DNA of 64,000 nt from a virus (IMGVR_UViG_3300020048_000105:9031-73030), one strand, 5' to 3'. Numbered from the stretch's first letter, positions 1-64,000 are shown. Translations and numbers: made by a program. The notes: a model not told the origin generated them from the sequence alone.

Positions 1-348
1 GTTCCTATCAAGACGAGCAACTGCTTCGTAAGGTACAACCAATACGAAACAGCTCCTGAAAACGGAAACGTTAAAGTGCTCGTAGAGGGAACTGCCACGT
101 TCTTTCCAAAAGACCAAGTTCGCATATTCGAAAACATCAATGAGTTTGCAAGCGAGGAGAACTACATTCCCGGCGTAATCATAGATGAAGCAACCGAGGA
201 AGTTCTAGAGAACATACTTCTAAATGCAATTGACTACTCACAGGCAGTAGGAGACGCAGACAGCATCAGAATCATCAAGTTTGCTCCTAATGGAGACCAA
301 GAGATGCAGAACGCTCCAAAAGCAATGTTAAGGACTCTATCAATATAA
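1..348 (+). CDS. Hypothetical protein, 5'-partial
   Basis: Frame 1 is open from base 1 to TAA at 346-348, so the ORF-track start at 76 is internal. Confidence 0.7.
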   Translation, partial: VPIKTSNCFVRYNQYETAPENGNVKVLVEGTATFFPKDQVRIFENINEFASEENYIPGVIIDEATEEVLENILLNAIDYSQAVGDADSIRIIKFAPNGDQEMQNAPKAMLRTLSI

Positions 349-368
349 AATTACTTCAAAACATAAAT

Positions 369-403
369 AAAGCTCGGTAACTTAAAACTTACCGAGCTTT
401 TTT
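369..403 (+). terminator. Intrinsic terminator
   Basis: 12-bp stem AAAGCTCGGTAA/TTACCGAGCTTT, 8-nt loop, T-run, just after the stop at 348. Confidence 0.8.
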
Positions 404-413
404 GCATATAAAT
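385..413 (+). promoter_or_regulatory. Candidate early/middle promoter AAACT-N14-GCATATAAAT upstream of the late sigma gene
   Basis: The same GCATATAAAT with AAACT 13 nt upstream recurs before thyA (19417-19444, -) and at 30416-30443 (+). Confidence 0.5.
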
Positions 414-501
414 TTTAACTAAGCTTTAACTATTCCGCGCCCCTCTCGATTACTCAGATGGTCAGGAATGAACCTAAACTAACATAAAATATAAACTTAT
501 T

Positions 502-855
502 ATGGCGCATTACGTAAAGAATGCCGATCTTCGAAATGAAATCATTCGCTGCAAAGAGAAAAACGAGATATCAAGAGAAGCTATTGAAATGTTTCAATTA
601 ATGGCAAGGAAATTCTCTGACAAGCTAACGTACATATACGAAGAGGACCGCGAAGACTGCATCGCGTTCGGCGTCATGGACTGCTACCAGTACTGGAGAG
701 GCTACAACCCCGAGAAATCACAGAACGCGTTTGCGTACTTCACACAGATCATCAAGAATGGCTTTGCAAAAGGCTGGAGAAAATTGTATGGCAACATGCC
801 AAAGTCCCGCAAAATAAGCATTTCTAACGATAAATTGTATAACATCAACATTTAA
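502..855 (+). CDS. gp55: T4 gp55-like late-transcription sigma factor (short form)
   Basis: YVKNADL N-terminus and DCYQYW..YNPEKSQNAFAYFTQIIKNGF match the gp55 motif NCLQY..NFDPEKS.NPFAYFTQII. Confidence 0.88.
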   Translation: MAHYVKNADLRNEIIRCKEKNEISREAIEMFQLMARKFSDKLTYIYEEDREDCIAFGVMDCYQYWRGYNPEKSQNAFAYFTQIIKNGFAKGWRKLYGNMPKSRKISISNDKLYNINI

Positions 856-856
856 T

Positions 857-973
857 ATGCCAAAGTCAAATTCTTATGTGAATCTTTTAAAGATTGAATG
901 TGAGCATTGTCATAGAATTGTGCCGCTCAATATTTTTAATAGATGTCACGGTAAAAAATGTAAAATACAATGA
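857..973 (+). pseudogene. 38-aa Cys/His mini-ORF resembling the C-terminal Zn-knuckle of NUMOD3 homing endonucleases (remnant)
   Basis: Hand translation MPKSNSYVNLLKIECEHCHRIVPLNIFNRCHGKKCKIQ*; ATGA overlap with the next gene. Confidence 0.5.
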
Positions 974-1272
974 GCGGAGGAACATTCGACTACCGACAAT
1001 ATATGTTCGAAGACATCGCTGACCAGATAAAGCAGTATGTTGTCCAGAACGGCACCAAGCGCGAAGAACGAAGCTCATGGGAAGATGAGTACCGTCACAA
1101 GTATCCTGACGACATCATTCGGGAGTTCGAAAAAGCAGTAGAGCTCTTAGCGATTGTGAAAGTATACGTGAACCGCATCGATTACTTGCTGGCAGGTGAC
1201 GATGGCGAGGAATCATTCAGGTCTCGTCTAAAAGAGGACCTATCAAAAATAAAGATCGACAATGGCTTTTAA
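970..1272 (+). CDS. Hypothetical protein
   Basis: 100-aa ORF, coupled start, core-like codon usage. Confidence 0.8.
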   Translation: MSGGTFDYRQYMFEDIADQIKQYVVQNGTKREERSSWEDEYRHKYPDDIIREFEKAVELLAIVKVYVNRIDYLLAGDDGEESFRSRLKEDLSKIKIDNGF

Positions 1273-1299
1273 CAACAGATATAAATTGTGGCATTCTTT

Positions 1300-1318
1300 C
1301 ATGAATATATAAATTAAA
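1300..1318 (+). promoter_or_regulatory. Late-promoter-like element GAATATATAAAT
   Basis: Directly before an ATG; the identical 19-mer CATGAATATATAAATTAAA occurs at 6247-6265. Confidence 0.65.
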
Positions 1319-1319
1319 A

Positions 1320-1985
1320 ATGAAAGAATTTAATTACATTTATATCATTTCCAATGTCGAAAATGGAAAGGGCTATGTAGGCACTCATGAAACAAATAAT
1401 TTAAATGATGGTTATTTTGGGAGTGGTGTTTATTTAAAAAACGCCATTAAAAAACATGGTAAAGATAAATTCGAAAAAAACATTATTGAGTTTTTTGATA
1501 CTTATGAAGCGGCATTATTAAATGAAGAACATCATATAATAATAAATGATACATTATATCCTAATGGGTATAATTTATCTTCAACGGGTGGCTTTAATTC
1601 ATTTGTCAACGGCCACCATAATGATGAAACAAAGAAAAAAATGTCTATTTCCGCAACAGGAAAGCATCGAATATTTTCAAAAGAGCATAAAGAAAAATTA
1701 AGTAAAGCTGCTGCTGATTGGCATAAAAATGTGGGGTTTTCTTCTGAAACCCGAGAAAGAATAAGTGCAGGAAATACAAATAAAATATGCACAGAAGAAG
1801 CAAGAGAAAATTATAAACGAGGAAATAAAGGAAAAAACATAGGCGTTGTACATTCTTTAGAAAGTAGACTGGCTGCTAGTGAAAAGTTAAAAGGCAAACC
1901 ATCAAAAAATAAAGGGAAAATTCGTACAGATGAAGCTCGTAAAAATATGTCAATTGCTGCTAAAAATAGAAAAAAACATGTATAA
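1320..1985 (+). CDS. GIY-YIG (Seg-like) homing endonuclease with NUMOD3 repeats
   Basis: YIYIISNVENGKGYVGTH, GYFGSG, YPNGYN; repeated H..ETK.KMS motifs; AT-rich; free-standing. Confidence 0.88.
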   Translation: MKEFNYIYIISNVENGKGYVGTHETNNLNDGYFGSGVYLKNAIKKHGKDKFEKNIIEFFDTYEAALLNEEHHIIINDTLYPNGYNLSSTGGFNSFVNGHHNDETKKKMSISATGKHRIFSKEHKEKLSKAAADWHKNVGFSSETRERISAGNTNKICTEEARENYKRGNKGKNIGVVHSLESRLAASEKLKGKPSKNKGKIRTDEARKNMSIAAKNRKKHV

Positions 1986-2571
1986 TCAAAACTATAAAAA
2001 ATGGCATAAACCTAACATGACAGGCACCAAGAAAGAGGGAGGAACGAGCTGGACGCACCAGGGATACTACAAAGCTCAGAACCCGACAAAGTACATGGGC
2101 GATCCAAACCTCATCATCTTTCGCAGCTCATGGGAGCATGCGTTTTGCAGGTGGTGTGACTTCTCACCTTCGATCATTAGGTGGTCTTCAGAGCCGGTGA
2201 AAATTCCCTATTACGACAGAGTTTCAAAGCTGGAAGAATGTAAGAAACAAGGGTTGGACCCAAACAACCCGAGAAACTGGGTGATAAAGAACTACAACAC
2301 GGACTTTTGGATCGAAGTTGACAAGGGCGAAGGAGTTACCGAGAGAATGTTCATTGAGATCAAACCATCAGGAAAACTACAAAAACCTAAGCCACCACCT
2401 GACAATGCACCTCTAAAGGTTCAAAGAAAGTTCGTTTCGTCAGCTAAGGAGTACCTCATCAATGAAGCGAAGTTTGCAGCATTAGGAGCTTGGGCAGCGA
2501 AGAACGATGCAAAGTTCTATGTGTTCACCGAAAAAACTTTAAAAGGATTATTGGGGAATTTTTTTACATAA
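1978..2571 (+). CDS. gp4: T4 gp4-like head completion nuclease
   Basis: YKAQNPTKYMGDP..IIFRSSWE..F..WCD, WSSEP..IPY, TDF, FIEIKP, NEAKF.A, F.VFTEK. Start placed at ATG 1978 rather than 1930. Confidence 0.88.
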   Translation: MYNQNYKKWHKPNMTGTKKEGGTSWTHQGYYKAQNPTKYMGDPNLIIFRSSWEHAFCRWCDFSPSIIRWSSEPVKIPYYDRVSKLEECKKQGLDPNNPRNWVIKNYNTDFWIEVDKGEGVTERMFIEIKPSGKLQKPKPPPDNAPLKVQRKFVSSAKEYLINEAKFAALGAWAAKNDAKFYVFTEKTLKGLLGNFFT

Positions 2572-2577
2572 TGTATA

Positions 2578-2967
2578 ATGTTAAAAGTAAAAGAGTATTT
2601 AGATGAGAATTTCGCTCAAGAAGGAGAATGCACAGTAGAAGGAAGCAACAATGGTGTTTTTGGGTGTTGGAAATATCCAAAAGATTATAAGCCTATTCCT
2701 AATAGTGAATGGTACCCTGGTATAATCTGTAAAGATCATATACAATTGTGTATCAACAACGAAACAATTCAGACTGATAGGATATACATAGATGGTAAAT
2801 ATGTTTCGAAATATTCATATCTACAAACTTATCAACATATTCCGAGAGGAGAACCAGATGCAAATGGGTATTATCGTAGAAGCACTGATGAAGAAGTTAT
2901 TCGATACATTGATTCGTATCTACAACAAATAAAAGAACGAGAAAAATGCAAGACGCAAGCACAATAG
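2578..2967 (+). CDS. Hypothetical protein (AT-rich)
   Basis: 129-aa ORF, more AT-rich than its neighbours. Confidence 0.75.
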   Translation: MLKVKEYLDENFAQEGECTVEGSNNGVFGCWKYPKDYKPIPNSEWYPGIICKDHIQLCINNETIQTDRIYIDGKYVSKYSYLQTYQHIPRGEPDANGYYRRSTDEEVIRYIDSYLQQIKEREKCKTQAQ

Positions 2968-3167
2968 ATCTAAACACTCTCGATTATGAGAACATCGTTA
3001 TCGATGAGTACAGGCACGAACCAATTTCGTTCCCGACGTTCGATCCCAGTCGGGCAGTAAGCGTTACTGTAAACTCGGGCTATCCTTATACCAATCCATA
3101 CGATTACTCACAGGAGTTCGAAGCACGCAAGATGCAACTCGCAAAAGCCAAAAGAAGAGGAATATAA
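2946..3167 (+). CDS. Hypothetical protein
   Basis: 73-aa ORF with TAATG coupling to the next gene. Confidence 0.7.
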   Translation: MQDASTIDLNTLDYENIVIDEYRHEPISFPTFDPSRAVSVTVNSGYPYTNPYDYSQEFEARKMQLAKAKRRGI

Positions 3168-3859
3168 TGGAAGCGCCCAAAGACACTTATGAACGAAACA
3201 AACACATAACTGACATAGAGGACGTGGCGTTCAATCGTTTGTTTGAGAACTACTTAAAGCTAAACCTCAAAGGACCCCAAAAGCTTATAGACGTTGACTC
3301 TACGGACCAAGAGAGTGTGCTGAGAGACAGAGCGGCAGGAAGACCTTTTCCAGGAATGATCTATACATTCATTCATATTAATAAGAAAAATCCGGTAACA
3401 TTAACAGCTCGTCAGACAGGAAAAACAATGGAGTTTCATGATATTACTCCTATGCTTTTTTGCACATCGTTCAACCCGCAAACTGGCCTCATAAAGGGTC
3501 TCAACCTAAACATGATGCCTCCTGATGCCAGACTTAAATTTCTACAAGTGTTCTGGGAGCAATACAAAGACATATTCAATCGAATAGAGGAACTCACAGA
3601 ATACAACAAGAACGCGCTCAACAAGAAATACATATCCGATGCAATAGCAGGAAAGAACCCTGCACTGTTCAAGATGTTTAGTGAAAAGCAGAACTCACCC
3701 TTTGGTTTCGCTTATCGATCGTACGAGTTAAGGAACTGCGCAAACTTTCGAATGATAGAAATAGAACAATGGCAATACATACCATTTTTTAATGCCCAAC
3801 AATCATTCAAGAAGATGCAGACATCGAAAATCTACGATATGTACAATAGGGAAAAATAG
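3167..3859 (+). CDS. gp2: T4 gp2-like DNA end protector
   Basis: PGMIYTF...HDITPMLF...GLNLNMMPP..R..FL parallels gp2 G.MY.F...YD..PL...GLNLHYLP...R; lies next to gp4 and portal. Confidence 0.65.
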   Translation: MEAPKDTYERNKHITDIEDVAFNRLFENYLKLNLKGPQKLIDVDSTDQESVLRDRAAGRPFPGMIYTFIHINKKNPVTLTARQTGKTMEFHDITPMLFCTSFNPQTGLIKGLNLNMMPPDARLKFLQVFWEQYKDIFNRIEELTEYNKNALNKKYISDAIAGKNPALFKMFSEKQNSPFGFAYRSYELRNCANFRMIEIEQWQYIPFFNAQQSFKKMQTSKIYDMYNREK

Positions 3860-3861
3860 TG

Positions 3862-3882
3862 GAAATATATACACTATAAATA
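3862..3882 (+). promoter_or_regulatory. Late promoter elements (GAAATATATA and T4-consensus TATAAATA) upstream of portal
   Basis: TATAAATA at 3875-3882, 12 nt before the portal ATG. Confidence 0.65.
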
Positions 3883-3894
3883 AAAAGTTAACAG

Positions 3895-5664
3895 ATGGCA
3901 GGATATTCGCTCAAGAATCTGGACAGGGGACAAACCTCGTTCATTCAAAACATACAACGCAACATTCGTTACCTATCATTAATGGGTATGAAATTCGATC
4001 AGAAAGTGATCAAGCAGTCCAAAGCGATTGGTATCTCCGAAGATCAAGAAGACTCAATGTACAGCCTCTACGGCCAGCACCAGATGGCATCTGGTATGGA
4101 CATTGGCCAGAAAGAATTTATTGCGTTTTTCGACAAAGAATACCCAACTCGTAGAGACTTTCTTAGAAGGTTCGCAATGAACGGTGAGATCGAGCACGTT
4201 CTCGAAGTAATAGCTGATGAAACAATCATATTGGACGATGCAAACTTCTTTGCATACCCAAACACAAGAAAGCTCAAGTCTGTGATAAAAGCAGAGAAAG
4301 CTAAAGAGATCATAGACGACCTTAACGAAGCATTTAAGAAAGTTTACTTCGCATACGGATTCAACAGCGGCCACGACGCATGGCACTACGCAAAGAAGTT
4401 CCTCATCGACGGGTTCCTTGCATTCGAAATCATCTACGACGGTGAGGGCGAAGCAGACGCTAAGAACATCTTAGGCTTCAAAGAGCTTGACCCAATAACT
4501 CTTGAGCCTGAAATGAGAAAAGACGCAGACGACAACGAGTATCGCATCTGGATTCAGTTCAGAGGAGACTCAGAACGCCAGAGAGAGCTAGTAGACGCAA
4601 ACCTCATCTACATCTCATGGGCTCGAGGAAACTTCATATCTCGCCTATCATACGTTGAGAGGCTCGTTCGTTCATTCAACATGCTTCGTACGCTTGAGAA
4701 CTCACGTATCATATGGAACGTTATCAACTCACAGTACAGGATGAAGATCATCGTTCCTATCGGAACTCAATCTGAGGTAAAGGCAAGGACGAGGCTCTCG
4801 GAACTTAGAGGTATGTACAAGGAAGACGTTACTATCGATTACCACTCAGGTGAAGTAACAATCAACGGAACACCTAACTTCTCGTTCGCAAAGCAGTACA
4901 TCATTCCTTCAAAAGATGGCCAACAGACCGAAATCGATTCGGTGGCTCCATCAGGGTATGACCTCACAGGTACCATGGCACTCGATTACTTCTGGAAGCG
5001 TTTCATCATCGAAACTAAAGTTCCTGCAGACAGGTTCTCATCTCAAAGCGGCGAAGCTGGCGGTGGAGGAGAATCAAACTGGTCGACAGGAGGAGATTCA
5101 ATCGCAAGAGAGGAAATTCGTTTCAACTACTTCATCAACAGGATTCGTTCAATACTCCAAGAGATCATACTCAAGCCTACATGGATCCAGTTCTGCTTGA
5201 AATACCCAATGTTCGCACAGGACAAAGCATTAAAAGGAGCAATTGGGCTCGAATTCTGTGAGGAGAACCTCTTCACTGAAGCGAAGAAACGCCAAGTAGA
5301 TTCCAAAGGTGCAGAGATGGTTGAAAAACTCATGGGCATAAAGGAGCCTGACGTTGCTCCTGACGGAACGATAAGTGAAAAACCTTATTTCGATGCCAAG
5401 TTCTTGGTAGAGAAATACATGGACTACACAGACGACGACAACAAACTAAACGTCAAGTACAAGAAAGAAAGAGACGAACAGCTAACAAGGAAGGCAGCCG
5501 CAATGAAGAGAATCGCCACAGCACAAGGCGCAGCAGAAGGCGGTGGAATGGACATGGGAGCAGCAGGAATGGACATGGGAATGGGTGGAGGAGAAATAGG
5601 AGGAGGACCTGAGCCTGAGGGTGGAATGGGAGGTGGAGAAATGGGTGGAGAACTAGGAATGTAA
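3895..5664 (+). CDS. gp20: T4 gp20-like portal protein with Gly/Met-rich C-terminal tail
   Basis: EIEHVLEVIADE, FLIDG.LAFE, SYVERLVRSFNMLRTLENSRIIW, LDYFWKR...KVP..R, I.REEIRF..FI.R.RS motifs. Confidence 0.92.
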   Translation: MAGYSLKNLDRGQTSFIQNIQRNIRYLSLMGMKFDQKVIKQSKAIGISEDQEDSMYSLYGQHQMASGMDIGQKEFIAFFDKEYPTRRDFLRRFAMNGEIEHVLEVIADETIILDDANFFAYPNTRKLKSVIKAEKAKEIIDDLNEAFKKVYFAYGFNSGHDAWHYAKKFLIDGFLAFEIIYDGEGEADAKNILGFKELDPITLEPEMRKDADDNEYRIWIQFRGDSERQRELVDANLIYISWARGNFISRLSYVERLVRSFNMLRTLENSRIIWNVINSQYRMKIIVPIGTQSEVKARTRLSELRGMYKEDVTIDYHSGEVTINGTPNFSFAKQYIIPSKDGQQTEIDSVAPSGYDLTGTMALDYFWKRFIIETKVPADRFSSQSGEAGGGGESNWSTGGDSIAREEIRFNYFINRIRSILQEIILKPTWIQFCLKYPMFAQDKALKGAIGLEFCEENLFTEAKKRQVDSKGAEMVEKLMGIKEPDVAPDGTISEKPYFDAKFLVEKYMDYTDDDNKLNVKYKKERDEQLTRKAAAMKRIATAQGAAEGGGMDMGAAGMDMGMGGGEIGGGPEPEGGMGGGEMGGELGM

Positions 5665-5684
5665 CAAAAATAAAGGATAAAAAC

Positions 5685-6104
5685 TTGGAATACGAAGCAT
5701 TAAAAGTAGCTAGCATTATCGCAAGCTTAATAGCGATATCGATTCTTTATCCTCTCGGAGATTCGATGAAAATTAAATGGTCACAAGAAAGAGAGAGGCA
5801 GGCCTCGCTGTCCGCTACAGAAAGAAACTACAATAAAGCTAAGAAGCTTAGCAACATGTGGCATGCCATAGGATTCTGGATGCGAACTTTCGTGCTGGTG
5901 ATTTTTGTATTCTCAGGAGGACTTCTTTGGGGATTTGTAGGGTTGATTCTCATATCATTTGGTCACAACATCATGATTCAGATAGCGCTGAAACAACCTT
6001 GGTACAAGATAGGAACAACGGCAAAGACAGATATCTTTTTAAGAAAAGTTTGGACTTGGATCGTTACTCAGTATAATAAAATCATCACCAAATTAAAAAA
6101 ATAA
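5685..6104 (+). CDS. Small membrane protein (2-3 predicted TM segments)
   Basis: Hydrophobic stretches VASIIASLIAISILYPL and FVLVIFVFSGGLLWGFVGLILISF; TTG start. Confidence 0.7.
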   Translation: MEYEALKVASIIASLIAISILYPLGDSMKIKWSQERERQASLSATERNYNKAKKLSNMWHAIGFWMRTFVLVIFVFSGGLLWGFVGLILISFGHNIMIQIALKQPWYKIGTTAKTDIFLRKVWTWIVTQYNKIITKLKK

Positions 6105-6146
6105 TTAAAAAAGTGTTAAATATTGTTTTTTCGTATAGAAAAAGAT

Positions 6147-6154
6147 TATATTTG
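6147..6154 (+). promoter_or_regulatory. Bacteroidota housekeeping-sigma promoter -7 box (TAnnTTTG)
   Basis: TATATTTG followed by CA, with TTG about 21 nt upstream; intergenic, ahead of the structured RNA/tmRNA locus. Confidence 0.7.
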
Positions 6155-6165
6155 CATTAAGAAAG

Positions 6166-6244
6166 GTAAACACAATAGTTTCGGCTATTAAAGATAATGA
6201 GCATTCGTTGATAGCATTGGCGGTAGTTCACTTTACAGCATCTC
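6166..6244 (+). ncRNA. Structured RNA segment, probably the 5' part of the tmRNA precursor/acceptor piece
   Basis: UUCG hairpin 6174-6189; hairpin 6198-6230; AGATAA 6192-97 complements TTATCT 7027-32; ATCTC 6240-44 complements GAGAT 7007-11. Pairings found by eye. Confidence 0.45.
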
Positions 6245-6267
6245 CACATGAATATATAAATTAAACT

Positions 6268-7008
6268 ATGTATTCATGTGAAGAATGTAATTTAGAATTT
6301 CAAACATTTCAAGCTAAGGCTAATCATCATAGGTGGCAACATCTAAAATATGCTTATAAAAATGCGGAAATAAAAAATAATACTTCTATCAAATTTTCAT
6401 TAGCGAATGATAGGCGTTTTGGGAGTTTTATTGAAGAAGATGTTATTTGTAGCAAAGAATTGTGTACAAACATAATTCATGTCAAATATAGAGAATCAAA
6501 AAAGAAGGCTAAGTATTTTTGTTCGATCAAATGTAGAAATGCTCACATACATTCTGTTGAAAGTAAAGAAAAATGTAGTAAAGCCGTGGCTAAAGCATGG
6601 AAAGATGGCAAATACGACACTGATTCATTCAACGAAAAACAAAGCACAAATAGAAAATTTTCGTCAAAAATTGAAAGATCAATTACAAAATATTTTAAAG
6701 ATACGTATCCTGCTTATGGATGGAAATCTGGCGGACAACTAATTTTTCAAAATGTCAGAATATCACGAGATTTATATTCAGATATTCTTAAAATTTGTTT
6801 TGAATATGATGGAGTATGGCATTTTAAAGACATCAATGGTCAATTAAAAGAAAAGCGTCAAAAAGACACAATTTTAGAAAATTGGTGTATCGAAAATAAC
6901 TATCGTTTAATTCGTATAGATGAAAATGATTTTAAAGATTTTAAACAAATAGAACAATTGTTCTTTGAAAATACTAATCCTATCATAAAAATAGGAAATC
7001 GATATTGA
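6268..7008 (+). CDS. Homing endonuclease, EDxHD/DUF559 (Vsr-like) family, with N-terminal Zn-binding motifs
   Basis: C-x2-C...H-x4-H and KYFCSIKC; C-terminal SKIE...DLY..ILKICFEYDGVWH...KD...NNYRLIRI; own late promoter at 6250-6261; AT-rich. Confidence 0.8.
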   Translation: MYSCEECNLEFQTFQAKANHHRWQHLKYAYKNAEIKNNTSIKFSLANDRRFGSFIEEDVICSKELCTNIIHVKYRESKKKAKYFCSIKCRNAHIHSVESKEKCSKAVAKAWKDGKYDTDSFNEKQSTNRKFSSKIERSITKYFKDTYPAYGWKSGGQLIFQNVRISRDLYSDILKICFEYDGVWHFKDINGQLKEKRQKDTILENWCIENNYRLIRIDENDFKDFKQIEQLFFENTNPIIKIGNRY

Positions 7009-7012
7009 GATC

Positions 7013-7252
7013 GTTGGGAAACTAACTTATCTATCTGCAATGCAGGTCTGAAACACCCGGGTTCGAGTCCCGGCAGGTCCACTTTTATTAAAATTCTTAG
7101 GGCTTGACATGGAATTGACTTCATATTTGTGCAATAGTGACAAATTTCAATTACAATAAATGCAAACACATTTATGAACACCGAGATGATGATGGCAGCG
7201 TAAGCTCCATCTTAGTCGGCGGAGAGGAGTGGCTGAGGTCGCTACCTCTCCG
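7013..7252 (+). ncRNA. ssrA: Circularly permuted (two-piece) tmRNA
   Basis: Acceptor piece: CAC 7054-56, T-arm CCGGG-TTCGAGT-CCCGG 7057-73, CAGGTCC-A 7074-81. Spacer 7082-99. Coding piece: GGGCTTG 7100-06 pairs with CAGGTCC giving G3.U; D-loop ACATGGAATTGA; helix 2 TTCATATTTG/CAGGTCTGAA and TGCAATAG/CTATCTGCA; resume context ATAAAT-GCA. The 5' boundary of the acceptor piece is uncertain. Confidence 0.92.
7162..7203 (+). other. tmRNA tag reading frame ANTFMNTEMMMAA*
   Basis: GCA resume codon at 7162 after ATAAAT; ends in AA-stop; the stop lies in the GTAA tetraloop of hairpin GATGGCAGC-GTAA-GCTCCATC (helix-5-like). Confidence 0.88.
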
Positions 7253-7264
7253 TAATTTTTTTTT
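7220..7264 (+). terminator. Intrinsic terminator ending the tmRNA coding piece
   Basis: CGGAGAGG-AGTGGC-TGAG-GTCGCT-A-CCTCTCCG followed by 9 T. Confidence 0.88.
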
Positions 7265-7313
7265 GCTAAATCTATCGAAAGATTGAGAATATATACTAAA
7301 AATAATAACGTCT

Positions 7314-7919
7314 ATGAGAGCAGGAAATTTTAATATCAATGACTATCTTGATAAACTATACGAAGCCGCTGAAGAGCAAGAAGCAAAGGAGAACGAAACG
7401 AAGGGAAAGGAAACAAAAGAAGCCGCTTCTGGTGTAAGTGATAGTGAAGGCTTGATTCTCCCAGAGGAAAACAAAAAGACATACAATTGGCTTAAGAAAG
7501 AATACAACGCCGGAAAGACAGAAGTAAAGGTCGAAATGAAAATGGGCGGTGCAAAGTTTGAACCGGGCTATGACCTCCAGACTGACCTCAAGTCCGTTAA
7601 TGACTTCAAGCCGGGAATGTTCGGCGAAGTAAAGACCGTTGACACACCAGGTGCCGACAAAACTAACAGCCCAGGTGCTCCTAACAGTCCCAACCTCACT
7701 TCAAAAGGAGGCAATCCAAATGCTAACACATCCAAACCTGCGCCTGCAAAGCCAGTTACATCACCAGCACCCGCAGGTGGAGCAAAACCTTTCGAAAAAG
7801 GCAAGGCTCCTGAAACTTCTGGAAAGAATCCGAATATAAGCAATAAGGAAGGTGGAGAAAAGGGAGAAGGAGAAAAAACGGAAGTAAAAAAAGTCGATCT
7901 CAAAACTAAGAAGAAATGA
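7314..7919 (+). CDS. Hypothetical low-complexity (Pro/Ala/Gly/Lys-rich) protein, late-promoter driven
   Basis: 201-aa ORF; GAATATATA at 7287-7295. Confidence 0.8.
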   Translation: MRAGNFNINDYLDKLYEAAEEQEAKENETKGKETKEAASGVSDSEGLILPEENKKTYNWLKKEYNAGKTEVKVEMKMGGAKFEPGYDLQTDLKSVNDFKPGMFGEVKTVDTPGADKTNSPGAPNSPNLTSKGGNPNANTSKPAPAKPVTSPAPAGGAKPFEKGKAPETSGKNPNISNKEGGEKGEGEKTEVKKVDLKTKKK

Positions 7920-8245
7920 TAAATGACAACGTGCTAGGCGACAGGCTTAACGCACACCTAAATAAGCCAGCGGAAACACAAACACAAGCTGACACCACAA
8001 AAGATTCTAACATAAAACGACAGTCGGCTTTGCAACTCTTAGCCGACTCGTTTGATGCTATCTGGTCGCTTCTTTCAATATTCGTAACCGCTTTCGTTTT
8101 AGGATTTGCAATCAGGACAATATCAGGCACAGGCTGGACATTCATAGAGTATATGATAATTGGCGTCGCAGTAAACACTGTGATGACATATGTGCATAAC
8201 TTAATACATGGAATGCCAAAGATAAAAATAAATTCAATTAAATGA
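7916..8245 (+). CDS. Small membrane protein
   Basis: Two hydrophobic segments in the C-terminal half; ATGA overlaps at both ends. Confidence 0.75.
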   Translation: MINDNVLGDRLNAHLNKPAETQTQADTTKDSNIKRQSALQLLADSFDAIWSLLSIFVTAFVLGFAIRTISGTGWTFIEYMIIGVAVNTVMTYVHNLIHGMPKIKINSIK

Positions 8246-8841
8246 CCAAATTCGTAGGATATCGTGCATGGCTCACAGAGAAAGCCACAGCAGAGCTTTT
8301 CAACCCTGTAAAGAGAGGCAAGCAATATAAGTTCAGCCCACAACAGCACCCTGAATTGGCACCTGAACTCTACGATCTCATAACTACTGCTTACGCAGAG
8401 CTAGGAGGCCACCTGAAAATCAAAGACCCCTCTGACGTTGTAAAGAACACAGAGTGGAACTACTGGGAAGGAACGGACATCCACGGAACACCTGACTTTG
8501 ACATCATAATGTTTGGACAGAAGACACCTTACGGCGTAAAGTTCTCGGGTGTGGGGCACGATGGCGAAAAGGACAGCAAACGCGCATACTTGGACCAGCG
8601 AGGAAAGGACTTGAAAAAGCCTGGATTCTTCCTCGAGTGCTCAGGAAAGCTCGCAGAAATACTCATCAACAAGTACGGGTGCCCAACCGTGGACGACCCA
8701 GAAGAAGTAAAGAAGATCATTCCTACCATGTCAAAGTGGATAGGAGAATACCCTGAACACTCAGGAAAGGGGTGGTACGAGAGACCTATCGGTGGCCAAG
8801 TTCACAAGAAAATTGTAGTAGGAAGACCTAAAAACGTATAA
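8242..8841 (+). CDS. Hypothetical protein
   Basis: 199-aa ORF, coupled start; no family recognised. Confidence 0.8.
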   Translation: MTKFVGYRAWLTEKATAELFNPVKRGKQYKFSPQQHPELAPELYDLITTAYAELGGHLKIKDPSDVVKNTEWNYWEGTDIHGTPDFDIIMFGQKTPYGVKFSGVGHDGEKDSKRAYLDQRGKDLKKPGFFLECSGKLAEILINKYGCPTVDDPEEVKKIIPTMSKWIGEYPEHSGKGWYERPIGGQVHKKIVVGRPKNV

Positions 8842-8844
8842 ATC

Positions 8845-9315
8845 ATGAACATCGCATTTTTTCACGGATTGGAGTCGCCGCCCGTATCAGACAAGACGGA
8901 GTTCCTCGAACAGTTCGACGCCTGGTGCCCGCCAATGGACTACTACGATCCCAAGCTTTTCGATAGGATTCTAAACGAGCTACAGAACAACAACACAGAG
9001 CTTCTAGTAGGTTCGTCAATGGGAGGCTGGTTTGCATATTGTCTATCAACTCTAACAGACATTCCTACACTTATTTTCAACCCAGCGTTGAACCAGCGAA
9101 CATTCAGTCCAAAGGTATACCGAGGAGACTTCGAACCGAAGCAGACTTTGATACTTGGCATATTCGACAACATCATCGATATAGACAAGACCGAAGAGTG
9201 GTTGGACACCAACAAGATCGAGAACTACGAAATACACTACGAAATGATGGGCCACAGAACGCCAATCGACATATTCACAAAATGGGTAAACAAAACAGTA
9301 AATGAGCAAAGCTAA
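8845..9315 (+). CDS. Alpha/beta hydrolase, YqiA/YcfP (UPF0227)-like esterase
   Basis: FFHGLES, nucleophile elbow VGSSMGG, LIFNPAL, downstream D and GH. Confidence 0.85.
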   Translation: MNIAFFHGLESPPVSDKTEFLEQFDAWCPPMDYYDPKLFDRILNELQNNNTELLVGSSMGGWFAYCLSTLTDIPTLIFNPALNQRTFSPKVYRGDFEPKQTLILGIFDNIIDIDKTEEWLDTNKIENYEIHYEMMGHRTPIDIFTKWVNKTVNEQS

Positions 9316-10012
9316 AATCATCGTGCTTGAAGGCCTCGACGGCTCAGGCAAATCAACTCAAATCGAACTCATAAAGGAGTTCTACCAATCAAAAGGACTT
9401 AAGCTAAAACACATTCATTTCCCAATGTACGGGCACAATGAAGCAAGCGCCGTCGTCTCGGCATACCTCAGAGGAGAGTACGGAGACATCAACACGGTGC
9501 GGCCTCAGTTCGTTGGGATGATATACGCAATGGACAGGTTCTTTTACCTTCCACAGTTGCTTATCGATCTCGAAGAAAACGATATCGTCCTCATGGACAG
9601 GTACGTGTTTTCAGGCATGGCATTTCAAGGAGCCAAGTTCAACCTTGAGCATGATGCTATACGCATAATGAACTGGCTCTACAACTACGAGTTCGATTTT
9701 CTCAAGCTCCCAATGTATGACCTTAGCATATTCATTGACGTTCCTATTGAATCTATCGAGGAGAGGTTAAAGATACGTGCCGACGATGAGAATCGAGATT
9801 ATCTCAATGGCAAAGCGGACATCCACGAAGCAGACATTGAGTTCCAAAAGAGAGTAAGGGATAACTACCTACGGATTTACAATGATGAAGTGTATTTCAA
9901 TTTCACAAGAAACATGAACAGACACGTTAAATGCGAGAAAATGACGCCAGCCGAGATATTCATGCAGTATGCAAAATTGCTCGAAACTGTTCTAACATAT
10001 CAAACACGATGA
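9302..10012 (+). CDS. tmk: Thymidylate kinase
   Basis: P-loop IVLEGLDGSGKSTQ, DR motif (DRYVFSGMAFQG), DIHE lid. Confidence 0.93.
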   Translation: MSKAKIIVLEGLDGSGKSTQIELIKEFYQSKGLKLKHIHFPMYGHNEASAVVSAYLRGEYGDINTVRPQFVGMIYAMDRFFYLPQLLIDLEENDIVLMDRYVFSGMAFQGAKFNLEHDAIRIMNWLYNYEFDFLKLPMYDLSIFIDVPIESIEERLKIRADDENRDYLNGKADIHEADIEFQKRVRDNYLRIYNDEVYFNFTRNMNRHVKCEKMTPAEIFMQYAKLLETVLTYQTR

Positions 10013-10260
10013 GAAAGAAAGAAAAAGTCGAGAGACACATATCGGAGTTCACCGACTGGAAGCTCCAGTTCACGCTCACAAAGCCAAAAGGCCTCTTAAG
10101 CGTAGGATTCTACGTGAGTCCTGAAGACTCGTGGTTCCTCGAGGTGGTAACTTACAAAACAAAATCAGGCTCGATATCAGAAACGAGCATGATAATCGAA
10201 AAAGATGCGGCAACTTGGAAGTCCCACTTGGGTACGCAGGGTTACACGGTCGTAAAATAA
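10009..10260 (+). CDS. Hypothetical protein
   Basis: ATGA overlap with the tmk stop supports a start at 10009. Confidence 0.7.
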   Translation: MRKKEKVERHISEFTDWKLQFTLTKPKGLLSVGFYVSPEDSWFLEVVTYKTKSGSISETSMIIEKDAATWKSHLGTQGYTVVK

Positions 10261-10394
10261 CACAAATTTAACACATAAAAATTGTACTTTTGGCAGCAAA
10301 TGTGTTATATTGGAATAAATACTTAAAACTTTTTGGATATTCATAGATATAATAAATAAATCTAAAAACTAAAATAACTTAAACTTTCACCGTT

Positions 10395-10700
10395 ATGTCA
10401 AAGAAAAATGAAGTGGACGCTGTCACAGCTCCAGTGGTTGACTCAGCTCAATCGATTGAACAAAACGCTTACGTACCTACGTACAAAATCAAACCCGAAT
10501 TCAAGAAAGCAGTCTTAGCTGCTATTGGAGATCGGCCATTCAACGAAATCGCTGGCCTCGTGCAAGCAATCGATGTGGACGTGATGGACCACCAAACACT
10601 TACTCAAGTTATGAATGCAATGGGTAACTTCCCATTCGTGAAGGTCGAAGGCCTCATGAAAAACATCGGTAATCTGGTAACACAAATTGTGGAAGATTGA
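10395..10700 (+). CDS. Hypothetical protein with internal helical repeat
   Basis: 101-aa ORF with two similar halves (IGDRPFNEI / MGNFPFVKV). Confidence 0.8.
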   Translation: MSKKNEVDAVTAPVVDSAQSIEQNAYVPTYKIKPEFKKAVLAAIGDRPFNEIAGLVQAIDVDVMDHQTLTQVMNAMGNFPFVKVEGLMKNIGNLVTQIVED

Positions 10701-10737
10701 TAATTGACGAAAGTGATATATAGAATAAACACATTCT

Positions 10738-11523
10738 ATGGATCATTTGAAAATTTATAATGAAATTATTGATAATGCTAAGAGTGAAAACCGTAAAAAA
10801 CTTAAACGTGAAAACATTCTATATCAATATTTTGAAAAGCATCATATTGTGCCAAGGTGCTTAAATGGCAGCGATGACAAAGATAATTTAATTTTACTTA
10901 CAGCAAAAGAACATTATCTTTGTCATCGCCTACTAATTCATATGTACCCTACTAATTTAGGTGTTAAATATGCTTTTTATAGAATGACGTTTGATAAAAA
11001 GGGTAAACACTTCATAAGTTCATTGGATTATGCATATGCAAGAGAATTGTATCATAGCATTCCAAAAAAATCACATTATGAACGATGGGTAGAAAAATAT
11101 GGCAAAGAAGAGGCGGATAGAAAATATACTAATATGATTTTTAAGCTTAAAAATCATATATTTTCAGATGAACATCGCAAAAATCTTAGTATACGTCAAA
11201 AAGGTATATCTAAACAACCTTTAACATCAGAACATAAACAAAAAATTAGCAAAGCAAATGAAGGACGACAAGTTTCGCTAGAAACCCGAGATAAAATATC
11301 TATTGCAAATTCAGGCAAAATATGTTCAAATGAAACAAGAGAAAAAATAAGTAAATCATTGGAAGGAAATGTTCTTTCTATTGAAACTAAAACAAAAATC
11401 TCTGATGGAAATAAGGGAAAGATTGTATCTGAAGAAACTAAACAAAAAATGCGCAAACCAAAATCGGCAGAGCATAAAGCAAATATTGCTAAAAATCATT
11501 GGAAACATAAAATTAAAACATAG
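10738..11523 (+). CDS. HNH homing endonuclease with NUMOD3 repeats
   Basis: YFEKHHIVPRCLNGSDDKDNLILLTAKEHYLCHRLL; repeated S.ET..KIS; own GATATATA promoter at 10715-10722. Confidence 0.88.
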   Translation: MDHLKIYNEIIDNAKSENRKKLKRENILYQYFEKHHIVPRCLNGSDDKDNLILLTAKEHYLCHRLLIHMYPTNLGVKYAFYRMTFDKKGKHFISSLDYAYARELYHSIPKKSHYERWVEKYGKEEADRKYTNMIFKLKNHIFSDEHRKNLSIRQKGISKQPLTSEHKQKISKANEGRQVSLETRDKISIANSGKICSNETREKISKSLEGNVLSIETKTKISDGNKGKIVSEETKQKMRKPKSAEHKANIAKNHWKHKIKT

Positions 11524-11553
11524 CCCACACATACACAAAAATAAATTTTCTAC

Positions 11554-12186
11554 ATGAGCAAAAAACAGTTAGGATTACAGACGATTGCATTGAATTTTAT
11601 TGAGGACAAGAGTAACAACAATTTTCGTGAGTTAATAAATCGCTTAAGGCCAGGGATCGTATCTTTCGCATACAAGTATGTTAAAGACAGAGACTTGGCG
11701 AACGAAGTATCTTCGAGAGTTTTTATCACAATTTGGAAAAAGATCGATCAGTATAAGACCCAGTACAACTTTTCAACCTGGGCTTATGCTATCGCAAAGA
11801 ATGAGGCATTAGGCATGCTTCGTAACAAAAACAAAACCATCTCACTGGATAAGTGCATGGCCGGAAACTCAAAGTTCTTTCAGTCATACAACCCATCCTT
11901 TTCGATGGACACAGAATGTATGGGACCACAAGGAGAGGACATCATTGACCAGCTCTATGATGCATCGATATCGGCGATCAAGCAGTTAGATCAACCTTAC
12001 CAAGCAGTAATGATTGAAAGGGAGATCAACAAAAAACCTCTAAGCGACATAGCGGACGACTTAGGTTGGAACCTTTCAACCGTTAAGACTCGCCTTCGTA
12101 AAGCTCGCAAGGATGTTGCCGACGTACTTCAGAAACAATACCCATCGCTCGTGGACTCATACTTCACCAGCCAAAATGAAGACTAA
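11554..12186 (+). CDS. ECF-type sigma-70 family RNA polymerase sigma factor
   Basis: Region 2 (DLANEV...VFITIWKKIDQY...FSTWAYAIAKNEAL) and region 4 HTH (LSDIADDLGWNLSTVKTRLRKARK). Confidence 0.9.
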   Translation: MSKKQLGLQTIALNFIEDKSNNNFRELINRLRPGIVSFAYKYVKDRDLANEVSSRVFITIWKKIDQYKTQYNFSTWAYAIAKNEALGMLRNKNKTISLDKCMAGNSKFFQSYNPSFSMDTECMGPQGEDIIDQLYDASISAIKQLDQPYQAVMIEREINKKPLSDIADDLGWNLSTVKTRLRKARKDVADVLQKQYPSLVDSYFTSQNED

Positions 12187-12187
12187 C

Positions 12188-12703
12188 ATGAAAAACAAAG
12201 AAGCTAAACCAGTTATGAAGCCATCCTTTTTTAAGAGGTTTGGCTTCAGCAACTGGGGTTTAGTCAAAGCGTACCGAGACATCGAGAACTTTCTCGATTG
12301 GAAACGTACGATCGACAAGCAGGTAGCTGACCCGAAATCACAGTACAACAAGTGGGGTCTGGAGCACACAAAGCTCTATGACATATTTACCACGGTGTCC
12401 ATTGATGAGCAGTACGGTAGCCTTCCTGAACAGATTCAGCGCACTCAGCTCGTAGAAATGCTCAACCCGCTACATCGTTACTTAGACGATGATCTTGGGT
12501 TCGCTGAGTGTTTGAACTGCGAGTTCAACCAGTTCGTTGATGAAAAAGAAAAACCAACACTCTCTTACTTGATCGTTTATCGTTTCAACTTCAACAAACT
12601 ATCGATCACTTGGATAGCTAAAATGTTGATATTGCTTGGTGTTCTATCTTACGGGGCATTTCACCTTTCAACTATCGTAGCATGGCTTTCCAGTTTGATG
12701 TAA
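12188..12703 (+). CDS. Hypothetical protein with C-terminal TM helix
   Basis: Start placed at the ATG just after the sigma stop; hydrophobic C-terminus. Confidence 0.75.
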   Translation: MKNKEAKPVMKPSFFKRFGFSNWGLVKAYRDIENFLDWKRTIDKQVADPKSQYNKWGLEHTKLYDIFTTVSIDEQYGSLPEQIQRTQLVEMLNPLHRYLDDDLGFAECLNCEFNQFVDEKEKPTLSYLIVYRFNFNKLSITWIAKMLILLGVLSYGAFHLSTIVAWLSSLM

Positions 12704-12707
12704 GTAT

Positions 12708-13484
12708 ATGGCATTCACATTCAACATTGAAAATATAAAATGGCAAAAAGGTTCTTATGGGCTGCCTGAGGCAGTCTATAAGATCAAAGTGCCAGGGATA
12801 ACTACGGTCATAGGCGAGATGCTTCCAAACCCCGAGTTCGACGCATTCGTAATAGAAGTTGGAAAGGAAAAGGCAGACCAGATCATGACGGCCGCTGGCA
12901 ACAGGGGAACCGCCATGCACACGTTTATTGAGACCTTTATGTCTACCTATTCGAAATCAGGCGATGTCTCTGAAGCCCTCAGAGTGACTCAAGAAGAAAG
13001 CCCGAAACTTTTGTTGGAAGAGAAAATACCTGAATCTAAGATAGAAGAGGGGCGGAAGCTCTTCTACAAGTTCTACTACTCAGAGTACCCACAACGCTAC
13101 AAGAACATCGTGGCAATCGAGATGGGAGTGTTCTCTCCTTCCTTGTTCTATCGAGGAAAGCTCGACATACTCTACAAAGACCCACTATTTGGTTTGTCTA
13201 TCACCGACTTGAAGTCTTCCAATGGGAGGATCAAAAAGGGAAGCTCCAAAGAGATATCGTATTTCTTCCAGCTTGGCGGATACGCAAACGCTTTTGAAGA
13301 GATGTACAAGGAGAAGAACATCGTAATCAACCAAGCATCGATACTTTGTGTCGATAAGCAGACCGACCTTTTGCAAGACATATCGTTGACTGGAACCGAG
13401 CTTGCAGAGTACAAAGAAAAGTTCAGAAACTTGGTAAAAGAGTACCATCGTAAAAATGGGCAAGAATACTTACTAACAAATTAA
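12708..13484 (+). CDS. PD-(D/E)XK (RecB/Cas4-like) exonuclease
   Basis: RGTAMH..IE, GKLDILY, ITDLKSS, QL..YA motifs. Confidence 0.87.
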   Translation: MAFTFNIENIKWQKGSYGLPEAVYKIKVPGITTVIGEMLPNPEFDAFVIEVGKEKADQIMTAAGNRGTAMHTFIETFMSTYSKSGDVSEALRVTQEESPKLLLEEKIPESKIEEGRKLFYKFYYSEYPQRYKNIVAIEMGVFSPSLFYRGKLDILYKDPLFGLSITDLKSSNGRIKKGSSKEISYFFQLGGYANAFEEMYKEKNIVINQASILCVDKQTDLLQDISLTGTELAEYKEKFRNLVKEYHRKNGQEYLLTN

Positions 13485-13536
13485 TGTCGACAGGCATGGA
13501 TTACAACGAATACAAAAACTAATACGAAACAATACT

Positions 13537-14154
13537 ATGGCAAAGAAAAAAGAACAAGAGCCTGAACTTATCATAACGAAGGGCGAAGAAAAAGAAGTGC
13601 AAGAACTACCAAAGCCTACGCCCGAAGAAGTTGAGCAGTACAAAGCCGATTTCGAAAAGAGCCTCGAGGACTTCCACGCAACTCGTTGGGACTTGGCAGA
13701 ATCGAAAGGAGCTTTCGCAAGCCAAGAAGTGGCTATGTTCCTCCTCGACTACATGAAGAGATTCGCAATGTGGTCGAAAAACGGATGGATGGGAATGATC
13801 AAGATGGACGAAGAGATCAAAGCAGCTCAAAAGGCCATCACCGACGAAGTTCCATTTAGTTTGGATTACCAGGGAATTGAGTTTTGTGCATACATGCTCC
13901 TGAACCCAGGTGGAATAGGACTCCAAGCTGCACTCGATTTCGAGACGATAGCTGACAAGTACGCAAAGGTGAGCATGACCGTTGCTAAACAACAAGAAGA
14001 CGCAAGGAAGACCTTAAGAGAAATCGCTTGGAAGCAAGAGAGATACACTGCAGGTGTTCAAGGATTCTACTTATCCGAGCTTGAGCCTGAAATCGAACAC
14101 GAAGTTGAAGTCGACGGAGAGGGAGAAGAATGTGACGACTGTGATCAAGACTAA
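13537..14154 (+). CDS. Hypothetical protein, acidic C-terminus with CxxC
   Basis: 205-aa ORF followed by a terminator. Confidence 0.8.
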   Translation: MAKKKEQEPELIITKGEEKEVQELPKPTPEEVEQYKADFEKSLEDFHATRWDLAESKGAFASQEVAMFLLDYMKRFAMWSKNGWMGMIKMDEEIKAAQKAITDEVPFSLDYQGIEFCAYMLLNPGGIGLQAALDFETIADKYAKVSMTVAKQQEDARKTLREIAWKQERYTAGVQGFYLSELEPEIEHEVEVDGEGEECDDCDQD

Positions 14155-14173
14155 TCAAGACAAACACTTTATG

Positions 14174-14204
14174 AAAGGCCTAAGCGAAAACTTAGGCCTT
14201 TTTT
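14174..14204 (+). terminator. Intrinsic terminator
   Basis: AAAGGCCTAAG/CTTAGGCCTTT stem plus T-run. Confidence 0.85.
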
Positions 14205-14246
14205 GTGTATATAAGATATGGATAAATAAAGCAAAATAGACTAAAC

Positions 14247-14567
14247 ATGACACCAAAACTCTTCTTTACAAACAACTGCAAGTACTTTGCCATCGCGTTC
14301 TTTGCGTTGTTTCTCATTAAATCGATGCAAAGCTGTAACCGAGGAAACGAGCTTGCAACGATGCAGCAAAAGTACGACACTATCGTATCTTCGCTAAATG
14401 AACAGAACTCACTTCTGATGGATAGCATAAAGACTCTACAGTTCAGCTTGTCAATGGCAAATCAGAGAGCTCAATCGTCCGAGGAAAAAGTGACTGCAGT
14501 GCAGAACACTGTCGATAAGATCAAAACAAACACAACCATCACAGTTAAAAGCGCTGAACAAAAATAA
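14247..14567 (+). CDS. Membrane-anchored coiled-coil protein
   Basis: N-terminal hydrophobic segment then heptad-rich region; GATAAATA promoter at 14221-14228. Confidence 0.75.
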   Translation: MTPKLFFTNNCKYFAIAFFALFLIKSMQSCNRGNELATMQQKYDTIVSSLNEQNSLLMDSIKTLQFSLSMANQRAQSSEEKVTAVQNTVDKIKTNTTITVKSAEQK

Positions 14568-14576
14568 TCTAATCTC

Positions 14577-15491
14577 ATGAATCTAAAGAACTTTAAAATC
14601 ACTTCAAGAGGTCTCTACTGGGGCCTGATCGTGGCGTTCGTTGCGCTTTACGTGTTCGTAGGCTTCGTATCAACGTTGCACTCTATCACATTCTTCCAGC
14701 TGGCAAACAGTATAGGCCTTGCAATATTGCTCGGTATAACTTACGAAGTAGGCCAAGCGGCTGTGTTATTCTCTGTGCTTATGACAAAGAACAAAGATCA
14801 GTTTCTTCCTTGGGTGTTAATGATACTTCTCACAGCTCTCCAAGTAACTGCAAACGTTTTTGCATCTTTCAAGTGGATGGTAGAAAGTAAAAGCACTGAC
14901 TGGATTTACTGGCAAAAAGCTATCCTCATAGGAGTCACAGCTACCCCTGAAACGTATATGATAATCATTGCATGGATAATCGGTGGTTTGCTACCAGTAG
15001 TTGCACTTGGAATGACAGCTCTTGTTGCAGCTCAGTTGAAGCACATTGAAGAATCACAGGAGCCTCAACTGACAGTCGATGATCTCATACCAACGCCTGC
15101 AACACGGGGAATGTACATGCCTGAAGCGGAAGTCCCTGATGTGTCAAAAAAAGCTAAGGAACCTATAGAAGAGGAAGCATACGTTCCTAAGTATAAAAGA
15201 TTTGTAAGTCCTCTAAAGAAAAAATCTCACATAGAGCGAGTGAGCGATATCACTAAGCTGACACCGCCGTCGAAAGGAGACGAAGCGATAGCTTTAATCG
15301 AGAAAGAAGAAAAAGCCAAAGTAAAAGAATCCATTAACCAAGAGATGCTGAGCAATCTGGTGCAACATGAGATACAGCCAGAGTCATTTAAAGACCCTGC
15401 AAATGAATCACAGGTCATCGATGTAGAAGCTGTACCGAAACCAAAAGTCGTGCAAGACTTTTGGGGAAACATTTTAAAGGAAGGAACGTAA
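14577..15491 (+). CDS. Polytopic membrane protein (4 TM segments) with disordered C-terminus
   Basis: Four hydrophobic segments in aa 13-150; charged Pro-rich tail. Confidence 0.8.
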   Translation: MNLKNFKITSRGLYWGLIVAFVALYVFVGFVSTLHSITFFQLANSIGLAILLGITYEVGQAAVLFSVLMTKNKDQFLPWVLMILLTALQVTANVFASFKWMVESKSTDWIYWQKAILIGVTATPETYMIIIAWIIGGLLPVVALGMTALVAAQLKHIEESQEPQLTVDDLIPTPATRGMYMPEAEVPDVSKKAKEPIEEEAYVPKYKRFVSPLKKKSHIERVSDITKLTPPSKGDEAIALIEKEEKAKVKESINQEMLSNLVQHEIQPESFKDPANESQVIDVEAVPKPKVVQDFWGNILKEGT

Positions 15492-15506
15492 AAGTTCCTT
15501 TTTTTT
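15481..15506 (+). terminator. Intrinsic terminator overlapping the stop codon
   Basis: AAGGAAC/GTTCCTT stem plus T-run. Confidence 0.7.
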
Positions 15507-15568
15507 GTGTGAGAAGAGACATTTGCATTTGTCAATGGTGAATAAATAATAAAAATAAGAGTACTCAC

Positions 15569-16570
15569 ATGACAGATTTATTCAACAATACTTCTAACGA
15601 CTACATATACCCGGACCTGCCGCAATGCGCAGGTGCGGCAGATGGCTACACTTTCGAGTTTCTTCCGGGAGAGCAAGTGGGGATCGTTTCAGGAAGCAAC
15701 ATAATTGCATCGATGGGGCTTGGCGACATAATGCAATCAGTCACAGGCTGGGTACAGCAAACGAAGGTATTACAGCCGGGCGAGCTAATATTCGTACAAG
15801 GAGGAACAAAAGGAATAACAAAAGCTACCCAGTATTTTTACATAACAGACACTTCGCTTTTGACGCACTCAAGAGATTACATGAGTGTTGACCTATCAAT
15901 AAACTACTACAACAACTTTAGATACAATTTAGGTACAACAGTCTCGGCAACATCAGACTTTGCAAATGGAATAGACATTGAAGCCGCATTAAACATGGCG
16001 TTCGATGCTAAAGGAATAAAAGTTCAAGCAACCTATACCGACGCTAGCTCTCTCGTATTCACAGGAACTCAGGAAGGCTACTACTACGATGTTACGATAG
16101 TTAACTCAAACACGTTCGTTCCAAATGCGAGTACGTTCGCAGAAGTTCTCGTTGAAGATGCTTCTCTATCAGTTCCTGCATTCAAGTACCCTAACTCAGC
16201 AATGCTTGGATACGTTCTTAAAGTTACTTACGACCCAGCTCTTTACGAGTACGCAAAGTGGATAGAGATTAACCACGTTCCAGACGAAATAACGCTTTTC
16301 ACAACTGCCGATGGAAGCACATACACCAGAGAAGTTAAGAGTGTAGACGTTGGAAAGAGTGGCACATCTTGCGACCCGACGGCCCTAAGTGCGGCAGACT
16401 ACCTAGACTACATCGAGACTAATAGCTTATGGGAAAAAGTAGGTGTTTTGAGGATGTGGCTTTCAACTAGTGACCCTGCCAATTCAAATATTGAGAACCT
16501 CATAACGGGATTCTATGTGTTCAATCCTACTACATCAGTAGTGAAAATTGATTATATGACTATAAACTAA
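15569..16570 (+). CDS. Putative virion structural protein
   Basis: T/S/Y/V-rich beta-type composition; GAATAAATA promoter at 15540-15548. Confidence 0.6.
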   Translation: MTDLFNNTSNDYIYPDLPQCAGAADGYTFEFLPGEQVGIVSGSNIIASMGLGDIMQSVTGWVQQTKVLQPGELIFVQGGTKGITKATQYFYITDTSLLTHSRDYMSVDLSINYYNNFRYNLGTTVSATSDFANGIDIEAALNMAFDAKGIKVQATYTDASSLVFTGTQEGYYYDVTIVNSNTFVPNASTFAEVLVEDASLSVPAFKYPNSAMLGYVLKVTYDPALYEYAKWIEINHVPDEITLFTTADGSTYTREVKSVDVGKSGTSCDPTALSAADYLDYIETNSLWEKVGVLRMWLSTSDPANSNIENLITGFYVFNPTTSVVKIDYMTIN

Positions 16571-16572
16571 GT

Positions 16573-17130
16573 ATGAAAAAGAAGAAATCGTTAAAAGAAT
16601 CGATGGGTGCTGGCTTCTCAATGACCAGTGGAGCTCGCAACATGTTTCGTTCGCGAGGAGGGTTTGGTGGAGCAAGCAACCTCGGTGGCGGCAACTCAAT
16701 GTACACATACGAGATAAAGCCTTTGAACCACACTCTTGAACCAAAGCCAAACACGGTAGACACAACAATAAACTTCATGAGGCTCGGTTCAAAGATATCG
16801 GCGGTGCCTCTAAGGACAAACGCAACACCTACTCAAGTACGTATTAGAGGAATACTCAAAGAGATAAAAGAAACTGAGAATGGATCTATAATGTACTATG
16901 TCGTATTCGACGAAGCTACAGCACAGATGGTAAAATGCGACCCACTAACTGCTAGGCTCATAATCGAAGACCCGGTGACCAAGCAGTACCCAGCGACTGA
17001 CACCATTCCAAGCGGAAGAGAGAAGAAGATAAAAGAAAAAGTTGCAGAAAAGAAAAAGAAGCAACTTGTCTCAGAAAACTTGATAGAATCGATCGAAAGA
17101 AAGAAGTACTTCAGAGGTTTCGACGAGTAA
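16573..17130 (+). CDS. Hypothetical protein
   Basis: 185-aa ORF, Gly-rich N-terminus, basic C-terminus. Confidence 0.8.
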   Translation: MKKKKSLKESMGAGFSMTSGARNMFRSRGGFGGASNLGGGNSMYTYEIKPLNHTLEPKPNTVDTTINFMRLGSKISAVPLRTNATPTQVRIRGILKEIKETENGSIMYYVVFDEATAQMVKCDPLTARLIIEDPVTKQYPATDTIPSGREKKIKEKVAEKKKKQLVSENLIESIERKKYFRGFDE

Positions 17131-17138
17131 ACGCACAA

Positions 17139-17168
17139 ATGGAGCTAAGTTTTTAAATTTAGCTCCAT
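17139..17168. terminator. Hairpin between convergent gene arms (likely bidirectional terminator)
   Basis: ATGGAGCTAA/TTAGCTCCAT 10-bp stem at the strand switch. Confidence 0.7.
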
Positions 17169-17176
17169 CTTAGTGT

Positions 17177-18031
17177 TTAAACGTATCCGTGTTGTTTCTT
17201 CCAAGCGTTCATGCGATCTTCTACCCAAGGAATCTGGATCGAAGTGATTCTCTTATCGAGCTTGTTGACAATTACCTTGTTATCTGGCACGTTGAACAAC
17301 ATTATTGCCGGGTCGCCTTCTTGCCAGTTTTCATATTGCTTAATGGCCTTTTCGATGAGTTCGGGCTTAAAGTGATCTTTTGCGCTCCAGTTCTCGAGCT
17401 TCTTACGAATGTCTTTTCTTATCCATGCCAGGTGCTGCATCCTTATGTCACCATCTGCAAAGAGATGGGTTCCAATGTTCATTGGGTTGTTTATTCTTCG
17501 TGTTGGATCTGTTGGCCCGGGTGCAGGTCCGTTGAACGTGTAATTGAAGTACGTTGAGTGTATTCCATTTACGAAAGGACGGAATGGGTACACTAAGTAG
17601 TGCTCCATGTCTCTGTAATAATTTACATAGCTCCAATAAGTTATGGGCCAGCCGTGCTTGTTTATCTCAGACTTTGCGAACCTAAACTGGTCGGGGTCAT
17701 AGAGCTCATCTGCGTCTATGTTTAAAACGTGTGAGAAGCCTTTTTGCTTCATCATGTTTATTCCCATATTACGTTTGTCGGTCTCTTGCTGACGAGCATA
17801 AACAGTGAGGTCGGTCTTGAACTCAATGAGTTCGTCTATAAGCCCTATCTTTTTTAGACGTTGCAGCTCTTCGAAATCTGCGGGGTCTTGTTTGTTTCCC
17901 CAGTACGATGTTGCCTGCCAGAATGCAGCTACATAATCTACTTGATCTCGTAATTGAGTGATGAGTGATTCGAGTAACTCGCTAGCGTCGAAGGCATTTA
18001 TTGTGAGTGATAATTTGCGGATTGCGCCCAT
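17177..18031 (-). CDS. GT-A fold glycosyltransferase (GT2-like)
   Basis: LSLTINAFD..ELL, KRN.G, HVLNIDADE (DxD), QHLAWIR. Start placed at ATG 18031. Confidence 0.78.
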   Translation of the reverse strand: MGAIRKLSLTINAFDASELLESLITQLRDQVDYVAAFWQATSYWGNKQDPADFEELQRLKKIGLIDELIEFKTDLTVYARQQETDKRNMGINMMKQKGFSHVLNIDADELYDPDQFRFAKSEINKHGWPITYWSYVNYYRDMEHYLVYPFRPFVNGIHSTYFNYTFNGPAPGPTDPTRRINNPMNIGTHLFADGDIRMQHLAWIRKDIRKKLENWSAKDHFKPELIEKAIKQYENWQEGDPAIMLFNVPDNKVIVNKLDKRITSIQIPWVEDRMNAWKKQHGYV

Positions 18032-18044
18032 ATTTTTTCTTTTA

Positions 18045-18299
18045 TTATTTCGTATTTTTGTTGTTTGGCATCTCACCTGTAGATGCAATGCTGTAGATAA
18101 CCGCAACGTCTTGCATTGTTCTGATCTGTGCATTTAATTTTAAGACATTTTCAAACTCTTCCCGGAGGTTTGCATCAGGCTTCGCCTCTTCTACAATGTG
18201 GTCATGAAGTAGTCCTATTGCGCCGTTGCGCCTTTCTCTTAACCAAGCGATTGTGGTGCCTATTGGTATGTTGTGTAGCGAATCGTCTAAGTAGATCAT
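18045..18299 (-). CDS. Hypothetical protein
   Basis: 84-aa ORF with ATGA overlap on the thyA stop. Confidence 0.65.
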   Translation of the reverse strand: MIYLDDSLHNIPIGTTIAWLRERRNGAIGLLHDHIVEEAKPDANLREEFENVLKLNAQIRTMQDVAVIYSIASTGEMPNNKNTK

Positions 18300-19402
18300 T
18301 GTTTGGGTAGTTTTTTAATGCCGGTGAATAAGTCAGTTGGGTTGGTAAGTTTTGGATGTGGGTCGTAGCCTTTTAGTTCAAAATCTTCAAACTTTAAAGC
18401 CAGTATATCTTCCAATGTATTTATTTCCTTCTTTATTTCCATTGTCGGGAGCTCTTTAGTTTCCCTTGCAAGTTGTTCGTCTACCGCAGGAAGGTGGTTG
18501 ACATATAAGTGAGTGTCGCCTCCTATCCAAGTTGCTACACCTGGGAGCATGTTAGACAGCTTAGCCATGATCTTTAGAAGTATAGACATCGAAGCAATGT
18601 TGTAAGGAACACCTAACATTGTGTCACAGCTTCTCTGATAGAGGTTTAAGTCAAGGTAGAATTTAGGAATGCTGTGTTCGTCACATATCCTATTGAGTTC
18701 ATCGTCTTCAACTGATTGTTGGTTGAAATCGTTCCATTCGGTTGATTGAAGAATTTCCCATCTTTCTTCGGTAGAAAGTGGTCTTACGATGAACTGATAA
18801 AGCAAGTGGCAAGGAGGCAGTGCCATTTCTGGAAAGTCTGCTTTGTTCCAACCATCGATGATGTGGTAACGACTGTAAGGATTTTTCTTTAATCCATCGA
18901 TCACATCTTTCACTTGGTCTATACCATTTTGGTTCCTCCACTGGTGGCCATAAATTTTTCCGAGGTCACCAAGTTTGTAGCCATTTCCTGCCCATGCAGC
19001 CACGCTTAGCTGCAGTTCATTATTTTTGATAAGCTCTACAAATTCTTCTTCTGTGTATTCTCTTTCAACGTCAGATATTAAAAGATCAGGAATATTTGCA
19101 AGATGTTCCAAGCCAATTAACCTGTGTTTTTGATACCAACGATATGCGTCGTCGTTCCAAATGTTAGTGCCGTTGTCAACAAGCCACTTGATGTTGGTGT
19201 CACCACGTAAGAACCAAAGGAGTTCGTTAACGATTCCCCTGAAGTGTAGTTTCTTTGTAGTTAGGAGAGGGAACTTATCGCCGATGTCCATCTGAATAAC
19301 ACCATGAGATATCCCAATTGTGTTGGGCATGTTGTCTCGGCCAGATTCCTTTTCGACTCCAGTTTCGACTATTTTCTTTAGTAAGTCTAAGTATTGCTGC
19401 AT
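18296..19402 (-). CDS. thyA: Thymidylate synthase (ThyA) with two insertions
   Basis: FPLLTTKK, ELLWFLRG, LGKIYGHQWR, MALPPCH, YQRSCD..LGVPYN, GDTHLY.NH. Confidence 0.96.
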   Translation of the reverse strand: MQQYLDLLKKIVETGVEKESGRDNMPNTIGISHGVIQMDIGDKFPLLTTKKLHFRGIVNELLWFLRGDTNIKWLVDNGTNIWNDDAYRWYQKHRLIGLEHLANIPDLLISDVEREYTEEEFVELIKNNELQLSVAAWAGNGYKLGDLGKIYGHQWRNQNGIDQVKDVIDGLKKNPYSRYHIIDGWNKADFPEMALPPCHLLYQFIVRPLSTEERWEILQSTEWNDFNQQSVEDDELNRICDEHSIPKFYLDLNLYQRSCDTMLGVPYNIASMSILLKIMAKLSNMLPGVATWIGGDTHLYVNHLPAVDEQLARETKELPTMEIKKEINTLEDILALKFEDFELKGYDPHPKLTNPTDLFTGIKKLPKQ

Positions 19403-19416
19403 ACAAATTGTTTATA

Positions 19417-19444
19417 ATTTATATGCAATTTTTGAGAAGAGTTT
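19417..19444 (-). promoter_or_regulatory. Candidate early/middle promoter AAACT-N13-GCATATAAAT upstream of thyA
   Basis: Third copy of the motif seen at 385-413 and 30416-30443. Confidence 0.55.
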
Positions 19445-19455
19445 TAAAGCTTGTG

Positions 19456-22182
19456 TTATTTCTTTGTTCCGAATGTAACATTTCCTGCTACCTTTCCGTC
19501 TGGGAACTCAAATGTGAACTGTCCATTGAGTTTAGCCATAACCGCAGTAGCTATCTTAGTTCCGATACTGTTCCAGTCAGCTCCTGTGTTTTCTCCACCT
19601 GCGCCTTGAGCTCCAGCAGAAGTGGCACCTGAACTTTTTGCATAAGTTTTTGCACCATCAGACATCGTCTCAGCGTGCTTGCCAGCAGATGTAGATATCT
19701 TTTCGAGGTTAGCAATCTTGTCGGAAGTGAGGTTGCCCATGTTAGTCACAAGCAATCCAACATTAGTTGCGAGCTTACCTATCGAATCACCTAGTAGATT
19801 TATGTTCTCCGCTGACTTTCCAAGTGTATCGAACTGTGATATGACTGTAGAAAATGAACTAAGAGATGCTGCTATCTTCTTAGATTTTTCTTCAATGCCT
19901 TTTGCGCCGTCACCTGCCAATAAGTTTGCCTCTAAGTGTGTAGTAAATGTTTTTATAAGATCAACAATGTTATATGCAGCCTGAGACGGTGTTGTCCATG
20001 CGGTAGCATTACCCTTATCATCGAACGCTGTCGGAATTCCTTTTGAAACATTCGCATACTGTGCTATCATTTCACCGAACTTCATGATAGGTTCCAAAAT
20101 GCCAGGTTTGTCAGATGAAACACCTAAAAACTTCCAAAGTGCAGATGCTTTCGAGCCTAAGAGAATTTGTGCTAACATTCCTGTGCTTTCAGTATTTAAA
20201 CCTTCTAACATAGTTTTGTTGTCTTTGAAAGCCTGGAAGAACGTTGATAGAGTGCTTACTATGTTCGTGGCCACTTTGCTGGCCGTGGTATAACCGGAAA
20301 CTACTTGGTTTCCATTTGCGTCTACACTATAAACAGGAATCTGTCCTAACTTTGCGAATAATTGTAAAACTTCACCGAACTTCGAGATAGCATCCAACAA
20401 CCCAGGTTCGCCTGATATAATTCGTATTCCTAATATTTTTAAACCACTGCGGCCCATCAGGATGTTTGTCATCTTTGCAACAGCCATAGCATCGGGAAGT
20501 TTATTTGGATCGTTGAATGCCACTACCAGTCCTTGGAAGAATCCTCCGAGAGTGAGCGCTATGTTGTTTCCTATAGATGCAACATCTATAGATTCACCAA
20601 ATATAGGTTTACCCTCTTTATCATAACCTGTGATAGTTTTAATTACGCCTGCAATAGCAAATGCTTTAATTGCCATTGCAAATAAAATAAGAGAAAGTGA
20701 AAGACTTCCAATCATCGCTATAGCTCCGATGAGCGCAACTATATTTAGTGCAACTTGTCCAGCTTGTCCAAGCATACTAAGAAATCCAGCTGGACTGTTT
20801 TCAGTTCCAGTACCAAGACCTTTGCTAAAGCCTTTGATTACTCCGCCGATAACACCGCCTACCAGAAGCTCAATGTTTGAGGATACAGTTTCCACACCAT
20901 CTTTACCTCCAATAGTCTTTATCACAGCTGCTATGCCCCAGACTGCTAGTGCAAATAGGCCAAGTGAAACAGACATCAGTATCAATGCTGCTGTGCCGGG
21001 GATTATAGCAATCGCTATTAAACCTAAGCCCGCAAACATTAATCCAAGAACACCAATGCCTTTTGCGACACCTAAAAGCATATCAAACATATCGAGGCCA
21101 AATAGTTTTGTAACTAACGCCGATACTGTGCCTAGTGCTAATATACCAATAGCTAATGTTGTCATGCCTATACTCATTATGGTTATAGCAATTCCACCCA
21201 TTATTATTAAAGACGAAAATAAACCTATGCCTGCAAATACGGCTGCAACTAATGCTATAGATTTAAACGATCCGATGAGTGCAGCATCTGTTTTCTTTTG
21301 ACCACCCATCATTAAGTTAACAAGGGCTAATGAGCCCATGAATAATAATAAACCTACACCTAAAAGTCCAAGTCCTACACCCATAGATGCTACCGCAACA
21401 CCAGATAAAATAATAAGTGGCGATAATATTCCAATAAGTGCAAATCCACCTGCAAGAATAATAATAGATTTGACTACAATTCCCATTGCTTCATTGGGAC
21501 TTACACCAAAAAGTTTAGTGGCAAGCCATATAGCACCAATCATAATTACCACTGAGGCTGCGAAACTTAGAATGACCAGAGCGATACTCTTGAGTACTTC
21601 AGCGACACCCATTAATGCGACACCTATTAACCCTAATACAATTGCCACAGGTAATGCTAGGGCCGCGAGAGGGGACGCAGCGGCCAATGCGGTGAATAGT
21701 ACTCCAATACCCATTGCAGTTGCATTCACTAATCCCATTTTTGACATTAAGCCAAAGAAAAACACGCCTTTAGCTAATTTAGGCAGGGCGGTCCCTAATA
21801 TATTCATAGTTTCTGCTATAATTATAGCAGATGTGGTGGCTGACTTACCTCTGAAGCTTGCCTGTGCTAATAAATCATGTATAAAAAAAATAACAGACTT
21901 TTTAAACGAATTTGGCAATAAGCCAAATTTTAATATTCCCATAGCAAGAGGAGCCATTGCAGATGACAATATTTTCATAGCATCTGCAGTATCTCTAACC
22001 TTTTCATTAGTTTTTTTATCCTGGGAAAAAGCTTTCATATCAATGCCTATTCCCTTCGAAGCCTTCATGGTCGGGGTTTCAGGTGTCTTCTTTTTTGCCG
22101 ATTTGCCGCCCTCTAAAAGGTTGGTTACCTTGACGAGTACTCCTAGAATGTCGGTCAAAAGTTCAGGTGAGGTTTTTGCCAT
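19456..22182 (-). CDS. Tape-measure-like protein with many hydrophobic helices
   Basis: 908 aa, Ala/Gly/Ile/Leu-rich periodic helices; lies downstream of sheath, tube and chaperone genes; GATATATAAATA promoter at 22198-22209. Confidence 0.7.
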   Translation of the reverse strand: MAKTSPELLTDILGVLVKVTNLLEGGKSAKKKTPETPTMKASKGIGIDMKAFSQDKKTNEKVRDTADAMKILSSAMAPLAMGILKFGLLPNSFKKSVIFFIHDLLAQASFRGKSATTSAIIIAETMNILGTALPKLAKGVFFFGLMSKMGLVNATAMGIGVLFTALAAASPLAALALPVAIVLGLIGVALMGVAEVLKSIALVILSFAASVVIMIGAIWLATKLFGVSPNEAMGIVVKSIIILAGGFALIGILSPLIILSGVAVASMGVGLGLLGVGLLLFMGSLALVNLMMGGQKKTDAALIGSFKSIALVAAVFAGIGLFSSLIIMGGIAITIMSIGMTTLAIGILALGTVSALVTKLFGLDMFDMLLGVAKGIGVLGLMFAGLGLIAIAIIPGTAALILMSVSLGLFALAVWGIAAVIKTIGGKDGVETVSSNIELLVGGVIGGVIKGFSKGLGTGTENSPAGFLSMLGQAGQVALNIVALIGAIAMIGSLSLSLILFAMAIKAFAIAGVIKTITGYDKEGKPIFGESIDVASIGNNIALTLGGFFQGLVVAFNDPNKLPDAMAVAKMTNILMGRSGLKILGIRIISGEPGLLDAISKFGEVLQLFAKLGQIPVYSVDANGNQVVSGYTTASKVATNIVSTLSTFFQAFKDNKTMLEGLNTESTGMLAQILLGSKASALWKFLGVSSDKPGILEPIMKFGEMIAQYANVSKGIPTAFDDKGNATAWTTPSQAAYNIVDLIKTFTTHLEANLLAGDGAKGIEEKSKKIAASLSSFSTVISQFDTLGKSAENINLLGDSIGKLATNVGLLVTNMGNLTSDKIANLEKISTSAGKHAETMSDGAKTYAKSSGATSAGAQGAGGENTGADWNSIGTKIATAVMAKLNGQFTFEFPDGKVAGNVTFGTKK

Positions 22183-22219
22183 CGATAGTAATAATTTTAT
22201 TTATATATCTACCAACATA

Positions 22220-22252
22220 AAAAGGACACTTAATTTAGTTAAGTGTCCTTTT
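22220..22252 (-). terminator. Intrinsic terminator after gp51-like gene
   Basis: 14-bp stem AAAAGGACACTTAA/TTAAGTGTCCTTTT. Confidence 0.8.
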
Positions 22253-22254
22253 GT

Positions 22255-22539
22255 TTAATGCATTGAAGGCATCTTCATTGAAGGTAATTGCATCGAAGGT
22301 AATTGCATCGAAGGCAATTTATAATCACCATAATTAGGAGTCTTTGGTAACTGGCTCGACTGCTTTGCCGTGCCAGCGCTCTTGTTCTGTTTTTCAGCTT
22401 CTTTGTTCTGTCGTTCAATGTCCTCTTGGTACTCTTTCAGAAGGAACTCTATTCGATAGTATTCCAACCTCTCGAGTTCCGATGGAGGAACGTGTAGTTT
22501 AGAGGTAAAGATGTATTCGATCTTAGACCAATTCTCCAA
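22255..22539 (-). CDS. gp51-like baseplate-hub/tail assembly chaperone (no ATG; TTG start or frameshift product)
   Basis: LENWSKIEY...SELERLEYYRIEFLL..YQEDIERQNKE resembles gp51 LENYY...TELENM.PWER..Y..LL...IKEEN; overlaps the end of the gp26-like gene. Confidence 0.65.
   Translation of the reverse strand: MENWSKIEYIFTSKLHVPPSELERLEYYRIEFLLKEYQEDIERQNKEAEKQNKSAGTAKQSSQLPKTPNYGDYKLPSMQLPSMQLPSMKMPSMH
22265..22320. repeat. 15-bp tandem repeat (about 3.7 copies) encoding LPSMQ-like repeats
   Basis: GAAGGTAATTGCATC twice exact plus degenerate flanking copies. Confidence 0.85.
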
Positions 22540-23497
22540 ACGGATCTGAAATAATGAAAAGAGATTTAATCCCCCCTTGAAAGTTTAGCGGAGTTGTTCG
22601 CTCCGCACCTCCTTCGTCTGTAAATTTGACAACCGGGTCGATTGTGTCGGCAAATAGTTTTTTTATCTTTACCATTACTGAGATTTCCACGTTTCCCCAC
22701 TTGTGGGATTCTTCGACAAAGTGGTTGTACACGTCATCGTTCAGGCCTCTGAAGCTTCTGATGAGGAAAGGAGCGTAAGAAAGGTAGTCTTCGTCGAACT
22801 CCTGACGGGCTCTTTGCTTTCTTTGAATGTATGTTTTAAGCCACTGCGTAACACCGATAGAGGGTATGTCTATTTTTATCTGCCTGTCTGTTCCTCGTAT
22901 GCCCATAACGAAACACCTATCGTCTTCGTCGTAGTGCTGCATGAGCTTCGGGTCGAGAGTTATGTAGCTGACCATGTCTTTTCTTACGTCAAGCTTCTTT
23001 GTGTCTGAAACTTTTACTTGAAGCTTGTTCTCTCCGTCCGGGAACGTTAGTTCGTGAATGGCCAGAAGCAAGTAGAATCTGTCAACTTCCTTTATGTCTT
23101 TCCACGATAGCAAAGCTCCTGTATCGGGGTTAGCTGCTTTGATAGTTACACATCGTTCAATGACATAATTGAGCATGTCATCTAGGTGCGATAAGTAGTT
23201 TGGATCTTCTTCGTTTTCAGAAAGTGTTGACCAGTGCCTTATCTCGCCTCCATTCGCTGAGCGAATTGCAATCAATGTGCCCTTTGGATAGAAAAGGCCT
23301 TGAGTAGGCATGTCGCCTATTGGAAGCGGAATCCATCCTAGTTGGTTGCCGAGCGCTCTTTCTTCGCGCTCCCAAGGCATGTGAGTGTTGCCTATTGGAG
23401 TGATTTTTGGTCCTACCTGTGAAATAGGTATAGGTGCTTCTTCTCTTTGTACAAATTCTTCAAGAATCTTTTCTTGTTCAGTTTTTTCGTCCTGCAT
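22523..23497 (-). CDS. gp26-like baseplate hub subunit / tail assembly chaperone
   Basis: LP..GLFY, IRS....EI, ..ERCV, DRFYLLLAI...TF, C-terminal GGIKSLF; follows the tail tube gene. Confidence 0.7.
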   Translation of the reverse strand: MQDEKTEQEKILEEFVQREEAPIPISQVGPKITPIGNTHMPWEREERALGNQLGWIPLPIGDMPTQGLFYPKGTLIAIRSANGGEIRHWSTLSENEEDPNYLSHLDDMLNYVIERCVTIKAANPDTGALLSWKDIKEVDRFYLLLAIHELTFPDGENKLQVKVSDTKKLDVRKDMVSYITLDPKLMQHYDEDDRCFVMGIRGTDRQIKIDIPSIGVTQWLKTYIQRKQRARQEFDEDYLSYAPFLIRSFRGLNDDVYNHFVEESHKWGNVEISVMVKIKKLFADTIDPVVKFTDEGGAERTTPLNFQGGIKSLFIISDPFGELV

Positions 23498-23562
23498 AGT
23501 TATTTTATTTTAAGTATAGTCTATATATTATCCTATTACGAAAAGTGGCCAAAGTTTCACAC

Positions 23563-23596
23563 AAAAAGGAGAACTTTTGGTTCTCCTTTGTTTTTT
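23563..23596. terminator. Intrinsic terminator after the HNH gene
   Basis: AAAGGAGAAC/GTTCTCCTTT stem with A- and T-runs on either side. Confidence 0.75.
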
Positions 23597-23639
23597 GTGA
23601 AATTTAAAAGCGTTATACAATTGTCTCGTCCCAGTAATG

Positions 23640-24416
23640 TTATAATATTTTGCAACTAAATATATCTAAAATTGGAATATGAGTTTTAAGATGTCCATAA
23701 TATTTTCCTTTGCTTATGTTTAATGATTTTAAAAGTGATTGTACACCATCATATATAACAATTTCATCTGTTAATGTATTCGTACATTCAATTTTTCTTC
23801 GCAAATATTCATATGTATCGCCTTCTTTAAGTCGTTTTCTGGAACTACCTGCCATAGGGTTTTTCTCACCAATAAACATCCCTTTTAATTTTTTTGAAAT
23901 ATTTAATCGAGATTCAGGTTTTTTTGCAGGATTTTTATCTCCTTTTGCCTGCATCGACATTAAAAGCTTAGTTTCATTTGACACAGTCTTTCCACTATTT
24001 GCTTTACTTATTTTTTCTCGTGTTTCAATTGAACATGGTTTTTTATTCTTCTGAGAAGCACTCATTTTTAAACGAGTTTCTTCTGATATAGACGTAATAA
24101 AAAATAACTCTTTTGCTAATACATAATCACGGGATGATAACCTTCTGTTTTGGCGTTTATTGAATGTCATATAATAGAATGCACAAACTATTTTAAAATT
24201 ACCTGAGTAAATATGAACAAGTAATTTATGTGCGACATAATGTTCTTTTGTCGTCAATAATATTAAATTAGCTTCATTATCTTCACCACCTACACATCGA
24301 GGTATAATGTGATGTAATTCGTAGTATATGTAATTAGCATCGCCTTTTTTAAATTTTGTTCGATTTTCACTCTTTGCGTTGGCTATGATTAAATTATAAA
24401 TGTTTATATGATTCAT
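23640..24416 (-). CDS. HNH homing endonuclease with NUMOD3 repeats
   Basis: YYELHHIIPRCVGGEDNEANLILLTTKEHYVAHKLL; paralogue of 10738-11523; GAAATATATAA promoter at 24423-24433. Confidence 0.88.
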   Translation of the reverse strand: MNHINIYNLIIANAKSENRTKFKKGDANYIYYELHHIIPRCVGGEDNEANLILLTTKEHYVAHKLLVHIYSGNFKIVCAFYYMTFNKRQNRRLSSRDYVLAKELFFITSISEETRLKMSASQKNKKPCSIETREKISKANSGKTVSNETKLLMSMQAKGDKNPAKKPESRLNISKKLKGMFIGEKNPMAGSSRKRLKEGDTYEYLRRKIECTNTLTDEIVIYDGVQSLLKSLNISKGKYYGHLKTHIPILDIFSCKIL

Positions 24417-24447
24417 TTTATTTTATATATTTCGTCCCAATATACTA

Positions 24448-24490
24448 AAAATGACAAAAGACTAAGATTATCTTAGTCTTTTGTCATTTT
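24448..24490. terminator. Perfect 20-bp inverted repeat (terminator after tail tube gene)
   Basis: AAAATGACAAAAGACTAAGA-TTA-TCTTAGTCTTTTGTCATTTT. Confidence 0.8.
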
Positions 24491-24507
24491 GATATAGTTT
24501 TAACATT

Positions 24508-25107
24508 TTAAACAATAGTTTCATCCCAGTAATCTACGGCTAAACCGAATCCGTTGATAGCGTAAAGTTCTTCACTTTGGAATCCTAAAGCAGGCTCAGG
24601 AAGTGCGGTCATTGGGAACACGTTGTAACATTTCCACTGCCAGAATGGGCGAGCCGCTCTGTCGTACATTGTGATTAGCATCCAAGGAGCAACGTAGTCG
24701 GCTTTTATGCCAGTCCTACCTGTCAATGGGTCATACACCAGGTCACACCACTTACGAAGAGTCTTTAGCGTGTAAGCAGAAGGCGTCCTGTCGAGGTTGA
24801 CTTGAAAGTCCAGAGTTAAGTCCATTGTAGTCTCTGAAGGTTTTGCGCCTGCAAACCTTCTTGCTGCCCACTTGTAATACTGAGCAACAGGTGATGATGG
24901 GAATTTATGAGATTTAAGACCACCTACGGTTTGAACGCTTTCCAATACTAAGTTAGTGTTTTCCTGTGTTGAACCAATAGCTGTTGGTAATTCAATTTGC
25001 ACCGTGAACATGTTCAGATACACAGGTTCGTAGAGCTCTTGCGAAGCACGAGAGTTTCTGAAATGTGATAGTCCAAAGAGACCTTGTGATGAAAAGTTAT
25101 CAGCCAT
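24508..25107 (-). CDS. gp19: T4 gp19-like tail tube protein
   Basis: N.F.VQI.LP, LRKWCDLVYDPLTG..G.K.DY, QWKCYNVFP; directly after the sheath gene; GAATAAATA promoter at 25129-25137. Confidence 0.85.
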   Translation of the reverse strand: MADNFSSQGLFGLSHFRNSRASQELYEPVYLNMFTVQIELPTAIGSTQENTNLVLESVQTVGGLKSHKFPSSPVAQYYKWAARRFAGAKPSETTMDLTLDFQVNLDRTPSAYTLKTLRKWCDLVYDPLTGRTGIKADYVAPWMLITMYDRAARPFWQWKCYNVFPMTALPEPALGFQSEELYAINGFGLAVDYWDETIV

Positions 25108-25159
25108 ATTTAATGTTATTTTATATTCTATTTATTCCTGTTCGATTGGATCGCTTTGA

Positions 25160-27598
25160 TTAAAAAGCGAATCCTCCTGAGCTAAGACCTGCTTCTGTGT
25201 TTACGGTGATTCTGTTTACGATTTTTGTTAAAGCGCCGGTTACCCAAACGTTGATGTCAATGATTCCGAAACCGTCAGCGATGAGCTCCTTGCTGTTGTT
25301 TGTTTCATCCATTACGATCTCGTACTTGAGAAGTGCTCCAGCGTCTTTAGTTGTTTCGAGGATAGGAGTTACCGAGTTTACAGCGTTTAACCTTGTTACC
25401 GGGTTGTTGAATGTGAATACGTATGGTTCGAGTGCTTCTTCGATCTGGATTTCAAGTGTGTTGAGGAGCTCCCTAACGTGTAGGTTGTTGAAGTCGCTCT
25501 TTACTATCTGGAACGCAGTTGCGTTGGAGTAGATCATTATCTGGCCTGTAGTTGCCTTCTGGATGATTGAGTTGTAACCGAATGGTTCGAGGAAGTCTCT
25601 GTCCACTTTGTCGATCATGTACTCAACACCTACGAGAGCAGGGTTAGATAAGATACCGTTCCTGTTTGCTACAATTGCGAATGGGTCTCCACCTAAGAAC
25701 TTTCTAACATAAGCGTTTGTTACGTCTGCGGCTGGTGGAACGTTGATGAGCTTAGCTCCATCGCTGTATCTTAAGAAAGGTCCGAATACTCCACAGTACT
25801 TAGCGCCATCTTCTTCGCTTGGGAAAGAGAACCTGAAGCTTCTCTGCATGTCAGGGTTACCCCCTTGTGCAATCCACTCTGTGCTAAATACAGGAACTGA
25901 TTGGCCTGATACGAATGTGTCACAGAAGTATGGGTCGGTTGATGCAGCGAACTGTGATATCGCAGGAGCGTTGAGAATGGCTGTGCACTTTCCTCGGCCT
26001 TTTGCAAGCCTTGATAGGTAAGCCTTTCCACCCATATTTGCGCTTAAGCCGTAAGCCATTGTGTCAACGATGTAACGGTAGTTGATCATTTCTTTGTTTG
26101 TCAAGCCTCTGTAGATTCCAGAGTCTTCGAGCATTGAGTAGATTTTGGTTACGCCTGCTTCTAAGTTAGGAGCGCCTGCTGTGTCAAATCCTGGGATGTG
26201 CTTGTTTGTTAGCGAAAGACCATCGAGAGTGATGAACTTATATGCTGCGCAAATAGATGCATCGTCAAGAGTCTTTTGAACAACCGCATTTCCAGATGTT
26301 ACGGCTTCGGCAGTTTGTATGACGTATGTTGATCCGTCCCAATACTTGTTTACTACATAAGTTACGCCTGTAGGAGTTCCTGATACAGGAGCTTTTACCA
26401 TGAGCGAACCTACGGTTACAAAACCTGCGTTAGATGCGTCTACTGCAAACTTTCTCGATGTTAAGTCTCCTGGGTATGTAGAGATGCTCACGTCTTTGTG
26501 GATAACATTGTTAGATACATCGAACTCGTAGCTTAGGAACTTAGCGGTCTTGTTGGTAGATGAGCTTATCAGATTGTGACCAATGAGGTCTATCTCGTTT
26601 AAGTTGGTTCCTGTGCTTACGTCGCCAGTTGTCCAGTTTGTTCCGCTCCACATCAACTGGTCAAGTGCTTGGTTGTTGATGTTGAGTAAAACGCCGGTTA
26701 GCGAAGTGTTGGAGTTAATTATAGTCTCGATGTACTGAGTTGCACCTGTCTGGTCTTTGAAGTCAGGAATGATTGTTCCTGTCCACGATCCCACTAAGTT
26801 AACGTTAACGCCGTTGATGAAGTTTGATATCTGTGTTGGAATCAAACCGCTGGCGTTGAAGAACTGTGCATAGTAAGGGTCGGTGGAAAGTGAAGAGTAA
26901 TTAGTCCAGTCGCCTTCAACCACGATAACTTGGATGAAGTAATCCTTAATGAAGTCGTTAGGACGAATCCACTCAAAAGGAATGTTGGCTTCTGTTCCGT
27001 ACCAGTCTTTGGCTGGAACGCTATACTGATTGAGGCCTTGAGCTTTTCTTATAATGAAAGACAGTTTTTTCGTGCCGGTGTTTACGAACTGGAACAAAGG
27101 AGCGTCTAACACTGAAGATAGAGCGTATTTGTTAGTTACAACACCTTGCAGGTACTCTGTGTCTGGAGTCCAGAAACGTTGTCGGTTAAAGAAGTTAACG
27201 TATAAGTCCTTTGTTGGGGTATCATAACGAGCCGAAGGGTCTTTAGTTCCTGAGTTCAATCCTAAGCCGATGAATTCTATCTTGTCGCCGGATGCATTTG
27301 TGTTGTCTGTTGCGAGCAAGTTTATTGCAAAAACAGGAGCAGCCAGCAACGAAGTGGTTATCGATCTGTGAAAGAACGATCCCTTTCTTTCGAGTTTTGG
27401 GTCAGACAAACCATAGAATTTCTGTAGGTCTTTTGATGACCTTATGAATACAGGTGTATTGAACGGGCCGACACCCGAAAAGCCGGGAATTAATCTTAAC
27501 GATTGCGTTGTAACAACTATACGTTCAGAGTTGTCTACTTCAACAGTATAAACACCAGCTGATTTGAATTGTGTTAGGTCCAATGCTACTTTTGCCAT
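25160..27598 (-). CDS. gp18: T4 gp18-like tail sheath protein
   Basis: SAGVYTVEVD N-terminus, GPFNTPV, C-terminal NVPPAADV...RNG, LHVRELL..LE..I, FTFNN..TR. Confidence 0.93.
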   Translation of the reverse strand: MAKVALDLTQFKSAGVYTVEVDNSERIVVTTQSLRLIPGFSGVGPFNTPVFIRSSKDLQKFYGLSDPKLERKGSFFHRSITTSLLAAPVFAINLLATDNTNASGDKIEFIGLGLNSGTKDPSARYDTPTKDLYVNFFNRQRFWTPDTEYLQGVVTNKYALSSVLDAPLFQFVNTGTKKLSFIIRKAQGLNQYSVPAKDWYGTEANIPFEWIRPNDFIKDYFIQVIVVEGDWTNYSSLSTDPYYAQFFNASGLIPTQISNFINGVNVNLVGSWTGTIIPDFKDQTGATQYIETIINSNTSLTGVLLNINNQALDQLMWSGTNWTTGDVSTGTNLNEIDLIGHNLISSSTNKTAKFLSYEFDVSNNVIHKDVSISTYPGDLTSRKFAVDASNAGFVTVGSLMVKAPVSGTPTGVTYVVNKYWDGSTYVIQTAEAVTSGNAVVQKTLDDASICAAYKFITLDGLSLTNKHIPGFDTAGAPNLEAGVTKIYSMLEDSGIYRGLTNKEMINYRYIVDTMAYGLSANMGGKAYLSRLAKGRGKCTAILNAPAISQFAASTDPYFCDTFVSGQSVPVFSTEWIAQGGNPDMQRSFRFSFPSEEDGAKYCGVFGPFLRYSDGAKLINVPPAADVTNAYVRKFLGGDPFAIVANRNGILSNPALVGVEYMIDKVDRDFLEPFGYNSIIQKATTGQIMIYSNATAFQIVKSDFNNLHVRELLNTLEIQIEEALEPYVFTFNNPVTRLNAVNSVTPILETTKDAGALLKYEIVMDETNNSKELIADGFGIIDINVWVTGALTKIVNRITVNTEAGLSSGGFAF

Positions 27599-27660
27599 AT
27601 TGAAAATTTATTTTTATTCATTTTGTTCTTTCAATTCCCTCAAGGAATTGGCATCTTTTA

Positions 27661-27670
27661 TTATATATTC
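27661..27670 (-). promoter_or_regulatory. Late promoter GAATATATAA upstream of the sheath gene
   Basis: Matches the (G/A)ATA(T/A)ATA motif found before most structural genes. Confidence 0.65.
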
Positions 27671-27691
27671 GGTAAGAATTTCCATAAATTA

Positions 27692-29668
27692 CTAATTGCT
27701 CCACGGTGGTGTATATGAACCTAAGCTCTGGCTCATTGTTGAACTTCTACCAAACGATCCGCTTGGAGAGTACCTCTGTGTGTTGTAAGGAGTTGCAATT
27801 TGCGAAAGATCGATAGACTCTGATGGATCATCTCCATACATGGCGTTAAACGACGAGTCTTCTATGTCTGAGGACTCCTCATACTGCTCGATTAGCAAGT
27901 TTATGAGCGTTTTCACAGGTGAGGTCTCCATCTCTTCCAAGAAGTCGTAGAGCCACTCTTCGTAGTCTAATTCTTCGTGCAGCCTCGATATGTTTATGGC
28001 ACTCATTGCAATGTCGTCGTGAACGCCTAAGCCCTTCCACTTTCCGTTGCTTCCCTTGCCAAAGGACTTGAACTCTTTCACTGTCTCTATTTCATTCAGA
28101 AACATTGTCTTTTGGTGAACCAATCGTTTGCCAAGCTTGCAAAAGAAATCTTTGTCAAACCCCACCTTGAAGCCTGCTTTCTTTCTCGGAGACTTTTCTC
28201 CTGGAATTGGCTTTGTGTGGTGAGTGTGAAGAACACAAGACTCATCGAACTTTGCATGGTTAGAGAACTTGTCGTAAAAGTATTTTCCATTGAAGTTCAT
28301 CTCAATTAGAACTTTCGAAATCTCATCTCCTATCTGGTCGAACACCAAGGCTCTCGTGACCTGAGCGCAAATTTCTTCGTCATTAATGTTATCCCTATAC
28401 AGTCCGACTTGTGTGAACCTGAACATATTCTTGATTGTCAACTCGTCCATTCTGAGTCTCTTCAGTTGTGCGATACTCTTTGGTTCAACTTGGAATATGT
28501 CGCAGATGTTATAGTCGCTGTCTTTTAAGTCGTCCTCGTCCTTTCCCTCACCTGTGTCAACACTAAAGACGAACCTGTGAAGCTTGGAGTTGAACTCTTG
28601 GTTAGGGTCAAATTCCGGGTGCCACTTTAAGTTTCTATAGAGAGCTTCGTCAAGCTTAGTTCCTCCGAGTTCATGGAACACATATTCTTTTTCTATACGT
28701 TTCATGAATGCGAGGTCGCTTGCAGCCAAGAGTAAGTTAGAGCCTGTTTTATCAAAGTCGAGTCCAAATTCCTGAGCAAAGTTCTCAGGACCAAAGTCGG
28801 CTTTCATCTTCTTGGCCCACTCTTCGTCGTGACCTGGGACTTCCCACCAGTCTACTCTAATAGACATGAATGAGTTCGTTCCCTTCTGAGATTTTTCCCA
28901 AATCTCGTAGAACACGTTCTCAGTTCCATTGGGAGTTGATGATATGATGCACTGTGAAATTTCAGACGAAGCAAGTGTAGGATAAACTGATCTCCAGAAA
29001 CTTTCTGCAATACCCTTTTGGATATGGGCAAACTCATCGGCATAAAGTACGTGAATCGTAAAACCGATTTGTGCAGTTTTTGTAGTAGCTTGCGATGTTA
29101 AGAAGCATCCGTTGTCGAGCCTCATACCACCTGAACCGATGTTTACGATACCCGGCTTTAAAAAGAATGGAAGTCCCTTGAATACGTCTGTAACCTTGTT
29201 TACGATTTCGAACGATGTAGCTTGCTTGTTTGCGAGGATCGCGAGGTTTCGGTCGTTGTGGAAGCACAGGTACCATGCAAAATAAGCTGCAATTGTTGTA
29301 GTCTTTCCTGACTGGCGAGACTGCATCATGATCATGTTACGAATAACTGGAATCAAATCTTCCAACTCTTCGCTATATTCTTCTTTTGCAAGTGCACTTA
29401 AAATTTTCTTCTGATAATCTCTTAGCCTTACTGTGTTTCGGCCTTTGTCAGTGAGGAATCGACAATACTTCTCCACGAAGTAGAGGATGTCGTTAGAACA
29501 CTTGTGGAACTCATCTATCTCCTCAGGCGTTAGCTGAGTGAGCAAGTTTCCGGCTTTCAGCTCTATGTCGCCCATGTGAAAACACGACAAGTTCGTGGGT
29601 ATTCCCATTCTCAGTTTGTCGGTCGTTTGCTGTACGAGTTGGCTCGTCCAGACTACTGTTGTGTCCAT
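27692..29668 (-). CDS. terL: Terminase large subunit (gp17-like)
   Basis: LRDYQK, Walker A SRQSGKTT, Walker B LYADEFAH, IISSTPNG, FAQEF, nuclease SVDTGEG and HDDIAMS. Confidence 0.96.
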   Translation of the reverse strand: MDTTVVWTSQLVQQTTDKLRMGIPTNLSCFHMGDIELKAGNLLTQLTPEEIDEFHKCSNDILYFVEKYCRFLTDKGRNTVRLRDYQKKILSALAKEEYSEELEDLIPVIRNMIMMQSRQSGKTTTIAAYFAWYLCFHNDRNLAILANKQATSFEIVNKVTDVFKGLPFFLKPGIVNIGSGGMRLDNGCFLTSQATTKTAQIGFTIHVLYADEFAHIQKGIAESFWRSVYPTLASSEISQCIISSTPNGTENVFYEIWEKSQKGTNSFMSIRVDWWEVPGHDEEWAKKMKADFGPENFAQEFGLDFDKTGSNLLLAASDLAFMKRIEKEYVFHELGGTKLDEALYRNLKWHPEFDPNQEFNSKLHRFVFSVDTGEGKDEDDLKDSDYNICDIFQVEPKSIAQLKRLRMDELTIKNMFRFTQVGLYRDNINDEEICAQVTRALVFDQIGDEISKVLIEMNFNGKYFYDKFSNHAKFDESCVLHTHHTKPIPGEKSPRKKAGFKVGFDKDFFCKLGKRLVHQKTMFLNEIETVKEFKSFGKGSNGKWKGLGVHDDIAMSAINISRLHEELDYEEWLYDFLEEMETSPVKTLINLLIEQYEESSDIEDSSFNAMYGDDPSESIDLSQIATPYNTQRYSPSGSFGRSSTMSQSLGSYTPPWSN

Positions 29669-29676
29669 ACCTTGAG

Positions 29677-30324
29677 TTATATTTCAAGAGGAGGGATTAA
29701 TGATGCGTCATCTATCGCCTGATCTTTTTTGATTTTCTTAACGTTGTTTATGAGTTCTTTAGTTCCTCGAGTTACAACGTTACCAGCCGAGGTTGTAAGC
29801 AGACCACCAGGAGCTTGCGATGTGGCAGGGCCTAGTGCCTCTGTCTGCCTCTCTTTAACATCACTCTTGAAGCCTTTGTAAGTTTCCTTTATGGCTTCGA
29901 TTGTTTGAATAAGTTGTTTGTTTAACTCTCCGATGGTCTTTGACATTCCTGAGAAAACTTCAAACATACGAGGTTGGGCCTGACCCTGATTAATTTGTTC
30001 CATCAAGGTTCTTTGCATCACCTCGTTTGTACGAAGCTGGTACACCATGCCTGACAAGGTCATGACGTCCATGTTTATCTTGTCCTTTATGTATTCGTTC
30101 GCCGCCATCATTTCAGGAGGAATCATGAAAGTGATTGCATTGGCTATCATTGTCTGTGCTTCCTTCTGGCATTCTTCTCGAAGCTCGACGAAGTCGACGC
30201 CTATGAGTGGCTCCGCCTGCAGCCCAGGTATTGTTTCTTCGGCATCTGGTACATTACCATCAATGCCATCGGGAGATTTGTCAAGCATCTTCTTGAGATT
30301 GTCTCTGTCATTCTTTATGCTCAT
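29677..30324 (-). CDS. terS: Terminase small subunit (gp16-like)
   Basis: QPRMFEVFSGM.K resembles the gp16 PRA(Y/F)EV motif; directly upstream of terL; GAATATATA promoter at 30365-30373. Confidence 0.68.
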   Translation of the reverse strand: MSIKNDRDNLKKMLDKSPDGIDGNVPDAEETIPGLQAEPLIGVDFVELREECQKEAQTMIANAITFMIPPEMMAANEYIKDKINMDVMTLSGMVYQLRTNEVMQRTLMEQINQGQAQPRMFEVFSGMSKTIGELNKQLIQTIEAIKETYKGFKSDVKERQTEALGPATSQAPGGLLTTSAGNVVTRGTKELINNVKKIKKDQAIDDASLIPPLEI

Positions 30325-30388
30325 ATTTTCTTAATTTTGATAGACAGATATACTGGCTATAGTGTATATATTCAACCTCGTTTACATC

Positions 30389-30444
30389 TTTAACAAAAGT
30401 TTAACACAAGATGCCAAACTTTTACAGGAATCTGCATATAAATA
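30389..30444 (+). promoter_or_regulatory. TTTAACA direct repeat plus AAACT-N13-GCATATAAATA promoter pointing antisense into the neck gene
   Basis: TTTAACA at 30389 and 30400 (11-bp period); motif identical to those before gp55 and thyA. Confidence 0.45.
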
Positions 30445-30479
30445 GTATCTATGCCCTCAGGAAATTAACGAGACATGAA

Positions 30480-32186
30480 TTATCTTGATTTCGTTATGTA
30501 TGGCAGCATCATGATTGGGTCTGCATTGTCGCTTAACACGAGCGAGTCTCCGTCTTTGATGAAGTACGAAAGGAGCTCGTTAGATTGTTTCTCCTCTTCG
30601 ATCGTAGTTGTGTATAGACGTAAGTTAGTAAGATACGCGTCTGATTTATTTATTGTGTAACTCTTAACAGCGATATCTTCAGGGTACAGTCTAAGCGTTT
30701 CATAAAATATGTTCTGTAGCTTAGCATTCTTGTCTGTAGGGTGCTTCTTCCACACGTAAGCAGAGTACTGTTCCCATGTGTTTCCGATGTTGACAACAAA
30801 TGCGTACCACTCATTGTCGAGTATCTTCTCATCCATTCTTATTACATAGGCATCATCGTTAGAATATGAATGCCCATAGTTTATAGATATGTACTGGCTG
30901 GCATGGACGTTAACAGACATTACATGGTCTCCATAGTCGTTAACCCCATCGAGTATAGATATTGGTTCCTGTGCGTACAATTTGTAGCCAGGCTGAGTGT
31001 TCCAATCGCTCTTTATGCCGCTTAAGTCTTCGAGCACAAAAGAGTTTATGAAGCAGTGAAGCACAAGAGGTCCAGTGCTTATCTCGATAACTTTTGCATA
31101 CAGGTTAAGAGCGCCCGGCCGACTTATAACTATGGTACTGTTAAGCTCGAGAGCGTCGTAGCCCTTTGATGTGTTGATTGTCACTGAGTAGTTTGCTGAT
31201 CCGTGAGGTGTGTCGTTCACTCCTATAGACGTTATGCTTGTAACATCATATATTCGTGGAGCAGACACAGGAGACTTGGGGTGAATCCAAGCTGTTAAAC
31301 TTCTATCTGTTGTGGTGTATATTGTGTCCGATTGATTATATGTCACGGCATTGTACCACACAGGCGTAGCCATGTCATAGAAAGATTGTGCTACAATTGT
31401 ACCATAGATACTAAAGCTCTCAGGTATGGCTTTAAGTGCACTGTCGAATGTTTTGTACTTGTCCTGTGAAGTACCATTAAATGGACTGAACTGCTTATCG
31501 TCTACAAGTTTGCTAATGTCATTTGCTATTTGTGTGCCAAAGATTTCTTCAGCACTGACAGTATATTGATCAATAGTGTTCTGTAGTGCAACGCCCTCTC
31601 TCCTCGATGCCTGAATTTTATGCTTTGTCAAGTTAAGCTTCCATGTTGTCTCCTGGCCCATAAAGCCTCTGAACAGGTACGAAGACTCCACGTCGTAGAG
31701 CTTGTTTTCCATGGGAAAGTACACGATATCGTTCTTCTGTGGAGCCGTTCCAAAACCGGCTTTGCCCTCCCAATAATGTTTATCTATCTGGAACTCAAGA
31801 GGAACTTCATATTCCAGGCCTTGTAAATCAAAACTGTACTTGCTGTCAGGCATGTTTCCAGCCGCGATAATGACTTTTATATCCAGCGGGCACTCGTCAA
31901 CGTTGGACAGAGTGTACTCTTGGAAAATGACATCCTTTGACCTCTGCTGCGGAACTGCTCTAAACCACTTCACCGCGTAACCAAACATCTCGTTGGCTAG
32001 GCCGTTCATTGCATTGTACTGCTGAGCCGCCGCGGCTATTTTGTTCACGTCGAAGAGCGAACTTGTGCCAGAGCCAACACCTCCTGAAATTCCCTTAGTG
32101 TCGGTGTTGATTATAGATGACGAAGGAGCGCTTTGGCCAGGATTGGATGCCGAGAGATTCTCATTGTTTATTGGGCAATCAGCCAT
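30480..32186 (-). CDS. gp14-like neck protein with long C-terminal extension
   Basis: G..V.WFR.VP....DVIFQE, PQKNDIVYFP...KLY.VES.....F.G....WKL.L.K matches gp14; GATATATA promoter at 32203-32210. Confidence 0.72.
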   Translation of the reverse strand: MADCPINNENLSASNPGQSAPSSSIINTDTKGISGGVGSGTSSLFDVNKIAAAAQQYNAMNGLANEMFGYAVKWFRAVPQQRSKDVIFQEYTLSNVDECPLDIKVIIAAGNMPDSKYSFDLQGLEYEVPLEFQIDKHYWEGKAGFGTAPQKNDIVYFPMENKLYDVESSYLFRGFMGQETTWKLNLTKHKIQASRREGVALQNTIDQYTVSAEEIFGTQIANDISKLVDDKQFSPFNGTSQDKYKTFDSALKAIPESFSIYGTIVAQSFYDMATPVWYNAVTYNQSDTIYTTTDRSLTAWIHPKSPVSAPRIYDVTSITSIGVNDTPHGSANYSVTINTSKGYDALELNSTIVISRPGALNLYAKVIEISTGPLVLHCFINSFVLEDLSGIKSDWNTQPGYKLYAQEPISILDGVNDYGDHVMSVNVHASQYISINYGHSYSNDDAYVIRMDEKILDNEWYAFVVNIGNTWEQYSAYVWKKHPTDKNAKLQNIFYETLRLYPEDIAVKSYTINKSDAYLTNLRLYTTTIEEEKQSNELLSYFIKDGDSLVLSDNADPIMMLPYITKSR

Positions 32187-32215
32187 ATCAGAATTTTTAT
32201 TCTATATATCCTACT

Positions 32216-32467
32216 TTACCAACGATTGTCAGGACAACCATCTATGGACTTTCCTGTTTCATCGAGATCGAAGTCTACTTTAACCTTTATGTCGCAGAAA
32301 CACCCACATATCATGCAATTTCTCGAATAAGGATAGAAAAACTCACAATTTTCACATATTCTAATACGTTTAACGGATGTCGATTGCATTTGAGCTTTAT
32401 AATCTTTATCCATCAGGTATTTAAAATACCGGCTGTAACCTGTGTATACCTTTTTTATAATGGACAT
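32216..32467 (-). CDS. Small Cys-rich protein (DUF6171-like)
   Basis: RI.ICENC...C.ICGCF...K......CP..RW. Confidence 0.75.
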   Translation of the reverse strand: MSIIKKVYTGYSRYFKYLMDKDYKAQMQSTSVKRIRICENCEFFYPYSRNCMICGCFCDIKVKVDFDLDETGKSIDGCPDNRW

Positions 32468-32468
32468 G

Positions 32469-32609
32469 TCAATTGTTCTGTTCCATATAGATTGTATTGT
32501 CAGAGGAGGTAACAGTTGAACATGCTTTATTTACGGTTGCCCATGGCAATGCTAAAGTACCGTTTCCTGATATATCATTCCCACTCGGATCTATGTAATA
32601 TGTAGTCAT
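32469..32609 (-). pseudogene. 46-aa stub of a DUF1565/pectate-lyase-like beta-helix protein
   Basis: Hand translation MTTYYIDPSGNDISGNGTLALPWATVNKACSTVTSSDNTIYMEQNN*; TAATG coupling to the upstream gene. Confidence 0.7.
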
Positions 32610-35600
32610 TATTTAATAATTATGTATAATGGTGTTGGATTGAATACAATTGAATTTGGCGATGTTGATACACCTACAGGTTGAACAGCGTATCCAGGTG
32701 TATCGGGTTGTGTGGTCGTTAAAAAACCTGTTCGATTTACATAACAAATTTCGCCTATTGATAAGTTTTCCGATGTATTTCTAAAGGTGCCAGACATTAA
32801 AAATGGATATTCAGTGCCTGCTGAATATATAGCACCTGTGTGATTTATTGCTATTGCCGGCATTCCACTAACTGATGAATCGGCTCGAGCTGGATAAGCT
32901 CTACCATTAGAACTTATACATATCATTTGGCTTGGCGATATAGTGGTTCCTGCAACAAAATTAACAATCATTCCTGCACCTGATGAATTTCCTAAACCTG
33001 TTGATGGATTAGCCAATTCATTATTCACATTCAACAAACCGCTAGTCCACGCAAACCCAGTGCCGATCGATGCTTCACGCAACCTTAAGTTAATTGCACT
33101 ATCTCGTGCAACAAGAGATGGATCTACATAGGTCGTTCTGCCTGCAAAATCATCATACTGCGAGGCGTCTATATGATAAAACTCCGATAATGCAACGCTT
33201 CCTCCTTGCAATCCTGCAAGTAAATTATGAGTTCCAGCCGGAGATGGAACTATTGTACTTGTGACTGATGTTCCAATAGGAACTGGAATTGCGGCTAATC
33301 TTACCTTTCCTAAGTTGGTATTGCCTGTTCTTGTTTCCCAAGTCATTTGATATGCAATTACAGTTTCCTGTATAGGAAGTCCTGTAAAGTCGAATGATTT
33401 TACATTTTCTGCTTGCGCTAATGCTAATGAGGTGTAAATTCCACGGCCAGGAATCATTGTATATCTGGCACGACCATAAAAATTCGTATATAATAGATAC
33501 CAATTATAGAATCGAGCACTGAGATTAGCCGCCTCTGTAAGTACCCCAGCATTGTCCCATTGAATTAAATTAGCCGCACCATACGTATAGGGAACTGATG
33601 AATCTTTCCATGCCCATGTAGAAGGAGTAGTTCTATAAAAACATGTGTATGCGAGAGTCGATCCATCAGGCCTTGCTAAAGCTGGTAATGTTTCAAACAT
33701 ATCTTCATCAGCTATATTTGTAGCGCTTATGCCAAATGTTGTAGATTGATTTGTGAGGCCGCCCACTGTTGGACCTGTAAGTGCGCCGCCTGATAAGTAT
33801 TGAGTTCCTCTTGTGAAATGGAGATATGCACGAGTTGCAGTGTCCATTAATGACTGATGCATCTCTTCAGCAAATTGATATGTAGATGAATTTATTGCAG
33901 ATGCATCCCATAAAATAGTTGCGACAGATACTGTCTGATCTCTCATTGTCCAAGGAATTGTTGAAACTTCTAAGTTCCCAAGATTATTATTGATCGTTAT
34001 ATAATATGTCGTATTATTAATGGGTGGATTTGCTATTTGTATAGACGCGTCTTTAGTAAATGTAAATTCCTTTCCGCCTCTAAAGTATGTCCAATTTGTA
34101 CCAGTTTTCACTAAATTCAAAACATAAGTAGATGGATTAAACGTGAGATTTATCTCAGTTTCATTAACAAAACCGGTGCGATTTATGTCTACCCATTTTT
34201 TAATTTCAGTGTTGATTGATCCATCTACATAAGTTTTTGATACATAATCCGACACATCTATTGCTCCACTAGTGAATTTAAGAGTGGACCCAATCGAAGC
34301 CTCTAAAGCCATACTTGTTGGTCCGTCAAGGACCAGACCTCTACCAATAGTATATGTACTTGCATTTCCTGTACCATCAAATCCTGCAAGCGAATACGCG
34401 CCATCTGTATGTCCACTTGCCGTCCAAGATAAATTTCCTAAACTGTTATGGTCAACTGATGGTGATAACGCAAACGCGACATCGAATGCGTTATCTATTT
34501 GTGTGGCAGTATCAACTCCCTTTTCTACAATTATACGTCCTACTAAAACAGCGTGTGACGTTATTATCGGGGGCAAACTCGCAGGAGGCAAACTACCTTG
34601 TGCTGCAGTAAGACTTACGTATCGAGTCGTTCCCGCTACAATATATGATTCGGTTTCAACTTCTATCCCTCTATATATAAAATTGACTACAAAATCATTT
34701 GGATTTAATGCTGTTAATCCACCAGTATTGTCATCGTAATAGAGATTTTGATATTGTCTATTTAATGATGGATCTGACCACACATTAGGCGCAGTATGAT
34801 ATAAAAAAAACATAGTGTTTGCACTAGAATCAAAGGCAGGAAGGTTAAAATTATTTGCCCCTACCCATACTATACCTGAACTGAGCGTAACACGGCGTAT
34901 AGGCAATTCGCCAATATTTAATCCAGATTCTCTTCGATAACGTTGAGTTTTGACTATGGATTGATGAATTTTATTTACAAGGCCGAGCCCTAAATCTTGC
35001 CACGGCAATAAGTGTAAACGAGTGCCTGATCTAAAAATAGTGTACATTGGAATAACCGTGCTCTCGTTTATGATTGTAACATCGGTTGTATTATGAATAT
35101 AAGGTGTGCCGGAATTATAGTCTGCAACAATATAGTTTGTTACACCATCAACCAATGTAAGTGTACTTCCGTCGATTTCGAATGTTCGAATTAATCCTTG
35201 AGCATCAGGAAGCTTACTTAGATTATACAATCCGGTGTTTCCAATTACTATCGTACCTGTACTTAAATCTGTGTATGATGGAGTTATAACCATGCCAGTT
35301 GATAAGCGGTCATAAAATCCTGATCTAGTCCAAACCCCAGTACCAGAACTTAAATAATCTACTTTGGTAAAAGGCACTATTTGAAGTGCATAGCTATTAG
35401 AGTCAATGATATCAGTGCCTTGTCGCACTATATGAATTCGATTTGTTGAAGTAACTTGACCTGCTTCATCAACAATCGATATGACTTGCCCAGGCACATT
35501 TGCAGGTGGAAGAGTTACTGTTCTTCTTGCAGATATGCTTGTGTATGCAATGATGTAGTTATTTCTACCTATAATTGTATAATCGGCATCCGCGACAGGA

Positions 35601-35950
35601 ATACGCAGTGGTGCAAGAACTGCAGCGTTTGCAGTAATTACATTCCATTTAAAACCACTACTTTGTACGTGCATTGCGTCATATTGATAGAGAGGAAATG
35701 TAGGAAATGCATCGATAAGTTGGCCTGACGTTGTAGTAAGCGTAATTACTCCAGTGCCTGAATTTTTGATTGTATATAATTTTCCTTCGATACCAACGGC
35801 TGTAGGCAGGGTGACCGTAAAGGTTCCTGATGAACAATCAATTAAATAGTCGGTTGGTAAAATAGTGTATGTTGATGAACATACTGTATGTGGGTTTGTG
35901 ATTCCACCAAGGGAGGTGACACCATTTCGGGCTACAAATTCGTTTGCCAT
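32609..35950 (-). CDS. Large tail-fibre/virion structural protein
   Basis: MANEF start, TFTVTLPTAVG..GK.Y.IKNSG.G.IT fibre-type repeats, T/S/G-rich; GATATATAA promoter at 36009-36017. Confidence 0.72.
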   Translation of the reverse strand: MANEFVARNGVTSLGGITNPHTVCSSTYTILPTDYLIDCSSGTFTVTLPTAVGIEGKLYTIKNSGTGVITLTTTSGQLIDAFPTFPLYQYDAMHVQSSGFKWNVITANAAVLAPLRIPVADADYTIIGRNNYIIAYTSISARRTVTLPPANVPGQVISIVDEAGQVTSTNRIHIVRQGTDIIDSNSYALQIVPFTKVDYLSSGTGVWTRSGFYDRLSTGMVITPSYTDLSTGTIVIGNTGLYNLSKLPDAQGLIRTFEIDGSTLTLVDGVTNYIVADYNSGTPYIHNTTDVTIINESTVIPMYTIFRSGTRLHLLPWQDLGLGLVNKIHQSIVKTQRYRRESGLNIGELPIRRVTLSSGIVWVGANNFNLPAFDSSANTMFFLYHTAPNVWSDPSLNRQYQNLYYDDNTGGLTALNPNDFVVNFIYRGIEVETESYIVAGTTRYVSLTAAQGSLPPASLPPIITSHAVLVGRIIVEKGVDTATQIDNAFDVAFALSPSVDHNSLGNLSWTASGHTDGAYSLAGFDGTGNASTYTIGRGLVLDGPTSMALEASIGSTLKFTSGAIDVSDYVSKTYVDGSINTEIKKWVDINRTGFVNETEINLTFNPSTYVLNLVKTGTNWTYFRGGKEFTFTKDASIQIANPPINNTTYYITINNNLGNLEVSTIPWTMRDQTVSVATILWDASAINSSTYQFAEEMHQSLMDTATRAYLHFTRGTQYLSGGALTGPTVGGLTNQSTTFGISATNIADEDMFETLPALARPDGSTLAYTCFYRTTPSTWAWKDSSVPYTYGAANLIQWDNAGVLTEAANLSARFYNWYLLYTNFYGRARYTMIPGRGIYTSLALAQAENVKSFDFTGLPIQETVIAYQMTWETRTGNTNLGKVRLAAIPVPIGTSVTSTIVPSPAGTHNLLAGLQGGSVALSEFYHIDASQYDDFAGRTTYVDPSLVARDSAINLRLREASIGTGFAWTSGLLNVNNELANPSTGLGNSSGAGMIVNFVAGTTISPSQMICISSNGRAYPARADSSVSGMPAIAINHTGAIYSAGTEYPFLMSGTFRNTSENLSIGEICYVNRTGFLTTTQPDTPGYAVQPVGVSTSPNSIVFNPTPLYIIIK

Positions 35951-36031
35951 AGTTTAATTTTTTTCGCTTTTTTCACTTTCCAAAAGAGAATAGGACAGTA
36001 TGTCCAGATTATATATCTTTAATAGTAATTG

Positions 36032-36718
36032 TTAAAAATTTTTATTTAGGAATCTTGATACTAATGCATTGTAGTTTTGAGAAATTTCCTCATTTGAAAG
36101 AGCTCTATTATAAATTTGACATATAGCTATTTTACTATTCCAATAAAAATCATCAACATCTGAATACAACCTACCAATACATAAATAGTCTTCACTGTCG
36201 AATAATTCTGCGTCATCTACTGTATCAATTTGTAACACACTATCAACATAGATGTAATTTATGTTATTTTTTCGTACGCCAGTTATCATATGCCATTTAT
36301 TATCTATGATAATGCCATCAGCTTCAGCATAATATTTGTTATTAATAGGTGATGTCCAAAATTTATATAAATTGCTTTGCTTCATTAAGCCATATCCATA
36401 ACCTGCAAATTTTCCTAAGATTCCTCTTGTTATTTTTGAACCATAGAATGTATCATCACCATTATCTAATACCCAGGTTGATAAGGTAAGATCACCCGTT
36501 ATTGCAAGATCAGTTGTGGGGCCAAGAATACACCCGGTCCCATTAAAATAAATAGATGAGTTATCATACGTTACATTAGCATTTAAACTCACATCATTTC
36601 TTAATGTCAAATCAAGCCAATTATCCCCGGCTTTATAACTTCTTGGATTCGCTGCATCCAAATGTAACACTAGACCATCTGTGACTATACTATTCTGTGG
36701 ACCTGCGATAACTCCCAT
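36032..36718 (-). CDS. LamG/concanavalin-A-like domain protein
   Basis: IVTDGLVLHLDAANPRSY, WHMITG, YVDSVL, QIYNRALS..EI.QNYNA. Confidence 0.85.
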   Translation of the reverse strand: MGVIAGPQNSIVTDGLVLHLDAANPRSYKAGDNWLDLTLRNDVSLNANVTYDNSSIYFNGTGCILGPTTDLAITGDLTLSTWVLDNGDDTFYGSKITRGILGKFAGYGYGLMKQSNLYKFWTSPINNKYYAEADGIIIDNKWHMITGVRKNNINYIYVDSVLQIDTVDDAELFDSEDYLCIGRLYSDVDDFYWNSKIAICQIYNRALSNEEISQNYNALVSRFLNKNF

Positions 36719-36720
36719 TT

Positions 36721-36966
36721 TTATAACTTATTTTGTGTCCACTCATCAGTCGCTAGAATACCTATCATTTCCTCGTAGGTGTAAGGACCCTCAAAGCTGT
36801 CTAGATCAGTGATAAATCCAGGAACATTCTTATCCCACTTGATGAAGGTTTTTGACCCGTCAACCGAGAACCTTAGAGTTTCTAGAGAAGTTTCCAAAAC
36901 TTGCGAAAAATCAACTTTTGATACCTGAGAGTTTGGAAAGATTATGAATTGCCTTTGTTCGTACAT
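36721..36966 (-). CDS. Small fibre-associated protein (putative chaperone)
   Basis: 81 aa between fibre and LamG genes. Confidence 0.7.
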   Translation of the reverse strand: MYEQRQFIIFPNSQVSKVDFSQVLETSLETLRFSVDGSKTFIKWDKNVPGFITDLDSFEGPYTYEEMIGILATDEWTQNKL

Positions 36967-36971
36967 AGTGT

Positions 36972-39900
36972 TTAAATTTTATATCGTGATCGTGTTGCGT
37001 TGAAGTTTTGGAGGACTTCTGAGGGTGAGAGTGCTCGGTTGTAGATTCTAGCTATCGAAATCGTAATATCACTGTTATAATTCTTAGAAGACCCAAATGC
37101 TGCTAATAAAAGAGGTTGCGTTATGATTGTATCAATAATTCCAATAGCAGGTGTTTGATTTCCCTCAACATTTCCATTTACGTAAACTTTAACATTACTT
37201 CCATCATATGTGCCTGCCAAATGATACCATATACCTGGCTGCATAACAGTAGTGCCTGTCGACCCATATTTAATTGTGTTTATCTGTATACCGAAATTAG
37301 GTAAACCTGGCGATGCTGAAGTGATGCCAGAAACCAACAGAAACTCATTATTGTTTCCGGCGCCCGTCTGCCATGTGCCAATTATTCCAACTTTATATCC
37401 TGACGCATAATAGTTATTAAATTTAAAAAATGACTCGACTGTAATTGCACTTCTATTATAATTTTTATTATTCATTTCAGCATAATCATCTATACCATCA
37501 AATACCAATCCACCGCTATATGCTGGACTAAATGTTGGACCATTCGTTAAAACCCCGTTATTTTTACCTGCCATGTCATTCCATGCGGTTCCTGTACCTG
37601 GGTAACTTCTTGGATTCGCTGCATCTAGATACATAACTAAACCATCTGTAACTATTGATTCTCGTGGACCTATGACTGTTCTGCCTTTTACTGTCATGCC
37701 TGCGGTCGATGTAAAGAAATTCCAGCCTGTGTTGTTTCCTGCATTTACGCTGTTTCCGCCTGCATAAAATCTTGCAGCTCCTGTTGCATTAGAATACGAT
37801 AAGTTAAGCCAGTCACAAGATATGTTTGACAGTGCTGGAGAGTTTATTGTGTGTTGAGCGGCAGTGATGGAAGAAATTGTGATCGGAGCAGCTTTGGTCC
37901 CGACCGCGGTTAGTTTGTTTACTGTTTGAGTTGTGCCTGCAGTGAAACGAACTTTTCGCCCAGCATCTATTATGATTTCATTAATAATTGAACTGCCAGA
38001 TATATTATAATATCCGCTATGAAGACCGCTGAAAATAACTTTATTCAAATTTTTATTTCCAGTATTTAAAGTCAATACTCCAGTTCCAGATGGAGTATTA
38101 AGTATAATTGTTGAATTTTCGCAATAAAGTGTTGAAGCAGTGCTAAATTCAGTAACTGCGCCACCAGTTACTGTTTGTATATTTGTATATGTGCCATTGC
38201 CCATATATAAAATGCTTTTATTTGAATTAGATTGCGAAAGACCCTTTCCAGTATAATTAAAATCATTTAAATCAAATGTGCCACTAATAATTTGTAATGC
38301 TGCATTCCCGGGATATGTTAAAGTTATGTCTGATAAGTTAGTATATTTTCCAGTATCACAATTGACATAAATCCAATAAATTGTTTTGTTATGTAAATTT
38401 AATGTGAAGTTTCCTCTACCCATTAAAGTTAAAGAAGAAACTCCTGTTTCTGTAATGTTATTTCCTCGTATGTGATTACCATATGATTCAATTCCTTGAG
38501 ATATTGCTAGTGTTAATGCTTGATTAACTTCGCTCATATCTAAACTCCTACCAATCCTCGTACAATCTAGTGTTAATGTACTGCTACCGGTAAATGAAGA
38601 AGCATCAAACGTTACATCGTCTTGTGGAAGTGGTACTCTACCTGCCGTAGTTCTTGGTGAAGCATCGCTAAACCAATTTGTACTATTTTGCCAATTAAAA
38701 TTGTATGTATCAACTACTGAAAAATAAGATATTACGCAACTTGTAGTTCCAATTGCCCTTAAATAAATTGAATCCAATTGCGTAGTCATCGTAAAATTTT
38801 CGGTGAACGTTCCTGCTGTCGTACGTATATTACCGCTTTCAAGCCATCTCACACCTCCGCTACTTATTGAATCAATAGTATATGTTACGGTTATACTTTT
38901 TCCTGTGAAATAAGGTATTGTTCTTGTTTGCCCTACATTTTGTCCACTTGCAACATTTAACCAAGTACACACTCCATTTTCAATAGTTACGCCTGCGCTT
39001 TTATTCCATAAGCTAGAGTCATCAAAGCCAGTGTCTTTTAAAACTTCACCTAGATTTTTAAAGTATTGAGGTTCCGCTGTAGTAAATGTTATCCCACTAT
39101 TACCACCACAATCACCACTTAATCCTGTAATTGCACTTAAATCCCAACTTGCTGAACCTGCTCCTGTAATATCTCTGAAATCTACATTGGAGGCAACAAC
39201 AGTACCGTTACAAGTAATTGTTCGAGGTGTGCCTATTACGTTGGAATAGAATATTAAACGGTTGTTTGTGGCGTTATTACCACTTACTGTAAAAATACCA
39301 TTAATAGTAAAAGCTCCTTCTGCATTAATAACTTTACTCCCTGCACTTTGTCCTATTATAGTTAAATTATTGCATGAGCCAGAACCGGTAAAAGTTATTA
39401 CATAACACTCTATGTTATAAAAAACTCTTGTAGTTGTGTATAATCCAGCACCACCGGTGGTATTTTGACTTTTTATCAAAGATGTACCGCAATTAAATGT
39501 GAACCCAGCAGCATTAATGTGAAAATAAGCAGTGGCAGTTAATAAATTCCAAGTCCCGCTCCCAAGTGTTATAGTTTTTGTTCCCACTCCTAAAACCATC
39601 CCAGATGTAGTAACATCATAATTAGCATGATTCCAAGTGCCATTGGCTATATACGGTGTTGTTGTACTTGCCGTAAAATTATCCCCATTCGTAACAGTTA
39701 TCCCTACTCCATCAATGTACATTCTGTTCCACGCATGATAAAGTGTATTCCCGTTAGTAGTAATAGTTCCCGTTCCTTTGAAATACAGATAAGCTGTTCC
39801 TGTAAAGTTGTATCTTGAATTAGTAGCGTGTTCTGTTAATGAGCCATAAATACTAAGCGTGTAAACTGAACTTGTAATTGTGAAGTATTGGTCTGCGGCA

Positions 39901-40097
39901 CTACTGTTTAATGATAAACAGGAAGCGGCTACATCAATGGTGACTATTGCGCCATCTGCACTGAATGAACCTGATGAAAAAATAACATCATTACTGCTTG
40001 TAGGCACTGAAAATCCACTACTGCCTCCATCTGAATCTGACCAATGTGCAGTGTCATTCCAATTACCCGTATCACCAACCCAATACCTCGTTGCCAT
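36972..40097 (-). CDS. Tail fibre/adhesin A (beta-helix-like N-terminus, beta-sandwich insert, C-terminal LamG)
   Basis: ATRYWVG..GNW.DTAHWS start, GRVPLPQDDV, C-terminal LamG; paralogue of 54592-59064. Confidence 0.78.
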   Translation of the reverse strand: MATRYWVGDTGNWNDTAHWSDSDGGSSGFSVPTSSNDVIFSSGSFSADGAIVTIDVAASCLSLNSSAADQYFTITSSVYTLSIYGSLTEHATNSRYNFTGTAYLYFKGTGTITTNGNTLYHAWNRMYIDGVGITVTNGDNFTASTTTPYIANGTWNHANYDVTTSGMVLGVGTKTITLGSGTWNLLTATAYFHINAAGFTFNCGTSLIKSQNTTGGAGLYTTTRVFYNIECYVITFTGSGSCNNLTIIGQSAGSKVINAEGAFTINGIFTVSGNNATNNRLIFYSNVIGTPRTITCNGTVVASNVDFRDITGAGSASWDLSAITGLSGDCGGNSGITFTTAEPQYFKNLGEVLKDTGFDDSSLWNKSAGVTIENGVCTWLNVASGQNVGQTRTIPYFTGKSITVTYTIDSISSGGVRWLESGNIRTTAGTFTENFTMTTQLDSIYLRAIGTTSCVISYFSVVDTYNFNWQNSTNWFSDASPRTTAGRVPLPQDDVTFDASSFTGSSTLTLDCTRIGRSLDMSEVNQALTLAISQGIESYGNHIRGNNITETGVSSLTLMGRGNFTLNLHNKTIYWIYVNCDTGKYTNLSDITLTYPGNAALQIISGTFDLNDFNYTGKGLSQSNSNKSILYMGNGTYTNIQTVTGGAVTEFSTASTLYCENSTIILNTPSGTGVLTLNTGNKNLNKVIFSGLHSGYYNISGSSIINEIIIDAGRKVRFTAGTTQTVNKLTAVGTKAAPITISSITAAQHTINSPALSNISCDWLNLSYSNATGAARFYAGGNSVNAGNNTGWNFFTSTAGMTVKGRTVIGPRESIVTDGLVMYLDAANPRSYPGTGTAWNDMAGKNNGVLTNGPTFSPAYSGGLVFDGIDDYAEMNNKNYNRSAITVESFFKFNNYYASGYKVGIIGTWQTGAGNNNEFLLVSGITSASPGLPNFGIQINTIKYGSTGTTVMQPGIWYHLAGTYDGSNVKVYVNGNVEGNQTPAIGIIDTIITQPLLLAAFGSSKNYNSDITISIARIYNRALSPSEVLQNFNATRSRYKI

Positions 40098-40129
40098 TAT
40101 TCAGTATTATTTAAGTATTCATTAATGGG

Positions 40130-40468
40130 TTAACAGAAACAAAGTATGTCAAGAGAAGGATCGTAAACAACTACGAATCTTCCATCTTCGAACTTTTTCA
40201 TATCTCTTACTTCTGAAGGGTATAGTTCCATGTAGTCTTTTACAATTTCTGACGCTTGCTCCATTAACTCACTCATCCCTTTAATTTGCATGTCATCATT
40301 TTGAATTACGTAAGGCACAGCAATAATCTCTCCCTGTACGTTATCAATATGGTCAGTATCTATTGGAAAATAAGTTTCATCGCATAACATGACAAGAAAT
40401 GAAACTTTAGATAAATCTAATGTTCCGTTGTCGTAAGCTGCATAATAATCTTTGTATACTGTTGTCAT
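40130..40468 (-). CDS. Small protein upstream of fibre A (MTTVY family, copy 1)
   Basis: MTTVYKDYYAAYD..LDLS.VSFL.ML...YDPSLDILCF shared with 59064-59465. Confidence 0.8.
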   Translation of the reverse strand: MTTVYKDYYAAYDNGTLDLSKVSFLVMLCDETYFPIDTDHIDNVQGEIIAVPYVIQNDDMQIKGMSELMEQASEIVKDYMELYPSEVRDMKKFEDGRFVVVYDPSLDILCFC

Positions 40469-40473
40469 AATTT

Positions 40474-41208
40474 TTATAAAACTCTAGCTCCTACTTTTAA
40501 ACTCCAAGTTCCTGTTGTGATTACTGAGTTCAATACAATATTTCCTCCGCTTAAAGTAACAGTGAATGAGAATGGCACTGTTGTTGCAGTTAAATCAGGT
40601 GTTGATGTATCTGTCCAAGTTACTGCTCCTATTGAAGTATTCCAAACAGCCATAACAGTTCCGGAACGATATGCATTTGTTCCCAAGTTCGAAACCCTGT
40701 AGTCATAGTAGCACGCCGTGCCTGAGCTCGCATCTATCGACAGAACCGCAGTCGTCCCCGTTGTTAGCCCGGCCAGCGCCGCAGAGTTTATGTAAACGGC
40801 ACCATTTGAATTAACCTGAAAGATTGGAATACCTGAGATATCACCAACTTGGAAAATTACGCCTGTCAATGTGTCAGTCACCGTGAAAAGGTCACCTGCA
40901 TTTCCGTTGACGTCAAATACTACGCCAGTGGATCCGTTTACAGTGAATGTGCTGCCATCGTAAGTCACATTCGACTCAGCGTATATTCCGCCTGACGTTC
41001 CTGTGCTTGTGAGTATTCGATTATTAGAAGCGTTTAAGACAGTTGTTATTAATGGCTGCACAAAATCATAAATTGCTTTCCCCGTTACTAAGATTGATGA
41101 CGCATCAGCAACAATTGCAGTTGAAACATTTTGGATGCTTACAACGGCTTTCGTCGATACGTCAATACCTAAGAGTAATCCAGTTTTTATCTTGAATTCG
41201 TTTGCCAT
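40474..41208 (-). CDS. Virion structural protein (MANEF family)
   Basis: MANEFKIKTG start like 32609-35950; LFTVTD.LTG.IF.V.DISG.PI motif. Confidence 0.7.
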   Translation of the reverse strand: MANEFKIKTGLLLGIDVSTKAVVSIQNVSTAIVADASSILVTGKAIYDFVQPLITTVLNASNNRILTSTGTSGGIYAESNVTYDGSTFTVNGSTGVVFDVNGNAGDLFTVTDTLTGVIFQVGDISGIPIFQVNSNGAVYINSAALAGLTTGTTAVLSIDASSGTACYYDYRVSNLGTNAYRSGTVMAVWNTSIGAVTWTDTSTPDLTATTVPFSFTVTLSGGNIVLNSVITTGTWSLKVGARVL

Positions 41209-41226
41209 TATCGTTTTATTTTTATG

Positions 41227-42534
41227 TTATCCCGCAATGATGAACTTACATGATGAATCAGTTATTGTTCCTACACCCCATGTTATTGAAACATCGCCGG
41301 CCGCGTTAACATAAACTCCGGTGTATACTTGCTCGTTGAATTCGAATATCGCTATGTTGAACGGGCCTGTTCCTAACGCATGAGTGGTTGCAGGAATTGC
41401 ATATGAAGTTTGAGTTGTTCCATTGAATGTTCCACGATACCTACTTACGTAGCCTGCCGCTCCTGTCACTCCTATGGTGATTATTGAACCGTCCGATGTT
41501 ATAGATGCACCGATTCCTGCGACGATCTGTTTTACGTATGCCGTGTTTGCGACTGTTGTAGAATATATTGAATGTGTTCCTCCTGTTGTTGAAGCGACCG
41601 AAGAAAGTTTGTTGGTTGATACGCTTGCAACGTAGCTTGTGAGGTACGATATCGAAGAGTCAAACAGCGTCTGCAGAACGTAAGTTGACGAATTAAATGC
41701 ATTCGAACCGAGAGTCCTCGACACTAGCAATCCACCTCCGTTTATGAACAATGAATTTGCCGCAGTAGCATCTGCTGTTGCAATTGGCAAATGTAAACCT
41801 ACGCCCGGTGTAAAATCAAATCCTGTTGATGTACTCAATATGAATTTTGCACCGTTCCAGAATGGAATTCCAAATGAAACTGGAACATCTTCACGAGTTG
41901 CAACAGCTTGGAGCGATGCATCCGCGTAAGTTGCGCCTGCCAAAGGAGCCTGGCCCACTCTAAACGTTTGAGTCGTTTCATCATATACAAATACGTAAGG
42001 AAGCGAAGTTCCGCGATCAATAACAATACCAGATTGCATTGTACTTGGAGGTGTTCCTGTTTGTCCAGTGTTTAAATAAATGAATGCGGCTGATACATCA
42101 ATTGATTCAACATTTCTTGAAAAGATGCAACCGTCGATTGTTAAATCTCCTCCGATGTATGTGTTGCCTGAAACTGTCAATCCGCCACCAACCGAAACAT
42201 TGTTTGCCACATACAATCCACCTGCGTTTATGATTAACGCTCCTGTCATGGTGTCACCGGCTTTCTTTACATAATCGCCGAGAGACGCATTGTAAGCTGT
42301 GTAACCTACATAGTTTGTCGATGCTTCGAACGCCATTGAGCCAAGTAATTTGCTCTTGATCTGGATGTTTGTTCCCACGGAATCAACTACAAGTGCATAT
42401 GGGAGTGCTGCTCCTGTGGCCGGGCTAGTTATAAATGTTGTGCCATTCAAGTAAGTTGACGAATTAAACGTAACGTTTCGAAGAAATGCTGCGCTTGAAT
42501 CTACTACAAATGATGGTTGAATATATCTTGCCAT
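41227..42534 (-). CDS. Tail-fibre-like structural protein
   Basis: YVKKAGDTMTGAL, L.V.GN..I.G.L.I, SGIVIDRGT fibre motifs; GAAATATATAAA promoter at 42556-42567. Confidence 0.72.
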   Translation of the reverse strand: MARYIQPSFVVDSSAAFLRNVTFNSSTYLNGTTFITSPATGAALPYALVVDSVGTNIQIKSKLLGSMAFEASTNYVGYTAYNASLGDYVKKAGDTMTGALIINAGGLYVANNVSVGGGLTVSGNTYIGGDLTIDGCIFSRNVESIDVSAAFIYLNTGQTGTPPSTMQSGIVIDRGTSLPYVFVYDETTQTFRVGQAPLAGATYADASLQAVATREDVPVSFGIPFWNGAKFILSTSTGFDFTPGVGLHLPIATADATAANSLFINGGGLLVSRTLGSNAFNSSTYVLQTLFDSSISYLTSYVASVSTNKLSSVASTTGGTHSIYSTTVANTAYVKQIVAGIGASITSDGSIITIGVTGAAGYVSRYRGTFNGTTQTSYAIPATTHALGTGPFNIAIFEFNEQVYTGVYVNAAGDVSITWGVGTITDSSCKFIIAG

Positions 42535-42570
42535 GTTAAATGTTATGTTACTTTATTTATATATTTCAAG

Positions 42571-43290
42571 TTAGAATCCAAGAATGATAATATCATAATT
42601 CTGTCCAGAAGCAGGTGGGGTATGAAAATTAACCACATTGGTGCTTGCACCACGGATTACGTCAGGATAAATGCTTTCGCCTGTTGAACGATCCCAAACT
42701 GAAAAAGTTTGACGCATTGTGCTTAAATCATGCACAATGTTATATGATGTCATTGCCGCATTTCCAATTACAAAACCTTCATAGCCAAACAAAGGTTTAG
42801 AACCTCCAATTGCAAAGACACTTCCATCTTGTGCATAGAGCGCACCAGTTAACGAATCAATTTTAATTGAACTGGCACTTACATTTGCCGCAGTTAAACT
42901 CGCAAATGTGTTGCCATCGAATGTTACAATTTCTAAATTACCTGCGTTATCCCTTAGAATTACGCCATTTTCATCATCATTTATTTGCCAAGTTGCCCAT
43001 GAGGTTCCACTTGCATCACTTGAATACATGTTTAGCTTAACCCATGATGTATAATCGGTATACAATGCCTCATCAATCAAGAAGTAAAGTCCATTTAAAG
43101 ATGGATTCGGATCAGACGTAACCGAAACTGTAATTCCTTTGTATATCCAAATGTTGCTATTGATATCCTGCCATACAGTAGGATTAATTAAATCGGCTTT
43201 TGTACTCACAACTAGCCTTGCATCAAGAGGGGCCTTTGTAAGTACCTCAAAGTTTGCAGCAAAGTTAAATGTTCCTTTATTACGTGACAT
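42571..43290 (-). CDS. Putative virion structural protein
   Basis: NFEV....PLDARLVV start and YNIVHDL...V C-terminal motif seen in fibre-cluster proteins. Confidence 0.65.
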   Translation of the reverse strand: MSRNKGTFNFAANFEVLTKAPLDARLVVSTKADLINPTVWQDINSNIWIYKGITVSVTSDPNPSLNGLYFLIDEALYTDYTSWVKLNMYSSDASGTSWATWQINDDENGVILRDNAGNLEIVTFDGNTFASLTAANVSASSIKIDSLTGALYAQDGSVFAIGGSKPLFGYEGFVIGNAAMTSYNIVHDLSTMRQTFSVWDRSTGESIYPDVIRGASTNVVNFHTPPASGQNYDIIILGF

Positions 43291-43304
43291 CCAGTGTATT
43301 ATTT

Positions 43305-44780
43305 TTAGAAAATGAGTCGTACTTGAATTGATGCTCGATCAGTTCCACTGTACATGTATTTTGTATATGAAATTGGTATTCCTTGAATAGTTTCTGTTAC
43401 AGAACTTGTCGTCCAAAAAAGCAATGATTGTCCAGCATTGCCACCTTGATAATCCCATGTTGAAGAAAATGTATTATAAGTTTGAACGCCTACTAAAGGT
43501 CTTAGCATTAACCATGCATTAGGAATTTCGAATGATTGTTTATATCCGCCAGTCTCAGTTGTCATGATAAATGGAACATAGTTGCCTGTTATCATTGAAA
43601 CTAAAGGTTGTTTTACCATTAGAGTAATTACAGCATTTGTCGTTCCAAACAATGGGTAAACGCCTTCAATAGTTCTATTAACTTGCGCACCTACATTACC
43701 TGCAGATAAAGGTGTTGAATATACATTCCCTTTATTATCATAAGGTTGAACGCCTTCATCATAAAATACGGTAGATGACCATGTCTGTTGACCTAACAGA
43801 ACATTATAGTTTCGAATTGTCTGTAAATCTGTGAGTGCATTTGTTGAAACATCAAAAATAAATGTGCCTGTGTATGCGTAATAGTTTGGTAACCCACTTC
43901 GGGACGAACTTAACGCATTGTATTGAGGATTAATTTGACCTGTTGAAAACTCTGTAGTAAAAGATAAATTCGAAATAACATTTTCTACTTCATGCAAAGT
44001 ATTTGTGGGGTTCATCACAAATGTAGCACTTGGATTTGTAAATGATGGATATGCAGTTGGAAACAAAAGAGAATCCCAAAGAGTACTCATAAATGACCCA
44101 TTCAAGTCATCAACTGTTGTGCCTGATGGAATTCCACCGACAGAAGCTGGCATAGATGTGCTAAGATCAAGTGCAGAATCATAGATTGCACCAGACGCTG
44201 AGGCGTCTAATCCTAAAATAACACTGGAAGAATTTTCAACAACTGTGATGTTTCCTACACCTCGTATTCTTTTAAGAAAAAAGATTGTGCCTGCTGACGT
44301 ATCTGCTCGATGTGAATAAACACCACCCCCTGATACGTCAGAACGATTTTCAATGCTAGTGGCGTAGGATGGCCCGAAATGATTAGCATTGTTAAGATAG
44401 TATAATCCATTTTCACCTTGTAAAAGATCAGCGTCGATTATCGAAGAGTCTGGAGATGCAGTCGGAATGTACTTCGAATCATATGTAAGAAGAATTGACC
44501 CAATGTTTCCTGAGATGGCAGATGATCGATGATACTTTATGTGAACATAGAAGTCTGTGTAGTCTTGGAAGCTTATAGATGCGAGAGCGCTCTGTGTAAA
44601 TGTTTGCCATGGGTGCCAAGTGACGTTGTCGAACGACCACCTAAACTCTTTCTTAATGAAAGTACCCACCATATTTTCTTCTCTAAAGGAACGCATACGT
44701 TCCACCCTCGGAATAGGTATGCTGTTACGAAATTCTATTGAGGTTATGTTTGTGCGTCGATCTGAGAAAACGTACTGCAT
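43305..44780 (-). CDS. Putative virion structural protein
   Basis: 491 aa, S/T/G-rich, VGGIPSGTT motif; GAATAAATA promoter at 44806-44814. Confidence 0.65.
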   Translation of the reverse strand: MQYVFSDRRTNITSIEFRNSIPIPRVERMRSFREENMVGTFIKKEFRWSFDNVTWHPWQTFTQSALASISFQDYTDFYVHIKYHRSSAISGNIGSILLTYDSKYIPTASPDSSIIDADLLQGENGLYYLNNANHFGPSYATSIENRSDVSGGGVYSHRADTSAGTIFFLKRIRGVGNITVVENSSSVILGLDASASGAIYDSALDLSTSMPASVGGIPSGTTVDDLNGSFMSTLWDSLLFPTAYPSFTNPSATFVMNPTNTLHEVENVISNLSFTTEFSTGQINPQYNALSSSRSGLPNYYAYTGTFIFDVSTNALTDLQTIRNYNVLLGQQTWSSTVFYDEGVQPYDNKGNVYSTPLSAGNVGAQVNRTIEGVYPLFGTTNAVITLMVKQPLVSMITGNYVPFIMTTETGGYKQSFEIPNAWLMLRPLVGVQTYNTFSSTWDYQGGNAGQSLLFWTTSSVTETIQGIPISYTKYMYSGTDRASIQVRLIF

Positions 44781-44843
44781 GAAGTATCTTTTATTTTCCT
44801 TTATCTATTTATTCAAGATACAAGAAGCACAATGACTCTTTAT

Positions 44844-46953
44844 CTAGATTCGGTAGATGGGAGATGAGCTGCCTTTGTCAGGCTGCAGTGCGGCATATGA
44901 GTTGCCCTCAATATCAGAGCGAATAGAAGTAATAGGTTTAAGTGTAATAACCATATCAAGTTTTTTATTTAAAATAACTCCAGAAGATTGATATGTTTCA
45001 TAACCAGTTTTTGATATCGCTAAGTCTAACAATTGTGTGACATTTTCTCCTATAAACATATCACCAACATTGCTTTTTGTTGGGTCTATATGCCACTCTC
45101 TATCTGTTACTAATTGTTGTGTGATAGTTCCATTTACAGCAGTTGTTGTAGTAAAAACATCTGCTCCCCCAGTATATTTGGCATAAACAGTTGCTCCTGA
45201 GATTGCAGTACCTGTTGGGTCCACAACTTTTATATCAGTAGAATATTGTTCTTTTAAAGACCAACCTCCTACTCCATTTAACAAATAAGATTGAATTTGT
45301 GTAGCAGTTGGAGATATTGTTCCAACTCCAGTAATTCTCGCTCTTAACCATATTTTTGTTATTCCATTAACTGCCGATGGAACAACTGCACCCGGTACTG
45401 CTACTAAAACATATCCTGATTTACTAAGATTTTCTGTTCCATCAAAAAGATAAGTTGTTATTGGAAACCAATTTGCCCCAATATTATATTCCCAAACATA
45501 AGTATAATCATTTACTTCTGTTGTTTTGGTAACTTTTAGGTGCATATAACTTCTGGCATTACTATTCCCAAAATAATAACAATCTCCAATTGCTCCTCCT
45601 AATGGCACATCATTAACTGTTGTACTAATAGACTGCGCAGTATAATCAGTATAAGTTCCTGCTATTGCATTATAATAGAATAAATTTGATAAACTATATG
45701 GTCCTCCATTACCTTGATAGCAAGGTTTCTGACTATCGGCCATTGATGTTAATGGACTTGCAGGATTTACTAAATAATATTTAGGAGAAAAAGGTTCACT
45801 TTGAGAATAGAAATATAAAAATATTCCAGAAGCAGCATTCAGGAATTTATAAGCAAAATCACTTAAAGTCCAACCAGTATTTGTTATATAATGAAATAAA
45901 ATGTAAGGTTGTGTTGAAATATATGTAAGCCCTTTAATTATTTGTGAAAATCCACCAGTTAATACGAATGGCCCAAATATTCTTGAATTTGTTATTGTAT
46001 TTGCTGATGTTCCACCAAAAGCTGGTGAAATTTCAAAATTACTATCAACTACTTCTCCTGCCATTTCAAAATAACCGGGATAACCTAAAATTGATGATTG
46101 TATTTTACCAACCCTAAATGTAGTTCCATATATTTTTGCATTTCCCTGTAATAAGCAAACACCGCTATTTCCAACACCATAAATAATAAATGTAGAGCCA
46201 CGATAACCTCTATCGGTTCCTATTTTTATTCCACTTGTTAAAACATCAAAAGTACTGGGAGTAACAGATAAGTTATCAGTAGCATTTTGTCCTATTGAAA
46301 TAACTTCATCATAAGTAACTAATCTTGACTTTATGTTTAATCCTACTTTTGTAAAATCATAAGCATTAGTATTAGTAAATGTAACACCAATATAAGACTT
46401 ATTTGTTCTTAGCCAATTATATACATCTGTAAATGTTGCAGGAACAGCATCAGTAGTTCCAGTAATTGTTATTACACTATTACTTGATTTAATTGCAGTT
46501 GTTTGATTTGCCCCGCCCTCTGTTATTGTTGTTATTGCAGAAATTCTACATCTAATCCACATTCTATTACCAAGAGCATTTTATAGTAATCATTTTGGGC
46601 CACCATTGAGCAGGGAATCTAACTGTATTAGCTCCTGTTATCGTAAATCCGACTGTATCATCTTGTAGGTCTACGATAGGTGTCCAAATGCTATCCCCTC
46701 TGTAATATTCCCAAGCTAAAACTATTCCAGTTCCAGCCATAGCAGTTCCAACATTAACATCAAAATCCGACATTATAGCGGAGTTTGCCGCCATAGAAAA
46801 ATATAAAGCATCATTTAAAACCGCAGTATCTTCAAAATAATCAAAAGCTGCAGTAGTCGCATAATTAACAGAAAATAATGTTCCACCAGAAGTTGCGCTA
46901 AAGATATTAGTTAAGGCATATTTAGTATTGTTATATGTTGCAGTAAAAGCCAT
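44844..46953 (-). pseudogene. Fibre-like gene split into two ORFs (46567-46953 and 44844-46562) by one extra A
   Basis: Removing one A from ATAAAATG (46579-46582) fuses the frames: ...MITI-NALGNR-MWIRCRIS, matching the internal repeat ...VNGITKIWLRARIT. Confidence 0.7.
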
Positions 46954-46955
46954 AT

Positions 46956-47231
46956 TTATATTTCTTTAAGTATAAGATTAATTAAAGCAATTCCAGCATA
47001 AGCTTCGTTTATTTTTATTTCCAACTTACTTATTTCTTCGTCTATTAAGTATTGAAATTCAGAAGATATTATTGTCTGGTTTAATTGCATAATTCTATTT
47101 CGCACATTATCTATTAAATTCTCAATAGATTCTTTTTCTATATTAAGTTCTGCAATGTTTATTTCGACATCACTTGTAGTCCTTTCGATCACTATATTTG
47201 GATCGCCGGTTTGAATTATTTCTGTTGCCAT
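46956..47231 (-). CDS. Small coiled-coil protein
   Basis: 91 aa, I/E/N heptad pattern. Confidence 0.7.
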   Translation of the reverse strand: MATEIIQTGDPNIVIERTTSDVEINIAELNIEKESIENLIDNVRNRIMQLNQTIISSEFQYLIDEEISKLEIKINEAYAGIALINLILKEI

Positions 47232-47235
47232 AGTT

Positions 47236-48342
47236 TTATGTTCTGTGAATTGCTGTTATGTAGTTGCTTGCATCTCTTGTAAATGTGACAGTACGTAAAA
47301 CTATCCCGTAGTTGTTTATTGATATCGTCGATACATCTCCAGATGCAGTGTAAATGAAATTCGATGTTTTAGTGCCTATTGTGGAGGTTGTAATAATTTG
47401 AGAAACTCTCAGGTTTGAATCATAATAAATCGATGTATCAGACACCCTGGGTGAATATGTCTCATAATCTAACGAAGGGTCTACTATGCCTTTTAACGCG
47501 TAATCATTTATGTTCTTGTCAGCGTCCCAAACACTTACATCCGGATGCCATGTCAAAAACTGGCCAACAGTTGTTAACGGAGTTCCATTAACATCGCTAA
47601 GCTCACTTAGGCTACGCATAGGGCGTATAATAGGAACAGTTATGATTCCTTGGTTCTGGTGAGAGTTAGTTACAATTCCTGCTACAACTAATATGTTAGG
47701 CGCTGTAGGCTTATTAATCGTTAGTTTTCCTGGGTTAGATGCATCTACATACAATGTTCTTCCTTCAGGCCAAGCTAATGTATTAAGATCACGAACCATA
47801 CCCGCCAAAGTTACTCGGACAGTGCCATTCTTTGCCACAGGTCCTGATGTTACCATTCCTATTGCAGCGTTTCCTATGAAACGATCACGGACATCTGTGA
47901 GTTGAACTCCCGGCCTATTTCCGGGTGTAGCGACTACACTTACAATGTCACCATCTACTAAAGTGGCATTATCTAAATTCACATAGTATTCAAAAAGTTC
48001 CTTTCCTACTTGGGCAGAGCCTCCATCAGGAAGCCCAATGGAGACTGTGTTCTCGGCAGTGTCCCATCCCATTGCATATGGAGCATTCACGAAAGGCACA
48101 GAAGCAAAATTAATCACCTCGGACACGCTTAAGTAGCCGGCGACAGATACGTCGCCAGATATTAGTCCGCCTGTTTTATCGTACTTTTCGAAAAGTGAAG
48201 CATTAGTTGCGTAGTTAGATAGCACCAACGAAGAGTCAACGATCACAGGGTTTCCTAAGCCATCATAGAAGCTTCCATCTACATATTGTACAAGATTTTG
48301 ATATGTAAACGATACTTTTTTGCCTGTTAATTCGTTGCCCAT
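47236..48342 (-). CDS. Putative virion structural/fibre protein
   Basis: YDKTGG.ISG.., G.VRVTLAGMVRDLNT..W.EG..LY..S.PG.LT..KP motif typical of fibre modules. Confidence 0.65.
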   Translation of the reverse strand: MGNELTGKKVSFTYQNLVQYVDGSFYDGLGNPVIVDSSLVLSNYATNASLFEKYDKTGGLISGDVSVAGYLSVSEVINFASVPFVNAPYAMGWDTAENTVSIGLPDGGSAQVGKELFEYYVNLDNATLVDGDIVSVVATPGNRPGVQLTDVRDRFIGNAAIGMVTSGPVAKNGTVRVTLAGMVRDLNTLAWPEGRTLYVDASNPGKLTINKPTAPNILVVAGIVTNSHQNQGIITVPIIRPMRSLSELSDVNGTPLTTVGQFLTWHPDVSVWDADKNINDYALKGIVDPSLDYETYSPRVSDTSIYYDSNLRVSQIITTSTIGTKTSNFIYTASGDVSTISINNYGIVLRTVTFTRDASNYITAIHRT

Positions 48343-48405
48343 TTTTACAAATTTTGTTACCTTTGTATATATATTATAGGTAGAAGTTCAACATAAGTTT
48401 TTAAC

Positions 48406-48735
48406 ATGGCATTTCAGTACTACAATTGGGAAGAGGTAAACATCAACTGGGAAGCCCTCGACATGAACTGGGAAGAAGTTGGGATTCTCATCAACGACTT
48501 CCTCCCCCGGGTGTCTGCACCCATAGGCGGCGGAAAGAAGATATGGGAAGACGTCAACAAGCTCCCACCGGAAAAGAAGCGTATTATTATTAGAATGGCA
48601 TGTGATATCGGAGGACAGGAATATATATCTTACAAATACAAAAATGAGGATGTCGTCATCACCGTTGAGCACGTCGACATCATTGTCGATAAAATCTTAA
48701 ATAACATAAAAGTTCATGTACAAAATATTTCTTGA
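48406..48735 (+). CDS. Hypothetical protein with NWE repeats
   Basis: YYNWEEVNINWEALDMNWEEV; first gene of a 3-gene + strand island. Confidence 0.75.
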   Translation: MAFQYYNWEEVNINWEALDMNWEEVGILINDFLPRVSAPIGGGKKIWEDVNKLPPEKKRIIIRMACDIGGQEYISYKYKNEDVVITVEHVDIIVDKILNNIKVHVQNIS

Positions 48736-49282
48736 CCAAAATAAATTCTTCCAGTGCAATGTCGCAATCGAAGGCGCGTCTCTAAAAGAGAGTGAAGCTC
48801 GTTTATTTGTTGAAGCCGAAAACTTCACTCTAACCTTCAAGGGGAACATAAATGCGGACGGCACTGTAAAAATCCCGATCGGCAAGTTAAAGGGCATTCT
48901 GTCGGAAAACTACACTGGCAAGATATCTCTTGAGATTGTGGCCGACGACACCGTGTTTCACCCATGGGAATCGAGCTACACCACCGACATGTCGAAGAAA
49001 GTGCAAGTAGAGGTCCAGAGCGACAAACTGTCTGAGTCTTTCAACGACTCAAAGCCAAAAATATCATTTACATTAAAACCTGATGCATTCGACACTCAGA
49101 TGCACATCGACGAGATAAATGGTATACTCAGGAAGAACAACGTGAGCAAACGTGCACTGATGGAAAAGAAAAATGAGATCACATTCAACAAGCTCATAGA
49201 GAGGTACTGTTCGGAAAATTCCATAAATGACCTGAATGACATACGCACCATCAAAAAGAGCCTGCTCAATAACTTAAGATAA
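48716..49282 (+). CDS. Hypothetical protein (Ig-like N-terminus)
   Basis: Beta-strand pattern F.CNV.IEG...ARL..E...FKG.I..DG.VKIPI; overlaps the previous gene. Confidence 0.75.
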   Translation: MYKIFLDQNKFFQCNVAIEGASLKESEARLFVEAENFTLTFKGNINADGTVKIPIGKLKGILSENYTGKISLEIVADDTVFHPWESSYTTDMSKKVQVEVQSDKLSESFNDSKPKISFTLKPDAFDTQMHIDEINGILRKNNVSKRALMEKKNEITFNKLIERYCSENSINDLNDIRTIKKSLLNNLR

Positions 49283-49285
49283 GAT

Positions 49286-49507
49286 ATGAACAAAAACCCT
49301 GCAAGCCCAGATAACTTCTATGATGACGAAGTGTTCGAATCATTTTTGAAAGATGATGAGGAAGTTAGCGAAGAAAAGCGTGAAGAAAAGCGTGAAGAAA
49401 AGCGTGAAGAAATAGATGAAGCAGTGATCGCTGCTATCATAGAAGAGAGTAAACGCACGAGCACAGAGAACGATCCTTACTCAAGTATTCTCAAAGACAT
49501 TGTCTAA
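49286..49507 (+). CDS. Small acidic protein with EEKR repeats
   Basis: 73 aa; converges on 49504-52179. Confidence 0.65.
   Translation: MNKNPASPDNFYDDEVFESFLKDDEEVSEEKREEKREEKREEIDEAVIAAIIEESKRTSTENDPYSSILKDIV
49370..49412. repeat. 12-bp tandem repeat GAAGAAAAGCGT x3.5
   Basis: Three exact copies plus a partial, in frame (EEKR). Confidence 0.9.
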
Positions 49508-52179
49508 ATTTCAATGCCGGGTGTCATCACTAAATTAGTAAATCTGTCACCAGCATCAAGGTCTATAACAAAAAAGTTTGATGTTGTGTAAGTATTGTCA
49601 GTTAGTACACCTGCAAGTGATGTAGCAGTCCAATTGTTACCAAATGCACCTCCCTTAATATACATATTAAATAAACCTACTTGTGTGCGAGTTATTTTAA
49701 CTCTATACCACGTAAAATTTTGAATGTAAGAAAGTATGGTATTATTTAAAATCCCTCCGATTTTTAACATTTGAACAGATGAATTATTTCTTACAATAAA
49801 TCCATAATAAGCATTCCATACATATGAAGTATTGTAGTGTAATATTGAAACTCCAAGTTCATTTCCCGCAGTGCCTTTATACCAATCAAACTCCCAAGTA
49901 CCATAAGCTTGATTACTAGGTAATGCAAGTGTACCTGCTACTGTATTTTCAAGATATTTAGTTCTATTCTTGAAGGTTGGGAGAGGGTCGATTTCAACTA
50001 AACTCATATTACTAATTACACCTGAATTTGTTGAAGTGACTCCATTAAAACCTAAAAATATTTCATCTCCCGCTCCTTTTTGGGTAAATTCAATTGATAC
50101 TCTTCCAGTTCCACTGAAACTTATAATGTTTCCTGGAAGTATATAGTCTACAAATGCCCCCGCATTTCTGATTTGTACATAGTAACTAAGACTTATTACA
50201 TTTGTATACTCAAAACTATATCTTAATCTTTTTCCTTGAGTATATTGATGTTTAGTTCCAAGTGTAGAATTATAACATCCAAATAATGGAACTGCTACAT
50301 TAGTAATAGTCAATACATTATTAACAAAGGAACTGCCAGCACCAGACCAAGTATCAGTTGATAATAGTTGATTTCCCATTACCTTAGTAAATTCCCCAAC
50401 CTTATAACTTCCACTTCCCTTCACGAATCCATTAGGAACTACAGTAGTTCCATCAGCACTGGCATCTGAGAAGTCTTCAACAATGTATGGTTGCTTTACA
50501 AATGAATTATGCCAATTTTTTATTTCTTTGAGGGATAACGCACGATTATAGATTCTAGCATCTGATATTTCTCCATTAAATGTAAAACCATTTTGACCTG
50601 AAGTATAATCAATTGATCCAATTAATAGTCGTTGTGGAATATTATTTATTGCTCCTGTTAGAGGTGAAGTTCCTTGTGATATTCCATTTAAAAATAATTC
50701 AATATATGAATTGTTATACGTGGCAACTAATGTATTCCATATACCAGATTGTGGAGTACCATTTCCAATTAAATTTAAAAAAGCAAAATTACTACCTGCA
50801 TAAAATGAAACAAATGCATTTATATCTTTTCCTAATTCAAATGCATTTGCAACAGCTCCGCTTAAGGCAGTTTTAGTTATTAATCCTTCTCTTGCTCCCC
50901 ATGTGCCAATATGTTTAAATCTACACATAAGAGTAAGTGCATATACACCTTCTACAGATGTCATATCACCTAAGTTTACATAGGAATCTCTGCCATTAAA
51001 TAATAATCCATTAGATGTTGATGTAACCGAATTCAGTAATGTTCCATTCTTCCCATTCCCACTAATATCCACTAATGTATTCCCAACAGGTTTCATGTTG
51101 TAAGCAGCAACTAATCCAGTAATTTTCTGCACACTAACTGTATCACATTTAAGAGTAGTTGTACCTTGTGCTCTTAATATTAAGTTCGGATTTCCTGTAC
51201 AAGTTAAAATTTCCGAGTATGTTCCATTTGCTAATCTAGTAGTACCTATACTAGAACCACATTCTACTCTTACCCCCCCGTTTACATAATCACTGACTGT
51301 ATAAGTAATCCGATATTTAACTCCTACTGTTATTACAGTTAATGTGGATTTGTTAGCTGTTAGTGCAGAAGTAAGCACTAATTTGCCATCTGTTATGGAA
51401 AATCCATCTTCATTTGACCAAATATTACCTGTATTAAACTCTGAATTAGCTGCTGATAATTCATTAGTATTTATAAAACTATTATTCTTATCACTCAAAT
51501 CACTTGCTTTATTTAATTGAAACTGACGTTTAGGTTCTGTTAAGGGTTTAAGATTGTTAAACATTCTTTGATAGTTCTCACGTTCTTTTGATGTGAGAAC
51601 TGTATCATGGACTGCAAGATAGGCAATATCTACATCTCCTTTATTTGTCGATTTTGATACTAAAGCATAATAAGAATTTGTTCTAGCTAAATTAATAGAA
51701 CCTGTTTGTGTAGTATATGGAGTTTTTAATACATTGTCGATATATAAAGCAGCATTATTAATATCCGCACTAGCAGACCCTGCAATACAAAATATATAAC
51801 AATGCCACGAATGGTCAAAAGTGTGTTGCCAAGTTCTATCATTAGTTGTTCCAAATCCCACACCTAATAAATTTCCACCTACCCCACCGCCACATATCAT
51901 TATGACTGGATTTTGTGGAGTTATTGCGCTATTTATTGCATAGAAAACATCTGTCGCTGAATTAAAGTTATTATTTAATTTAATCCAACATACAATAGTA
52001 CAAGCTCCACTAGGAAACATAGATGTTCCATAAGAAATATATTGTCCAACTCCAGTTCTAATTGCATTACCCTTTTCTCCAATGGTAATTTTGGGACTTC
52101 CTACAGGTGTAACACTTCTCCCACCAATATTATCGTTAAGTGTTCCCTGATAATATTTTGCTTCAAATACTTTAGACAT
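49504..52179 (-). CDS. Multi-LamG adhesin with inserted beta-sandwich modules
   Basis: LVAAYNM....LVDISGNGKNGTL, FNG.I..ARIYNRALS..EI, two SxDNVS-type modules. Confidence 0.8.
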   Translation of the reverse strand: MSKVFEAKYYQGTLNDNIGGRSVTPVGSPKITIGEKGNAIRTGVGQYISYGTSMFPSGACTIVCWIKLNNNFNSATDVFYAINSAITPQNPVIMICGGGVGGNLLGVGFGTTNDRTWQHTFDHSWHCYIFCIAGSASADINNAALYIDNVLKTPYTTQTGSINLARTNSYYALVSKSTNKGDVDIAYLAVHDTVLTSKERENYQRMFNNLKPLTEPKRQFQLNKASDLSDKNNSFINTNELSAANSEFNTGNIWSNEDGFSITDGKLVLTSALTANKSTLTVITVGVKYRITYTVSDYVNGGVRVECGSSIGTTRLANGTYSEILTCTGNPNLILRAQGTTTLKCDTVSVQKITGLVAAYNMKPVGNTLVDISGNGKNGTLLNSVTSTSNGLLFNGRDSYVNLGDMTSVEGVYALTLMCRFKHIGTWGAREGLITKTALSGAVANAFELGKDINAFVSFYAGSNFAFLNLIGNGTPQSGIWNTLVATYNNSYIELFLNGISQGTSPLTGAINNIPQRLLIGSIDYTSGQNGFTFNGEISDARIYNRALSLKEIKNWHNSFVKQPYIVEDFSDASADGTTVVPNGFVKGSGSYKVGEFTKVMGNQLLSTDTWSGAGSSFVNNVLTITNVAVPLFGCYNSTLGTKHQYTQGKRLRYSFEYTNVISLSYYVQIRNAGAFVDYILPGNIISFSGTGRVSIEFTQKGAGDEIFLGFNGVTSTNSGVISNMSLVEIDPLPTFKNRTKYLENTVAGTLALPSNQAYGTWEFDWYKGTAGNELGVSILHYNTSYVWNAYYGFIVRNNSSVQMLKIGGILNNTILSYIQNFTWYRVKITRTQVGLFNMYIKGGAFGNNWTATSLAGVLTDNTYTTSNFFVIDLDAGDRFTNLVMTPGIEI

Positions 52180-54163
52180 TATATTTACTCCTTTCTGATG
52201 TGAACTTTTGTGAGATTTCTTCTTGACTTAAAATGCCATTGTAGATTTGGACTTGAGCTATGTTGCCATCATGAGTTTGAGTTCCTACATTATTATTTCC
52301 TATAGTAATATTTGTAGTTGCAGCAACAGGAGTTCCACTTGTTTGGTTAGCAGTAGAGCTTAAAATCGAATTAATATATATTGAGGTTTTACCATCTGAT
52401 TTTCTGGTTGCAATAATGTTAGTCCATTTATTTAAGACAATTGAATTTGTTGCACTTGCTGCACTAATACTTCCATCAGAACTGACTAATATTTTCAAAC
52501 CGCCTCCTTGTATTAACATTCTAGTCTTTGTACTGTCTATTATATTACCATAAGTACTACCTCCTAAACCATAGAATTTAACCCAAGCACACATTGTAAT
52601 ATCACCCAATAAATTATTATATAATCCACAATTCAATTTACTTGAAGTCCCATTAAATCTCATTGCTTTAACGCCACCATCATTAACTACTGTTACTGCT
52701 GTGTTTACTACTGATGGGATTACTTCCTGTAAAACAATATTATCTATGTCAATATCAGTAACTCCGTTAGTTCTAAATCTAATGCTTGAAAATGTTGCAG
52801 TAAATATATATGTGTTTGTTCCTATGGAATTACTAATTGTAAATACTGTATTACCATCAGTTAATTGAATTAATCCTTCTCCATTTCTTATAACATTATA
52901 AGTTAATCTATACTGTTTGCCAGTTGTTAATATTAGAGTTTTATATATGTATTGTTGAGAACCGTCATTTGATTTTAAATTACAAACCCCATTAGCTATT
53001 GCTATTTGAGCAGTTTTAGTCCAATATCCAGTATCTGATGTAAATGTACTATCAGCTAAATTAGATATAATATTTGGTAACAATCCACCTGACAATCTAT
53101 TTTTAATAACGCCATCGAAGGCATCAATATCCATGATGAGTTCAGCTTTTGAGACATATTCTTTAAGTGATACGTTGTCGATTGAGAAAGCAGAACCACT
53201 TGTATAACCATAAAATGATATACCAGTTCTTTCATTAGTCCCTGTTGGCGTAGTGAAAGTAATATTATATGTTCCATTATTATATTCAATTAACCAGTAA
53301 TTTTGTGCGAAATATGCATAACTTCCACTATAGTTTAATATATAAAGACGAGCAAATGAACTTGCATTACTAATTGTAAAAGATAATTTATGAATAGTAG
53401 AAGCTTTCATTACAAAATCATTCCTCCATATTTTCACTTCATTTACTGTATCTAAATAATTGGCTTTTCCACCCGAAACATCCCAGCCAGTTGGAACATT
53501 CCAACCTAAACTCGAATCAAAATTTCCATTGGTAATCAATTCAGGTCCAAGTATCTCTCCATGTGGAGCTAATTTTTTGTATCGTTTGTTTTGATAAAGA
53601 TTTAATACTTCTTGAGGTGTGAGTGTTCCTTCGTAGAACTCAAGTAATTCAACGTTTGTGTTCATATCAAATCCGGACTGCCCTGGGATGTAACTCATTT
53701 GATTAAATGTAGTTTTTCCAACAAATGCAACTCCAGTTTGGTCTAATACTCCATCAATATATATTTTTGTTGATGTCGAATTAGCTGTTATAATCACATC
53801 ATACCACTTATTTGCAGTTAAACTAGTGAGCGATGATGTAAACGCATTGGCTTTATTACTAATTGTAATTTTGTTAGAACCAGTACTACCAACACCAATC
53901 CATTCATAGTTACCAACTGTAAAAATTCCACAAAGAAATGATTGGGCTTTTACAGTTAATAACTTAAATTTAATTCTAAATGAAAATTCTGATGTTCTTA
54001 TTGAAGGAAACACTAATCGTGTAGAGGAACCCGTTAGTAACGCAATCCCTTTATTAAATATAACTCCACTTGGCACACCACCGTTCGCTCTCACTGACTG
54101 CTCATCAGTAAAAGTCTCACGAAAAATGAGCTTCCTGTCTACCTTGGCTAGAGATTCTTTCAT
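52172..54163 (-). CDS. Multi-LamG adhesin with inserted beta-sandwich modules
   Basis: WYDVIIT...YIDG, ELITNGNF...SIDNVSLKE, C-terminal LamG (QIYNGILSQEEI). Confidence 0.8.
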   Translation of the reverse strand: MKESLAKVDRKLIFRETFTDEQSVRANGGVPSGVIFNKGIALLTGSSTRLVFPSIRTSEFSFRIKFKLLTVKAQSFLCGIFTVGNYEWIGVGSTGSNKITISNKANAFTSSLTSLTANKWYDVIITANSTSTKIYIDGVLDQTGVAFVGKTTFNQMSYIPGQSGFDMNTNVELLEFYEGTLTPQEVLNLYQNKRYKKLAPHGEILGPELITNGNFDSSLGWNVPTGWDVSGGKANYLDTVNEVKIWRNDFVMKASTIHKLSFTISNASSFARLYILNYSGSYAYFAQNYWLIEYNNGTYNITFTTPTGTNERTGISFYGYTSGSAFSIDNVSLKEYVSKAELIMDIDAFDGVIKNRLSGGLLPNIISNLADSTFTSDTGYWTKTAQIAIANGVCNLKSNDGSQQYIYKTLILTTGKQYRLTYNVIRNGEGLIQLTDGNTVFTISNSIGTNTYIFTATFSSIRFRTNGVTDIDIDNIVLQEVIPSVVNTAVTVVNDGGVKAMRFNGTSSKLNCGLYNNLLGDITMCAWVKFYGLGGSTYGNIIDSTKTRMLIQGGGLKILVSSDGSISAASATNSIVLNKWTNIIATRKSDGKTSIYINSILSSTANQTSGTPVAATTNITIGNNNVGTQTHDGNIAQVQIYNGILSQEEISQKFTSERSKYNV

Positions 54164-54164
54164 C

Positions 54165-54578
54165 TTACGAGCTGTAGTTGCACTTTGAGTTTATGAGCCC
54201 GTTTGCGTCTATGTTTGCGATGCCGCCTGCAAGCATTGAATCCAAGGGAGTGTGTGCATCGTAAGCCATCATCCAGTAGTCGAACTCACCGACTGTAGGA
54301 GCGGGATATGTAATCGTTTCTATGACAGTTTCGCCAAGTTCGTTCACTGTTTCGTATGTGCTCGGATCAGGTGCAGGGCCGACTGCGATTTGCAAGTTAT
54401 TGTCTGCCGTGCTCACGATATCTTTGACAAGCTCTGGAATATGAATTCCATCTAAGAAATGATTTACTTTTAGATTAAGTACAACTGTTTTATTCACAGT
54501 ATCAACACTCATTGCTATAAGTGATACTGTACGTGTGATTCCTGTTAATGTTGGGTGATTTGAAATATTGAAGTCCAT
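54165..54578 (-). CDS. Small protein downstream of fibre B (putative chaperone)
   Basis: 137 aa; position equivalent to 36721-36966 in cassette A. Confidence 0.7.
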   Translation of the reverse strand: MDFNISNHPTLTGITRTVSLIAMSVDTVNKTVVLNLKVNHFLDGIHIPELVKDIVSTADNNLQIAVGPAPDPSTYETVNELGETVIETITYPAPTVGEFDYWMMAYDAHTPLDSMLAGGIANIDANGLINSKCNYSS

Positions 54579-54591
54579 ATTATTGTTGTTT

Positions 54592-57500
54592 TTATTTTTT
54601 TATTAGTCTTAAAGAATTGCCCGTTGCTTTTGACGTACTTCCATAAACAAGTGGTGCTCTATCCCATAATGGATAGAATCTAGGTGCATTGCTAGTATCT
54701 AATTCTGGAATTGTAGAAAAACATATTACGTATCCAAATGACCTAAATCCTGCAACACTATCTCTTTCACCTCCAGCAAATGCATTAAATCCACTACTAT
54801 TATCTCCTTTTAAGTTTGGTGTTACCCAATGTGACAATCCCAATTCCTTTAATTTACCTCCTGCAACATTAATACCGCCCAAATAGGTTTGAAGTGTTGT
54901 AAATTGTGTTGATGTTGGTACTCTCCAATCACTATTAATTAAAACCAATTGAGCATTAATTGCACTTACAGCATACCAGTTGTAAAGCTTTCCATAAACA
55001 TCACCATTTGCTTGTAAGTTATTATAATTACACCACATAGCAGCAGCAGCACTAGCTTGGTCTACTGTATCACCTGCTGCTATTCTTGCATCATAAAGAG
55101 TTGTTGAGTTTGTCCAACCGATTAGTTCTAAATAAACATTATCTATTGAGCCAACAAATGATGAACTGTAAATCATTAACGAATTTTCATAATATGTAAA
55201 TTTGCCATATACTGTTTGCACACCCAATGTGGTTGGCATATTTATATTACCTAATGATATTGATTGCAAAACACCACCATTTGTTGCGGTTACAGCATAT
55301 GTTAATTTATAAAATCTACCCGTTTTCTGTGCTGGCAAAACTCCCTTTAAATATGAGACTTCTGTAATAAAATTTGCTGTTCCACCGCTAATATTAACCC
55401 TACCGCTTGTAACCGCTTCGCTCCAATCTGTTGATGTATCAAATGTGTGATTTGTGATTTGTTCAACATTTGTTGCTTCCTGAACTTCAGGAATAACAAG
55501 GCTTCCAATTGTGCTTTCATTGTAATTCTTTGCAGTCCATACTTGGTCACCAATTTGAACTCCATTGGTACTTTGTTTAGGACTACCAATATTATATCCT
55601 AATTGTCTACCTTTTTTCTTTAAGCTAGGTGAGAATCTAATGTTTGAATTATTTCCAAGGTCTTGTGCTCCACCTGCGATTGCTGATAAGTCTTTAACAC
55701 AATTGCCTTGGAGATTAATATCCCTTAAGTTAAGATTTGAGAATAGTATGTTTTCAGCTGTTATAGTACACTGAGTTGGTCTATAATATGAATATATTGT
55801 AATTCGTTGTAATGAATAGAACTCTTGTAATGTTAATGTATTGGTAATGGTAATAGCACCGTTGATTGGAATAGTAGTTGATGTAGCAATTAAATTTGCA
55901 CAGGTTAAATTTGATAACCATCCTCCCATAGAAGAACCTTTAGTTAATTCAATATTATTGAATGTGCATCCAGCACCATCACACCAATCCCCTGTAATTT
56001 TTATGGTTGAAGTTCCAGCATTTACTGTTAATCCTACAAAATTTTGTAATATTAAACCATTACCTGCATTTACTATGGATGCACCCAAATTCCATACCTT
56101 AGTTCCATTATTTAATTGTCGAATTTGCCCAAATGAAATTGTTTTATCATTAGTATTCCAAGTTCCATTCATTAAATTTATAGATGAAAAATTAGCATTA
56201 TCCTGATTTGTCCATATTCCACCAACACCATCAAAACATATGAAATTTGTTAAACCACATCCATTTGTAACAATAGCTTGTGAAGTAGTGGCTTTTAAAT
56301 ATAAATATCCTGTGGAGCTAAAACTAGTAGTTAATTTAGTTGCTGAAAGAATTAAGCTTCCATAGACATTAAGATTCCATGTACTATTAACCAATGACAT
56401 TGTATTGGTTAAATTTTCAAAGTCAAGTGAGAGACAATCTATTGTTGAATTCATTGTAACTACTCTAGCATCCAAACCTAAAGAATTTTCATCAAAGAAG
56501 ACATCAGTAGATGTAGATGGCATAGCGCTGGTAACTTCATTTATTGCGACATTATCAATTTGCACGTCACATACAGAGTTACCAAAATATATCGTACCTA
56601 ATAAATTATTATCTACCGTGCATCTAAAATAATAAATATATGTTCCAGTTCCAGTTAGTGATTGATTGATTGCCAATAAATTTGCGCCATCATGTAAAGA
56701 AGCAATTATTGCAGTTCCTGAATTCACTTTATATTCAAATGAAAATTTATACCACTTATTTGTAGTAATTGTCGATATCCATGACGTTAAATATGGTCTA
56801 TTTCCATATGGTGTTGTAATTATTAGTCGGCCATCCTGTGTTCCTGATATGGGAGATATCGTATTTAATGACCATGTACTCACACTACCGAACCCATCAC
56901 CTTTAGCCCCAACAAGCCCACTTTCAAAATCACCACCAACCATAATATCACTTCCCAATGTCTCACTAGCAACTCCACCACTTGTATCACTCCAATGCAA
57001 TGGGTCGCTTACATTTCCAGTTCCACCAACCCAAAATCTAGCAGGGTTGAATGTGATTCCTGTGTTATTTCCTGAGTCTGTACTTGCTCTTACTTTAAAG
57101 GGATTAGTTGCTGTAATATATGATATGTCAGCAAACTTAATATCCGGTTGAATTGTCCCAGTATAATTAATTGTAGCCACAGCAGCAGTTCTACTGCCAA
57201 TAGTTATTTTATTAGTATTAGTTCCTTTAGCGGTTATTTTGGCAATATTTACTGTTTTTCCATTATATATTTTAAGTGTTTTACCATTATTAATAATTAA
57301 TTCATTAATTGTGCACGACTCAACTATATTTTGTTCTTTTGTTGTTGTTCCACCAACAATTACTTTTCCCAAAACCTTATTAACTGCACTAATTCTTGGG
57401 TTGTCGCTAGTTGGATTTGAGTTGGTTGATAAAACTATAGTAGAATTAATTGCTATTAAATTGGTTGCCGCAAATACATTAATATACCCACTCCAACTTC

Positions 57501-59064
57501 CACTCCCAGATGATAGTGTTATTGTTCCACTTCCTAAATCTAAAGTTCCCGATGTACTACTGGATATTAATATACCGCTATAATTAAATCCATTAAAATA
57601 AAACGAGGCTGTATTTGAGAGTGTGAATTGATTTGCCGCCTCTCCAATTAACGTTATATTAGAGAGAGCAGTATAACTACCTCTTACAATATTTAAAAAC
57701 GCTGTTAATGATATATTATATGTGTTAATTGTAAAATTACCAATTCCCATTAAAGTTCTAATATATCCACCTCCGCTATGTGTTATCGTTATATTGATTC
57801 CTGAAATAAAATTTCCATAACTCTCAGTATTTAAAGCAAATATTGTAGTTACCGCTTGTCCCACTCCTGACATATCTAAACTTCTTCCAATTCTAGGACA
57901 ATCAACCGTTAAAGTTGAAACACCATTAAAACTATTGGCATCAAACCATACATCATCTTGAGGTAAAGGAACTCTACCTGCAACACCACCACCATTAGTA
58001 GCAGTAAACCATTTAGTTGAATCACTCCATGAAACAGCACCACTAGTGTGTTTGAAGAATTGTGTTTGTGTTGTAGTGAAAGTTATGTTTGAGTTTCCTC
58101 CACAATCACCACTATTACCAGTGATTGTTGATAAATCTATTGGGTTTGTGAATTTAATATCACGGAAATCAACGTTGGAAGCCGTGACTTTAGCAGGGTC
58201 AACCGTTATTGAAAATGCACTACCAAGTGTTCCAGAATATATTAAGATTCTTTGTGTTGTAGCATTCCCACCTTCAATAGTTAGATTATTATTTATGATT
58301 GAATTTCCATACATCCTTCTGGCACATGCGACTGTACTGCCACTCATAGTCATATTGTGATATGTGTTATCACCGTAAATTATGCCACTGAAATTACTCA
58401 CAAATGTAACATCATAGAAAGTATATCCACCGTAAAAAGTATTTATTACGGTTACCGATGATGTTCCGCATTGAAACGAATTTAATACCCCCGATGCAGA
58501 TGGATTCCATTGCGTTGTCGTAAAAATACTCGCACCTAAAATTAGGTTTCTCACGCCTGATGGATGTTCTAATGAATATATTGTAATTGTCTTGCTATTT
58601 GTATTCCAAGTACCATTAGTCAAATACATATTTACACCTGAACAAATAAAATTATCTTGGTTTACCCACGTGCCCCCAACGCCATCCATATAAAATCGAT
58701 TAAATGCAGGTGTAATTCCATTGGTAGTAATATTCCTACTATCAACCGCCTTCATATAAACATAAGCAGTTCCCGTAAACGTCCATGTAAGATTCGCGGC
58801 AAGAGTTAAATCGCCATAAATATACGCGCTATTCAAGCTACTGCTTAAAGTCGCTGTCTGGTCGATTCCCGTAAAGTCTAGGCTCAAGCAATTTGCCGAA
58901 ACGTCTAGTGCAACTACTTGAGCACCTGCGCTAAATGACGCCCCATCGAAGTAAACATCATCCGCACTTGACGGCACGCTAAAGCCACCCGTTCCGCCGG
59001 TCGAATCTGACCAGTGCGCAGTATCGCTCCAGTTTCCACCATCACCAATCCAGTATCTTGCCAT
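54592..59064 (-). CDS. Tail fibre/adhesin B with C-terminal Fib_succ_major (FISUMP) domain
   Basis: ARYWIG start duplicated internally (ARFWVGG); VQIGDQVWTAKN, YGKLYNWYAV, WRVPT, NSSGFNAFAGG.R, G.SLRLIK. Confidence 0.85.
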   Translation of the reverse strand: MARYWIGDGGNWSDTAHWSDSTGGTGGFSVPSSADDVYFDGASFSAGAQVVALDVSANCLSLDFTGIDQTATLSSSLNSAYIYGDLTLAANLTWTFTGTAYVYMKAVDSRNITTNGITPAFNRFYMDGVGGTWVNQDNFICSGVNMYLTNGTWNTNSKTITIYSLEHPSGVRNLILGASIFTTTQWNPSASGVLNSFQCGTSSVTVINTFYGGYTFYDVTFVSNFSGIIYGDNTYHNMTMSGSTVACARRMYGNSIINNNLTIEGGNATTQRILIYSGTLGSAFSITVDPAKVTASNVDFRDIKFTNPIDLSTITGNSGDCGGNSNITFTTTQTQFFKHTSGAVSWSDSTKWFTATNGGGVAGRVPLPQDDVWFDANSFNGVSTLTVDCPRIGRSLDMSGVGQAVTTIFALNTESYGNFISGINITITHSGGGYIRTLMGIGNFTINTYNISLTAFLNIVRGSYTALSNITLIGEAANQFTLSNTASFYFNGFNYSGILISSSTSGTLDLGSGTITLSSGSGSWSGYINVFAATNLIAINSTIVLSTNSNPTSDNPRISAVNKVLGKVIVGGTTTKEQNIVESCTINELIINNGKTLKIYNGKTVNIAKITAKGTNTNKITIGSRTAAVATINYTGTIQPDIKFADISYITATNPFKVRASTDSGNNTGITFNPARFWVGGTGNVSDPLHWSDTSGGVASETLGSDIMVGGDFESGLVGAKGDGFGSVSTWSLNTISPISGTQDGRLIITTPYGNRPYLTSWISTITTNKWYKFSFEYKVNSGTAIIASLHDGANLLAINQSLTGTGTYIYYFRCTVDNNLLGTIYFGNSVCDVQIDNVAINEVTSAMPSTSTDVFFDENSLGLDARVVTMNSTIDCLSLDFENLTNTMSLVNSTWNLNVYGSLILSATKLTTSFSSTGYLYLKATTSQAIVTNGCGLTNFICFDGVGGIWTNQDNANFSSINLMNGTWNTNDKTISFGQIRQLNNGTKVWNLGASIVNAGNGLILQNFVGLTVNAGTSTIKITGDWCDGAGCTFNNIELTKGSSMGGWLSNLTCANLIATSTTIPINGAITITNTLTLQEFYSLQRITIYSYYRPTQCTITAENILFSNLNLRDINLQGNCVKDLSAIAGGAQDLGNNSNIRFSPSLKKKGRQLGYNIGSPKQSTNGVQIGDQVWTAKNYNESTIGSLVIPEVQEATNVEQITNHTFDTSTDWSEAVTSGRVNISGGTANFITEVSYLKGVLPAQKTGRFYKLTYAVTATNGGVLQSISLGNINMPTTLGVQTVYGKFTYYENSLMIYSSSFVGSIDNVYLELIGWTNSTTLYDARIAAGDTVDQASAAAAMWCNYNNLQANGDVYGKLYNWYAVSAINAQLVLINSDWRVPTSTQFTTLQTYLGGINVAGGKLKELGLSHWVTPNLKGDNSSGFNAFAGGERDSVAGFRSFGYVICFSTIPELDTSNAPRFYPLWDRAPLVYGSTSKATGNSLRLIKK

Positions 59065-59465
59065 TATACGCTATTTAGTTCGATTGCCATCACTTTCTCC
59101 GAAAAACACAGGATGTCCAGCGATGGATCGTACAGCACCAGGCCGTATCGTTTCTCGAAGTCGTCCGACCTCAGGTCTTGGAATATTTCCATGTAGCCCT
59201 CACCAACTTCCTGCGGATAGTTTTTTCCGTAGTCTTTGATCTCTGCGAGCGCCTTCTTCACGATGTCGCTCATTCCCAGAGTAACAATGTCGTCGTTGAC
59301 AATGACAAAGGGGACGGCGACTATCACTGAATGCACGTCACTTAACGTGTGATTTGGGTCTGGAACGTAAGTGTCGGCAGTTAGCATTGCGAGGAACGAA
59401 ACGTTGCTCAAGTCAAGCTGCTTTGAATCGTATGCAGCGTAGTACGCGTTGTAGACTGTTGTCAT
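59064..59465 (-). CDS. Small protein upstream of fibre B (MTTVY family, copy 2)
   Basis: Paralogue of 40130-40468; TAATG coupling to the fibre gene. Confidence 0.8.
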   Translation of the reverse strand: MTTVYNAYYAAYDSKQLDLSNVSFLAMLTADTYVPDPNHTLSDVHSVIVAVPFVIVNDDIVTLGMSDIVKKALAEIKDYGKNYPQEVGEGYMEIFQDLRSDDFEKRYGLVLYDPSLDILCFSEKVMAIELNSV

Positions 59466-59466
59466 G

Positions 59467-60498
59467 TTAGTAAACTTTTCTTGCTTTGATTATGTAAGTG
59501 TTGGTTGAAGAGCTGTCGACCACCTTGATTCTGTAGTTCGAATAGTTAAAGCCGTTGAGCAGCATTGCGAAAGTCAGCGTGGTGTTGGTTATCGTGTAGT
59601 TGTTGACGAAGACATCGTTCTTGGTGTCGTAGCCATAGACCTGAACCCAGTCTGCGTTCGTTGTGTCTTCGTCGTTGCTCGCTTCCAATGTCATTGTAAG
59701 AGTCCCTGTCGTTATGAACTTGCCCGAAAAAGACAAGTCTTTGTAGCCATCCATCGCCTGCCCGGTAGCGGCTGGAAAGTATGTTGTGGCCGCGGCCGTG
59801 TTGGTTGCATCCACGAGAGAGTCTTGAACGTACCTGTTCGAGATAGGAGCCTGCTCAGTTATCTTCAACGTGTCTGTGGTTGAGTCGTAAGACTTTCTCT
59901 GGCCCATTACGCATACCACATAAGTGTCTGTGCTTAAGAACGGAGTGCCTGCCCCTTCAACGGTTATGACGTTGCTTGTGGATGATATTGTTACGCCATT
60001 ATGCGTATTTGTCAGAGGTGTCCAGACTCCGCCAAGAGGCTTGTAAAAAATCTTTGTTACTAAGCAGTTTGTGTCATCTATGTCAAAAGGCGAACCCGTG
60101 GCAGTAAGTGTTGTATCAGTTGTGTATGCGACTTGGAAGTCAGTCGGTGAGAAGTAAAGCTCAACGTTCAAGTCCGATAAAGTCCTTAGCAAAGAAACTG
60201 CTGGGTCATTAGAGGCTAGATTTACTCTCTGAGTCTTCTCAGTGATTGCTCCTGCACTTGTGTCCCACAGCTTAATAATACCTAAGGCAACAGACATTGG
60301 GTCATCAGATGCAACAGTTACTCTTTGAGTGTTCGGTGTCACGGCTCCTGAGCTCGTGTCCCATGAATCGATGATGCCTAACGAGGCCTTAACGTCATCG
60401 AGGCTTGGGCTTACGAGACTGGTGACTGCCACCGTTATGTTTCCGCTGCCATCGACAACGTCTGTGTATGGGTACGGCTGTTTGCCTATCTGCGACAT
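59467..60498 (-). CDS. Putative virion structural protein
   Basis: T/S/D-rich; duplicated LGII..WDTS.GA.T..TQRV..AS.DP motif. Confidence 0.68.
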   Translation of the reverse strand: MSQIGKQPYPYTDVVDGSGNITVAVTSLVSPSLDDVKASLGIIDSWDTSSGAVTPNTQRVTVASDDPMSVALGIIKLWDTSAGAITEKTQRVNLASNDPAVSLLRTLSDLNVELYFSPTDFQVAYTTDTTLTATGSPFDIDDTNCLVTKIFYKPLGGVWTPLTNTHNGVTISSTSNVITVEGAGTPFLSTDTYVVCVMGQRKSYDSTTDTLKITEQAPISNRYVQDSLVDATNTAAATTYFPAATGQAMDGYKDLSFSGKFITTGTLTMTLEASNDEDTTNADWVQVYGYDTKNDVFVNNYTITNTTLTFAMLLNGFNYSNYRIKVVDSSSTNTYIIKARKVY

Positions 60499-60501
60499 AT
60501 A

Positions 60502-60663
60502 TTAGATTGAGTTTAGTTGAGCCAGAGTTGCTGTCGTTTCTTCGATTTCGCCTTCGAGAATCATCACAGCTTCTATGTTGCCTGAGATGTTGGCTGTGTT
60601 CAGCTGGTTATTGAGGGCTGTCAGTTTGTTTGACAGAAGCTCTTTTATTTTTTCTACGGTCAT
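60502..60663 (-). CDS. 53-aa coiled-coil protein (not in ORF track)
   Basis: MTVEKIKELLSNKLTALNNQLNTANISGNIEAVMILEGEIEETTATLAQLNSI* fills the gap exactly. Confidence 0.7.
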   Translation of the reverse strand: MTVEKIKELLSNKLTALNNQLNTANISGNIEAVMILEGEIEETTATLAQLNSI

Positions 60664-60681
60664 GGTTTTATTATATTTATT

Positions 60682-63600
60682 TTAGAAATTAATGAGCATT
60701 CTCCAGAACTCTTGCCCGGTGTGTCTCATGATGTAGAGGTACTTTAGGCCATCTGCCGTTTGGATGATCTCCATCCTGTTGGAGAGTATTGCAGTTGACA
60801 TTCCGTATGGCACTGTTCCGCAGGCTTGAATACAATCTTTCTCTATATCGTAATAGAAGATTTTCCCTGTTGCATCCTTTTGAAAGTAGATTCTATTTTC
60901 TCCGTCATATGCATACATAGAACCTATAGTCAAAGTTTCTCCTTGACCTTGAATAAAACTTCCATATCGCCAAGTGTTCGTGGTAATATCATAAATATCT
61001 AAAGTGTGTGATGCACTTCCTCTAAATACGTAGATGTACTTGCCATCATCTCTTCCAAATGCCCATACGATATCAATTCCAGCTCCAATAGCAGGTCTAC
61101 CTAATATTGTATATGTAGAGGTGTTGTCAGGTGCAGTTGCAACTGGAAAGGTTAAAGCATTTACCGTGTTAGATGAAATTGTGAGTTCTTGTGTAGCACC
61201 AGTTCCTGAAGTTATTAATAGTCTTTTACCTGCCCATTGATTAACTTTCCATTTCTTTGTTAAATCTTGTAATTGCGTAGTTGATTGTGTACCCGATGCA
61301 TTTCCATAAGTATCTTGAATTTCATATTTGGTATTTGACCCCTGGATTAATCCAATCTTAGGTGTCACTGACACGAATGGTGTTGTTCCTGCCGAGCCAT
61401 AACCGTTGGCAGTGTGAACAGTTGCCCCTAAGCCAACAAAAGCTGGGTTAACGTTGTCTGATGCAATGGCTATGGTGTTCGTGCCAGTTCCGAAAGCCAC
61501 GAACCTCGTGCCATTCCAAGAAATTCCGTTACCTTGAGTTGTGAATACTGTTGAGCCTAAGCCTGACCAATTCAATGCCACTTGTGCAGTAGCTATAGTA
61601 TTAGTTCCTGTGCCAACTGCGATAAAACGGTTTCCATTGTACACCACATTGTAACCAGCTCCACTAAAAATAGTTTTTAACTGGCCAGTCCAGTTAATGC
61701 CATCGTATGAATAAGCTAAAGTGTGAGTGGCGCCGTCTCCTGCCGCTACAAATCTCGTGCCTCCGTAGCATATGCCGTTGCCTCTTGTGCTAAAAATTGA
61801 TGTTCCTAAACCAACCCATGTTACGCCGTCATTGCTGTACGCAATTGAGTTGGTGCCGTCACCTACTGCAACAAATCGGGTTTGATTGCAAGCAACACCA
61901 TTTCCTTGTGTTGAGAATATTGAAACCCCAACTCCCGTCCATGTTATACCGTCTTGGCTGTAGGCAATTGTGTTTGTGCCTGCACCGACTGCAACGAAAC
62001 GAATGCCGTTCCACGTTATGGCCTTTCCTCTTGTTCTGAATATCGTTGCACCCAATCCCACCCAGTTTACTCCATCGTTGCTGTACGCTATAGTGTTCGT
62101 TCCTTCACCGACTGCAACGAAACGTGTTCCGTTCCAGCAAACTGCGTATCCAGCCGTTGTGAATATTGTGGCTCCGTTAGCGATCCACGTTAAGCCGTTG
62201 TCATTTGAATACGATAGGGTGTTTGTTCCACTACCTACGCCAACCATTCTGCCTGTTGTTAACGTGTTTGCCGTGTTAGAAACAATGATGTCTTCGGCTT
62301 CTTCTCCTGTTTTTGTATTTAGCAAGCTTACTTTGTTGTTGTTGTACGCGCCAGAGTACCAAGACATGCTGGAGTCGTATATCATTTCTCTGGTGTAGTT
62401 TTGCCCATTGTCCATCAAAGATATTATTCTGTTTGCAGATGTGCTACCATCAAATGTTGTGAATGCTCCACCTACCAGTATAGTGTTATTTGATAAACTG
62501 CTGATCGCCAAAACTGCGCCGTCTGCCTTGTTTGATGTCTTGAATGTTGAATCCGTGCTGCCATCTGTCGTTAATCTAACTATGTTTGTAGCAGACGTGC
62601 CATTGTATGACGTAAAACCTCCTCCTATCAAAATTTTTCCATTAGGCTGTGTGGTTAGCGTAAGTAACGTACCTATTCCGCCCGCACATCCAGCACCAGT
62701 TGCGAATGATGCGTCTAGAGTGCCATCAGAATTTAATTTAACCACTGATTTGTTTTGCCCTATTAAGATTTTGCCATCAGAAAGAACATTGATAATATCA
62801 ACAGGATATCCTAGTGATGCATTGAATGAATTATCGATGTTGCCAGTTGCATTTATTCTGGCTAAATACCTTTTGGAGACACCATTGTATAGAGTAAAAT
62901 CGCCGCCAACTAAAACTCTTCCGCTTGCATCTATGACGATTTTGCTTGGAGCACTATTAAAACCAGAACCATAAGCGAATGAAGCGTCTACTTCACCGTC
63001 AGGCGTTAAGCGCATGATTCTATTTGCAGCAACCCAGTTATAATAAGTAAAGGCACCAACAAAATACACCCTATCACTTGCATCAACGGCTATTGAATTA
63101 ATTATATCACCAGGATGGCCTGTGTAATACTCACCAAATGATGCATCGAACGTGCCATCAATATTTAAACGTATGATCCCGCTTTCTCCTTGGTATGATA
63201 GCGAAGTGCCAATCATTTTTTCGGTACTTTGAAATCCATAGGCAGGCGAATAACTGTATTTTCCTTCTGCGAGCGAAGAAGACAATATAGTATTAACACT
63301 TCCATCCATGTTAAGCATTATATTGTAATCACATTGTACATCATTGTATGTAGAAAAATTTCCATGTACAAATATCTTATTTTGTGGGCGAGGCTCAATA
63401 GCAACGACATATGAATTGAAGCCTGACATAAGATTAAACATTTCGGTAGAAATATAGCCAGACGATGATTGATTGTCTGCGAGGTATGCACGGTCTTTGC
63501 CAAAGGCCTCTAAGTCCTGTATCAGGTAACGGCTGTTGCCGTTCGTCGGAGCGACTCCAGTAACGAAAGAAACCGTGTTGCTAGAGTTTCCCAGGATTTT

Positions 63601-64000
63601 TCTCCATGTAATTGCTCCTGTCAAACCATTTGATTGAAGACCTAGTATTTTACCTGCAAACTCATTAGGAGTCCAAGATTTTGTTTGGTCTTGAAGTAAT
63701 GAAGTTGATAACGCATATAATGCTGTTGGTGATGCTGTAATGTATTTTCCCTCAGAAGTTACTTGGATGATATATTTAGATGTTGTGCCAGCATATGATG
63801 TAAATTGTCCTGCGATTAAAACCTTTCCATCAGTTTTAAATAATGAGTCAACGCTGGCATTAAATCCAGTTCCGTAGACGAAGCTAGAATCAATGCTTCC
63901 ATTATTATTTAAACCGATTATTCTGTTTGCAGACGTTCCATTATATGTTGTAAAATAACCACCAACTAAAATCTTTCCATCCGATTGAACAACTATTGAC
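60682..64000 (-). CDS. Large beta-propeller protein with delta-60 repeats and Asp-box-like repeats, 5'-partial
   Basis: The frame appears open upstream of the TTG at 63624 to the window edge (QSDGKILVGGYFTTYNG...); repeats of Q.DGKILIGG.FT.YNG...I.RL..DG..D.SF. Confidence 0.85.
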   Translation of the reverse strand, partial: SIVVQSDGKILVGGYFTTYNGTSANRIIGLNNNGSIDSSFVYGTGFNASVDSLFKTDGKVLIAGQFTSYAGTTSKYIIQVTSEGKYITASPTALYALSTSLLQDQTKSWTPNEFAGKILGLQSNGLTGAITWRKILGNSSNTVSFVTGVAPTNGNSRYLIQDLEAFGKDRAYLADNQSSSGYISTEMFNLMSGFNSYVVAIEPRPQNKIFVHGNFSTYNDVQCDYNIMLNMDGSVNTILSSSLAEGKYSYSPAYGFQSTEKMIGTSLSYQGESGIIRLNIDGTFDASFGEYYTGHPGDIINSIAVDASDRVYFVGAFTYYNWVAANRIMRLTPDGEVDASFAYGSGFNSAPSKIVIDASGRVLVGGDFTLYNGVSKRYLARINATGNIDNSFNASLGYPVDIINVLSDGKILIGQNKSVVKLNSDGTLDASFATGAGCAGGIGTLLTLTTQPNGKILIGGGFTSYNGTSATNIVRLTTDGSTDSTFKTSNKADGAVLAISSLSNNTILVGGAFTTFDGSTSANRIISLMDNGQNYTREMIYDSSMSWYSGAYNNNKVSLLNTKTGEEAEDIIVSNTANTLTTGRMVGVGSGTNTLSYSNDNGLTWIANGATIFTTAGYAVCWNGTRFVAVGEGTNTIAYSNDGVNWVGLGATIFRTRGKAITWNGIRFVAVGAGTNTIAYSQDGITWTGVGVSIFSTQGNGVACNQTRFVAVGDGTNSIAYSNDGVTWVGLGTSIFSTRGNGICYGGTRFVAAGDGATHTLAYSYDGINWTGQLKTIFSGAGYNVVYNGNRFIAVGTGTNTIATAQVALNWSGLGSTVFTTQGNGISWNGTRFVAFGTGTNTIAIASDNVNPAFVGLGATVHTANGYGSAGTTPFVSVTPKIGLIQGSNTKYEIQDTYGNASGTQSTTQLQDLTKKWKVNQWAGKRLLITSGTGATQELTISSNTVNALTFPVATAPDNTSTYTILGRPAIGAGIDIVWAFGRDDGKYIYVFRGSASHTLDIYDITTNTWRYGSFIQGQGETLTIGSMYAYDGENRIYFQKDATGKIFYYDIEKDCIQACGTVPYGMSTAILSNRMEIIQTADGLKYLYIMRHTGQEFWRMLINF
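61480..62240. repeat. About 123-bp coding tandem repeat (41 aa, about 6 copies)
   Basis: RFVAVG.GTNTIAYS.DG..W.GLG.TIF...G..I.WNG; ACCGACTGCAACGAAACG recurs 123 bp apart. Confidence 0.85.

Follow-up and report, generated by a model that had tools for sequence, protein, structure and literature searches.

A predicted free-standing homing endonuclease gene that overlaps the 5' end of a two-piece tmRNA in a large T4-like phage

How a 741-nt open reading frame (ORF) can lie directly before the acceptor piece of a two-piece tmRNA, and even share a few bases with the working RNA, is the question raised by a locus in the 64,000-nt stretch of DNA analysed here (the window; positions are counted from its first letter), which belongs to a 73-kb IMG/VR contig from a large T4-like phage. 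Downstream of a T4-type portal gene (3895-5664) the order is: what is most likely a decayed partial tmRNA copy, then the ORF, which we predict to be an endonuclease gene, and then the intact two-piece tmRNA, with an overlap of a few bases between ORF and tmRNA; features from 6123 onwards are all on the + strand. The initial annotation had proposed that the gene sits, without an intron, in a loop of the acceptor piece, with the two flanks of the ORF folding together into one nested junction. The answer depends on where the working RNA begins, on what the DNA between it and its promoter is, and on how related phages arrange the same locus.

The two-piece tmRNA at ~7003-7265 is real and strongly backed by covariation. 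ARAGORN calls one permuted tmRNA (tmRNA*) at 6989-7294, and the Rfam model tmRNA_permuted (RF04321) matches 7036-7203 with 44.5 bits (E = 3e-7) against a gathering score of 47; at the gathering score Rfam reports nothing in the whole window, while close relatives (L070-L072, L089, L107) reach 52-64 bits with this permuted-tmRNA model. We tested a six-helix structure on an alignment of 19 tmRNA genes, in which 90.9% of cells are paired, as compared with 71% in shuffled alignments and ~43% when partners are slid, and 29 of the 38 pairs show changes on both sides. The tRNA-like domain consists of a T-arm (97.9% of cells paired) and a 7-bp acceptor stem (93.2%) with G3:U70, its 3' half being encoded upstream, and the G3:U pair (U:G) is invariant in 19/19 sequences. 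Along the DNA, the acceptor piece at 7036-7082 (found by ARAGORN, Rfam and covariation) contains a P2 strand (7036-7048), the T-arm (7057-7073), the acceptor 3' strand (7074-7080) and the discriminator A (7081). It is followed by a spacer at 7083-7099, defined by ARAGORN, Rfam and the alignment, and by the coding piece at 7100-7215, on which ARAGORN, Rfam and covariation agree and which holds the acceptor 5' strand (7100-7106), the tag reading frame (7162-7203), ending in ...MMMAA*, and a stop-codon hairpin (94.3% paired). A terminator-like hairpin with a T-run, read directly from the sequence, ends the unit at 7220-7264; a simple scan missed this terminator with its long loop, and relatives have a GC hairpin followed by a T-run at the equivalent position. 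An exact-motif scan for the window's T-arm retrieved only an unrelated tRNA cluster (L002).

Two further helices extend the acceptor piece in the 5' direction. Helix 1, the 5'-most, has its 5' strand at 7003-7010 and joins the acceptor piece to the coding piece just before the tag, with 7004-7010 pairing with 7145-7151; 88.7% of its cells are paired across the 19 sequences and five of its eight pairs have changed on both sides. Immediately after it, a small conserved hairpin at 7013-7026 is paired in 93% of cells, and all four of its pairs show changes on both sides (4/4). Judged from this conservation, the working acceptor piece begins at ~7003 and not at 6166, where the proposed junction had started.

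Three sets of relatives were used for comparison: fourteen viral contigs carrying the same locus, with portal proteins 76-84% identical to that of the window; tmRNA loci fetched by a conserved coding-piece motif; and loci with endonuclease homologues, found with the ORF protein and by alignment searches. A single-protein search for such loci returned two weak matches only and it was the alignment-based searches that succeeded, while blastn of 5600-7400 against 50,697 phage records gave no match. In most of the fourteen portal-matched contigs the portal gene is closely followed by a permuted tmRNA, as it is in the alleles fetched by portal or endonuclease identity, and this synteny of portal and tmRNA is common to empty and filled alleles. 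The phage two-piece tmRNA locus thus exists in both states, with at least 11 filled alleles in which a homologous ORF lies directly 5' of the acceptor piece (the window, L028, L029, L030, L035/L006, L036, L037/L020, L046, L071, L072, L107) and at least nine that are free of the endonuclease gene (L004, L005, L007, L009, L010, L011, L012, L016, L025). All empty alleles have one conserved upstream block before the tmRNA. In the window its counterpart is a promoter-like region at 6123-6154, ending in a promoter-like box (6147-6154) that fits the TAnnTTTG type, and window positions 6144-6154 are identical to the stretch directly 5' of the acceptor piece in one empty allele (L004). The leader of the empty alleles ends in ...TTAAGA, and only ~10-15 nt separate the promoter-like box from the acceptor start (L004, L009, L010, L011, L016, L005, L007, L012). 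The window retains a remnant of this leader at 6155-6163, the left junction, where similarity to the empty alleles ends; it resumes only at ~7001, and 6164 to ~7000 is therefore inserted DNA. With an unrelated ORF in L023, an endonuclease remnant in L003 and L015 and a GIY-YIG/NUMOD3 gene in L004 (all described below), the locus is a hot spot of mobile nuclease genes and of tmRNA module exchange.

The inserted ORF (6268-7008) encodes a protein of 246 residues for which 98 homologues were found. A Pfam search with it gave nothing, and PHROGs gave a weak match to an 'HNH endonuclease' family (E = 1e-6), a label which the fold does not support. A profile built from 15 homologues identifies a C2H2 zinc finger at residues 2-25; searched against solved structures, the same profile matched zinc fingers only and did not match I-Bth0305I by sequence. 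The likeness to nucleases lies in the fold. In the AlphaFold model (pLDDT 86), residues 130-246 superpose on Vsr with Z of 11.1 (1cw0_A, rmsd 3.1 Å over 110 residues) and 10.3 (1vsr), and on the catalytic domain of I-Bth0305I with Z of 8.4 (3r3p_B, rmsd 3.5 Å over 93 residues). None of the conserved acidic and histidine residues varies among the 15 homologues. The conserved block reads E-Y-D-G-x-W-H, which we take to be closer to the Vsr motif than to EDxHD; the match to the EDxHD endonucleases is at the level of the fold. With a nuclease domain of the Vsr / I-Bth0305I fold, variable presence among relatives and a position in neither an intron nor an intein, the ORF is, on sequence and model, a free-standing homing endonuclease gene, with DNA cleavage as its predicted activity.

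The start of this gene is embedded in a hairpin. Positions 6241-6254, the last 14 nt of the upstream module described below, pair with 6271-6284, which are codons 2-6 of the ORF, to give a fold of -21.5 kcal/mol (z = -6.66) that none of 200 shuffles equals, and an equivalent start-region hairpin with changed pairs is found in L029, L036 and L037. As predicted from this fold, the hairpin (6241-6284) sequesters the endonuclease start codon. A late-promoter-like motif, RATATATAVA, lies within its 5' arm and loop (6251-6260). The motif occurs 12 times in the window (1304, 3864, 6251, 10715, 22200, 23520, 24422, 30363, 32201, 42556, 51739 and 53337), once just before the portal gene, as compared with 2.0 copies expected, and none of 100 shuffles reaches 12; this enrichment is consistent with a class of phage late promoters. 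In T4, a late promoter placed inside a start-codon-hiding hairpin silences endonuclease genes in early read-through transcripts, and the arrangement predicted here resembles that form of regulation.

What lies between the left junction and the start codon is most likely, on sequence comparison, a decayed earlier copy of the acceptor piece (6164-6246). All filled alleles except L035 share a block of ~45 nt directly before the start codon, composed of a T-loop-like motif, an acceptor 3' strand with CTCCAC or something close to it at its end, and an AT-rich stretch containing the late-promoter-like motif. In the window this block corresponds to 6222-6267, which aligns column for column with L029, L030, L036, L037, L071 and L072, and its T-loop-plus-acceptor-3'-strand module occupies 6222-6246, at the 5' edge of the endonuclease cassette. 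The stretch 5' of the shared block differs in every allele and ranges from ~40 to ~290 nt; in L030 it is the 5' part of an acceptor piece, fused to the block and identical to L004 at 26 of 27 positions (counted by eye). The window copy itself has lost its T-stem, and its acceptor strand fits the coding piece poorly, pairing at no more than 5 of 7 positions, as read from the sequence. When 6100-6267 was locally aligned with each of ten full acceptor pieces, no score reached significance (z <= 1.9), and the relic reading therefore rests on the other filled alleles and on L030.

At its other end, the ORF runs into the tmRNA. Its stop codon (7006-7008) lies inside helix 1, the first covarying helix of the RNA, so that the end of the ORF, Arg-Tyr-stop, is at the same time the 5' strand of that helix. 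In L036, L037 and L046 the stop has been lost and the ORF extends 7-10 codons into the acceptor piece, while the helix 1 pairing is kept through compensating changes. A stop codon within a functional tmRNA helix makes a common precursor of mRNA and tmRNA likely, and to this extent the earlier proposal of one RNA that is both an mRNA and half of a tmRNA holds. A scan of 5900-7400 found neither a promoter nor a terminator between ORF and tmRNA, in agreement with the initial annotation, which had noticed no other promoter nearer the T-arm; from this, co-transcription of the endonuclease ORF and the tmRNA is likely. A comparable junction is seen in L023 (6720-6992), where an unrelated 90-aa ORF, probably coding for a membrane protein to judge by its hydrophobic sequence, occupies the interval from the same promoter-like block to the acceptor piece and continues for 22 nt into the tmRNA. 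As this ORF, like that of the window, stops within the acceptor piece, the tmRNA seems to tolerate a long mRNA extension at its 5' side.

The explanation that we propose, and that we regard as probable, is that 6164-7008 is a cassette with a free-standing endonuclease specialised on tmRNA genes, placed between the tmRNA promoter and an intact permuted tmRNA. Its first part would be the decayed acceptor-piece copy, the 3' end of which would owe its survival to its role as 5' strand of the hairpin that masks the endonuclease start codon when transcripts read through; its second part would be the late-promoter-like motif inside that hairpin, and its third the ORF, whose last codons would double as the 5' strand of helix 1. 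Transcripts from the promoter-like box and from the late motif would traverse the ORF, enter the tmRNA and stop at the terminator (7220-7264). Such a transcript would contain the endonuclease mRNA as well as the tmRNA, and the latter would be produced from it, some RNase cutting out the 5' end of the acceptor piece. The enzyme would cleave the endonuclease-free tmRNA loci of co-infecting relatives, with repair copying the gene in. The window arrangement itself is probably derived from a state like that in L038 (described below), in the order acceptor piece, endonuclease gene, coding piece, perhaps by recombination at the 8-10 nt (AAGATATT) that the end of the ORF shares with the start of the acceptor piece.

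Other readings of the same DNA have to be weighed against this one. In the proposed nested junction, 6166-6244 and 7007-7032 would pair across the ORF and so reunite a split acceptor piece. The complementary stretches do exist in the window, as direct reading and a script confirm: AGATAA (6192-97) with TTATCT (7027-32) as the closing stem, ATCTC (6240-44) with GAGAT (7007-11) as arm 2, 7013-17 with 7022-26 as arm 3, and GTAAA (6166-70) with TTTAC (6232-36) as a pseudoknot; the lack of a promoter or terminator between ORF and tmRNA would also suit this reading. Of these pairings only arm 3 is real, being the covarying hairpin of the 19 relatives described above. Folded without the ORF, the flanks give -37.4 kcal/mol, and with a shuffled 5' flank -36.8 ± 3.0 kcal/mol (z = -0.22); the best duplex between 6166-6244 and 7007-7036 is equalled by 6% of shuffles. 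The pairings do not exceed chance, for which the initial annotation had itself allowed. The junction is also not kept in six related endonuclease-bearing alleles. In an alignment of seven filled alleles, counting the window from which the model was drawn, 52% of cells are paired in the pseudoknot, 63% in the closing stem and 60% in arm 2, whereas the real tmRNA helices reach 84-98%; the 5' partner of the closing stem is absent altogether from two of the seven, and several alleles lack a 5' partner for the long-range helices. Arm 2 has in addition a competitor, since 6240-44 falls to a much stronger local partner, with 6241-6254 committed to the start-codon hairpin. The initial annotation had expected 6166-6244 to join 7007 onwards in endonuclease-free alleles, but the segment has no counterpart there, and this, like a lack of covariation, was an outcome that it had named as refuting the model. 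A leader/3'-segment closing stem sought by eye in the empty alleles was likewise inconsistent between L004, L005 and the window, and was discarded. We consider an ORF in a loop of the acceptor piece very improbable. Other parts of that proposal stand: the gene is within the tmRNA transcription unit, and it is intron-free, as no group I intron is found in 6000-7400 at E <= 10 or window-wide at the gathering score.

If the ORF is not in a loop, the acceptor piece might still be supplied from a start site of its own inside the 3' end of the ORF, and no fusion transcript would then be needed. In most filled alleles a -10-like hexamer can be seen by eye 11-20 nt before helix 1, what remains of the endonuclease ORF in L003/L015 is precisely its final ~40 nt, and the scan of 5900-7400 lists a weak promoter match at 6965-6992. 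However, sigma-70-like sites in that region are fewer than in shuffles (3 vs 7.9), the hexamer is degenerate in the window itself, and the same DNA encodes a C-terminal peptide that is found family-wide, also in homologues that are not upstream of a tmRNA; a separate start site therefore seems unlikely to us, if worth keeping in mind. A different doubt concerns the upstream module, since 6222-6246 may be a maintained functional part of the mobile cassette rather than a decaying, passive relic, for example a homology arm matching the conserved 3' end of the tmRNA, or a diverged copy of the target that confers self-immunity. The module is kept even beside intact one-piece tmRNA genes, a similar one preceding the homologues that lie just after such genes (L040, L043, L052, L055, L076), and a T-loop-like motif with an acceptor-like end occurs within 80 nt upstream of the ORF in 9 of 29 loci, vs 1.4% of random 80-nt windows drawn from the same 29 loci. 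Against this, the T-stem is lost, no two alleles have the same sequence 5' of the module, and L035 does without any such module, while the hairpin role for its part accounts for the conservation of only the last ~14 nt. We hold a functional module to be improbable, and retain the cassette with a decayed acceptor-piece copy as the preferred reading.

The tie to tmRNA genes is seen across the whole family. A tmRNA gene, identified by ARAGORN or Rfam, is directly beside the homologue in 56 of 69 loci. The commonest position of the endonuclease gene is just 3' of a one-piece tmRNA gene; some homologues are just 5' of one (L042, L051, L101), and the window type, with the homologue 5' of a two-piece tmRNA gene, is represented at least 11 times. 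In L042 (1255-1985) and L051 (1150-1960), both beside one-piece tmRNA genes, the motif GTTCTTTAA occurs on either side of the endonuclease gene; in L051 a second copy of the tmRNA 5' end, 23 nt long, has also been retained before the ORF. The same motif is the near-invariant leader of the empty two-piece alleles, and it could be a target site or a promoter element.

Group I introns are over-represented in this setting. They interrupt the adjacent tmRNA gene in 14 of the 69 loci (L031, L040, L041, L043, L075, L077, L078, L081, L082, L087, L090, L098 and, on the other strand, L080 and L096), as compared with ~0.9% of database tmRNAs (883 of the 97,179 unique sequences in the current tmRNA database; PMC11915505). 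In L031 and L041 the ORF starts within ~50 nt of the 3' end of the intron, after a 3' exon of ~24-35 nt. This enrichment suggests a partnership of intron and endonuclease, as in cyanophage psbA: the two may home collaboratively, or the intron may serve as protection from the enzyme.

The two-piece arrangement offers yet another position. In a complete phage genome of 188.5 kb with terminal repeats (G001; L032, L038 and L083 are this one contig), the endonuclease gene lies in the spacer of a two-piece tmRNA gene (L038, 1366-2412), in the order acceptor piece, 68-nt spacer, ORF and coding piece, with the last codons of the ORF overlapping the 5' end of the coding piece. Both ARAGORN (even with the ORF removed in silico) and Rfam miss this split tmRNA, which we identified from its T-arm, the G3:U acceptor pairing, the tag and a 5' sequence of the usual type; when the two pieces are cofolded, z is only -1.8, and at the Rfam cut-off the genome contains no other tmRNA candidate. 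The gene in this spacer shows how circular permutation can open a site for insertion without any need for an intron. The earlier suggestion that permutation makes the insertion tolerable has in this phage one real example; in the window the gene is outside the spacer. Split tmRNA genes of this kind escape tmRNA finders, which matters for annotation.

Taken jointly, these observations allow a wider reading, which we offer as possible and somewhat short of an even chance: a Vsr-fold family specialised on tmRNA genes, which harbours in the spacer of two-piece genes, overlaps mRNA and acceptor piece in one transcript, and homes collaboratively beside introns. If it is true, the two-piece spacer is an intron-free safe harbour, intact in the 188-kb L038 genome; a working half-tmRNA must be cut from an overlapping mRNA/acceptor transcript in the window lineage; and beside intron-bearing one-piece tmRNA genes the family may drive collaborative intron homing.

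In T4-like phages the seg and mob genes are free-standing homing endonuclease genes, and collaborative homing is exemplified by F-CphI beside the cyanophage psbA intron; free-standing homing endonucleases are known to act on protein-coding phage genes. The window gene shares with seg, mob and F-CphI the character of a nuclease gene free of intron and intein, located at conserved genes and variably present among close relatives, and the many homologues just after an intron-bearing tmRNA gene recall the F-CphI arrangement. It differs from them in that the neighbour and presumed target is a tmRNA gene, in that the end of the ORF overlaps a functional RNA helix, and in its combination of a Vsr fold with zinc fingers in place of GIY-YIG or HNH. 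With I-Bth0305I and the EDxHD endonucleases it shares the fold of the catalytic domain; however, I-Bth0305I resides in a group I intron in phage recA, whereas the window gene is free-standing and its protein has N-terminal zinc fingers.

Interrupted tmRNA genes have been described before. Group I introns are known in tmRNA T-loops, some of them with LAGLIDADG endonuclease genes, and intervening sequences of permuted tmRNA genes that contain a tRNA or a repeat have been reported (PMC11915505). As in those cases, exemplified here by L038, extra DNA is tolerated because processing removes it, but the endonuclease genes described there are of LAGLIDADG type and inside introns, while the window gene is outside the intervening sequence, 5' of the acceptor piece and overlapping it. 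Two-piece tmRNA genes are also known from aquatic phages (PMC9004378), and the window, with its permuted tmRNA in a large T4-like aquatic phage, resembles these, although no association with an endonuclease is described there. In the literature that we searched, we found neither a family of free-standing endonucleases linked to tmRNA genes nor an ORF that overlaps a tmRNA helix. Such a tmRNA-tied family would add a structured-RNA gene to the targets of homing endonucleases and would explain mosaic loci with duplicated acceptor pieces, swapped tmRNA types and endonuclease remnants, while the stop codon within a covarying tmRNA helix provides a concrete, testable case of one RNA that serves as mRNA and as tmRNA precursor.

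Several smaller observations were made along the way. L003 (8250-8440) and L015, which have the same sequence here, are mosaic, with a truncated acceptor piece, the end of an endonuclease ORF (~40 nt) and a complete tmRNA, in that order; truncated acceptor and complete tmRNA are of different types, and the 15-nt spacer of the complete tmRNA holds a late-promoter-like motif. In L004, which has no Vsr-type gene, a GIY-YIG/NUMOD3 (SegE-like) gene directly follows the tmRNA terminator (7432-7998), and SegE-like or NUMOD3 genes are found just before the portal gene in relatives. The tag of the window (7162-7203) is unusually rich in methionine and ends in MAA, the tags of relatives ending mostly in MAA, LAA or IAA. 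Finally, the two-piece tmRNA of L025 (1245-1614) is part of a tRNA cluster, directly after a tRNA-His gene, and the tRNA-Arg gene that comes after it overlaps the ARAGORN tmRNA call.
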